NCBI GenBank assembly: GCA_951406725.2
Contig: OX597820.1
Location: 62,124,001-62,188,000, forward strand
DNA length: 64,000 nt
Direction of reading: 5' to 3'
Origin: Octopus vulgaris
Lineage: Eukaryota
Below are positions 1 through 64,000 of the stretch, one piece after another. Made by a program: the position numbers and the translations under genes. Numbering within the stretch: position 1 is the stretch's first letter; each line of letters begins with the position of its first letter. The notes below the pieces were generated by a model. That model searched no databases and had not been told where the DNA came from. It was given only the letters and a program-made list of their open reading frames with translations.

Positions 1-237
1 CACGTATTTTATCAGGTTTAAGCATAAATGACTCATTTGTTCGATATGCACTTTTGAGTTATCACCTACTCTTGACTTCAAAAGTTTTACCTTCAAATGC
101 GTCGTAATATTATCGAGTCCAAAAGAACCACACTCACTGTCGATATTACCACCAGCTTTATGTTTATGGGAGATACGCGCATCTTTTATATGTACCCTTC
201 ATCTAATCTTGAATCTTTTCCTTGTGACATTCATTAG

Positions 238-383
238 ATTGTGGCCATGCTGGGGCACTGTCTTGAAAGATTTTAGTCAGCCACATTGACCTCAGTGCTT
301 CTTTCATTTTTAAGCCTGATACTTATTTCGTCGATATATTCTGCTGAATCACCAAATTACGGGAATGTAAACACACCAACTCA
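238..383 (-). mobile_element. Degenerate 3' part of tRNA-derived SINE family A
   Basis: tgtggccatgctggggcac...gtaaacacaccaac is colinear with the copies at 716-872 and 40059-40446. Confidence 0.7.
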
Positions 384-646
384 CATAACTAAGGTGGGTG
401 TGAGGAATACGTAGCTGTAAGGAGAGAGGGAAAGGTTGCTTTTCTGCTGTCCATCACAAAGAAACAATCACACACACACATACATCCATCCATACGTGCA
501 TACATACATGTCTACTACATACCATTTTAAACTCGTGATTACCTGTAAGTTTTTAAATGTGTGTGTGTGTATGTGTGTGTGTGTTTTAGTGTGTGTGTAT
601 GTAACTGTCTGTCTCTCTACTTCTGTAGGATCATCCTTGTTACTGT

Positions 647-684
<38 letters not shown>

Positions 685-715
685 TAAATATACATATATA
701 TATACTATTACTCTT

Positions 716-872
716 TACTCTTTTATTTGTTTGTCATTTGACTACGGCCATGCTGGAGCACCGCCTTTAGTCGAACAAATAGAGTCAAGGACTTATTCTT
801 TGTAAGCCTAGTACTTATTCTATCGGTCTCTTATGAGGAACCGCTAAATTACGGGGACGCAAACACACCAGC
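716..872 (-). mobile_element. 3' part of SINE family A
   Basis: gactacggccatgctggagcaccgcctttagtcgaacaaat...aaacacaccagca is the reverse complement of the tails at 16011-16175 and 63895-64000. Confidence 0.85.
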
Positions 873-875
873 AAG

Positions 876-1498
876 CATTTTGCCTGGTCGATGAGACACT
901 AAAAGAAAACACTAAAGTGTTAACGGGAGTGAAGATTAACCCGGAAAAGTCAGTGGGCTTGCGGCTCAGTACCTGGAGAAGCAAGCCCATGCCGTCTAAC
1001 AGCGTCTCCATCATAGGACACTGGACTGACGGACCGGTTAAATTGCTCGGGGTCTCGTTCGGTACAGATCTCCAAAAGAACTGGGACGAGATAACTAGTA
1101 GGGTAGCCACTCTCACCCTGAAATGGGTTGAGAGGAAGCTATCGCTAAAAGGTCGGGCTGTGGTGGGGAATGCGTATATCGCATCGGTCATCTACTACCG
1201 TCTGACCATCGTGCCTTATGCCGACCTTAATACCACGAAACTGGACCGCATACTCTTCCGCTTTTTGTGGAAGGGAAACGTTCAAATAGTCAGGCGATCC
1301 ATTTGCTGCGAACATCCGCTAAATGGAGGGCTGGGCATGCCGTGGTTGATGATGTGCAGACATGCGCTGAGACTGTGACACCTCCATCGTTTCATAGACA
1401 TCTCCAAACGTTTTCGATCCCTTTTGATCGTTTTCGGAAAGAAAAATTCTACAGTGTATTGTCTCCTCTCGGTTCGGTCCTTCGTCGCTAATAAAGAG
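876..1498 (+). mobile_element. L1/Tx1-clade LINE fragment: end of RT region, internally deleted, then 3' UTR with AATAAA and (ATCT)n tail
   Basis: ORF 917-1378 has KINPEKS, VKLLGV, NW, W..RKLSLKGR, FRFLWKG..VRR and GGLGMP motifs typical of Tx1/L1 ORF2; the TGA at 1376 is followed in frame by HLHRFID; ctaataaagag abuts (ATCT)n. Confidence 0.85.
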
Positions 1499-1599
<101 letters not shown>

Positions 1600-1761
1600 C
1601 AGACGCACAAATACGGGTAGCATATAAAAGCAAAACAAGGTGGTAAAAATAGTATCTGAATACCGAAAGTAGAGTAATATTATTTTGATTGAAGCCGAAA
1701 AAAGTCTTCACAAAATATGGCTAAAGCTTCACGTTACTGTTCGTCGGACAGTTATGATCAT

Positions 1762-1803
1762 AATTGTCCGACGAACGGTAACGTGAAACCCTGAGTTACA
1801 ATT
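1762..1803 (+). ncRNA. Minimal type I hammerhead-like motif inside a palindrome
   Basis: aattgt-CCGACGA-acg(gtaa)cgt-GAAAC-cctga-GTT-acaatt: 6-bp stem I, GNRA-capped stem II, one core change (U4C). Confidence 0.65.
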
Positions 1804-2371
1804 TGTGAAGATTTTTCGAGTTTAATATAAGTAGGTACACGCGCGCGTACACACACACACATACACGGTATCAGCTATAATCTGTGTATTTATATTTATA
1901 TATGTATCTGTAAAATACATGGGGATACGGTGATAAATCACCTTAACTTGTGGTTCAACACTGGTATATTTATAAAGTCCCGAAAGATATCTATATCTCG
2001 TATATTAAAGATATTGAGATTGCCTGAAAGATTTATACGTATGTATAGAGTTGAAACTAGAAATATTTTAAAAGTTGTTTTCGAAGCAGTGTAATATTGA
2101 AATGCGTGACAACTTTTAATAAATAGAAATCTATAGGTTAAAAGAATAAATCTCCATATAGAAAATATTATGAATGAATTACTTAAATAGATCAAATATA
2201 ATGGATGAATTTACTTCTCAAAATGATGAACATTTTAAAATCCTATGCTAGAATCCACACATCTATTTAAAGCGTAAATGCGTAAATGTGAAATATAGCT
2301 TTACCTACATTCAAAGGAAGAATAAAATTTATATGCATATACATGTATAAATAGTATATAACATGAATGTG

Positions 2372-2501
<130 letters not shown>

Positions 2502-3071
2502 ACCATATCCAATAAGTTTTAGCAGTTGTAATTTAAAAGAATATAACATTTTACTCAATTTTATTTATTCACTGGTATATCTGTATTGTCACGAATTCCA
2601 TCTATTTTAATCACATGCTTTATTTGAATTTTCCATATTGTTTTGCAATTTCGTCTTTCTCGCAGATTTTCACTGTTTTGGGTGTTACTTAATCTTCACT
2701 TCAATTCTATCACTTTCAAGACGAGCGGATGCAATAATATATATTTATTATTTTAAGGTATATACTTCTTAAATTATACACCATTAAAGAACTTTTGCTC
2801 GTTGAAACATCATAAAGGAATTATAATTATTCGATACTAGCGATGCTGTCACACTTTCGTTGCTATATAAAATAATAAAATAAGATAATAAAAAAGTTCA
2901 AATGCGCTACAAAATATAATCATAAATACCATTATAAAAATACACTAAATGTGTATAGAAAAGAGCATGTAAGTTTTAAATAACTAATATGACACTATAT
3001 TAATGCAATTTTTATATTCAACACGCCATCCCAAGCAAAATATATTTTCAAAGAGATACAAGATATACGCA

Positions 3072-3211
3072 CAGGAGCAGCTGTGTGGGAAGAAGCTTGA
3101 TTCCCAACCAGATGGTTCCGGGTTCAGTCCCACTGCGTGGCATCTTGTGCAAGAGTCTTTCACTATAGCCTCGGGTCAATTTGGTGGACGAAAACTGAAA
3201 GAATCCCGTCT
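3072..3211 (+). mobile_element. 5' half of SINE family A, interrupted at its internal (TA)n
   Basis: tRNA-like head gctgtgtgg...ggttccgggttcagtcccactgcgtggc matches 63667-63825; the SINE resumes at 5483. Confidence 0.85.
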
Positions 3212-3257
3212 TATATATATACCTGAAAAAGGAAAAGAATGACTTAAGGGTTTCACA

Positions 3258-4984
3258 CATTTTTAGCAGGTCCCGCATGCGAAACCCACCGCCTCAGTAA
3301 CTTTTTAGACACCCTGTTAAAGCCACTCCTCAAACATGTCAAAAGCTATATAAGGGACAACCTGGATATGCTCAATCACCTACCTAATACTAGAAACAAA
3401 AACACCCTACTAGTATCCTTCGATGTAGTCAACCTCTATTCCAATATTCCCCACAACCTAGGAATAGAGGCAATTCAATTCTGGCTAGAGAATCACGCCA
3501 ACGAACTCCCACATCGCATCAAAAAAGAATTCGTGATAGAAGGAGTTAAATTCATCCTGGAAAATAACTTCTTCGCCTTCAAAGACAACTTCTACCGACA
3601 AAAATCGGGGACTGCGATGGGTACGCGAATGGCCCCTTCCTTTGCCAACCTAGTCATGGGATATCTAGAAATCAGTCTGTATCGTAAGGTTCTAGAAAGA
3701 TATGGCAGCCCTTTCTCCCTCTACATAGAAAACAACTGGAAGAAATACCTAGATGACTGTTTCATTCTTTGGCATGAAAATATAGAGAAACTCAAAGAAT
3801 TCCAAGCAATTTTAAATGGACTGGAGGTAAACATCCAATTCACGATGGAATATAGCCAGCAAAAACTCCCCTTCCTCGACATCCTCATTAAGAAATCTAA
3901 TAATGTAATAGAAACAGATATATACTATAAGCCTACAGATTCTAAGCAATATCTTCCATTCAATTCATGTCACCCCAGACACACCAGAATGAATATCTCC
4001 TTCAATCTAGCAAAAAGGATATGTACTATAGTTTCTAATGCAAACACCAGAGACACATGACTACAAGAACTAAAAGATACCCTCATCACCAGGAACTACC
4101 CACCTTCACTTATTGACATATGCATTCAACGTGCCCTTCAACTCAACATCCAGGAACTGAGACATCCCAAATTAAAGAAATATTTACGACCAAAAGCCTT
4201 ACCATACATCTCCACACACAACCCTCTCAACAATGAAGCCTTCGACACCATCCTCCAAAACATACCCCTGCTAAAAAAAGACCACAGAATGAACATAATC
4301 CTCCAAACGCACACGATCATAAAAAGCAAGAGACAGCCTAAATGAAAAGTCTCCTAACACAAGCCGGAATACGCTCATCAACACAGAAGCCGACAGTAAA
4401 AAAAATGTGGAAGACCCAATTGCGGGATATGCGATTATCTAATTGAGGGATCAGAGTTCTCCTTCAAACAGGGACAACGGTTCACAGTGAAAAGCAACTT
4501 CACATGTGCTTCGGAGAAACTGATATACACACTAACCTGCTCTGGGTGTCAAGAGCAATACATAGGCCAAACAAAAAATAGTTTGCGTAAAAGAATGGCC
4601 CTGCACAGACCCCAGATAAAAATTCCCCCAAACAGAAAAATAGCATTCAGCCAACACATAGATATTTGCGCCAAGAACAAAACACCAAGCTTCAGGATTT
4701 TCCCCCTCTACCAATTCAGGGACGATACAACCTCGAGCCAACGAATAAGTAAAGAAACTCTCTTCATTACAAAATACAGGCCCCTTCTGAACGGGTCTAC
4801 GACAAACGATATATCCACCTCGGCTTTAGAATAACACAAATACACACGCAAATATTACATTCCTAAGAATCCATTAAAAATCAGCCCCAATCACAGCTAT
4901 AACCCAAAACGTGCCAACTTTAAGTCATACAACACCTCACTACTTCCACTCATTCATATTCTCCCTTCTCTTTCTTCTTCTTCT

Positions 4985-5017
<33 letters not shown>

Positions 5018-5418
5018 CCCCCTTCTACTTCATAACTTTATCACTAATGCTTTTTAGTATAACACCTACGCAAATTCTATAAGCAAACCTTTCAATAGAA
5101 ATATTTTCATGAATTGAGCAGCAACTGCTAGCCACTGACCACTCAAAATACGACTATCAAGGCACTCCCAATTTCTTTCCCCCCCCTTCTCCTCATCCTT
5201 CTTCTTCTTCCCTACCAAGAATTCACAACGACCTCGAACCTACAAGTGTAAACAAGAGAGACAGAGAAAGGCAGGAACAAGGAAAATGCCACTTATATTT
5301 GAACACTAAATTTAATTATTTAATCGTTACAGTTGAAAAGGTCTCAAAATGACTGAAACCGGTAGAAATGTTCTTTATAAAATTATTTTAGCATTTTCTA
5401 TCTTGACTTGTTTTCATG

Positions 5419-5420
<2 letters not shown>
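3258..5420 (+). mobile_element. 5'-truncated Penelope-like retroelement (Neptune-type RT + GIY-YIG endonuclease), pseudogenised
   Basis: SFDVVNLYSNIP, GTAMGTRMAPSFANL, YLDD, LPFLD, YYKPTD, SCHP; after the stop at 4058 and a frameshift near 4343: CGRPNCGIC, LIYTLTCSGC, YIGQT, LRKRMALH, ending PLLN; 3' terminus abuts (TA)n. Confidence 0.93.
5325..5370 (+). ncRNA. Degenerate hammerhead-like motif in the Penelope 3' terminal repeat
   Basis: TTGAAAA-ggtc(tcaaaat)gact-GAAAC-CG-GTA with palindromic ACCGGT stem III, at the position where PLEs carry their ribozyme. Confidence 0.55.
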
Positions 5421-5482
<62 letters not shown>

Positions 5483-5486
<4 letters not shown>

Positions 5487-5664
5487 GTGTGTCTGTGTTT
5501 GTCGCCTACTGCCACTTGACAACCGGTGCTGGTGTGTTTCCGTCCTAGTAAATTAGTGGTTCTAAAAAAAAATAAGTACCAGGCTCAAAAAGTACTGCAG
5601 TCGATTCATTCGTCTAAAATTCTTCAGGGCGGGCCTCAACATGGTCGCAGTCTGGTGGCTGAAA
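5483..5664 (+). mobile_element. 3' half of the SINE A split by the Penelope element
   Basis: gtgtctgtgtttgtc...cttgacaaccggtgctggtgtgtttccgtcc continues the consensus seen at 63860-64000. Confidence 0.8.
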
Positions 5665-5877
5665 AGGCAGCGAGCTGGCAGAAGCGTTAGCACGCCAGGT
5701 GAAATGCTTAGCAGTATTTCATCTGTCTTTACCTTCTGAGTTCAAATTACGCCGAGGTCGACTTTGCCTTTCATTCTTTCGGGGGGCGATAAATTAAGTA
5801 CCAGTTGCGTTCTGGGGTTAATCTAATCGACTGGCCCCTCCTCCAAAATTTCAGGCCTTGTGCCTAGAGTAGAAAAG
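5665..5877 (+). mobile_element. tRNA-derived SINE family B (Meta-domain-like centre)
   Basis: ggcagcgagctggcagaa...gagttcaaat B box, then gccgaggtcgactttgcctttcat...gataaattaagtaccag; several copies in the window. Confidence 0.88.
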
Positions 5878-6198
5878 TCTGGTGAATGAAGTAAAAAAAA
5901 AAAAATAAACAATAAAATAATACATCTGCGTCGAAGTAGATGTGTCGCTAAGATGATTTTTATTATCATTATTTTCTCTTGTAACCACGTTCTTTCGGGT
6001 TCAATCCCAGTACACTGCAACTTCGGCAAATTCCTACGGCAATAAATTAGAATTATAAATGAAATTTGATAGAAGAACGCTGCCGGAACAGCTTTAATTG
6101 ATGCAATGTGGATCCTCCTCCTTTTTCATTCGACATGCATAGGGACGCTGTAAGTATCAATGGCGTTGCTTAAATTGCCTTAGTCACACGGAAAAGAA

Positions 6199-6417
6199 TA
6201 TTCTTGTCTACTCTAGGCACAAGGTTCGAAATCTGAGGGAAGGAGGCCAGTCGATTAGATCGACCTCAGTACACAACTGGTACCTAACTTATCGACCCCG
6301 TAAGGGATGAAAGGCAATGTCAACCTGGGGGGAATTTGAACTCAGGACATAGCGACGGGCGAAATACCGGTAACCATTTCGTCCAGGGTGCTAACGTTTC
6401 TGCCAGCTCACCACCTT
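6199..6417 (-). mobile_element. SINE family B
   Basis: Reverse-complement match to 5665-5877 over its full length. Confidence 0.88.
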
Positions 6418-6454
6418 AATAATAATAACAACAACAACAATAAAAAAAAATAAT

Positions 6455-7011
6455 AAATGCCCAGATTCAGTACCAGGCAGTGATTCTCATGGGTTCTGAT
6501 CTTAACTGATTGGAAGTGTTATCATGTACATTGTTTTGTCTTGGTATAAAAGATGGGTTACAGCAAATATTCTGCTCAATACCACAGACTTGCTTGTCAG
6601 TTGTTTGACCTTAACCAGTTGAGCATGTCCTCTAGTGGCTGACGATATGTGCATCTCTGATCATGAGCAGAAGTAGTGGGAGAGCATCATAGCCATGTGT
6701 TGAGAGGGATTCTTTGGGGTTTGAATAATTCACCTCTGGAAACATGGGTGTTTCGTTCAACATCCTTAACCACCTTTATTCAGGGACCTTTTGAGCGGGA
6801 TGGGTTACGCGATCAGAAGAAAATTCTAACTGGACTCTACCTGCAAGATCATGTGCTGTTTATCTTGATATAAGATCACCATGTCGCGCACATATGGTTG
6901 TGATGCATGTGCCTAGTGTACCCTTATCAGACAGGTAGTCATGATGGGTATACTGGGCTTCGTATATTTTACCCCAGTGTCACTTTGATGGCATGCACTG
7001 CTTTCTCACTC
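6455..7011. mobile_element. ~560-bp non-coding element embedded in an (AAT)n tract
   Basis: GC-richer block flanked by AAT/AAC repeats on both sides, no long ORF, stem-loop-rich end; recalled as a high-copy octopus repeat. Confidence 0.6.
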
Positions 7012-7046
7012 AATAATAATAATAATCATTAATATTATTATCATTA

Positions 7047-7412
7047 TTTCTACTGGAAGCACAAGGCCTCAAATTTGGGGGAAGGGATTAAGTGGATTAC
7101 ATTAATTTATCGATCCCGAAGGATGAAAGCCAAAGTTGACTCCGGTGGCATTTGAACTCAGAACGTGAAAATAGATGAAATACCTATTACTTTACTACCC
7201 ACAAGGGGCTAAACACAGAGAGGACAAAAAAGGACAGACAAACGGATTAAGTCGATTACATCGACCCAGTGCGTGACTGATTCTTATTTAATCGACCCCG
7301 AAAGGATGAAAGGCAAAGTCAACCTCGGCGGAATTTGAACTCAGAACGTAGCGGCAGACGAAATACCGGTAAGCATTTCGTCCATCGTGCTAACGATTCT
7401 GCCAGCTCGCCA
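7047..7412 (-). mobile_element. Two tandem SINE family B copies (partial 7047-7182, complete 7183-7412)
   Basis: Two occurrences of atcgaccccgaaaggatgaaaggcaaagtc...tttgaactcagaacgt; head ends ctgccagctcgcc. Confidence 0.85.
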
Positions 7413-7519
<107 letters not shown>

Positions 7520-9208
7520 ATTTCGTTTTTACAAACTGTTCAACTGTTATATACAAAGTTATTTCTATGCATTCGGTTTTGCACATTTTTTTACGTACAT
7601 TACCGAATGATATCAAATCGATACAAGATGTTACGTGTCTTTGATATTGATTTTTTTTCGATATCCGGTATGTAAATTATTTAAATCAATTTATCTTTAT
7701 TATTTGTTGTTTTCCTTTTTCTTTTAAACAATTTTTGTTCTTTCTAATCTTTATTTGTTTCGTTTTTTTTTTTTTCTGTGAATGTTAGCATGCCTGAAAG
7801 TTAACTTCCCCAGATTTGGAGAGCTAGTCAGTCAGACATGATTTTGCTTGTAAAAATTTACTTTGAAAACGATGAAAACACTTTTTTACATTCTTCACTA
7901 TACAAATGCAAGAACTTCGAGGGTTTTTTTTCTTCTTATTTTAAAAGAAGAAACTATAATACATTCATTTGTTTCTGTTGCCATTTTCGAAGGTAAAAAT
8001 CTCCGAAATATACATTTTGTTCGTGTAGATACGGTGATATAGCGAGAAAGTAGGCTACAAGTTTGAACTGTGTAAAGAGAGCACATCAAACTGCGATCAG
8101 TTTCATGGTTAAAAAACTAACAGAAGAATCAATATTATAAACAAGTCATTGCTTCTCTATAAGTTTTAAATTTAGATTTCAATTTCCTCTGTAGTCAACT
8201 TCTTCAATTCCTTACTCGATAAAATAATTATCAGTTAAGCTCTGGGGTTGATTTCAAATATGCCGAACTTCGAAAACTGAAACTCCATACCTATGTTAGG
8301 AATCAATATTATTAAGAAATCATCAACGTTCTGTTTTCAAATCCTGCCGAAATCAATTTTAACTTTAATCGTTCCCGGGTCGATAAAATAACGTAACAGT
8401 AAAGTATTGAGATCGATATATTTCACTATAGCCTCTGGCAAATATGTGTGATCACGTGAGTATATTAGAAATTAATTTTATTGGAAAATCATTAGTTTCA
8501 TTGTTGCCGTTTTTCTATTCTTCGAAAAATCGAATATATTGTGTTTTAAGTACTTATGAGGAGCCATTGATGTGTAACAGTTGAAATGTTGACTTTCTTT
8601 TAAGAATGACTTTCAAAAGAGCAATATTTCTACGATTGTATTTTAGTAAATAAATCGATTTTTTTTCTAGTATTGATTTTTGCAATTTTTTAAAGTTGGC
8701 ATTGTAACTGATAAACAGAAAAATTGGAAAAAAGCTTTCAAAGAAGATGATAAAGGGTTATGAATATCCATATGTATTTAATCTCACTGTGAAATTAGGC
8801 ACACTAGAGCTTTTCCAACAACATGGAAATCAAGCCAAACGGTTTCCTTTCACGGCAAGCTATTTATTAAAATGTAAACAAATGTTGTGAGTGGCACATT
8901 TCGTTTGAAAATGAGAAAAATATATATAACTACAATGTCAGTCTTGAGCCATTATACTGACGTGAACAAAGAAGTGGATTTCTCTCGGTTCGATGATCAG
9001 TATTTCAGTTGTTAAAAAGTGCCATTATGTAAATGAGTTATATCAGTCACAAATTTTATTTATATTTTATCAAAAAGGTTTTTATTACTATCTATAGTGT
9101 GTGCGAGAAAATGGAGAAAATATTGATTGCTATATAAATTATCATCAAAATACTAAGTTCTACTTTCATGCACCTGGAAAGGGCTCACCCACGCATATGT
9201 TAACATTG

Positions 9209-9283
<75 letters not shown>

Positions 9284-9489
9284 AGACAAAGTTTTTTAGT
9301 ATTTGAAGCTTTAATTAATAATTCAAAGAAATTACATTTATTCAGCAAAATATATCCCATCATATTGTGTTGTCTGTTGCCATGGTTTTGTTAGGAACTC
9401 AATTCTATGCTTATAACATTTGACTAGTTTAGAGGCAAACATCTCTCTGCAGCCTTTTCTTAACTATTATCCATATTGTTGAGTTTCCG

Positions 9490-9870
9490 TTCGGTAATTT
9501 GATGTTACAAGGTCTGGACTGTAGAAAGGGTGAATCAGCTCTACCAGCCATTCAATTTTCTAAGTTTGTGCTTGGTCACATTAGTAATGTGTTCTGAGGC
9601 ATTGTAATGCTGTAGAAGAGCGCGTCTTCGATTAACCAACGTCTTGTAATGGGCTTTCAAATCATCATATACTCGCTGCAGTTGTTGAGCATCCACAGGA
9701 ACACCATCTGGAACAAACTCCTTCGAAGTTCCACCATAGTACAACATGAACTTCAGTCCAAACCGCCCTTGTTTGACAACAGGTTCTGGAGCCTGGTCGT
9801 AAAGAAATCAGTGATTTCTCTTAGTAGGATTACGCAACTATATCCATTTTCCATCCCCAGTTCATGAAGA
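9490..9870 (-). pseudogene. mariner (DD34D) transposase relic, catalytic domain
   Basis: Minus-strand TGDGKWI, KFMLY, LVNRRRALLQHYNASEH (HDNARPH-like) and HPFYSPDL, with stops and frameshifts. Confidence 0.82.
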
Positions 9871-9989
9871 GTATCTCAACAGCGTCAGTTTAGAAGAACG
9901 AACTTATAAATATGTCTATTGATGAGGCCTTGTGAAGGACCAATTCGTGCTTGTGCTTGGCTGTTGTTCACCCATTTCAAGCAAGACCT

Positions 9990-10389
9990 GATCTTCTTCA
10001 AAAAGTCTCTCCCACCTCCCAAATCCAGGCATTTGAGCGCAAGTGCTTCAAAAGGCTATTACCCATCCCACACACAGAACACAAAATGGACAGCTTCGTC
10101 GAGCAAGAAGTCAACAAATACGCTGGCAAACAGGAATCACTCTTTGCGCTGGTAAAAGTACGAAAATTTGCCTGGTATGGTTACCTATTCTACCACAACT
10201 CGCTGCTCAAGACACAGTTAAGCGAGGGCGAAAGAAAGGCAGAGAAAGAAAATCCTGGTTTCACATCAAGGACCGAACAGGTTACGACACAGCGAAGCTG
10301 ATACGCATGAGAGAGAACAGCAACAGCTGAGTATGAAGCCGTCGAGGGTAGTAATCAAACGACTGGCTGCATCAGTTAACGGATCTTGA
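9990..10389 (+). mobile_element. RTE-clade LINE 3' fragment with (GTAT)n tail
   Basis: QIQAFERKCFKRLL..HTEHK, VKVRKFAWYG, HNSLLKT, GRKKGRERKSW, typical of the RTE C-terminus; followed by (GTAT)n. Confidence 0.8.
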
Positions 10390-10695
10390 TGTATGTATGT
10401 ATGTATGTATGTAGGTATGTATGTATGTATGTATGTATGTATGTATGTATGTATGTATAACCACGTAGTCATGAGCTTGTGAAGTGAATATTTTACTTCG
10501 CGGCAAATCGGGCGAGTGACTTCACATACATTGGCTTCTCTTAAACCAATGGCTTGTGAGTGAATGCAAATAGAAGAAACTGTATTTAAGTCAGTTGTAT
10601 CTCTCTCTCGCTTCCTTATTTCTCTCTTTCTGTCTTTCTCTCTCTATATATATATATCATACACACACACACACACTCATACATACATACATACA

Positions 10696-10729
<34 letters not shown>

Positions 10730-10752
10730 CATACATACATACATACATACAT

Positions 10753-10800
<48 letters not shown>

Positions 10801-11558
10801 GGATGGACATAGGTATGCATGCGTTTATGCATGTGTCTCTGCGTAAGAGCTTGTGAATGTGCATTGTCGTGCTAGACCACCCGTTTCTTGACAACTAACA
10901 TTGCTTCGTTTATCTCCTCGTTAGTTCAGTAGTTCAGCATAGAGAAACGAATACAATAACAAACTTAAAATACGTACTGAGATCAATGTCTTCGGTTAAG
11001 CCATTGAAACCATTCTCTCAGTATTGGAATCAAGATATGTATAAAAGATTCGACGCTCCGGATTAGAAGTTATCTCAGTGGTGTATGTTTGCTCATGTTA
11101 GAAGATTTCCTATCTCTTTCACCGTCAGAAAACACTGAAACACCGTCAAAAAATACTTCGTTGGAAAATTTTAACTAACGCTGTTTTTGTTCACCAAATA
11201 CGACGTATAATTTTAATAAGATATAGATTTAATAAATTATAGTAAAGATCAGAAGAGGTCCCAAGATGTGTGACGAAAGAACTGACATATTAAAATTAAA
11301 TTAAAAATAATTAAAATTTGTGTGGCGTGGGTTTCACTCTATATGGGTTCCGTGATATTCGGAAAATCTTGTAAAATCTTCACAACAAATCTTAACAACA
11401 AAATATAAAGGGGAGCCAACGAATAGATTCCCTTCCTAATTGCGGTTGTTAATGCTAATTACTCAGTTTAGAAAGCTTATGATAAAAAGTACTTCGTCCG
11501 CGAATACTGCCACTCTTGTTTGTGTTTCTTTCTTTCCTTCTTTGTTTGTTTGTGTGTT

Positions 11559-11693
<135 letters not shown>

Positions 11694-13022
11694 ATGACTA
11701 CATCTAGAACTATATAAACAAATTTGTCATTTTGTTATGTTCTTGAGACTACAAGATGTAATTTTGGTGCTATTTGACTGTTATTTTTAGCATTTGTAAC
11801 TGTCATGCGGCGGCTCTTTTGTTGGTTCGTGGTTTTAAACATTTGATAAAGAAGCCATAATGCCATCGAATGCAAACAAACAGCACTGTGACATATGATA
11901 AAATCAATTGACTATTCCATACACAAAATATAGATAATCTTAAAAGTAAAATAAGATTTAATCCGTTTCAACTTTCTTTTTAATACAAATTTGAATGAAT
12001 ACACTGTAACTGGCTTATCTATATGACGATGTAATTAATTCAAAAATTTATGGGTTTCTTTTTTAAACATATTTATTAGCATTTAAATCACAACGATTAC
12101 CATAATACCACTTACCAGGAATTTGAGAAACATATAGGGATTTTAAGATCGATAAAGGTGGAAAAAGCACTTATAGTATCTGATTGTTGTACAACGCTCA
12201 TATTTAAATATTAAAAATATATCTATACGAAATATTGCATGAATTATAATTACTCCTAAAAGGAGATTGATTAATATTCTACAAAAAGTAGTCATGGTTT
12301 ATTTCGAACCAAGAAATTTTTTAATGTGTTTTGTATTGCTTGCAATAGAATCTGCTCAGAATTTTACTATTTAATTGAACATTACCAGATATCACTTTAT
12401 ATGTGCACAATACATGATTCTATATGACAGGCTTGTATTACATGTTTTAAAAATAGTGGCAATCTTAAATGGGTTATTTGGAGACAATTCTAACATAAAC
12501 ACACACATGCACATGCGCACATAAAACAGAAATACCTTTACATTCTAACATTTACAGCTTCCCTCAGGCTAACAAGATCAACAGCGTTATATCTAACGGC
12601 TAATAGTAATATCACCCAGGTAAATATGCTTTCGGAAATTTCCAAGTAAATTTGGGATACGCATGATTTTATTTTTATTTCCAAATAATGTTGGAGAACC
12701 TCAGTCTTTGGAGCATTTATTTACGTTTCGTATTTTTACTGACCGAACATCTTGCGTTAACATTCACTCTTTCACTTCACCTTATCCCACTTTCCATTTG
12801 TTGCTCACTTTTCTAATATCACTCATTCTACGACTATCGCTCGTTCTAACTGTCTCTCAATCTCTCTCTAAACATCCCTCACTTTATCTCTATATATTTC
12901 CATCATTATCAAGTGTGACAGCAATATTCATGCAACTACTTCAATACAATTGATTCTGATATGTTTGAAAGTTTATTAAATAGCTACTACACACACAAAT
13001 ATACAAATACATACATACGTAA

Positions 13023-13071
<49 letters not shown>

Positions 13072-14766
13072 CATACAAATATCAATGACCTCATGCAAAG
13101 AAATTCACAAATTTTCAATCCTAGTTTCTAAACTTTTGGCAATACGTCCTGACAAATGCAGCTGAACTATCAGTATTATAGAAATTACGATTTAACTATT
13201 GTGATGTCAATTTACATAAAACCTTTGGCATCCGGCTAAAAGCATCAACTACTAATTCCTTTTTTTTCTCTCTCTTTCTCTGTCTCTTTCTCTTTATAAA
13301 CAGACAGACACTTATGTATACCCTCACACGTGCATATACATTTACGTGTTTGTGTTTATGTATGTACGTATGTATGCATTATGTATGTGTGTGTATATGT
13401 ATGTGGCTATTAATGATTTTAGGATCTAACGGTCCAAGCGCCCACGATTCTTCTAGTGAGTTTCCGTTCTATTATTATTTGTTATATTCCATTGTGATCT
13501 AATTCGCGCCAATCTTCTCGCTTGAAGATTCCAGTTTACATATTAATCTTTCTTTGACAATCTACTCACACTACCTCCATCTCAGATTAGTCGACTTTTT
13601 TCCCGCCTTTTTCTACATTGAAATGTTGGTATTCATGCTTTGAATATTCATATTTTAAACATGATATTAAATATTGACCTGCATATGGTTGTCTGATGAT
13701 TTGGTTTTTATTGTATAATGATGTATTGATTAATCTTAAAGATGTTGCATGTGTTACATGACTGAGTGTACGACGGATGTTACGTCATATCAAAATCTCC
13801 GAACGAACAATTCTAGCGATACTGTATAATCCATCCGTCTGTCATTTCATAATTATATTACGCCATGCTGAAAGTTCCACTCTGCCTTGGATACTTTAGA
13901 TATGCTTGGAATTACGACTCACTAAACACAAGCAACTTCACTTCATTGCTGAATCTTTCACTATTGGAATGGATTATTTATCTGTTGATTTGTGTCATAC
14001 TGTCTAACTATCAAGTGGGGTTTCCTTCACTTTTATATGCCCCGATCTTTAAATAGATACCTTTCAATCAGTATTTCCCACATACATACATACATACATA
14101 CATTGATGGAGTTAGGACAGCTGCAGATATAGTCAAAGGTGTCCTCAATCTGTCACACAATTTACATGGCAACTGGGAGTTGAGTGCAACGTTTCCGGCA
14201 CTAAAAGCCTAAAGCGACAGTATAGGCAAGTTAATCGTGACTGACAGAGCCAGTTATGATGCAAGAATGATAGATTTCTTCCAAGGAAACTGTAAGTGCG
14301 GGAGATAGACTCGGTTTAAGAAGCCGAAACACCAGCAATGGTAGAGGATGAAAAGAGCGCTCTTAAGACGTTCTGATGGATAAACGAATGGATGAATTTG
14401 GATGGATGAAAACACAAACAGATAATCAACTGATGGCAACAAGCAAAGCAAACATTACAATCAGACAATCAGAGTTATACTGTCAGGAAGACAGACAGTT
14501 AGCCAGGTATGTATGTAGGTATGATGGTAGGAAGGTATGTAGTTAGGTTAAGTAGGTTGACAAAGAGGTAAACGAAAACCAGTGCAAATGAATGAAAATA
14601 GAGACGTAGCTACGAAGAGATATAACCGCGTAGAAATTTGGCATTTTAATCTCGATTTCTTGTAACTGGCATTATCTCGATAATCTTAGCTAGGATGTCT
14701 TAAAATCTATTCACATACACATATATAATCATACTGACATACTCATAAATAGACACACATACACAC

Positions 14767-14847
<81 letters not shown>

Positions 14848-14872
14848 TATGTGCTTGTGTGACTGTGTGTGA

Positions 14873-14910
<38 letters not shown>

Positions 14911-15645
14911 TGGGGAGAAGAGGATGAAGAGAGAGCGCGAGGATATTTTTATTTATGTCCAAGTGAACTTTTACAATGGTGTTTTCGTGTTTGCATGTCT
15001 ATCTGTATGCGTCTCCTCCACACGTCTTTTCACCTGTATCTATGCGTATGCATATGTAAATAGCGTATGCCTTCCCCGTCACTCTTCTCTCTCGGTCCTT
15101 CTATTCTCGCTCTAATTTCTATTTTGTTTTATTTACTTACTTTTGCTTCTTATCTTTTTCTTTGAGATTTTATTCTCTTCTACATCACTTCAGTGGTTTC
15201 ACCAATTCATTCATGCATGAAATTTTAGCTCAATGTCTCTAAGGTATAAAATCAAACAACACTTATACTAAGAGAATGAATAGAATATTCTACTCAGACA
15301 AGATGAAGCCATTTTCGTTTACTTTTCATTATTTCTTTATTTTTATTTTTATTTCTGCCTTTTACATCCTGCTGGCGACAATTCAGTTTCTAGTGAAAAC
15401 TATAGAGTTCATGCCATGTGTCAACGTGGTTTTAGGAGAATTGCTGTGGTTTTCTTTCTATTTGGTTTAATCTTTTTATATTTTGAAGAAATTCAGCTAT
15501 GTTTTTATCCTTATTTAATGTTTTTCCTCATTGACGAAACAATACCAAATGTATGAAACATGAATATATGTATGACTGCATGCGGTACATGTATATTTTA
15601 ACACTAAATTCTATTTGCAATTTATATTACAGCCTTATCTCTCTC

Positions 15646-15712
<67 letters not shown>

Positions 15713-15825
15713 ATCTATCTAAGTACGTACGTACGTACGTACCTACCTACCTACCTACATGCCTACCTACCTGCCTACCTACCAACCTAACTACCTACCC
15801 GTCTGTCTGTCTGTCTGTCTGCCTT

Positions 15826-15974
15826 CCGCCGAGGTCGACTTTGCCTTTCATCCTTTCGGGGTCGATAAATAAAGTACTAGTTTCGCACTGGGGTCCATAT
15901 AAATCGACTCAATCCCTTCGTCTGTCCTTGTTTGTCCCCTCTGTGTTTAGCCCCTTGTGGGCAGTAAAGAAATA
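15826..15974 (+). mobile_element. SINE family B, 5'-truncated
   Basis: ccgccgaggtcgactttgcctttcatcctttcggggtcgataaa...gccccttgtgggcagtaaagaaat is the reverse complement of 7183-7331. Confidence 0.88.
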
Positions 15975-16010
15975 TATCTATCTGTCTATTTATCTATCTA
16001 TCGGTACATA

Positions 16011-16175
16011 AACCGATGTTGGTGTGTTATGTTCCCGTAGCTTAGCAGTTCTGCATAAGAGACCGATAGACTAAGTACTAGGCTGACAAAGAATAAGTCC
16101 TGGGGTCGATTTGTTCGACTAAAGGCGGGGCTCCAGCATGGCTGCAGTCATATGACTGAAACAAGTAAAAGAATA
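16011..16175 (+). mobile_element. SINE family A 3' part
   Basis: Matches 63895-64000 and the reverse complement of 40059-40215. Confidence 0.88.
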
Positions 16176-16925
16176 TTGATTTATATGTATGCGTTGTCTG
16201 AATATATATTTATGTTTGTATCTGTGCATGTACGTTTGTATGTATGTATGTATGTATGTATGTATGTATGTATGTATATGTATGTATGTATGTATGTATG
16301 TGTGTGTGTATGTATGTATGTGTGTATATCTGCGTGTAAGCATGTATGTGCGTATAGACATATTGGTTTGGTGTCAGCAAATCAAAATTTAATCAACGCA
16401 TTTAAAGTTAGATTGCTTTATTTTGTATTTCAGAGAAACCTACAAGGTGCATGATGTTTCCTTTGCAGTGCAATGAATTAAAATTTTCATTAAAGAGGGG
16501 GAAAAAACTGAGAATTTTATCATAGTTGTTAAATGCCATGAATGAAGAAAAAAATGAGCTAATTTCAATAAATTCAAGACTGAAGTAAAACACCGAGGAA
16601 AAAATAAAAGGGGAAATCTGATTCTTCGGAGCTAAAAGACAACTATGGATGCAGTGTTTTGGCATCAGTTTAGATTTATCAGTATAGGACTGTCATTCTC
16701 GCTTACAATTATTTTTATAGAATTTATCATATGCACAGCGTTCCATAAATTCTTGACCCAAGCTAATTTGCATGATTAAAACTAAAAAAAATTGCTGAGG
16801 GAAAATAATTCAAAGGCACCAGTTGTAAAAGTAACATATTGAAATGGGACATGCAAAAAGCTGTACTCTATCAGATTTTAACTCAGAGGAAAACAAGAAT
16901 TTACAGTTAGTAGTAATAGTAGTTA

Positions 16926-16970
<45 letters not shown>

Positions 16971-19335
16971 CAGCAGCAGCAGCAGCAGCAATAGTAGCAG
17001 TAGCAGGAGTAACTATAGTTGTCTTAGTAGTATTGCAGACGATACCCCATCTGATATTTCATTGGAAAATCAACCCCTGATTTTAGGTTACATCCATCAG
17101 ATCATTGCCTGTAACGGAATAAAACAAGTTTTCTGTACGTCCTTAATAAACAATTATTTCAACTAGTGGTAAAGAAATTTTTGTAATAGAAACCACTTAT
17201 AATAAATTAGCTGCATACATAGTATTGAAATTACAATCAAGCAAAGCAAACCAACAACGGTAGATTGCTCATGTAGAAGCGCCAACTTATTCACTCTGAA
17301 CCAGTCATAAATTTATGTAGGAACTATGTACGAAACATATGTCACTAAATTTCAGACATTGAGTGTAAATATTGTGGCTACACTGTTACTTCAACCATGC
17401 CTCATCAAAAGAATGATTTTATAGACATGTCGTACCGTATTTTCAAATGTATCTCTTCCTTATACAAGATGGCAAGAATTGGATTCGAGAAAGGTCTGGC
17501 AGTTACTTTTGACAGGTTGATCGACCTTAGAGCAGCTTCCTCTTATTTCTTATGGGTATAAATCGTACTTTTCCAGGGATTCAGTGTCATTCTATGGTAC
17601 GTTATTAGCATGAAATAGTAGTATATTGTGAAAGAGGTAGACAGAAAACTGCGACCAGTGTCCATCACATCTCCGTGACTGACAAAGTTGCAAAGACCGG
17701 GTTGATAGGGTGCCACGGTTTCGTATTGTATTAGCTCAGTCTTACAAACCTTTAGTAAAAGCGTTCCAGTCATATTCTTCTCGTTTTCCCTCTCAAAATT
17801 CTTTCTCGATTTTGCACGGTACAGTGTTCTCTGAGGAAGATTTGGTTCTTATTTCTAGGAGCTTCTCAAACTACAATGGCTAGTTGAGTAATGGTTCTTT
17901 CAATGGGAATGATGTACTCCAAGATATCGAGCCCCAGGCGGGTGATTAGTTCTACCGTTTTACGAGGGTGAGATTGAACTATATGAATTCGATGGATTTT
18001 CAGTATTGAACTAATTTCTTCGTTCTAAACGCGTAATCGACTGTCATATATTTACCATACATTGAATAACATTGATAGACGTATGAGAATGATATTTACT
18101 GTAAAGAAAAAAAATTACATATATGTATGTCAACCAGTGATTTTTGACATACTTGTAACAATGAGGAAATGGCTTGATATGTTAAATACTGGATTATTAT
18201 CGTGTTTTGATATTTTCAAGCTTTACCGCAGGCTTTCATTTGTATCCTCCTGGCAGTATACTTCAGTAATTCCTTATTATTTATCGGCTTGTTGGGGATG
18301 GAAGCAGATTTGGAGAATTGTTATTGACAATAGAAAATCTCTTTATTCTTGTCATTACATAATTATACCTGTCATCTATTTAACGATATTAAACTACTAT
18401 CCCTATGACTCGGACTACTGTGCGCTAAGGGGCAGATATTTTCTCGGGTAACTGATGCCTGTCACATGTTATTAATGTGATATTGTAACGTGATAGTTGC
18501 GCAACAAGTAATAACTCACTATTCTAAAATACTTCTGTTTCCGTTCACCACAGTGTCAATAAAAATAATTAAAATAGATTGCAACCCACGAGGTTACATC
18601 TCCATGATCGTTCGACTCACGCTTGAAAAATAACTCAAAACCAGCCAAATTTGCCTCAAATCATCCCATTCTATCTAAACGGAGGAAGACTTGGTTGCAC
18701 ATTTTAAACTAGCATAGAGAATACTATATCTGGAAAAAAAAATACAGTTTAGAGTTCCATGGTTTTTGTCTCAAGCCTGCTTATGATATGTGAGCACACT
18801 ACAAATGCCACCTTAAAAATTGCTAGAAAGTTAGATATATATATCTGGAAAACAATGCCTGTAAGTCGCACCAAAATCTCATAGTTCTCTTAGATCAAAG
18901 CTGATATATAGCTACACAAGAGCAACAAATTTATAGATATGTTCTCAACACACGCCGAAATTCCCAGGTTATTGAACGCCACCACTGAATTCTTGTTTTA
19001 ATATATACATACAGTTCAATAGTTGAAATTTATATAACGTACTTCTAGCAATGCAGAATGTTAAATAACAAGCACAAGATGGCAACGAGCGCAAAGATAC
19101 ACCTTTTGAACTTTAAAGAACCAAATCCAATATCTAAACCCTTGTATCGCTATCATATTCTACTTCATAACAAAGTTAATTGACAAATATGACAATAAAG
19201 TCTATTGGTTATTGATTTCCTATTTTCTTCTCAAATTGATCTTCGTCACACGAAATACACATACACACATACATACACATACAAAATTAATATAAACAGC
19301 AGTTTGCAATGTTTCACCACAAAGGAGAATATAAA

Positions 19336-19529
19336 TGTCACTAAACGTGGCTAGGGTTTAAGGAAACACCTACATTGCTAGAAATAAGAGCTAAACCGCT
19401 CTAATACTGTAGTTACCGCACATAAATGAAAGCATTCATTCATGCGCGGTAACTACAGCATTAGGGTGTTTTAGCTCTTATTTCTAGCAATGTAGGTGTT
19501 TCCTAACATCCTAGTCGCATTTAGTGACA
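19336..19529. repeat. Fold-back palindrome / MITE-like hairpin with ~95-bp arms
   Basis: tgtcactaaa...aggaaacacctacattgctagaaataagagctaaa...gtagttaccgc mirrored by gcggtaactac...tttagctcttatttctagcaatgtaggtgtttcct...tttagtgaca. Confidence 0.9.
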
Positions 19530-19554
19530 CACACAAACACACACACACACACAA

Positions 19555-19625
<71 letters not shown>

Positions 19626-20120
19626 CAGGGTGCGTAAGATATTTGAAGACAGATTTATGTTTATAAAAAAACAGATGTATAATGAATTTATTTATCGAAA
19701 ATTACTATAAGGATAAAAATTAATCTTCTTTTCTAGAATATTATTCAATAAAGTTACCTTCAGCAACAACAATTGCTTCTATATGAGATCTAAATCCTCT
19801 AAATGCTCGAATCAAGTGGTCCTGGTTTATTTTGGACACTACTCCAACTATGGCAGCTTTCATATAATCTTTGGCGTTATGGGTGTGTTCATTGACATCT
19901 CTCTCAACAACGCTCCACATGTAACAGTCCAATGGATTGAAATCTGGGGAATTAGGAGGCCAAATGTTAGTGAGTTATGTGATCATGAAAATTTTCAGTC
20001 ATCCATTCCTGTTACTTGAGCCATGTGGGATAGTGCAGAGATTGTCTATCAAGGACTTAATTATTTCCAGGACCTCAATGAACTATAGTTGTGAGGATAA
20101 ATGTTTTTTAGTCTTTCTGC

Positions 20121-20260
20121 CTATAGGCCATGAAGTAAGGCTCCCGGTTGGTCTGTTTATGGGAAGACCACCGGAGCAGAAGCTGCTCAGAGAAACCACC
20201 AGCTATGTGAAACATCTGCAAGAGAGGCTGACTGAGTACACCAAGTTAGAAAGGCTCTGA
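20121..20260 (+). pseudogene. Gypsy integrase C-terminal fragment inside the insertion
   Basis: IGHEVRLPVGLFMGRPPEQ..TTSYVKHLQERL resembles the G.E.RLP.DL.....YV..LQ.RL segment of Gypsy integrases. Confidence 0.6.
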
Positions 20261-20286
20261 AGTTTTCGGGTGAAGTGATGAAGCAT

Positions 20287-22092
20287 AGGCCTTTATTTTG
20301 TATCAACAATTTTTTGCCTAGAGTTTTCATTGCCTATTTTTCCTATATTTTTTAAAGTTATTTTTGGCCTACATTGTTTTATTAACTATATTTTGCCTAT
20401 ATTTTGTATCAACTGTTTTTCGCGTATATTTTTCTCAACTATATTTTGCCTACATCTTTTCTCAACTGTTGTTTGCCTACTTCTCAACTACATTTTGTCT
20501 ATAGTTTTTGTCTATATATTTTGCCATTTCATAAAAATTGTTAGTTCATGAAAAAATAGGCAACCAAGTAGCAGACATGGTTGACAAAAAATATAGAACT
20601 AAAAATATAAGGCTGCAAAAATATAGGCGAAAATTCATAAAACAAGATACACAAAAATAGTTGATCAAATTAAATATATTATAAAACAATATAGTTGATA
20701 AAAAATTGGCTAAAAATCGCAAAAACTATACACTAAAAGCTATAGGCAAAACTATAGGCTAAGCAAGAAGATAAAGTATAGGCAAAACTATATGAATATC
20801 TAAAGCCAACAATAGGTAAGAACTATACGTGAAACCGTATATGCTAAAATCTATAGGGAAGAAAACTTCACGGTTATTAAATAACTATTGGCAAATACTA
20901 TAGGCTAAAACTATAGGCAAACTATAGGCTGAAACTATAGGCAAAGCTTTAGGCGATAAAAACTATAGACAAACGATAGCTAAAACTATAGGCAGAATCT
21001 ATATGCAAACTATAGGCTAAAACTATAGTCTAAAGATGAAAAATTATAGGCAAACTATAGGCGACAAAACTATAGGCTAAAACTATAGGCAAACTATAGG
21101 CACAATGTACTATAGTGTAAAATATAGGTGAAATATAGTCTAAAATATAGGTGAAAAACTATAGGCTTAAATTGCTATAAGACAAATTATAGGCTAACTC
21201 TTTTGGCAAAGTATAGGCGACTATAGGCAGACGATAAAACTATAGGCTAAGACGAAATTACTATAGACAAAAAATTATAGACAAAACTATAGGCAAACTA
21301 TAGGCAAAACTATAGGCTAAAACTATGGGCAGAACTATAGTCTAAACCTATAGGTGACGAAAACTATAGGTAAAAAACTATAGGCAAAATATAGGCTGAA
21401 ATTACTATAAGACAGAATTATTGGCAGAACTACTGGCAAAATTATAGGCTAAAATTATAGTCAGGACTATAATAAATGCAAAGCTATAGGCGACTAAAAC
21501 TATAGGCAGACATAGAAAATCTATGGACTGAAATTACAATAGGCAAAACTCTATAGGCAACTGTATAGGCTGAAACAAACTATAGGCTACATATATAGGC
21601 AAAGGGCTACAACTATAAGCAAATCTATAGGTGACAAAACTATAGGCAAAACTATAGCTAAAACTATAGGCAGAACTATAGTTATAATCTAGGTAAAAAG
21701 CTATAGGCAGAACTATAGACAAGCTAGTTTCAGCTTATATTTTGCCAATATTCTTTGCGGCTATAGTTTACCGCCTATAGTTTTTGCCTATAGTTATGTA
21801 TTTGAGTGAACTTTTCTACCCTTTAGATTTTAGCCAATAGTTTTGACTAATTTCAGCCTATAGATTTCCTATAGTTTTTTCCAATAGTTTTTGTCATCTG
21901 CCTATAGTTTTGTCTATAGTTTTGTCGCCTATAAGTTGCCTATAGTTTTTCACCCAAATTTAGACTATAGTTCTGCCTATACTTCTCGCTATAATTTTGC
22001 TTATAATTTTTCTCGCCTATAGCTTTGCCTATAGTTTTAGCCTTTTTATTATAGTCCTGCCTATAATTTTAGCCAAAAGTTTTGCCTATAGT
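20287..22092. repeat. Heterogeneous ~11-13-bp AAACTATAGGC array with orientation switches
   Basis: Minus-oriented ~20287-20530, plus-oriented ~20555-21722, minus-oriented ~21724-22092. Confidence 0.92.
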
Positions 22093-22208
22093 TCATTGAG
22101 GTCCTGGAAATAATTATGTCCTGGATAGACAAACTCTTCCCATCAACAGACCAACCGGGAGCCTTACTTCATGGCCTATAGGCAGAAAGACTAAAAAACT
22201 TTTAAGAA

Positions 22209-22489
22209 ACAAGGAGTAAAAAACACTTATCCTCAAAACTATAGGCACAAGGACTAAAACAAACACTTATGCGCCTAACTATAGGCACAAGGATTAAAAA
22301 ACACTTATCCTCACAATTATAGGCTCAAGGTCTTAAACAAACAATTATCCTCTTAACTAGAGGTACAAGGACTGAAAAAACATTTTCCTCAAAACTATAG
22401 GCACAAGAACTAAAAACACTTACCCTCACAACTGTAAACAACAAGACTAAAAAACACTTATACTCACAACAATAGGCACAACTATAGGC
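22209..22489 (+). repeat. ~39-bp tandem repeat, about 7 copies
   Basis: Unit aaacacttatcctcacaactataggcacaaggactaaaa. Confidence 0.88.
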
Positions 22490-23268
22490 GGCATCACATG
22501 TCCTTCATTGCTGACAACCCCTAAAACTATGACAGTTGCAGAAAATTTTATATCAATAACACTTGCAGCTTCAGAAGGGTTTGCACACAGCTATCTGTCA
22601 TTTCTTGTTAACTCTTTGATCCAGGTCGAAGATTTTCTTGTTTGAGAAAAACCGAATCAAATCTTCTGCTGGATATTTTCTGATCATAAAAGACTTATAT
22701 TTGATGTCTTCGTGCACAACATTTGTGACGGTTCCTTCTGACACATGGAGATCTTCTGCATTTGGCCTCATGGACTTTGTGGGATTGTAGTCAATGGTCT
22801 GTTGAACGTGCTGGATACATTCGGGTGTTCTGAAGATTTCAGAGTGTTTAGAATACTTTTTATGCTTTGATACTGCTTATACTTTTCCATTTTCAGTCTC
22901 TACCTCCTTACAAACTTCGTAGATGAAAGCCCTGGCGACTTTTAAAAAAATAGAGATATTTCTAAATCACTATGCTCAGCCTTTATAACCACAATAACAG
23001 CATGCCTCTCCATTTCTTGAGTAAGTTGAGTGTCTGTCATTATTATTTTCTTAAACAAAGATTATACAGAGTTAGCAAAAAATGAAGTAATGACTCAGAA
23101 AAGGTATATCTTACAACCCACCCTATATATATATATATATGTACACACACATATGTATACGCTTATACGTATAAAACATACTCACACATATACAGGCTAT
23201 ATATCTGTTGCCTCTTTAACCTAGGAATATATATATATATACACATGCATATACATACACACATACAC

Positions 23269-23352
<84 letters not shown>

Positions 23353-25439
23353 GCGCATGTCTGTGTTTGTATGGATAAACAGAGAAATAACTGGATATAA
23401 TTCTATTTTCACGCAAGTGTTTGTCTGAGAAATGAACTTAAAATACGCTTGGAGACTATAACAAAATATATTTACATTTATGTAACCAGTTTCCTGATTT
23501 CCTGATTTTCAATAGTAGTGTGAGCTAGAAGGACCTTGAGCTATGTTGTATTTGTGTCGAGTCTGACTAAAGCACAAAAATTCGCACCTTCGTGTGGAAA
23601 GATTATGGCTCAAATTGCCATCAACGTCTTGGTTGAAGTTGGTTACTAAATCATAGCTTCATGTAATTTTATAAATGATAACTGTTCCAAAAGTTATGTC
23701 TGTTTTAGTCCAGTGAGTGTGTCCATGTGACAGCATGTGTAATAGCCATGCATTATATTTCCGAATCAGGTCATATGCCGGTGTGGACAATAATTTTCAA
23801 AAGTTAAGGCTGTGTTGATTGAGTTAATGTATCATGTGATATTGTGATCAAGTTGTTAGTGTAGCTAATAATAGAGAGTTACTTATTACGATACGAGTGA
23901 CATTATATTGTGTATATGGTTTGTGTTTGAGAATGGGAACTATAACAGTGTCATGTGTCTTTTTGATGGACTGATATAGCTTATTCAAGTTTTTGTGAAT
24001 ATTTTTTACTAAACATATTTTGTAAACTTGTCTGTAAGTGTTCTGTGGTTTTGTTAGAATAAAGGTAAAGTAGGAAAACTAGGAATTTTGGGGATTTATT
24101 CCATGCACGAGTCTAAATTAGGGAAATCTGTCGTAATTAGCATTTCACATTTCTTGTCTATGAAGGGCCTGTTTTCAAAGTTAATCTAATTTATGCTAAT
24201 GAATATAATTGTAATAAAGATTACATAGCACAGACCAAACTTACTTTCTGAGGAAGATTGATTGGGGAGTGCAGTTAGCTCGAAAAAAAGAAGTTGGTTA
24301 ACAAAGAGTGATGAGAGTTAAAGAGACGACTGAACTGGGGGTGCTTGAGTGGTGAAAGTAAGAGACCAGCCAGTTCCAGGGAACAGAAGTCAGTCTCGTA
24401 GCCGGATCACAGCAGCGAGATATGAGACGGGCAACTCTGATTAGCAAAAATAATTATTGGAGTGAGATAAGAGACAAACCATTTCCGACGTTATTCTCTT
24501 TGTGCTGACTGCGCCTTTGTATGATATATTTTCATAAAAAAGAATCGGTATTTGTAGCATTAATTTGGTAAAACAAGGAAAAGAGCGAGAGATAGAGATA
24601 GATAGATAGATAGATACATAGATGGAGAGAGAGAGAGTGGGAGAGAATTAGGGAGAGAGAGAGACAAATGTAGACAAATGTACAAAATTTTGTCATTTCG
24701 TTGAAAAAGTACAGGCGTTCACAATTATTCTATATGAGCATTTATTTTAACCAAATTTGAAGCCTGTATTGGAATAAAATGCTGTTACTATATCCAGCTT
24801 GTTGTCAGCAATACATATATATAGTTCGATCGTAAATCTTTAGATCGTCTACAAAAAAATATGGTTTACATAAATATCTCAGGTTGCTGAACAATCTGCA
24901 AGATAATCAGTGACTCTTGATATAAAATGCATGACAGTGGATTTAGTGACAAATGAATCTGAAACGAAAGCGGACATTCCTCTAGTAATATTACTCTTAA
25001 ATTATGGATAACATTATTTCATTTTCGTTTGCAATTTAACTAACTGCAGTGACTTCAGTAGCCAAGAATTGGCCTTAGAATCAAACGATTTTCTGCGTTT
25101 AAGCCTTACTATCACAAAGTTTTTATGGAATCTTCCTCCTACAGACAGCACAGCTTTAATTCTTCGGTGAAATTTCTACACCCCCCTCGTCCTACCTAAC
25201 TCATCATCCGTTGCATTGCACTATATTATTAGACTCAAAATGTTTTTAAAGGAATTATTTGAAGCTACTTGCATACACTTTATACACACTATTTTGGTAA
25301 ATTATGGAATATAGTTTTCTCCAGGTTAGTGAATTCAAACTTAGATACAACAGTTCTCTGTGTTATGGCTAACCAATTGAAAATCTCAATCTGGCCTTCC
25401 ATAGTTCTATGATAGCCTGAAAGATAAAACGTTTCCTTC

Positions 25440-25960
25440 ACTTCGACTTTCTGTAGATACTCTATAGATTAGACGTAAGCTTGTATTTGATGGGGGATTA
25501 TTCTGATATTTTATCCATATCGGTATTTTGGTATTTAATTCAAGCATTAAACTTAATAATTTACTCTCAAGATTTAGAATAGATTCTTTTGCAATTTTCT
25601 TAATTTTCTCATGATATGATTAGTATGCAACAAACTTATTGTCCACCTTGTACAATATAATTGTATTTAAATGTCAATTTCGGTTGTGAGAAATCTTTAA
25701 TGTTTTCCTCTAGTGTGGTTACCTATTTGGGTTACTTATGTTGAATTGTTACATTAACACATCTTCTAAAATTGTCTCTCAGGTGTTCTTCCAGAGTGCC
25801 AGCAGCCGTATAGATGCAGGTATTGATATTCCAATTCCTGTTATCACATTTTTTAAGTAACCGCCAGCGATTTCATCAAAAACTTTTATAATGAGTGTGG
25901 TTTGTGTTTTTGCTTTCTTCTTCTTTCATTTTCTTTTCTCGTCAAAGAAGGCCTGTTATT
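25440..25960 (-). pseudogene. Highly decayed R4/Dong-like LINE ORF N-terminal region
   Basis: Minus-strand WNINTCIYTAAGTL..., PK*VTTLEENIK and SNL*SIYRK resemble pre-RT motifs of Dong/R4; many stops. Confidence 0.35.
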
Positions 25961-27129
25961 TAACGAATGCTTGAAGAAATTGGAAAAGTTACTTTCGAAC
26001 TGTGGTTATATTTCGAAGTTGTATGAATTTCAAAGTCATCTCTGTTCGAACGATATGTGGTGAGTTGTGTGACGATGGTGATGACTGCGTCAGTTTGTTA
26101 ACTTTTTTTATCGGTCTCTATGACAGTTTGAATGTATTCAACAAGTTCACTAGTATTGCAAGAATGAGAATAATGATTGCTATCTGTGACAATTGTTACT
26201 TCGGGCACAGAAAGGCGCCAGTCATTATAACTGTTTAGTTGTGAAGAGTGGCTTTTGCTCCGATGACTATTATCCCAGGATCTTTTTCTGGCGTTTCCGT
26301 AACATTAGAATACATCTTAGTTTAATTTCAAGTTTCATGTAAAGCGAAAAGAATACTTATGTGGTCTTAACTCACAGATGTAGTTGAACTATTGGTGTTG
26401 ATGTTACCAGTGTTTCTTTCATCAATGTGAACGATGATTGTATAACCTAAATACGAAATGATGAATTCTTTCTTTTTTCTTTGTTGTAAATTCAACCTGA
26501 TTGACGATAAGGTAGTGAATAAGAAGTATTTCTCATATTTATAATTGTAAAGAAACATTTACCGTTCTAGGTTTCGTTAGATCGGTATCGTTTAAGATGA
26601 AAATGTTTACAAACATTTTAGATAACACCTACGGTATTAATTCGTTGATGACGGCCCTAGCATGTTGGTAGGTAGGGAATGGAACACTTTATTTGCTGTT
26701 AAAATCACATTGTCTTGCTAACCGCTATACGAAAGTGACATCATAAATTTGACTACTCAAATTAGACAAATTACGCATACAATACATACATACATACATA
26801 CATACATACATACATACATACATACATACATACATACATGCATACATACATGCATACATACATGCATACATGCATACATACATATCATGTGTCATATGTG
26901 CCAGCTTTATAGTGGGGGAATGTGTGGGCGACGAATGTATGTCACGGAAGACAGCATCTCCTTGTCCAACGAATGTAACCAACGAAGAACGAGGAGGAAA
27001 ACAACCTGTCTCTGAGTTAGCGATATCAGTGAAAACATCCAGAAGGCATCGAAGGTAGAATCCATGTTAACGTATGGCGGGAAGTGTGATCCCTACTTCA
27101 TGCATAGGATATGAAAGGATCTGTAAATT

Positions 27130-27600
27130 TAAAATCGCGGTTGAGGTGAGTAAAATTTCGCAGAACTGGAATGCCACATACCTGTCCAAAGGTGGGTATT
27201 GTAGTACGTAATGAAAATAATTATAAGAGACATGGTCCCATATATTGATACTAAAGTTGGTAATTTTGCTTGGTTTCATATTTATATTCAATAGGAAGTG
27301 ATAAAACAGTACTGACACGTAGTTGTATGTCGTTGTATATGGGCTGCATGGACATCTAGATCCCGAGGAATCTGAAGACAACAAAGATTTAAATCCGTTA
27401 GTGATCAGCGAGTAAAATTGTCGCTCAGGACATCTGGTGGACGTGTGTCAGTAAAAGACTCCTTGAGACTTCCTGCCCCCGCCCCGCAAAAAATCTGGAA
27501 AATCTGGAGAATAAAAAGAAAACGGCAACAAGACCAGCAGTCCTTGGAGACATAGATGCTACTGTACACAGCTTTGCAAACGTTGAATCCCATTAACTCT
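27130..27600 (+). pseudogene. Highly decayed R4/Dong-like restriction-like endonuclease C-terminus
   Basis: Scattered WFHIY, MDI, CVSKRL and AVLGD pieces resembling WDF.I.TD / G.V.K.L / KTAxLGT motifs. Confidence 0.3.
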
Positions 27601-28103
27601 TGAATGTGTGATATTAATACACTATCATTAAATATGACGTTATTACTTTCAAAATTAAAACATTAATTTCCTCCACCGATTTTTAAAACAGACACTTTTA
27701 AATATGGACATATTGAAAAAAAAAATCCTCAAAAATGACACAATATATTAGCAATATTATTTAAATTTCACAATAAAATTGACAGTTCTGGGATATCATT
27801 TTATCTCAGAATCTCGTTGAACTATTCATTGTTAAGTTAATTCAAACAACTCCAGAATATAATATTCAATAATTCTATAAATCCAATGACGTCAGAGGAT
27901 TGAGAAAAAAAGTGACATTTAAAGAAGCGTCATCTTTTTCATTTGGTTTTTATTCATTGATTGATTTATTTTTTTGGCTCACTTTTTTCTCTTTTTTTTC
28001 GTTTTCTTTCTATTGTATTCGCTCTCTATTCGACCTACAACTGATGCAGAGCAGCAGAAATGGAAAGAATGAACAGCAGACACTGACGAAAACAGCAGCA
28101 GCA

Positions 28104-28290
28104 GTGGAGGCGCAAAAGACCAGTGGTTAGGGCAGCGGACTCGGGGTCGTAAGAACGCGGTTTCTATTTCTAGACCGGGCATTGTGAGTGTTTATTGAAC
28201 AAAAACACCTATACTCCACGAGGCCCCGGTGGTGAAGGGGTTGTGAGCACCGCTGTACTCTTTCACCACAACTTTCTCTCATTCTTCATA
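28104..28290 (+). mobile_element. tRNA-derived SINE family C, 5' part
   Basis: gtggaggcgca...cagtggttagggcagcggactcg...ggtttctatt A/B boxes; reverse complement of 44300-44486. Confidence 0.85.
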
Positions 28291-28566
28291 TTTCTGCTAC
28301 AAAGCAGAGGAACCATGGTATAACCCACTATGGTGTGGTAGACTTTCAGAACCTAGTCTAGATTGCAAATCCTCTGTACCCCAGGATGGTTCAGCTCTCC
28401 ACCCGCTAAAAGCCACCGTTTACGGAATGAGAATAACAACGTAGCTTTCGCGCCCGTGCAACCGCCAGTCTATCGCGTGAGGTGGGTGGATCTTCAAGAT
28501 GCCAAACGCATTCTTAGTAGCTTAGAGTAGGCTCGAATTAGAGATTATTCTTTGTGGCTAAGGCGT

Positions 28567-28628
28567 GAAGAAGAAGAAGAAGAAGAAGAAGAAGAAGAAG
28601 AAGAAGAAGAAGAAGAAGAAGAAGAAGA
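28567..28628. repeat. (GAA)n microsatellite
   Basis: Perfect run after ggctaaggcgt. Confidence 0.95.
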
Positions 28629-28819
28629 GCATCAGCATCAGCAGCAGCAGCAGGAGAGAGAAACAGAATCAGAGGTAGGATGACACAAATATAATATAAA
28701 CTAACATTGACATCGATCCACTGACATCATCGTCATCATTACCTCCAAATATTGATTGATCTGATTCTACTAAGGCTTTTGATTGTTCTATGTTTCCCCC
28801 ATGCCAATTTTCCTTATCC

Positions 28820-29100
28820 ACTTACTATGATGTATTGCGTTAGCTGGAGTTTATCGTGGATAGATCTTCTCAAGATGGGGCAAAAACTGAGTTTATCCGC
28901 CATTTGTGGTCTACTTATTAGAGACGTCTTTCAGTATCGCCGCAATTTCTCGACTAACAGAAACGTGGATTCTCTATTTCTCATGCCAACCCGGCAACAG
29001 ATCCATCTCTATTGTACACAAGCAGAAAAGTGGCCTTTGGCTGGCATGGTCCCGCCTATTTAGATATAAGTTTGAAAGCTCATCGATTTCTCCCGGCTGA
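28820..29100 (-). pseudogene. Decayed mariner transposase HTH region
   Basis: Minus-strand ENPRVSVSREIAAILKDVS resembles the second mariner HTH. Confidence 0.35.
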
Positions 29101-29199
29101 AGTGTGTTGCTGTATACACCTGTACTGTTCCAGGGTGGCTCGCTTTTATATCCGAAGGGTGTTGGACACCATGAAAGTGACGACGTGATTCACACACGC

Positions 29200-29247
<48 letters not shown>

Positions 29248-29484
29248 GCGCGCGCACATATGCTTTTTATACACTAAACAGGGTGAATTAGAAGCTCTGA
29301 AATAAACTTAATTGCTACAAACTGTAGCAACATGTACCGACCAGCGTCTGATGTGCATAAAAGAAGGATGGGTAGAACCCCTTAAAGGATCATTTCCCGG
29401 TTAACACGCAAGCAGCAACCAACACTCTTCTCTCTCAATATAATTATCATTATGTATGCATATATATATGTACGTATATATATG

Positions 29485-29518
<34 letters not shown>

Positions 29519-29521
<3 letters not shown>

Positions 29522-29678
29522 TCTTTATTTTCTCTCCTTGTTACTGTGTTCCTTTCTGTGTGGAAGAGCGTAGGCTCGAAACCAAAAAGACTTTTTCACT
29601 TCCCGAGTGTTATACTAATGCATCTGTTTGTTGTCTACACAACATGTCTTCGTCGTTTGCTTTTTTCTTTGTGAATTC

Positions 29679-29683
<5 letters not shown>
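29519..29683 (+). mobile_element. Solo Penelope-type terminal repeat with hammerhead-like motif, between (TA)n tracts
   Basis: ctttctgtgtggaaGAGCgtagGCTCGAAAC; closely similar copies at 41684-41848 and 31910-32040 (minus). Confidence 0.75.
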
Positions 29684-29713
<30 letters not shown>

Positions 29714-29722
29714 GCATGAATA

Positions 29723-30690
29723 CAGTGTGCGTCGAAGAAATTGTCACCTAGATAATTTAAAAATGAAAATAACATTTTTTTTTATTTTAACAGATATATT
29801 TACCAATATTACATAAAAATATCTTGAAATACTGGTGGTGCCCCAGCATAGCCACAGCTCGTAAGCTGAAACTAGATAAAGATAAAGATAAAGAAGATAG
29901 TGAAAAATAAATTTATTCAATAAACTCGTCATCGGGTTTCAACCACGACCTCTAGGCGACTTCGGAATCTCCTGCAACACTTCTGGACAATCTTCTTGTT
30001 TAAGTTGGTGAATACTGTCATAATCCTTGCCTTCAGTTCATCTTTGATGTTACCAGGAGTATTGTTGGTCTCTCGCTCAACTGCATCCTACTCATAATAA
30101 ACAAGAGTGTTTTAGTCGGGGGAGTTAGGTGGCCAGATGTTAGGGGTGATAGAGTCGCAGAAATTGTCTGAGAGCCACGACTGGGTTCTCCTGCATGTGT
30201 GGTATGGTGCAGAGGCATGTTGGCAGACACAGGGTCTTTCAATAGTTACTCTCTAGACCCAGGGTGGCACAACCTCTGCCGGGTACTTGATGTAGGTCTC
30301 CGGAGGCATAACGTTGCCATCACTAAATATCACACTAAACACCATGAGGTTGATTGGATGTTTGATTCTTATCACTCTCGTTACATGTTCTGGGGATACG
30401 GGAAGCAAACGGTTGTTGTCCATCTGATGCTGGCAGAAATTTTTCTCGTCTGAAAAAACCAAAGCATGTTCAAAAGCTTCATTGCGCGGTCTTTCCTCTT
30501 CTCCTTGATGGCTTCGAATAAAAATTGGCCCTTTATCATCTTGTACGAGGAATACTGAATGTCTCTCACGTGGTTTAGAGTTGTTTTGACTCTTATTTCT
30601 AGCAATGCTGGCGCCTGCTACCACTCTCCATCACTTTAGTGATGACTGTACTTGTTACCTTTCGGTTTAAAATTACGAATAACTGCCTTA
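29723..30690 (-). mobile_element. maT (DD37D) transposon relic, internally deleted
   Basis: FSDEKNFCQ, MVFSVIFSDGNVMPP, WPPNSP; terminus cagtgtgcgtcgaagaaattgtcacct after TA; short SINE-like tail nested near 29832-29895. Confidence 0.85.
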
Positions 30691-30698
30691 ATAATCTA

Positions 30699-30819
<121 letters not shown>

Positions 30820-31909
30820 GAACTAAACAAGGGGAAAGCCTACTCTGTGGAATACTAACCAGATAAAAGTATTAATAAAATGACGAAAAAATAAACATTA
30901 GGTATTTGAAGATTTAGGAAACATGAATTTCGTTCAATGAACTGACAAGATTACACAACTGTTTGGTAAAATTATGCAATGTTACCGACTCACAATACAC
31001 ATACTATACACAAACACAGGCACACACACACATATACACATGCACACTCACACACACATCACATATACATACTTGCTCAACACACACATACGCCTGGTTT
31101 TATATTTTCGAATACCAATTTCCACTAAGAACTCGTTGCTCCACTCGAGAGTATGACAGAAGACACTGGCAGTAATTTGTCGTAGAAGGGAACTCGTGTT
31201 CTCATGTTTTTGAAGATAACTTTTTAATCAAACACCTATACTTGGATTACTAAAATAAATAATCATTATACAAACTGCCATTCAGTTTTCAGGAAGTTGA
31301 GTTAAATTAAATATGAACCATTGGTATCCTAAAGAAATTCCACTTTTGCATGTTTATGTCAATCATTACGAAATCAATCACTCTTTGGTTCGGTAAATAC
31401 AACAATCCGATAACGTAAATCTCACCTTTCAGGAAATTGTTGGCACTGGTCATTCCAACCTGAAAGACATCTATCACCCATGTCAACACTTCCAAACGAG
31501 ATTTTGCTTTTAAACGAGTTAATTTAGAAACAGCATTTACACTCTTGTTGCACACATCCTGTATGAACGATTAACCAGAAGGCCTCGGAGGACAAGTGTA
31601 TGTATTTATCATTCTGTTCTCTATCGCTGATTTCATTTCCTTATATGAACAAGAAGCAAGCTATCTTGCCTTCTATATTTAACGTTTGTATTCTTGCAAA
31701 CCAAATTTCGATGTATCCACTACGCTACCTTTTTTAATGTCTTTGTCAAGAGAAATGTCAGCGTTAATAATGATGGTTACGTGGATGAGGAGATGGACCG
31801 AAAGTTCAAGAAGACAGGAAAGATGAGAGTCCAAGAACGGACGAAGTTCAGTCAGACATGATCAAACTGGGGTGACCACGTGAACGTATGTAATATCTAG
31901 TCCAAATTT

Positions 31910-32830
31910 ATAGAAAACAAACGTCGAAGACGAGTGAGAGAACAAGCAGCAGGTGCATCAGTTTAACATTCGGGGAGAATCGAAAAGTCTTTGATGTTTC
32001 GAGCCTACGCTCTTCAACAGATAGAGTTGAGAAGTAAAAAATATGAAGTAGGAATAAAGAAAAAGGAGAGAGGAAAACATGAATGCAGATTAACGGTTCA
32101 ACAAGAAAGAGGCAGAGTAAAAATGAGATAATAACGGTGATCCGGCTGAAGTAGGGTGAGCAAGCGGTGTTTGTATGTGAGGATGCTACGATGAAAATGC
32201 GAAGGAAGATAGCAAAGAATACAAGAAACAAGGAAGGGAGGAAGAAGGGAACGGAGGAAGGAGGGAAACTATACTTAAATCGAAGTATTTGTCTAACTGC
32301 TTCTGCTAGAGTGATCCCAAATAAACTGCTACCACTGGAAATTATTGTTGATATTCTATTACTCTTGAGAACTGTAACTATGAGACTCTTACGATGCAAA
32401 TATATATTTATTGTAATATAGATTGAATCCACTGATCCAATGTAATCCACAAATACATACAGTGCATCCGTAATATTGAGGCCCGATTTGTATTCTAACA
32501 TATTTTGTTCTCGTTCTTTCTTTAAGTTCCTAATAAAGCTTGCCCGAGTAGACGCATTGCCAACTATCCCATCTTATCTATACCTTCAGGAAAATTCTTA
32601 TCTATAGCTTCACGAAACTGATAAGAGAGGTTAGATTTGATCTGCTTATCAAATGTAATGATAAGCCAAATTGTTTTACTAGAACCCACCTTGTTATTTG
32701 AGTAATTATCTTTAAAAGTCCTAGATTTATTTTTATTACGTATAAAGGGGAATAAAGAACGGTTATCTCCCTTACGTTGCAAAAATACATTTTTCGATTT
32801 ATTGTTATCACTCAAACTAAAATTTATATT
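31910..32830 (-). mobile_element. Decayed Naiad-type Penelope-like element 3' fragment with terminal hammerhead-like motif
   Basis: KTIWLIITFDKQIKSNLSYQFREAIDKNFP (IIWFNPPF..VKTN....IDKHFP-like) and DYIGS; CTGTTGAA-GAGC-gtag-GCTC-GAAAC-ATC at 31987-32024 (minus). Confidence 0.65.
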
Positions 32831-32840
32831 GTTATTACCG

Positions 32841-32914
<74 letters not shown>

Positions 32915-33011
32915 CTATACACACAATATATATACATATATATATATATTTATATATAAATAATATTTAGTAGATATACATACAGACATGTATGAATTCA
33001 TATAAAATATA

Positions 33012-33180
33012 TCCTTTCTGCTATAGGCACAAGGCCTGAAATTTCTGGGGAGTGGAGGGTAATCGGTCACATCGGCACCAAAACGCTACTGGTACCGCTT
33101 TCATCGACCCCGAAAGAATGAAAGGCAAATTCAAACTAGGCGGAATTTGGACTCAAAACGTAAAGAGCGACAAAATACCA
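33012..33180 (-). mobile_element. Degenerate SINE family B
   Basis: taggcacaaggcctgaaattt...atcgaccccgaaagaatgaaaggcaaa...ggcggaatttggactc. Confidence 0.75.
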
Positions 33181-33953
33181 TCATGCATTGAGAAGCTTGT
33201 GAGGTTATTATTTATTTGTGTACATTGTTACACACGCTTAAATAAAACAAGGATTTTTTCATATGCATTATATAATTTCTGTATCTGAAAACCTGCTGTT
33301 TCGACGTTATTTACAGTTTCAATACACAGTGATATTTAATCCACTAGAAAGAACACAAACGTTCAATCCACTAGCAACCGAACTGAAGAAATCACGCAAT
33401 GCTGAAACTGCCTATCTGCAAATATAGAGATTATTAAGCTTATATATGAAAGCAAAGATACCGTCTTTATTTATTTATATATTTGTCTGTAATAATATTC
33501 AAAAAACCTTTCTTCACATGAACTATCCCTATATAGAGAATAATATATTTTTCTGCAGATATCGTATGATAATCTTCATGTCTGTAAATAAGCTGTATTA
33601 GTATTAAGCGTTTCTTCAGATAGATTGCTAAAGGATTTTGAAGCATTATTTATTTACAAAGGAAGTTAATGTAGAAACAGCATATCTGCACATATAGGAA
33701 TTATATAAACACTAAAAGATAAAAATGTGCTATTTACGTATCTGTAACAAGTTGAAAAAAAAAACAGAAAGTGTTACGAACATCTCCTTACCTAAGAAGG
33801 AACATGTTATTTCGTACAGATGTATATCTACATACAATTCATTTCCTTGCCTCTTAATATTAGAAAACAAAAATACGCGCAAATGCTTCTCCCCCGCTTA
33901 TATAATATGAATGAACTAACACAATATTCAGTACAAAAGAATTTTTACTCATT

Positions 33954-34056
<103 letters not shown>

Positions 34057-34075
34057 CTGTATATATATATATGTA

Positions 34076-34117
<42 letters not shown>

Positions 34118-34154
34118 TGTATATATGTATATATATATATGTACATATATAATC

Positions 34155-35977
34155 ATTGTCTTTATCAGCGTCAGTTTAAAACTCATCTGCTCAAAAGGCA
34201 CCTGACAAACGTTCTTGTTCTCAGTTTGAAAAATAGCGAGCTAAATTAAAGCTTCGCCCAATAAATCCTGTGTTGCTATATTTAACAAGACTTGTGGTTT
34301 TAATATAACATTATCTTTACAATCTAAGCCGATCCAGTGCTAGTCTACTTGTTGAATCTTTATCACATACGTTATTGCTACCGTACTGGTGACCATCGCA
34401 GATTCTTAAGATTGTTGAGGGCTTAGCCAGTACATTCGAACGCTCTACGATACTAGTATCCTGTAGCACTATGAATGTCTTTCATATAGACTACTCTGTC
34501 AAAAGCATTCCTACACCACCACTTTACCTGAGGATGCTCACAGACAAAAGAATTCGTTAAAGCATTACGATGGAATGCCGTACAGTTTGACAGAGAATTA
34601 CCTATAGCAGACACTGAATATTTCTATATTAAACTACGGAAATTTCCTCCAAGAGTCAAAGCCCTTGTCTACTTCAAGACCGATGTGCTGAATCTCATTT
34701 CCATTTAGTAAGTACCCTTTCTCTAACCAATTTCAATCTAAATTTGCTAAAGATATATACGACTATTTAAAAACTCTAATAGTAAGTTTATATTTTCGGA
34801 CAAGACAAACAGTCTATACGAATTAGATGAAGATATACATAGTAAATTATTAACTAATACCATTACGGATAAATATAAGAGATTTGATATAAAGACGTAC
34901 AACGCTTTAAACATGGAGGCAAAAATCCTAGTAAATAGGTTTGATATAGCTAAGAGATGTGAATGTGTGGTCAAGAGGCTACATTTATTTCACTGAAGGA
35001 TTATAAATTTGACTTTCATAATAGACCAAAGTGCGGACTAATTAGCCCGGCTAAGACTGAACTAGATTTAACAAGCAAAGAAAAAAAAAGAAAGAAAATT
35101 AAAGAAACATTAATAATAAAATTAACGAATTCTTAGCCTGTTGCTATTGACTAATTTGTTTGTGATATCTTGATTCAAATCCATCCTCAATAAAGATAAT
35201 GCAAAATTCACACAGTTCAATATTGTGGATTTGTATCCGTCGCTATGCACGTGTAGAGACAAATCTAAATGTTCTCTAGAGCAGAAGTTCAATATATCTT
35301 ACGTTGTTTCTAAAGCACAAGATTAAGCGAACTATGCAATGGCCGTACAGGAAATCAAACATTATATCGAAGCCATGGAATGAAAATTTAAATCCAGGTA
35401 CAACAACCGTCTTTCGGATAGTAGGCAACGTAATAAGAGACATTCAACAACCATTTCGGCTTAAAGACGAAGGACACAATTTCAACGTCAAATAGAAAAT
35501 CTTCTCAAAATCCAGACCCTATATTAGCGAGTCCAAAAAGTGTTCAGTATTTTCTTCTGAAAAACTGTATGTCTTAAAAGCACTTGTGAGTCACCAACAA
35601 CTACATAAAATACAGGAACAAGGTTTTTTTTTCTGTATGACCTTATTTCAAAAAATACATCTTGTCGAAATTTAAAGCTAGACTACCGGACACTTTGTAC
35701 ACCATTAACATCTGGTTTACGTCTGCTTGACATCGAATTATTGTAAGGTTGGTTATCTTTCTTGTGTTTTGCTTTTCGTCTTCTTCTTTACAAGCGTCGC
35801 TTGTTTAAATGTCATCTGCTCAAAAGGCAAGTGACAAGCAGCCTTGTTCCCGGTATGAAAAAATGGAGAAATTAATTAATGTTTGGAGCAGGAAACCCTG
35901 GGTAGCTGTATTTAACAAGACTTGTGGTTTTTATTATAACATTATCATTACTCTCTAAAGCTGATTGAGTGCTAGTC
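34155..35977 (+). mobile_element. Naiad-type Penelope-like element with direct terminal repeats and an internal RT deletion
   Basis: ATG at 34471 (MNVFHIDYSVKSIP..LRWNA), SDKTNSLYE, FISLKDYK..RPKCGLISPAKTEL, QFNIVDLYPS fused to CTCRDKSKCSL..HYIEA..KFKSRYNN..SEKLY; direct repeats 34155-34347 and 35783-35977. Confidence 0.85.
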
Positions 35978-35997
35978 TCTCTCTCTCTCTCTCTCTG

Positions 35998-36057
<60 letters not shown>

Positions 36058-37420
36058 CTTGTTTCAGTCATTTGACTGTAGCTATATATTATTTAAAACA
36101 CTTTGATTCGGTTGCATGCTTCTTAGAGAAACTTGCCTCTTCGAGCTCAATAAACCGGATTCGCATGGGACCAAATGAAATTGCTTTAAATAATAACATA
36201 TGTAACTACTACTAAATGTGTTGAGTGCCTCTTCTGTCTTTCGTCCACTCACACGTACGCATACACGCGCGCGCACGCGCTCACTCACATAGAGAGAGAA
36301 CGCTTGAAGTGGGATACAGGTTTTTATATATTATGCAAAATGATTGAGTCAGAAGTTTTGATAAATATTTATTTGCGTTTTCATCTCGTTCGTTTCCAAG
36401 ACTCATCAAATATGATTTTTTACAGAAAATTTATAGCTTTTTAATGGAAAACTGAAAGAGAATGTTCTTTTGTTATCTGTATGTATGTGTAAATATATGC
36501 GTGCGTACAGATATGTGCATATCTAAGTGTGCGTATGCATGTGTGTGTACGCATGTGTGCGTGTCGTGAATTTTTGGGAGATCTGATTTACGAGAGAAAG
36601 AAAGAGAAACAAGGAAAGGAAGAAAAAGTGAACGAAAGAAAAACAAAAAGACAGAAACAAGGTCATAAATGAAAGAGAAAAAGAAGAAAGAAAGCAGAAA
36701 GAGACAAAGAGAGAGAGATAGGGAGAGAGAGAAATGAAGAAAGAAAGAATGAAAGAAGGAGAGAAAAGGGTATATCTTCTCAGATATCTTGTATTTTTTT
36801 ATGGTCAGTTGATTCACAGGTGTTGGAAGTTAGTGAAGTTTCAAGATGTCAGTTTTTTTAGTTATTGTTTTGGAGACATCTTTCTCTCCTTCTTTATCCC
36901 TCTCTCCCTCTCTTTCCCTCTCTCTTCCGCTCTCTCCCATCCCCCCTCTCTCTCTCTGGCTTTCTTTCTGTGCATACATGTATGTGTTAATGTGCATGCG
37001 TGGTGAATAATTTGGAAGATTGTTTAGAGGAAAAAGAAAGACAGGTGGGAAGACATGATGAAGGACAACAAAGAAAGAAAGACAACAGAAAGGAAACGGA
37101 GAGAAAGAAAGAAAGAAAGAACGAAAGGGGCTCCCGGGATGATTTAAACTGTATTGTATCTATATGATTAGCTTCTTGAAGTAAATGACATGTAAAAATG
37201 TCAGCCTTGTTTTAGACATTGTTTTGAAAACATCTCTCTCTTTTATTGCACACATATTAACGTGTATGTAACTACACACACACATATTCACATTTATACA
37301 CACACACACGCAATGTACATACTATATAATACAATATTATATATACATACACACATACATTCACCTATCCTCACACACATGCATATATTATGTATACACA
37401 CATTATACATGCATACATAT

Positions 37421-37986
37421 TGTTACGAACGAAAACAAATTATTTTAAGATACTTTTTCGTTCGTACAACGCCGAATTAGAATAGTCCTTTTATTTCCTC
37501 TCAGATGTGGGGCTCCTTTGGAATACTCGGCTAGTGGCTGCCCCTTAACACCAGCCCTTTCTAGTTTTATGTCTTTGCTTTGTCTTCTGTCACCTTCTCC
37601 CTACTATCCTTCTTTCGTGTAGGGCAGTCCAAACTGAGATGTCCCTTTTCATCACATATCCAGCACTCCTTCCTAAGTGCGAACATTTTACTACCATCCT
37701 GCCTTTGCTCTCATTCTAGGCCGTAACAGTCTTTCATCTTGTGTCCTGGCTTCCCACAGTGCCAACAATTTATTACGACCATCTCTTGTTCTTTCTTCTT
37801 CAAACAGCTTCCTCTTTTACTTCCAATCTTTTCACTGTACCAACATATTTCATTAATCTTCTTGCTTAACACACTTGAACCTTCCTTGCTTTGAACCCGG
37901 AACTGTAGTCCATCTGGAATCTCAGCTATCGGAAACAGACTGTTGGAGTCTGTTGGCGGTGTTGGGAGGCCGTGTGGTGCGTAACA
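37421..37986 (-). mobile_element. Deleted LTR-retrotransposon remnant with two gag CCHC zinc knuckles
   Basis: CWHCGKPGHKMKDC and, after an in-frame stop, CWICDEKGHLSLDC; element bounded by tgttacg...cgtaaca. Confidence 0.75.
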
Positions 37987-38910
37987 AAATAAACATATAT
38001 ATATACATTCGTATACATATACATACACACACACGCACAGGTGCACACATCTCTATGTATGTAAATAGATTTTATACCATTAAAATAGTTTGAGAGTTAG
38101 TCGAAGATTGAAAATGTTATTCATAAAAGCTTTAAGCAAGTATGGATGAAGTCACGATTAGAAAATATGAAAGAAATCCAAAACGTCGAAATCAGATTTA
38201 AAATCTAAATATACACTGGCTTCAATGTCTATTAGTCGCATACAAAACTAATATACTTGGTTTGAGTACAGAGTAATTATTAAAGTAGTCGGATTTTATT
38301 ATTTCACTCCTAAACCATGTGTAATTTCAACCACATTTTCCTCAAAAGTTAGCTAGACACATTACTTGTATGAGTTAACTATATAAAATAATGTTCATAG
38401 CTTGTTCAATTTTGGTGAGTGTCCAAATACATTACCCTTGCTATAGATGTTGACAATTCTTTTTAAAAATCCAGTAATGCGATTTTTATTATATGTTTAG
38501 TTCACGTAAAAACGTTTCATAAAATACAAATAAATGCTTTCCAGCACTTTGAGTAATCCATTTGGCATTTGCAGAAAAGGAAGATCTTAAATTTGCTCTT
38601 ACACAAGTTTCCAGAGGTTTAGCCAACGGAATCTTGCGGAATGCTTTATGTCAGATGTGCTGTTTGTGGATTCTTGCACGTTGGCAAAGGAATCTGTTGG
38701 TTTTGTCAATATAATTTATTTGAAATTGAAGTGGGATATGCAGTATATGAGATTCTGTGTCTTGCAGTTCCTATCTGCATTTTCTTTGAATGAGAAGCGA
38801 CTTTTAAATTCATATGGGAACCACTGTCCAGATGTTTTCTGTAAAAAATCGTACCACTAGACTTCTGAATTTGTTCCTTTATTTATACATACTTCTCCCT
38901 CTATATATAT

Positions 38911-38968
<58 letters not shown>

Positions 38969-39851
38969 TATACATATATCTATAATCTAATCATCTCTCT
39001 CTCTTTCTGTCTTTCTCCCTTCTCTTCCTCTCCCCCTCTCTCTCTCTTTCTCTCTCTCTATCTATCTATCTATCTATCTATATATATATATATATATATA
39101 TATACAGATGCATAGATGCATAGATACATACATATTTTATAATTTAGTTAATCTGACGTCGAATACGGTACATGAGTTTCACGCCATCGCTGTCCTCGTG
39201 CGAGGACTGTGAGAACGCAGTTTGTTAGTTTATTCATATATTTTGGTGTTGATGTAATCTCTCCATTTTTTGTTGTTGTTCTTTGCTGTTTATCTTTTAT
39301 CGTTTGCATTGTCATTGGCTATTTTCTGAGTTATCACGAATGTTTTTGATGCATTTGTTGATGAGGTGTTAACGTTTTTACTTGTTTTTGTTTTTTAAAC
39401 TTACTCTTACATCAGTTGATTGTGGTTATATGCGAATTATTAATTGATTTGTCTTTGTAGATGTTATTTTCGGATGGCTTATATCTTTCGATTTGAAGAT
39501 GGCTCGTTTGGGAGTGTGGAGTTTGTGAACTAATTAAAGATATACGCATTTATGGAGAAATTTCACATGCTGATTCAAATCATCGTTCATACATACACAT
39601 GCACACATATATAAATGCAATACATACATACATATGTACATACACATCCATCCATACATACGTACGTACATACGTACGTACATACATACGTACGTACATA
39701 CATACGTACGTACATACATACATACATGAGCATGTCTAGATATGCAACTATATGCATGAGAATACATACATAAAACATACAAATCTGCATATACATATAT
39801 GCATACATTCATACATACATTCATACATACATGTATGTATGTATACAAAAA

Positions 39852-39955
39852 TACCGTTGTTGATGTTGAAATTCCAATGCAGGAGCCTTGGATTTAGGTT
39901 AGAAACCGGGTCTTTCGCTATTGGTAAGAAATCTCGAAATAAATTGAATAATGAC
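39852..39955 (+). mobile_element. Short Penelope-type terminal module within (ATAC)n
   Basis: gcct...aggt-tagaaaccgg closed by ccaat/attgg, then aataaa; truncated second copy at 56788-56843. Confidence 0.45.
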
Positions 39956-40058
39956 ATACATACATACACCCATATATATACACGAATATATATTCACAAA
40001 TACACGTACACCGCGTAAAGACATAATAATATATAACTACACGCACACATATATATAT

Positions 40059-40446
40059 CTTTTACTTGTTTCAGTCATTTGACTGTGGCCACGCGGAAGC
40101 ACCGCCTTTAGTCGATCAAATCGACTTATTCTTTGTAAGCCTAGTACTTATTCTATCGGTCTCTTTTGCCGAACCATTAAGTTATGGGGTCGTAAACACA
40201 CCACCATCGGTTGTCAAGCGATGTTGGGGGGACAAACACAGACACAGAGACACACATACATATATATGTATACATATATACGACGGGCTTCTTTCCGTTT
40301 CCGTCTGCCAAATCCACTCACAAGGGATTGGTCAGCCCGAGGCTATAGCAGAAGACACTTGCCCAAGGTGCCACGCATTGGGACTGAACCCGGAACCATG
40401 TGGTTCGTAAGCAAGCCACTTGCCACACAGCCACTCCTAGGCTCCT
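40059..40446 (-). mobile_element. Full-length SINE family A
   Basis: Reverse complement of 63667-64000 plus the complete tail. Confidence 0.92.
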
Positions 40447-40515
40447 ATATACGTATATATATACAGATATATATATACAGATATATATATATCTATATGT
40501 ATATATATATATGTA

Positions 40516-40566
<51 letters not shown>

Positions 40567-40567
40567 G

Positions 40568-40599
<32 letters not shown>

Positions 40600-40621
40600 T
40601 GTATATATATACTTATATATA

Positions 40622-40736
<115 letters not shown>

Positions 40737-41291
40737 GCGAACGTACACGTACATTGATTCACTCATACACACAGAGACACAAACGCATATGTGTATGTGT
40801 AAATACGTGCTCAGAAGTATATTGATATATTTGTGTATATATGTATATATCTACATACATACACACATACATACATACATGCATACATACATGCATGCAT
40901 ACATTCACACATAATGCATACACATACTCACATACACTCACACACACACACATACACTCACATATATCCTAACATGCATGCTCTCAAATAAACCTTTTTA
41001 CAGATCAACAACACACGTCTGGATATCATCGCAGCTAATTAAATCGAAAAGTGACTTTCTCATTTTAATCTGTTGAAGATCTCTGGAAGCGATGAAAGCA
41101 GGGGGAAACGAGAGCGCAAAGGAAATTATTTATGGGACACTGCAGACATTCCACTGGTTTGCATAATAGGTTGGGTAATACACATGAACCCTACTTAAAT
41201 TGTCTGTAACCGCATACCTTCCGGTTACAAAGAAATTGCTTGTCTTGTCAGATCGAAGAACATTTAGTAAACAATGATAAGCGCAAATGTA

Positions 41292-41388
41292 CGAGGGGTG
41301 TATGAAAATTCGTGAGCCTGAAAAAAAAAGAAAAAAAAGAAAAACATGATACAAGACTTCAAGGCTCAAGCTTTTCATAAACCCCTAG
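41292..41388. mobile_element. ~97-bp mariner-type MITE
   Basis: TIRs cgaggggtgtatgaaaattcgtgagcct / aggctcaagcttttcataaacccctag with TA on both sides. Confidence 0.75.
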
Positions 41389-41502
41389 TACACAAACATG
41401 CATACATGCATATTATATATACATGTTTGTATATATGCATATATGTATGTATGTGTGTATCTATCCACTTATATATATGTATAAATATGTATATGTATGT
41501 AT

Positions 41503-41562
<60 letters not shown>

Positions 41563-41683
41563 ATACATATATATATTGTATAAGATATGTTAGAGGTAAT
41601 ATAACCATCTACGGGATAAATGTATATATATATATATTTATACAGAGAGAGAGGTAGATAGATAGATAGATAGATTGCTAGCC

Positions 41684-41848
41684 ACTACACATTCTTTATT
41701 TTCTCTACTTGTTTCTTTCTGTGCTCCTTTCCGTGGAAGAGCGTAGGTTCGAAACGTTAAAGGCTTTTTCACTTCCCGAGCGTTATACTAATACATCTGT
41801 TTGTTGTCTACACCATTGACTTCGTCTTTTTTTGTGAATTTTCTCCCT
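41684..41848 (+). mobile_element. Solo Penelope-type terminal repeat with hammerhead-like motif
   Basis: cctttCCGTGGAAgagcgtaggttcGAAACGTTaaagg; same family as 29519-29683; followed by a TA-rich tract. Confidence 0.75.
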
Positions 41849-41854
41849 ATATAC

Positions 41855-41923
<69 letters not shown>

Positions 41924-42138
41924 GCCTATATGCATACATAGATGTCTTTATATCTTTGTTCACTCAATCTCATTCCCTCGACATTCATATTTGTATATAT
42001 GTGTATGTGTGTGTATTTCGATTAATTTTGTAGAAATAATAAGCTAAGTATAGTTTCAATACTCTAATGGATGTGTTAAAACAGGACATTCTTGTTATAT
42101 CGAGGCAAGAAAACGCACGCTAGAATGTGGAATTTTCA

Positions 42139-42420
42139 TTAGTATTCTACCCCCACATCATTTGTGTACATGGCAGTCTTGTTTGTCGAACCAGGAGGAA
42201 CACCTTCATTATATAACATGAAAAATTGGCGACGCATGTTTATAATTTCTCCACGGAGTCTTTCTAAGATATTTCCTTTCCTCCCAATTACTATTATATT
42301 TGTTACATCTGAACCTGTGACCTTACGGACCTCACAATCAAACATGCTTCAACCACCATTCGTATACCAAGATATAAAAACAGATTTAGTGCCCGTATAT
42401 TGTCGGTGATTTTATTGACC
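42139..42420 (-). pseudogene. Very decayed CR1-like RT fragment
   Basis: TDNIRALNL (NYRPISL-like), RRQ, EGVPPGS...YTNDV (GVPQGS..YIND-like). Confidence 0.3.
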
Positions 42421-42824
42421 TGCCCCTGAAAATAATGAGCAATGATACAAAGATGGTACTGTGTAGAGGAATTCCAGATACTTAGTCAGTTCTCACCGAT
42501 AAACCCATTCAACGTTTGTGTTGATGTGTTGGCCACAGGTAATGAATGAAATAAATACATTAACTAAGACAGACGACGTCCTGGGTGCCCACATTACCTT
42601 GAACATATTCAGAGGTTGTGGCGATGCCATTCAGCATTAAAACGAAGAAAATTCCTTTCGATTTATAGGCTTGATCTGACACAATTCATTCTCTATTCTT
42701 ATTTTAGAGTCACTGTGTGTGAAGGCCCTGTCTAAAGCAGTGTCTTAGATCAGTACTAAAAAGGTCTGCCAACAAGAAATTCAAAATTAACCAGTGGTTA
42801 GTCCACATTATTCTACAATGTGCA

Positions 42825-43215
42825 TAGGGCCGTTTTCCTGGGGTTTTTTTCTGGCGTATATATTCCTCCATGGACGGGATTCCAGTCCGTCACAGGATTA
42901 CTCCTTGTACCTGATGAGTGGACTGGAGTAACACTGCTCAAGAACACAACGAAATGCCCGGGTAAAGTTAAAGTTATCTTCTCGAGTCATTTCGAAATAT
43001 AAGGGCCGGCTTACCAGTTTCATGGCGTATATATTCAATGCTTGAACGGGACGCCGGTTCGTCGCAGTATTACTCATTTTTGCCAGCTGAGTGGGCTGGA
43101 GTAGCGTGAAATAAAGAGTTTTGCTTTAAGAACACAACGAATTGCCCTGAGCAGGAATCGAAAGACGATTTTACTCTGGTCCAACATCCTGACCAGTAAA
43201 ACAATGCGACTCCAC
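42825..43215 (-). mobile_element. Two degenerate tRNA-derived SINE copies sharing the family C tail
   Basis: Twice tggcgtatatattc...acggga..cc.gt.cgtc.cag...gagtgg.ctggagta...aagaacacaacg; the tail matches 44225-44280. Confidence 0.7.
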
Positions 43216-44181
43216 TAGTAGATTAACTAGTAGGAACTAGAAATTAACATCGTGATAGAGTGCACCATTACATTGCTTTATGTCGTTTGTATTCAATGGC
43301 TCAATTTGAATCAGTGACTAATAGGCAAGGATAAATATGGGTCGTTGGGGACGTTTAGAGGATAGTATTATCAACATGGCAGTTTTTAATATTCATATGG
43401 CCACACCAAATGTATGTGAAAACAATGAAACGAGTGCTAACAAGTTCCAATGACTAGGATTTGATTTCTAACCATACTCTACTAGAGTTGAGCTGTTTAG
43501 TACTACAGCAGAACGCCATTTCGAGTTAGCATCGAAGCTGAGGATTTGCAGTAAATCTATGATGTTAGGGTATTTGGAAGAATTCAGTGTTCGTGTTGCC
43601 CAGAAGAAGGTAACAGAGCATGAGAATCATTGTTGAGGAAGCAGTGGGTTCTACCCAAGTAAAACAGAGAGATGCATGGTGTGGTGCAGAACGGTGTGTG
43701 AATCTCTCTCTCTCTCTCCCACAGCCACACACGCACACAGACACACACACGTGCACGCACACAGACACACACACGTGCACGCACACATATGTGCATGTGT
43801 ATATACGTGCTTATAAGTATATAGACATATTTGTGTATATATGTATAATCTACATACATACATACATGCATGCATACATACACACATAATACACACACAT
43901 ATATATATATAGACATATATGCATGCATGCACACGCACACGCACGCACACGCATACACACACACAAACAAACAAACCAAAGTCCCACCTTAAGCCAAGAA
44001 ATATAAGGACACCACCTAAATTCCGCACTTAGGAACAGCGGTTTGGAAAAAATTAGTCGAACAGTAGAATGTTCGTCAAATTTTCAATATAACTCAAAAC
44101 GTGCTAAAGATGTGAACAGATTGATTTATTAAAGCATCAAACAATTGTCATAATTTTTGAAACTTCATAACCTTTAGAAAT

Positions 44182-44486
44182 TATGTTTTTATTTATGCGC
44201 CCTTTTCAAGCCTAGCCAGGCTCATGGGCCCGGTTTCCCGGTTTCAATGGCGTATATGTTCCTCTCAGCTGGACGGGATGCGTTACTCAAGAAACAGGAA
44301 GAAAGAGTGAGAGAAAGTTGTGGCGAAAGAGTACAAGAGGGGTCACCCCCCCCCCCTGCAGGAGCTTCGTGGAGCTTTTAGGTGTTTTCGCTCAATAAAC
44401 ACACACAATCCTCGGTCTGGGAATCGAAACCTCAATCCTCCGAGCGCGAGTCCGCTGCCCTAACCTCTGGGCCATTGCGTCTCCAC
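44182..44486 (-). mobile_element. Full-length SINE family C with 13-bp TSD
   Basis: tRNA head gtggagacgcaatggcccag...ggtttcgattccc on minus; aacctttagaaat at 44169-44181 and 44487-44499. Confidence 0.92.
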
Positions 44487-46245
44487 AACCTTTAGAAATA
44501 GGTAGTATATAAATCAGAATGAATAAACTTAATTTTTTACAGAATTTGGCATTGGGTAAAAGTTGCAATTCCTTTATTCTTTTATTCTTTTATTCCTTTT
44601 ATATGATTTCAGTCGTAGGATTATGGCTACGCTGGAGCATCGCCGTAACTTATTTTCTATCGGATTTGTTGTTGCATTATGGTAGGAAGTTGGACTATGA
44701 TTGAGTTTATTGCAGTTGATCTTCCCTGATTGTACCCTTAAATGCTTGACTAATTCAAATTCGTAATAAAGAGTTTATCCAATAAAGGGAAATTTGATAA
44801 GACAGTCAGTCGCCCGCTGACACTCGCTGACGCTACATCGAAGAGGCCAGGGAACAGAAGAAAGAAGACATGCACTCAGCACCAGAGCTGAAGACACCTC
44901 CGAAGAGGGGGGCACGTCAAAACGGTAGAGGAGTAGGGGCCCGAAACCGGGCGTGTTCCCTCCTGATGATGTCTTAAGTTAACTGGATCCTATAAAGGAG
45001 CTGTTGTGGTAGCAGACCACGAAACATGGTTGAAATTCCTCCTTAATATTTCAGTAGAGCTTCGTTTTATACTTCTGATTTCCGTTGGTAAGCAGCCGTA
45101 GGTAAGCTGCCGTAGGTAAGCTGAGGAACTTTAAATATCACTATAAACATTCACTCGGAGCTGTATGATCTCCGTCCACACCGTTTACTCAATCTCAGCC
45201 CACTTGTCTTTCCATCTCTAGTGAAACTTGTTGCGTTCAGGCACCTTAGCCCCACTCTCATCATTATGGTTAATCGTTTCCCCCTAGTAACTGCTTTCTG
45301 GTCATGTCTTTCCTCCCGGTGTTGACATGCAATGGTTTGAAAGGAGCATTCATGACATCAAACCACCCAATCAAAGAATACATGCAACTATTTGGCCAAG
45401 ACCCCTTCCTACACATTCAAGAAGTTAAAACAAATATATTCCATAACTTGTTTTAAAAAGTTAGCTAATAATGAATCACTTTATATTTCTATATAAATTT
45501 ATTTGGTTATAAAATTACTGGCCAAACTGAAAATAATTTTGTAAGCAGCTTCATTTTTCAAACAAAAAACAAGAACATTTGTTTTAATTTTAAAATTAAA
45601 ATAAATTTAAAATAAGTTTACTGCTCGTTTAATTTGGATGTAATTCATAAGAATTAGATCCAAAGTATGTCTATCTGGTGTCAACTAATATGTTTTATTT
45701 CCATTTGTATTTTGGGCAATATGCTTTCGTTGGTTTTACTTTCCACAGATATATTTTCCATTAATGTGTCAAATTTTTAATTATCACAATATATAGAGAC
45801 CAGTATCACAGCCGAGTATACACACACACACACACACAAGCGTACGTATATACAGGTGTATATAGATATACTGATATTTAACACACACACGTATACCTAT
45901 ATACATACTCTATACATGCACACACATGCACACATATATGCATATATTCGTATATATGGGCAACTGCTTTTCTTTTACAAATTTTCCATTAAATATTGTA
46001 TCTGAATTTTGTCATTTTGATTAGAAAATTTACGTATTTTCTGATGAGATTTTTACAGCTACTTTGAAGCACTAAAGTTCCTAAATTAATATTAAAGTTC
46101 CTAAATTAATGTATAACGCTGTAATACTCCAATATTCGTCTTTTACTTACAAACTTTTACTGATTACAGAAAACCTGTGGCAGACGAAATAGACACATAC
46201 AAACATACATACATACATACATACACACACGCATGCGTATATACA

Positions 46246-46600
46246 TTGTTGTTGGCATTCTTTTGTCTCGAGAGACAATGGAGTTGCGCATAAAATAATC
46301 CAGTCTAGTTTTTACATTTCATGTCCTCTCCAGTTTTGCGCAGGCCTGGGCTAGATGTAAGAAAATCCTGGGTAGCTTAATCGTCAGGGTTCCTCTCTCG
46401 ACCTTGCTGACGTAGTCCAAAGGAGTGAAGAGCATTACGTTTGGCACCAGCTCGGTTGCAGGAGCTGCCGGAAGAGTGTCAAGTCGAACACTAAACCGCC
46501 TAGGAGCCCCACTCCGGATTTCATTCAAGGTTGTCTCCTTTCCGTAACCCTCGATAGGGGCCCATACCGGGTACTGCCAGCCGGGGACAGCTGAGCCCGG
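46246..46600 (-). mobile_element. Non-autonomous bipartite RTE derivative (5' UTR joined to 3' tail)
   Basis: tttggcaccagctcggttgcaggagctgccggaag resembles the RTE/BovB 5' UTR; ttgttgttggc..tgtctcgagagacaatggag resembles the RTE 3' hairpin with (CAA)n tail. Confidence 0.6.
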
Positions 46601-46830
46601 GACTCGTGTCAGGCATGATCGTCACTTCCTGAAGCAGTGAATAAAATCGCTACCCACTACCTACATATACATATATACATAAATATACATATACATCGAT
46701 CAGATTCTGATCAAATCATCCGTGTGTTGACATGTACCTCCTTACGACAATGCAAACTTCATTTAATCAAGAATAATCTGCCTGACTATAACAAATAAAA
46801 ACAAATTAGTATTGTGTGTGTGTGCCTGTG

Positions 46831-47202
<372 letters not shown>

Positions 47203-47605
47203 CTGTTTCAACACACGACTTCACATAAAAAATCTTGCACAACAAATATTTAAACGTACATATATATATATGTGCCTATATATATATATATTTGTATATA
47301 TAGATGTGTGTGTGTATATATATATATATGTATACACACATATATATAAACACACATGTATATATGTATATATAGTATATGTTATCTGGGAGATTCCCTT
47401 ATGGTACAGAAATAGCTAAGTATTTGGCTGCTATTTCAAAATTTTCAATATGTGTTGAAGCAAATTTTTCTGAAAGCACTAGTTCAATCAGAATAAACAT
47501 TTAACATTCTATTATTTTATTTTATTTTATTATATTATATTATCTTATATCATTATAAGTTTGTAAATAAAACGTGAAAATCAGACAATGCTGGAATTCC
47601 TTTTA

Positions 47606-47642
<37 letters not shown>

Positions 47643-47644
<2 letters not shown>

Positions 47645-47888
47645 GAGAAAGAAGCAACAAGAATGGATTAGTTTTTAGTACAATTGTTTCATACAAAGAC
47701 AGGCTTTATTAAAAGTTGCAAATATTGCAGCAGATAAAAGTGTCCCGTACTCATCAGCTAAAACACATATGAGTTCTCCAAACATCTGTCTCCAAACAGT
47801 TGCAATATTTGCAACTTTTAATAAAGCCTGTCTTTGTATAAAACAATTGTACTAAAAACTAATCCATTCTTGTTGCTTCTTTCTCGTT
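47643..47888. mobile_element. Fold-back element with ~86-bp inverted arms
   Basis: acgagaaagaagc...aatattgca mirrored by tgcaatatt...gcttctttctcgt, one mismatch noticed. Confidence 0.88.
47671..47766 (-). ncRNA. Type I hammerhead ribozyme with canonical core
   Basis: ttttag-CTGATGA-gtacgggac...gtctttgtat-GAAAC-aatt-GTA-ctaaaa: intact CUGAUGA/GAAA/GUA, 6-bp stem I, palindromic ACAATTGT stem III. Confidence 0.8.
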
Positions 47889-48019
47889 TATAATCACCCC
47901 ACATTACTGTATGGTTAACACCATATAGTTTTCTGGTGCATCTAAGTTAAGCACCGCATTCAAGTGAATTCATTAGAATTGACTTGAATCTTAATTGCTT
48001 TTATATATATATATATACA

Positions 48020-48071
<52 letters not shown>

Positions 48072-48142
48072 CATATAATATATATATATATATATACATA
48101 CATACATATAGTATATATATATATTAAATATATAAATATACG

Positions 48143-48173
<31 letters not shown>

Positions 48174-48267
48174 CAAATAATATTTTAATAATAAAGGTTA
48201 GGACAATAATAATTTTATATATATATATAAATCTTTATATTTATTATCTACCTACCTATCTTTCTAT

Positions 48268-48388
<121 letters not shown>

Positions 48389-48524
48389 AAGGTTACTGAA
48401 AATTACCTGGCTGTTAGGGTATCGTGAAAAACCTAGTTGGAGGTCCAACCTTCCGGGTTCTTTTACAGGGATTAGGAAAACTGAAGGACCGTTGCAATAT
48501 GTATGTGAATTTGAGAGGGGAATA

Positions 48525-50011
48525 TCTCTTATTATAAAAGGCAGATTTTATCTACCTCCCTTTGGGAGTTATACAAATCTACAATATAGGATTTCTTCAA
48601 TTACAATTTACCTAGCAATTTTAAGAGTACAATGCATCGCGTCATGCCAGGTCCAGTTTTTAAAATTTAAACTCCAATTAAGCAAAATTTACAGAAAACT
48701 CACATTCTGGTGTGTGTGTCAAATGCTTTTCTTAGTCTGGTTTACACCACACACAAACGCACACACACACAAAGGGAGCGAATTGTTTCACTGACGCTAT
48801 CACCCTTCTCCTCCTTTGTCTTTGCAAGTTTGCAGCTATTAAAGTGAAAACAGTGAATCCGACAGCGATAAAGAAAACGAATTGGTACCTGAATGGAGTG
48901 AAAATTTAAAAACTGTTTCTTTCGGTGAGTTTTCTGAAGAAACTGGACCAAGCCACAGACTTTCCCAGAAGAGTAAAGCCTTAGACTATTTCTATTTACT
49001 TTTTCGAATGAGCCTATTTGAAATCATTACGCTAAACGTAAACAAACCGAAAGAAAGGATAGTTTGTTATTTCCCACAACCTTAAATGAAATTAAGGCCT
49101 ATTTTGCCATAAATATTATTATGGGTTTCAGAAAGTTACCCAGAATAACAAATTCTATCGTAAAATTTTGTTGTATACCCAATTGAATATTAGCTAATAA
49201 CCCATTTTCTATAGCGATGTTTGAACAAAATTTTAATAATTTTACAGAAAGTTACCCAGAATAACAAATTCTATCGTAAAATTTTGTTGTATACCCAATT
49301 GAATATTAGCTAATAACCCATTTTCTATAGCGATGTTTGAACAAAATTTTAATAATTTTACAGAAAGTTACCCAGAATAACAAATTCTATCGTAAAATTT
49401 TGTTGTATACTAAATTGAATATTAGCTAATAACCCATTTTCTATAGCGATGTTTGAACAAAATTTTAATAATTTTACAGAAAGTTACCCAGAATAACAAA
49501 TTCTATCGTAAAATTTTGTTGTATACCAAATTGAATATTAGCTAATAACCCATTTTCTATAGCGATGTTTGAACAAAATTTTAATAATTTTACAGAAAGT
49601 TACCCAGAATAACAAATTCTATCGTAAAATTTTGTTGTCTACCCAATTGAATATTAGCTAATAACCCATTTTCTATAGCGATGTTTGAACAAAATTTTAA
49701 TAATTTTACAGAAAGTTACCCAGAATAACAAACGAGCCCTTCTGGGTATTAGCGCGCGTCTACGATGAGTCTACGATTTAAAAAAAAATTACCACCATAT
49801 TTTTCCATTTTAATGCATTTTTTTCGCTTTTATATAAGGGAAGTAACTCTCTAAAAATATCTACGATGTGTCAACGATTTAAAGAAAAATTTACCTTAAT
49901 TTTTTTTCAATTTTTAATGCATTTTTTTGCTACTTTTTGGCTATAACTCTCTAAAAATGCTTATATAGTTATTTCCCTTACAATCCGAGCAACGCCGGGC
50001 GATACTGCTAG
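48525..50011 (+). mobile_element. Non-autonomous Helitron carrying an internal tandem array
   Basis: 5' TC, 3' hairpin ccgagcaacgccggg then CTAG, inserted between A and T with no TSD; 3' end shared with the 60265 and 60753 copies. Confidence 0.9.
49129..49732 (+). repeat. 116-bp tandem repeat, 5.2 near-identical copies
   Basis: Unit starts cagaaagttacccagaataacaaa at 49129, 49245, 49361, 49477, 49593 and 49709. Confidence 0.97.
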
Positions 50012-50103
50012 TGTTGAATAAAATCATAATTAAGACCATTTTCTTCTACCAAAGCCAAGAACTTAAAAAGCGGAGATTTTGGCCAACTCACTCTCTCTCT
50101 CTT

Positions 50104-50156
<53 letters not shown>

Positions 50157-50254
50157 TTTCTCTCTCTCTCTCTCTTTCTCTCTCTCTCCATCCATCCATC
50201 CATCCATCACACACTCTCTCTCTTTCTCTCCCCCTCTATCTCTATCTATCTATA

Positions 50255-50342
50255 CATGAGAGTTACTGAAAATTACCTGACTGTGTAATGTCTAGATGGA
50301 ACCCCACTCTTCCGTGATTTTTTTTAAAGGGCTTCGAAAAAA

Positions 50343-50346
<4 letters not shown>
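50255..50346 (+). mobile_element. Second, truncated copy of the mariner MITE left end
   Basis: gttactgaaaattacctg...cttccg...agggcttcgaaaaaactg parallels 48390-48485. Confidence 0.6.
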
Positions 50347-50400
<54 letters not shown>

Positions 50401-50907
50401 ATATATACATATATATATACGCACATATACACACGTGTGGTTATTTATCGTTTTTTCAACATCTATAAAAGGTGATACGCAATAATGATCTGAATTAACT
50501 GAGAATTCTGGAGACACTTAGACCCATCACCAAGGAGATTTAGTGCGACGCTGCATGCTCCGATGTTGATTTCATGAATATCATACGCTGTCCTTGCAGT
50601 GATTTTAAACATAGTCTTTGCCGATGTATTTTCACTCAAAAGCTGGTGTCTACCTAACATAATAGTAAAAAAGAACTGCCGAAGGTGAACTGGGATGAAA
50701 ACCAATGCCACATGAGGTGAAGAGTACTAGAAATAGGCTTCTTTACTTCTAATGTTTTTCTTTATTTTATTTTCTCTTCCTTTGAAAATTATATTATTTC
50801 CTTCTTTTGACTCTCTTTGAATTCATGTTTTTAACTTTCATGTTGTATGAAATATAAATGTTATACTCTTATATACATATTGTGTTCATTTGCTATCTAT
50901 CAGTCAC

Positions 50908-51215
<308 letters not shown>

Positions 51216-51799
51216 TCGGTTTGAATGGATATATATATATATATGACTGTGTATATGTATGTATATATGTATGTATGTATGTATGCATGTATGTATGCAT
51301 GTATATATTATGTATGGGTGTTTGTGTATGTATGTATGCATGTATGTAATCAAATGTCTAAGTATTTCACCTGATCAGAGTGTCAGCGCATCACCTGGCA
51401 GCAGTAAATGCAAAGGGATTCTCAAAACCACATTAGAACTACCTTTCTCTCTTTATCTATCAATCCACCTATTTATATATGTGTGTGCGTGTGTATGTGT
51501 GTGTGTGTGTGTGTGTGTTTGTGTGTGTGTGTGAGTGCGTGTGTGTGGGTGAGTGTGTGAGTGCGTGTGTGTGTACGCTACTTACTCAACATAAAACGTT
51601 GAACTATGCTGCAAAGAAAGAGAAGGTGAAGTTTCCAGAAAGACAGAAATAAGGAAATTTTCCAAAAGATCAACAGGAAAAACGACAGAAATGAAACAAA
51701 GTAAATATAGGAAGAAGAATGAAAGAGAAAATAAAGCTGGAAGGAATAAGGATCTAACGAAGAAAATAGAAAGAATAAATGAAAGAAAGTATGCAGAAT

Positions 51800-51890
51800 G
51801 TAGCAGTAGTAGTAGTAGTGGTGGTGGTGGTGGTAGTAATAGTAGTAATAGTAGTAGTGGTAGCAGAAGCAGCAGTAGCAGTAGTAATGT

Positions 51891-51926
<36 letters not shown>

Positions 51927-52149
51927 AAAAAAGAAGAGAAGGAAAAAAGGTGAAGAGGGTAGAAGTGGAAGAAAAGAAGAAATAGAAAATGAAGAATTAG
52001 TAGTAGAAATAGAAAAGACGAAGGAGGAGGAATAGAAAATGAAGAAGAAAAGACGAAGAGGAGGAGGGTATGAGGAGTAGGAGGAGAAGAAGAAAAAGAA
52101 TGATAATAATAAGAAAGTAATAATAATAATAATGATAATAATAATGATG

Positions 52150-52216
<67 letters not shown>

Positions 52217-52217
52217 G
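51800..52217. repeat. Compound (AGT)n / GA-rich / (TAA)n low-complexity tract
   Basis: Direct reading; explains the poly-S/V/L/Y ORFs. Confidence 0.9.
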
Positions 52218-52463
52218 ATTGTCTTAACTGGTACATCACACGTATTGAGAAGAGCATTGTCGATGTGAGAACTGTTGCTGCTCATGTATTTTAATTTAAC
52301 TTTAAAAAAAAAAAAAAAAAAAAAATTAACGAACTACTGAGTTTGGTTTAATGGCCTACCAATATACACTATGAGTTTCTTTGCCCTAGGAGTCGGGAAG
52401 ACACTCGGCAAGAAATGGAAGAAAATTTGAAAGAACAAAAAAAAAGTAATAATGATAATAATG

Positions 52464-52530
<67 letters not shown>

Positions 52531-52678
52531 GAAGAAGAAGAATGCTAATACATGATTTGCTCGCAGAAAATATAAAAGCGTAGGAACTCGAAGGTGAAAA
52601 TAGGAATATAATCACCAGGGAAAACGAATAAAATGCTAAGACAACCACGGTGGAATTTGCATGAAATATAACGTAATA

Positions 52679-53203
52679 TAGGGATAGGGAAACTGTTTAG
52701 TGCGGCGGGCAAATATTTCCTAAGAAAAAGGTCCTCGGGCGGATCACAAGTTCTAACTCATATCTGTGTACAATTTGTATATATCTTTGCATAATTCGAT
52801 ATACATCAATGAAGATAAGTTTAACACATTAAATTAACGCGTAAAATTTCCATTTACGCCGCCACTGAATTTAGGACGTTTATATTACTTGTGAGATATT
52901 CTACATTTTTCAGCTTAGTTGGGTCTCAATGGAGTGGTACAAACCTAGTAATACATATTTCATAGTGAACACAAAATTTCCATTCAAATGGTAATTATCG
53001 GACGATTTCTGTACGTGTCTGACCATTTTATGTCGTAGTGGAAACGCGACCTATGTCGCAAATGGACATACACATATTGTCTAAATTTTACGATAGAAAA
53101 TTCACTATAGTTTGTACATATGAATATATCAGCCTGCGGATACAATAAAATGGGTTCACGGGCGTAATCACGCCCGCAGGCGGCGGGGGTTTCCCCATTC
53201 CTG
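52679..53203. mobile_element. Old hAT-family MITE with 8-bp TSD
   Basis: TIRs tagggatagggaaac / gtttccccattcctg, GC-rich gcggcgggc / gcccgc subterminal motifs, TSD acgtaata / acataata. Confidence 0.75.
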
Positions 53204-53235
53204 ACATAATATATCAAATGTAAATGTACAGTAAC

Positions 53236-53331
53236 TTGCGCAGCTGTGTTGTAAGAAGCTTGCTTCTCAACCAGGGCCGACCAAAGCCTTGTGAGTGGAT
53301 TTGGTGGACGGAAACTGAAAGAAGCTCGTCG

Positions 53332-53335
<4 letters not shown>
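53236..53335 (+). mobile_element. Internally deleted SINE family A 5' part
   Basis: gctgtgttgtaagaagcttgc...gggccgaccaaagccttgtgagtggatttggtggacggaaactgaaagaagc. Confidence 0.8.
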
Positions 53336-53368
<33 letters not shown>

Positions 53369-53371
53369 GTA

Positions 53372-53609
53372 TTATGTCATCCCATGAATAATGCGGTTTT
53401 TTAATGCATGAACTAAAAGTCGGAGGGTGACGAGATAAACTACCTGCATCAGCTTGCTATAAATGCCGATAGTAATTTTACCTTGCACTTATTCTTACTG
53501 CAAGTTTTGAAGAGTGCAGGTTGATTTTAACAGTTATTTTTTCAAAGTTATAGTGAAAGAGACAAAGGAGCATACTCGGCATATTTTGCTTTATGAGTTC
53601 AATAAAGGG

Positions 53610-53610
<1 letters not shown>
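53372..53610 (+). mobile_element. mariner 5' end with transposase N-terminus
   Basis: TKEHTRHILLYEFNKG is a typical mariner N-terminal motif; preceded by TIR-like gtcatcccatgaataatgcgg. Confidence 0.75.
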
Positions 53611-53651
<41 letters not shown>

Positions 53652-53655
<4 letters not shown>

Positions 53656-54120
53656 ATGGAACAAAAACGCAATAGAGGACATTAAAACATTAGAACAGAT
53701 AGACAATACAAAGGCGGACAAGAGAAACAAAAATAAGAAGGACAGGCAAAAAAAGACGGGTCATTTGTGGCTTTCTTTCCTCAGTCAAGTTCCAGAAGTC
53801 ACGACCAATTCGGGCAGTAACATTTGACATGGTTCGATCTGGCTGCCCCATAAAAAGCCGAAACTTAGAGCATTAAACTCCTTTGTAAGAAAGGTAGCGA
53901 ATGTGTACAGCAAAAAAGACAAAAAAAAAACCAAACAAACAAAAAAATGGAGAACATGGTACACAATTACGATTACAAGAACAAGAAATAACAACAGGTG
54001 TCTTTCGACTAAGAACGAATAAAATTGAGCTGACGTGTATGAAGTAAAGCCTAAAGGCAGAAACATAGGTGATGGACATAAGAGGTGTTGGCTGTCGGCA
54101 GTCAGGCCAAGAAAGACGGA
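53652..54120 (-). mobile_element. Probable Penelope-type terminal region abutting (TA)n
   Basis: T-rich minus-strand tail running into (TA)n, with CTGAGGAAAG and GTCGAAAG hammerhead-like remnants. Confidence 0.4.
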
Positions 54121-54456
54121 GGAGAGATGGGTAGGGGGCAGCGGGATTGAAGGATTAGAAAAAGATCAGAGACAAAGAGAAAGGTAGAGAGGAGATAAAC
54201 GAGTGGAAAATAGTGCGAGTGAGTTAAAGAAAGAGAGGGTCAAGAAATGTGAGAGAGGGAGAGCGAGAAAAAGGAAGAAAAATTTGAGGGGGAATGACAG
54301 ACAGAGTAAGAGTCGTACAAAATTTAGATACATATCTAATATAAAGTGAGCAGAAGGGTCTACGCACGCTGCTATTTCGGACAGTTACACACACATGTGT
54401 ATGTATATGTATATATATGTATATATGTATTTATGTATGTGTATATGAAGACGCAC

Positions 54457-54516
<60 letters not shown>

Positions 54517-55159
54517 GATAAATGTATGAGTGAAAGAACTGGATTAATGAGTGATTTCGAGCAAGAAAAGAAGGGGAAAGTAAATAGTGAACAAAGAAGG
54601 AAAAAGGGAAAAGAGTTGAAGGGAGAGGGAGTCGAAAGAGAGAAAGAGGAAAACTGTTAGAATAGAGAGGAAAGAAGAAAGAGAAAAATGAAAGCAAGAT
54701 GTATAGAATGGAAGAATAGGGACGGAGACAAAAAAAGAGGAAATGGGAGTGTTTATTGAATAAGAGAAGGAAAAATAGAAAGAAAATAAAGGGAGGTAAG
54801 ACGGAGAGAAAGAAGAAAATAAAAATAAAATTAAAAGGATAAAAGTAGTGTAAAAAGTATGAAAAATTTGAAAGACAAGGAAAATAAGATGAAGGAGACA
54901 AAGAGCGATGAGCAGGAAATAAGCAGTGCGGTTTATTCTCAGTAAATAAATAATGAATAAACAAATACATAAATAAACAAACAAAAATATAAATAAATCT
55001 TAAGAGGGAAAAATATGAAAACTTTTTGTTTTTAATTTTAAAAAGCAAACGATGAAATAATGACGCCTTTGAGTGTGCGTGTATATATATATATATATAT
55101 ATATATGCTGTTTGAAGTGGTATACAGTGGGCGTATATAGAGAAAAAGGCGGCAATCAG

Positions 55160-55313
55160 AATTTTAGATGATTCTTTATTAGCGCTTTCCGTCGTTTAAT
55201 AGAAATCTTCATGGCAAAAGTAAAAGTAAAATGATGATAATTTTGGTTTTACGTTTTGTCTTGAAGCGTTCGATTAAACGAACGATAGCGCTAATAAAGC
55301 ATTACCCAAAATT
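55160..55313. mobile_element. Diverged fold-back of two hammerhead-like terminal repeats
   Basis: ctttattagcgct...tcgtttaat mirrored by attaaacga...agcgctaataaag; the arms combine to TGAAGA-GTTCG(attaaa)CGAAC-GAAAGCGCTA-ATAAA. Confidence 0.7.
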
Positions 55314-56865
55314 GTGTGCGTATATATATATATAGTTATACGATAAAACATGAAAATCTAACGTAGGAAATTATTAAAAAAAGGAAGAACATCAAGTAGC
55401 TATTCCGCTATATTTAGTGTGTATTCGGGTCCCTTGTTTCACCTTCATTAAATCAGCCCCAGTTCAATGCTCTTTTAATTAGCGAAACTGAGAGACTACG
55501 ATCACGACGGCAGAACATATATTACGTATATCACAAGTTTATCTCGCGGTGTTTCCTTGTTCCGCGCCATGCTAAGCGCCGTCTTAATTTCGGGAATGTG
55601 CGAAGGGCATTCACCAATTTTTGGAAAGTGATGTGTTAAGTTATATGCAACCATAAGTGTTTATGTGTATCTATGCATGCGTATATATGTGTATGTATGT
55701 GTGTTTTTTATATACTATGTATTTGTGTATTAGTAATCAGTTGTTGACATTTCAAGCAAGATTAGGCTCTACACGACATAATTGCTTCTACCATTCATTT
55801 GCAAGTAACGATTTACGCACGTGCACCTCCGCCCTTCACACACAAACACACACACATTTACACACTCATAGGCACACACACTTGCACACACACACACATA
55901 TATATATGCACATATATATGTGCATATATATGTATGTTGATATATATGCATATATATATTAGTATATATATATATATAGATATATATTCATGGGTATACA
56001 TACATGCATAAAAAACATATATATATATATGCATATATATATATATATATATACACACATACATATACATATACACACACGCACACACACATAGGACATG
56101 AACAAATGCAGTTCTGAGTGTTGTTAGAATTATTTTCTCAAACTTTTTACTTCGATGTAAATACAGTATAACTATTCAGGGGATGCGATACATTATGCAA
56201 CTCGCAGCTCATCAGGCAACTTCTGAAACAATGATTTGTTGAGTAATCTATTTATTTCAGCTTGTTGAATTACACATGAAAATACCGATATGTAAGATAT
56301 GGAAATGTAGAAGTATCTACTCTGAGTAATTCTATCCACCGAAATGCCGTGATTATGGATGAAAAGCTATACAAGTGATAGAAAAAAATGTCCTAAAGTT
56401 GCGTACATTTCATTCGCCGTGCACTAAAATCTCAGCGTGTGAGTCACCTTTGAAAATTTTTGACAGAATATTTATTTTTTGTTCATCACTTGTTTTCGCC
56501 ATCGGTAAACTTTTCGCACGTCTATAGACGATATGTGTTCATAACACATGCGATTCGGCGGTTTAACAGTTTTTGAGGCGCTGCAATGTTTCTGCATCGT
56601 TGTGCATCTTCTAAGCTAAAGCTATCCCACCGGAGTGATTAATCTAAAAAGAACACTAGTACTTAGCTATACAAGTCAGCAAGTTCTTTCCTGACGCATG
56701 CTAATACATATCTAATAGAAATAATTCATGGGGCGCACGCAGGAAACCGGATGTTATACATATATAATACATATATACATATATAATTAGAACCCGGCTC
56801 TTTCTCTGTTGGCAAGAAATTTGGAAATAAAAGTTAATAATAACATACATGCTCATGAATATACA

Positions 56866-56918
<53 letters not shown>

Positions 56919-57091
56919 GTATATGTTATTTATTTGTTTGAAGGTCACAATACATGAATTAAATAGATTTAAATAAATGATATCTATCTCTCACCAGATA
57001 GATTTCTTTTTTGTTGAATTTTATATCACGGATCAGTACGCACACAGAGCCATACATACGCTCTACCTGATGTATACATACATACATGAAT

Positions 57092-57183
<92 letters not shown>

Positions 57184-57557
57184 GTGTGTGTTGTATATTC
57201 ATAGGTGTGTACTTGTTTGTGCGTCTTTGGAGCTAGTGAGTGTGAAGGAAAAATGAAAGATATAGAAACAAACGCGGAGGAACATTTTTCTCGTCCTACA
57301 CATTCATATATTCCTATACATACCTGTTCATTCATACACACACATACACACACACACACACACATATGTATATATGTGTGTGAGTGTGTGTGTGTGAGTA
57401 TGTGTGTGTGTGAGTGTGTGTGTATTTACATACATGCATACACACAAATACACATCACATACACACATACATACAAGCAACACGCACAAATACATGTATT
57501 CACCTGTGCATGTAAATATATTAGATTTATATATATATTATGTATGTATATATATAC

Positions 57558-57588
<31 letters not shown>

Positions 57589-57658
57589 CATATATATATA
57601 TACATATATATATATATACATATATATATACATATATATACATATATATATATACATT

Positions 57659-57710
<52 letters not shown>

Positions 57711-58173
57711 CTGCGTGTATGTATATCACTGGTTCAACTAAGATACACAAGTGAGTTTGTATACATTATATAATTACACACATGCACAAATGGAAGGACA
57801 TGCGCAGAAATTCACATCCGAAGCAATTTTAAAGATCAATCGAGATGTTACGTTGAAGTTAGAATGTTGAGCCTCTAAGCAATTAATTTTAGTAATAAAC
57901 AAATGTCCACGAAAGGGAACCTAAAGTGTGCGGGGTGGGGCGTGAAAGAGGGATTTGTGAATGCATTAATAGTTGGCAAAATGGGGTAGAGATAGAAGAA
58001 GGTTTAGTGGGTTTTGACGTGAATCGTTATAGCAATTCTTGCCCGCCTATTGATGACTTATTAAAAGGATGTAATGTAAGAAGTTAAATTATGTTTACAG
58101 TATACAGGCGTTTGAGGGCAATTCAGATAAATATATGCGTATATATATATATATATATATATATACATACATA

Positions 58174-58702
58174 CACTGGTTGCGGTGAAAAAATTGGCAT
58201 CTAAATTTCGCAAAAATGAAAATAACACTGACATCTCATTTTAATGGATATATTTATCAAAATTACATAAAAATATCTTGAATTACTAAAGAGAAAATTT
58301 CTTCAATAAAATCGACTTTGGCTTTAACCGCGGCCTCCAGACGAATTCGGAAACACCTGCAACTCGTTGGGACAGTCTCCTTGTTAAAGTTGGTGAATGC
58401 TGCCATAATCCTTGCCCTCAGTTCATCTTTGGTGTTACAAGGAGTTTTTGGGTCACGCGCGCAACTGCACCCCATACACAATATTCAAGGAGGTTGCAAT
58501 CTGGGGAGTTAGGTGGCCAGATGTTAGATGTGATGTGATCGCAGAAATTGTCTGACGGAAATGATTGGCTTCTCCTGCTTGTGTGGAATGGTGCACTCTC
58601 CTGTTGTCAGACATAGTCTTCCAGCAGCCATGCTCTTGACACACGGCAGCACTGCCTCCTCCGCGAACTTGACGCAGGGCTCCGTGTTGAGTTTGAGACC
58701 AT
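58174..58702 (-). mobile_element. maT (DD37D) transposon 3' relic
   Basis: HGLKLNTE, QESAPFH, WPPNSPDCN, NTKDELRARIMAAF, FRIRLEAAVKAKVDFIE; terminus similar to 29723. Confidence 0.85.
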
Positions 58703-58957
58703 GATGTTTGAGAATTTAGTGCATGATGAATGAAATGTACGCAATTCTAGGACCTTTTCGCACCACTTGTATATCTTTTCATCTACAAGCATGGCCTTTT
58801 GGTAGACAGAATTACTCAGAGTAATTCTACATTTCATGTATAATCTCCCATTCCTTTCGTTGAGCATTGGATTTGATTTTAGGGTATGGCAGTTGTTTGT
58901 ATGGGAATGTGCATAGGGCGGAAGAATGGGAGGAAAATAGAAAGAGAGAGATGAAAG

Positions 58958-60100
58958 AGAGGAAAACATTTTTGTATCAATTGACGTAGTAAACATCTAT
59001 ACCACGATCCTGCGCCAACATGGGCAAGAGGCAATAAATTTCTGGCTAGAAAAATTGCCTCATGAAATTCCAAACAAAACTCATATCACCGAAGGATTAA
59101 AATTCACCATTGAAAACAACTTTTTTGAGTTTAATGAGAATAGTTTCAAACCAATACCTGGGACTGCGATGGTTACAAAAGTCGCTTCGACTCCCGCAAA
59201 TTTATCCATGACATTACTTGTCATGGAGGTCCAGATATATGATTAATGCAAATTAGATTACGGCTGGAACTTCCATAAATATTTACTAGCATACTGGAAA
59301 TGCTACTCATATGACTGGCTACTTTTGTGGATGCACACACTTATTGAATTCAAAAACCTAATTAACATTATAAACAGTAGTATCGACTTTACCATGGAAT
59401 TTAGTAAAGCTCAAATACCATTCGTCGACATTTTAATCACAAAAGGAGATAAAAATATTGGCACAGACAGATTCTGTTTTCCTTATGCTGTTTTCCTTAT
59501 GCCATCCCAAACACACGAAGCCTAATGATCCTTTTAATCCAACAAGAAGAATCTGCACAAATGTTTCAATCGTTAAAAGCCGTAATAAAAGGATCCGGAA
59601 TTAAAACAAACGCTACTCGAAAGAAAATATTCGTCAATGTTAATAGACAACGAAATACAGCGTGCGAAAACAATAGATTTTAAAGAATTGCGAGAACAAA
59701 AAATACTTCAGATACACTCAGTATTCTACTCTCTATTACAACAGACAACAGCATTATCCACCTGAACATTCCACTACTGAGATAAGACCCAAAAATCAGA
59801 CAAGCACTCGAAATAATTAAAATAATAAAAAAATATCATAAATGAGGTATTAGGAAAGGAAAAAAAATAAGTGTAGACGTTCTTTAATTCATAATCCTGG
59901 TTCGTACAGAACCAATATACGTTTTACAAATTGTTTCGGAGCCTAATTACTTCCAAAGACAAAAACGAAAAACTGTTCTTGAAATGAGAATTAGATTTTG
60001 CGTCAGGAATTACATACTGGTATGAATAACTACGACCAACAAAAATATACAAAAACCTTTCATAGCCCAGACGGGAACAAGCAAATTATAATAAAATGAA
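58958..60100 (+). pseudogene. Older decayed Neptune-type Penelope RT/GIY-YIG
   Basis: VSIDVVNIYTTI, EAINFWLE, ENNFFEF, GTAMVTKVA, FTMEFS..IPFVDILI and FIAQTG are colinear with 3258-4834. Confidence 0.85.
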
Positions 60101-60264
60101 AGATAACTAGAACGCCAGATAATTCAAAACCAGTGTTTAACATTACAATTCACGATATGCAAATATCTAGTAACGACAGATAAAGCAAATGAAACAAAAA
60201 TTAACTACAAAATAATAGGGTTATCCAATCAAAGATTAAAAATCAATAACTACAAACCGATATA

Positions 60265-60649
60265 TCTCTCTATATATAAACGGCAGTTTGTCTGTGCGTG
60301 TTTCTGTGTGTCTGTTTTCTCGTACCCTCACCCTGACCACGGCTTTCAACCGATTCTGATGAAACTTAACACACGCATAGCCCAATGTCATAATTCAAAA
60401 CTAACGCAGCGAAAATTTTGAAAAGTTCCCCCAGTTCTGAAAAAAATCGATAAATTCGACATGGGGTCGAGAATAAAAAAAACAAACCACAGACTGTCTA
60501 GGGGACGCAACTCAACCTTTTTTACTCTCAAAAAAAATTTACCATCATTTTTTTTTCCATTTTTTTGCTATTTTTTGGCTATAACTCTCTAAAGATGCTT
60601 TATAGTTATTTCCCTTACAAACCTGAGCAACGCCGGGCGATACTGCTAG
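60265..60649 (+). mobile_element. Non-autonomous Helitron, copy 1 (385 bp)
   Basis: A|TCtctctatatataaacggcag...gagcaacgccgggcgatactgCTAG|T. Confidence 0.92.
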
Positions 60650-60752
60650 TACATATATACATACATAAGAGAGTAGGGTGTGATTTGAGGGAGATTTGGC
60701 TGCTATTTCTACCAGGTCTAGCTACCATGTAGAGGTCTCCCTCATTGGCTCA

Positions 60753-61136
60753 TCTCTCTCTATATAAACGGCAGTTTGTCTGTGCGTTTTCTGTGTGTCT
60801 GTTTTCTCGTACCCTCACTCTGACCACGGCTTTCAACCGATTCTGATGAAACTTGACACACACATAGCCCAATGTCATAATTCAAAACTAACGCAGCGAA
60901 AATTTTGAAAAGTTCCCCCAGTTCTGAAAAAAATCGATAAATTCGACATGGGGTCGAGAATTAGAAACCCAAACCACAGACCGTCTAGGGGACGCAACTC
61001 CACCTTTTTTAACTTTCAAAAAAAATTTACCATCATTTTTTTTCCATTTTTTTGCTATTTTTTGGCTATAACTCTCTAAAAATGCTTTATAGTTATTTCC
61101 CTTACAAACCTGAGCAACGCCGGGCGATACTGCTAG
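60753..61136 (+). mobile_element. Non-autonomous Helitron, copy 2 (384 bp)
   Basis: Near-identical to 60265-60649 with the same TC/CTAG ends, between A and T. Confidence 0.92.
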
Positions 61137-61927
61137 TTATCTACTAAAAAAATAATGATATCTGATTTGGGACCTGTCACTCTTTCCGCTGAATGTCTGA
61201 AGAATACGGTTCAAAAGTCCAACAGCTATCACCGAATCAAAGACCAAACTTCTTTATCCAGTGAAAGTCGCCCAGTGTTTCGAAACGTAACAGCTTTTCT
61301 GAAGGGTGGTCAATACGGATTTATACCATTCCGCACCTGTTACGAAATAATGAATATCCTAATTCAAAGTTAATAATATGATAATATCAAACGAAAATAA
61401 TAAGAAAAAGAAGAAGCAAATCCTTTGTTTACATAATAGCCATCTACGGGTGAAACAGTAGAATAAAGGAAGAGAAAGATAATCAAAATCCTTCAGGAAA
61501 CTGCTCACCAGTGCTATATTACCCTCCCAAAACCCCATACTAAAAGTCAAAAAGTATGGCTGCCGTAATTGCGGAATTTGAACACAATGAATATAATTAG
61601 GACAGAATTTTAGCATAGAACATCATTTTACCTGTTCGTCAAAAAATTTATTATAAGCTATCAAAAGTAAAGGAAGTACTAATTTGAGCAATGTTCTATC
61701 TTTAAAAACAAGAACATTTTTGTTTGAATTCCATACAAAAGCAGGACTGCTGCACCGTAACTCCAAGTATTTCTATCTCAGTGTTTGATAGTCAGAGATA
61801 TCTATGAAACCGGTTAAGTTTTTAAAAACTAAAAATTTCAAAATAAAAGAAAGCCTAAACGAATAACAGTGCATTTCACATTCTTTTATAGGCATACATA
61901 CATAAATACATACATACACGCATATAT

Positions 61928-61960
<33 letters not shown>

Positions 61961-61963
<3 letters not shown>

Positions 61964-62168
61964 GTGACCTCGTGTATACCGTTGGCAATTTTTTTTCCCT
62001 CTGTCTTCCCTTCTCTGGATCTTTCCTTCTCCTATGTTTCCGACGAAGAGCTCCGCTCGAAACGTTAAACCCTCCTTCTTCCCTTCTTTCCAGAGCGTCC
62101 AATAATACTATATTTGTTCCACGTCCTCGCGTTGTTGTTTTTTTGTGTTTTCTTGTTTGGATTAACTA
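61961..62168 (+). mobile_element. Solo Penelope-type terminal repeat in (TA)n with minimal hammerhead-like motif
   Basis: gttt-CCGACGAA-GAGC(tcc)GCTC-GAAACGTT-aaac at 62036-62070; (TA)n on both sides. Confidence 0.75.
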
Positions 62169-62201
62169 TATATATATACATAGATACATGCACACACACA
62201 C

Positions 62202-62236
<35 letters not shown>

Positions 62237-63666
62237 AGACGTTTTGGCATCCAGAAGACTCCAAAAGGAAGGTAAGGATATGTAAGTGCTACAGAAGTAC
62301 TGCTGTTAAACATCCGGTTCAATTATAGTATGAGTCTTAGACGTGTCGTGTGTGAGCGTGTATATTTTAAAGATATATGTGTGTGTGTGTGGGGGGTATG
62401 TGTGTTAAATAAAATAAGATGACGAAACCAAAGCAATGTCATATATCTAGGACATTTATAAGGGGAAAGGTGATCTTACAGTTGCTTCACAGCAATAAAT
62501 GATATTATGGATATTATGTCCCTCAAACAGTTGTAAGACCATCTTTCTCTTTATAAATGTCCTAGACATATCAAACTGCCTTGGCCTTGTTACCTTATTT
62601 TATTTAACACACAAGCACTCACACACAATATTTCTCTCTCTCTCTCTGTCTATATGTATATATATATATACATGCCTAAGTATGTACATTCATTTCATTC
62701 ACAAAATTATCATGAGGTTAATTATATGTGTTTCCATCCAAGTGGAGGTCTGGTATTGTGCACCAAAATGGCGACACGATAAAATAATTAAGCATTTTAT
62801 GCTCAATATGACGGCTATCAGAAAAATCGAAGAAATGTTTAAATTAATTGAAGTAACTTTTCTAAACTTATGCAGTTGGATTTAAGCAGACAGATATGTA
62901 TCGTATAATTCTCTTCGCACACATAAAAATAAAAGAGATTAAATTGATGTGGTTTCTTGCCAGATGGTTACTTATCAGCAGTTATGTTCGTCGTGTCCTA
63001 TTACCAACGCAAAGAAATTATAGAAATTGCTATTTAAATCAAGCTGAAACCAAAACGTCGCTGTTTTAACCAGACTAATTCATATAACAGTCATTTCCTG
63101 GTGACGTGACTATATAAGTAAGCAATATTTATTTATGCGTTACAATATTTCTTAGTCAATTTTAAAATTTATTGGTGCTTTTCTACTAAACACTATACTG
63201 AACTTAACTTATTATTAAACCAGTTAAACATATCACTGAGGAAAGCAGAAAGAAGTGGGTTATATATCTAACAATATGTAGGCAACAAACTGGCAAATAT
63301 GGCAGATCTCTTTCCAGGGATTTGTTTTGCTTTATGCGAAGAAAATAGCTATATTTATATTAATATTGATATAAATTTCAGTACGAATGGAAATTTACTA
63401 TTTAAGTTTATTTTATAAATATGCATATATACACACATGTACACGCATATATACACACATGCATATGCATACATATATGCAACCACATACAATTATGTGC
63501 ATTTGTAAGCTTATATATATATATATATATAAAAGAACACACTTGAGGAAATGGAGTTTATCCATAAGACGTGCATATGTATATATACTTAGATACACAT
63601 ATCTTCAGACAATACATCTGAAACAAAACAGAAATGAAGTTAGTTTATGTGTGTATATATATATAC

Positions 63667-64000
63667 AGGAGTGGCTGTGTGGTAAGTAGTTTGCTAACCA
63701 ACCACATGGTTCCGGGTTCAGTCCCACTGCGTGGCATCTTGGGCAACTGTCTTCTGCTATAGCCCCGGGCCGACCAATGCCTTGTGAGTGGATTTGGTAG
63801 ACGGAAACTGAAAGAAGCCTGTCGTATATATGTATATATATATGTATGTGTGTGTGTGTTTGTGTGTCTGTGTTTGTCCCCCTAGCATTTCTTGACAACC
63901 GATGCTGGTGTGTTTACGTCCCCGTCACTTAGCGGTTCGGCAAAAGAGACCGATAGAATAAGTACTGGGCTTACAAAGAATAAGTCCCGGGGTCGATTTG
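63667..64000 (+). mobile_element. SINE family A, running off the window end
   Basis: tRNA-like head with A/B boxes, internal TA/TG microsatellite and conserved tail. Confidence 0.92.

Follow-up and report, generated by a model that had tools for sequence, protein, structure and literature searches.

How a transposase gene came to be split by 2.4 kb of repeats that change strand three times is the question raised by this locus. Within the window (the whole 64-kb stretch of DNA analysed here), a degenerate maT-type transposase is interrupted by a 2.4-kb insert whose CTATAGGC-core units lie in four alternating blocks. The first-pass annotation had taken the insert for a satellite now being born at a break, written by snap-back synthesis or by repeated reverse transcription of a short template. 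We give a probability of roughly 55% to an older history, in which template-switch repair of the broken maT element left the patchwork as filler, the filler was later multiplied with the element, and its arrays were reshuffled. The locus is best read as a Pack-TIR-like non-autonomous maT transposon carrying a complex repair filler that was multiplied and then remodelled.

The maT-type element spans 19626–23125, with terminal repeats at its ends and ~1,090 bases of maT sequence. Its 3' part (19626–20082, minus strand) contains the terminal repeat CAGGGTG...TAAGATAT at 19626 and the transposase C-terminus, IEVLE ... WPPNSPDFNPLD ... GNFIE, with frameshifts and a ~11-codon deletion near 20045. 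The 5' part (22490–23125, minus strand; ends ...GVVSNEGHVMPP) has a ~25-codon deletion near 22690 and a decayed match to the terminal repeat at 23125. Both internal deletions were judged by eye against a relative at 29900–30700. The minus-strand frame ...EGHVMPP stops at 22486 and the minus-strand frame IEVLE... resumes at 20079. Contigs of four short-read runs (X1, X2, X3 and X5) were aligned to the window at 80% likeness, and in 4 of 4 runs other copies of the family skip from 20080 to 22486, with a loose end at 22486 that reads YFFPQGLRVN when translated by eye. The 2.4 kb therefore replaced ~14 codons, and both the split of the transposase by a strand-flipping patchwork and the replacement of ~40 bp, as first annotated, were borne out. 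No target duplication was seen at the insert ends, where there is this deletion instead.

The host is assigned to maT tentatively, from the frames, a weak Pfam DDE_3 match (E 0.061) and a residue count made over frameshifts. Elements of the maT group (Tc1/mariner) have DD37D catalytic spacing (PMC5490172); here a count from SAL... to the last D, which crosses two frameshifts, gives 37 residues, and the second D falls at a deletion. The 3' part matched the relative at 29941–30228 at 45% in tblastx, and searches at the protein level, with the chimeric frame or the transposase piece as query, returned no named homologue. In contigs of other copies the family end is followed by TA; the left flank of the studied copy reads CA. 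By contig depth, which is a rough guide and gives no copy number, the maT family is dispersed and high-copy: summed depth over both maT flanks was 10,000–180,000 in X1, X2 and X5, against 0–1,000 over the insert. The other maT copies in the contigs differ from the studied one by 15–20%. Two further degenerate maT-like copies, of a different subfamily, lie in the window on the minus strand (29900–30700 and 58170–58720), the first lacking ~10 codons directly after VMPP, the same place as the break in the studied copy. Adjoining the maT end, at 19336–19529, is a hairpin element that looks like a MITE (95-base arms, 87% complementary, 4 bases between them).

On the plus strand, the maT 3' part is followed by CTATAG, one reverse 38-bp unit, the palindrome GCCTATAGGC, a Gypsy piece and block S1; then come a flip, a forward block of 1.2 kb, a second flip, block S2, two inverted copies (A' and G'), seven forward 38-bp units, GGC and the maT 5' part. 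The single unit, U (20083–20128, minus strand), is bounded by two CTATAG motifs and ends in the palindrome. The Gypsy piece (20126–20290, plus strand) is a 165-bp scrap of a Gypsy-type LTR retrotransposon from the C-terminal side of integrase, with AGGC-type core matches at both ends. It gave 10 protein matches at E ≤ 0.001, eight of them 58–64% identical, to proteins that carry rve or Integrase_p58_C and are named gag-pol or integrase. Since these homologues read MLGH at its start, the entry point probably shared TAGGC with the core; the piece ends at CATAGG. The identifiable cargo is TE-derived, with no parent within the window.

S1 (20290–20530, minus strand) has a ~27-bp period, and 8 of its 10 cores carry a C>A change, giving ATATAGGC. 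The main forward block (20545–21724, plus strand) starts irregularly and continues with 69 cores at 10–34-bp periods and recurring spacer types, and S2 (21730–22092, minus strand) has 50–80-bp tracts that match scattered places of the main block. A' (22086–22137, plus strand) is an inverted copy of the left maT flank at 20037–20088 (49/52 bases), and G' (22135–22199, minus strand) is an inverted copy of unit U plus the Gypsy start at 20103–20167 (64/65, with 55 exact). The last array, of seven 37–63-bp units of the 38-bp type (22176–22489, plus strand), is 83% alike pairwise and is joined to maT through GGC. No source of the units was found in the maT flanks or elsewhere in the 64-kb window, and Rfam gave no match inside the insert at E ≤ 0.1, its only matches being to microsatellites and hairpins outside it. 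The three strand switches of the first-pass annotation were thus confirmed. Its account of a single core throughout had to be widened, as the insert goes beyond 11–13-bp units and includes the altered first block, 38-bp units (a single one on the left and seven on the right), the inverted copies and the Gypsy piece.

The junctions between modules carry the case for repair. The CTATAG at which A' starts is that of the left junction itself, and A', judged by eye against the relative, carries the deletion scar of that flank. Over 117 bases, A' and G' together show 4 differences from their templates. Inverted junction copies that set out from the same CTATAG are a footprint of snap-back, and they support template switching at the junctions. 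Six of the seven module junctions fall on CTATAG, GCCTATAGGC, ATAGGCC or GGC, close to what had been claimed for CTATAG and AGGC; the seventh, between the maT copy and the Gypsy copy at 22135, is off the core. The hexamer CAGAGA is common to the Gypsy piece (20188–20193) and the maT flank (20036–20041). Putative microhomologies at the junctions are GGC on the right side, matches to the core where the Gypsy piece starts and stops, and CAGAG between that piece and A'. A resemblance of the 38-bp unit to the lost maT segment (10/12 by eye) was set aside as being at chance level by a rough hand estimate. The set of junctions is best read as one repair synthesis in which the self-complementary CTATAG and the AGGC end served as primers and the growing strand folded back onto its own start.

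The arms are only 3% apart, whereas cores are 11% off, the 38-bp units are 83% alike and other maT copies are 15–20% off; at 12% divergence, four or fewer differences in 117 bases have a probability of 0.001. A single old event then needs either later homogenisation of the arms or units that varied from the start, and this disparity counts against the repair-filler origin.

Next, the arrays themselves were compared with simulated and shuffled sequence. The window has 32 occurrences of ACTATAGGC, every one within 20751–22489, whereas shuffled sequence would give 0.41. There are three switches of core orientation and AT skew, cores being on the minus strand at 20290–20530, plus at 20545–21724, minus at 21730–22092 and plus at 22176–22489. 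Per-base core mismatch in the main block and S2 is 11%, which is a floor, as cores with ≤2 mismatches were counted. Neighbouring spacers are no more alike than random ones at lags 1–5, and 1 of 67 adjacent spacers is identical to its neighbour. Recurring spacer starts (25 of 89) far exceed those in 300 decay simulations with substitutions and indels (mean 0.8, maximum 8). In matching the main block, the 60-nt patches of S2 outdid all 100 unit shuffles. Patches within the main block itself were marginal (4 of 100 shuffles reached the score), and neither long-range higher-order repeat nor collinearity was significant, being equalled in 10 of 100 and in 14 of 200 shuffles. The insert has no mirror symmetry, its longest inverted arms being 70–74 bases. 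The self-complementary CTATAG, annotated earlier as common to both orientations, is absent from array flips 1 (~20540) and 2 (~21727), which are off any CTATAG palindrome. A mirror fold-back at these flips was also rejected, since 21% and 35% of other offsets scored as well as the near-mirror offset or better, and the hairpins there (z –2.3 to –2.6) are expected of any inverted units. Snap-back and template switching, as first proposed, therefore stand for the module junctions and fall for flips 1 and 2 as mirror fold-backs.

S2 patches that match without long collinearity or mirrored flips indicate that multi-unit tracts were copied in scrambled order. Such scrambling excludes plain slippage, as the first-pass annotation had maintained, and plain fold-back as well; it fits template switching or conversion-type turnover of variant repeats. 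Interspersed variant repeats in minisatellites also arise by conversion. The same data bear on the idea that the whole 2.4 kb, units included, arose de novo through iterative primer realignment in a single reaction, whether in this copy or an ancestral one, with spacer variety present from birth. Dissimilar neighbouring spacers, the scrambled tracts of S2 and arms far more alike than the units would all be expected of such a reaction. We nevertheless consider it rather improbable: flips 1 and 2 are neither mirror images nor on CTATAG, the maT flanks hold no seed for the units, the insert is ~100 times the usual size of a templated insert, conversion would yield the same interspersion, and contigs hint at a differing main block in other versions (see below). 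Telomerase-like copying of one short RNA template, over and over, by a reverse transcriptase is scarcely credible. The trinucleotide AAA precedes 26 of the 42 perfect cores, as expected if a U-ended RNA were copied. However, the cores are followed mainly by one of three bases (A 25, T 10, G 4; two others are at the Gypsy junction and one at a block end), which are not the prefixes of one template; both orientations are present, and the Rfam search inside the insert was blank. The three different bases largely refute the short-template proposal in the first-pass annotation.

We asked whether the insert is real and whether it occurs more than once. The statements below draw on 32 of 16,852 aligned contig pieces, on 15 joints out of 187 and on 40 rows of a difference table that has 558, and a 31-base rule decided whether a contig counted as bridging a junction. 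X1, possibly the source sample, gave exact contigs over 20709–20926 and 20900–21098 at depth 31. X3, from another study, matched 20609–20836 with 2 differences and 22275–22480 with 0, its exact contigs lying at depth 2–2.6. X5, which carries another species label, bridged flip 1 at depth 183 (over 270 bases there were 21 substitutions and 13 gaps; other X5 contigs lie near depth 21) and the S2/A' junction at depth 23.6; over 22209–22515 it had 6 differences in 306 and reached 26 bases into maT, below the 31-base rule. An artefact of assembly or amplification is very unlikely given the matches from another study and the junctions from another species label, even though no contig among the 32 pieces listed covers flip 2, the left junction or the whole insert, and X1 may be the source sample. 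Zero or low X5 depth over the main block and the lack of the window allele in X2, among the rows listed, were not taken as absence.

The joint 20189→22135, which links the Gypsy piece to A' on opposite strands, was present in 4 of 4 runs and under two species labels (depth 149 in X1, compared with 31 for its exact contigs, and 69, 3.8 and 185 in the others), with a short side of 36 bases in X1 and 24–25 in the other three runs. In these other copies the Gypsy piece is 22 bases longer at the A' joint than in the window copy. As CAGAGA is shared at this joint, the long form is likely the original junction, from which the window copy later lost 22 bases. Contigs over flip 1 and the Gypsy/maT joint have ~5–9 times the depth of exact single contigs, which suggests that the insert is multi-copy, with ~5–9 haplotype copies, or ~2–4 loci if depths are per haplotype. 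Internal junctions in several copies and under a second species label, 11% mismatched cores, flips 1 and 2 that are not mirror fold-backs and the lack of a local unit template speak against a satellite now being born at the break. The first-pass annotation had also asked whether the same block recurs with identical ends at many unrelated loci; the contigs bear this out only in part, with a few copies that share internal junctions.

Other versions of the insert may differ in arrangement. One X5 contig at depth 23.6 lies on 21739–22131 with 158 unaligned bases in front, another of equal depth ends at 20833 and has variant bases shared by X1 and X2, and the depth-183 contig ends near 20680. Going by the equal depths and end distances only, another version may hold 20680–21730 inverted, flip 2 then being a later inversion. 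A 7-base inverted match at the supposed inversion ends was discarded as chance, since 39% of 400 random pairs reach it.

An X3 joint, 22329→22296, has the 38-base period and a depth of 125, ~50–60 times that of the exact contigs, a hint of a homogeneous 38-bp array elsewhere in the genome. This array, if present, would suit an older mobile satellite, or an element of foldback type, that bore 38-bp units in inverted orientation at its ends and inserted into maT, A' and G' arising by later local rearrangement. The 38-bp unit indeed stands at both insert ends in inverted orientation, no unit source lies within the window, and foldback elements are described as seeding satellites (PMC4079207). Against such an insertion are the absent target duplication with its ~14 lost codons, ends that are not extended mirror arms (one unit versus seven), and the maT-derived A', which other copies, too, carry joined to the Gypsy piece. 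The last point strains the explanation unless those copies descend from a maT-embedded origin. We regard it as unlikely, though as the rival to be taken most seriously.

A repair-filler origin can be laid out as a series of steps, of which the modules, their order, the inverted copies and the junction matches are observed. The broken left maT end would have gained CTATAG and one 38-bp unit. The AGGC end of the core would then have primed on Gypsy integrase sequence and left it at the next ATAGG, repeat units being added after. The growing end, again CTATAG, could have folded onto the CTATAG of the left junction, where ~50 flank bases were copied as A'; a jump through the shared CAGAG to the Gypsy piece would have allowed copying back through the palindrome into the 38-bp unit, giving G', before the right maT end was rejoined through GGC. 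All modules would derive from one repair event, after which transposase presumably moved the composite to a few loci. The arrays would have grown later and been scrambled by tract-level exchange, probably with an inversion that placed flip 2. Besides the disparity between the arms and both the units and the other maT copies, further points weigh against this origin: the other copies are known from depth and joints, which place them neither within maT nor at separate loci; the short side of the Gypsy/A' joint, 36 bases in X1, is just 24–25 in the other three runs; none of the 32 listed contig pieces covers flip 2 or the left junction; inserts made by polymerase theta seldom reach 25 bases, with snap-back a minor class, in the available account (PMC5068794); and the units have no local source.

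In a bolder and improbable version, the self-complementary CTATAG end acted as a reusable primer that wrote both the 12-bp and the 38-bp families de novo in one repair, with foreign DNA as spacers; the transposon would have spread the product, and one copy would have become the 38-bp satellite hinted at in X3. If true, the copies could be dated as a fossil series, recording a satellite that template-switch repair created and a DNA transposon dispersed.

Relatives were sought in public metagenome and viral contigs with a three-core pattern, which found 52 metagenome and 6 viral loci. None of the 58 has runs of at least two cores in both orientations, and BLAST matched the array only; they were accordingly rejected as relatives and are look-alike minisatellites. 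Six metagenome contigs (L004, L014, L039, L040, L043 and L044) hold single-orientation arrays of 19–27 ACTATAGGC-like cores. The window itself is AT-rich, microsatellite-rich animal DNA. At 49129–49732 it has a young 116-bp tandem repeat (5.2 copies, 98% matches) with one CTATAG per unit and otherwise unlike the insert, and frames at 3248–4834 and ~58940–59250 look like what we take to be pieces of a Penelope-type reverse transcriptase and GIY-YIG domain. No published description of the element was found, in a search that left most subscription papers and the repeat databases outside its scope, and it may already be catalogued. No function is indicated for the insert. How new satellite units first originate is an open question, and a small family that shares repair-type junctions and differs in its arrays, in two related species, would allow break, filler, spread, array growth and inversion to be placed in order.

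Among known systems, animal Pack-TIRs are explained by gap filling with microhomology (gap-filling and FoSTeST models) and later transposition (Tan et al., 2021, PMC8277862). As in the available description of these elements, a TIR transposon was broken internally with a small loss (~4% here; median 4.6% there), foreign DNA was captured at microhomologies, and later transposition multiplied some of them (PMC8277862). Those elements, unlike this one, carry a single copied segment (median 224 bp) whose parent is identified (PMC8277862); the present insert is 2.4 kb, mostly alternating repeat units with a Gypsy scrap and its own inverted junction, and its multiplication is known from contig depth and joints. 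The cargo lies between two parts of one TIR element with microhomology at the breakpoints, and it contains no non-TE sequence with an identified parent. SD-MMEJ employs snap-back at inverted primer repeats (PMC5728401), and its products and polymerase theta inserts, as far as the available accounts go, resemble this insert in snapping back at short inverted repeats that act as primers, in copying the flank as its reverse complement, in priming repeatedly and in closing at microhomology (PMC5728401, PMC5068794). Those inserts, in contrast, are mostly <25 bases and come from the flank (PMC5728401, PMC5068794), whereas the present one has a fold-back across 2 kb and for the most part lacks a local template. 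Templating from the flank or primer repeats is seen for A' (52 bases) and, from within the insert, for G', and is not seen for ~2.1 kb of units.

Ds2 is likewise a non-autonomous deletion derivative whose interior was replaced by unrelated filler and which has tens of copies or fewer, in the available account (PMC3260210); it differs in being a hAT family element of maize, and the part of that account available mentions no strand-flipping array (PMC3260210). The foldback element Tetris and its TIR-220 satellite are similar in that a DNA element contains tandem units in inverted arrangement, which may grow into homogeneous arrays (PMC4079207). Tetris, as there described, has long modular terminal inverted repeats and 8–10-bp target duplications (PMC4079207); the insert has neither, and its units sit within a transposase gene. 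Lacking long mirror arms, an 8–10-bp target duplication and a non-TE cargo of known parent, the element was filed neither with foldback elements nor with Pack-TIRs, though it works like the latter. Even on the ordinary reading as repair filler later multiplied with its host, its complexity is unusual among fillers of animal DNA transposons.
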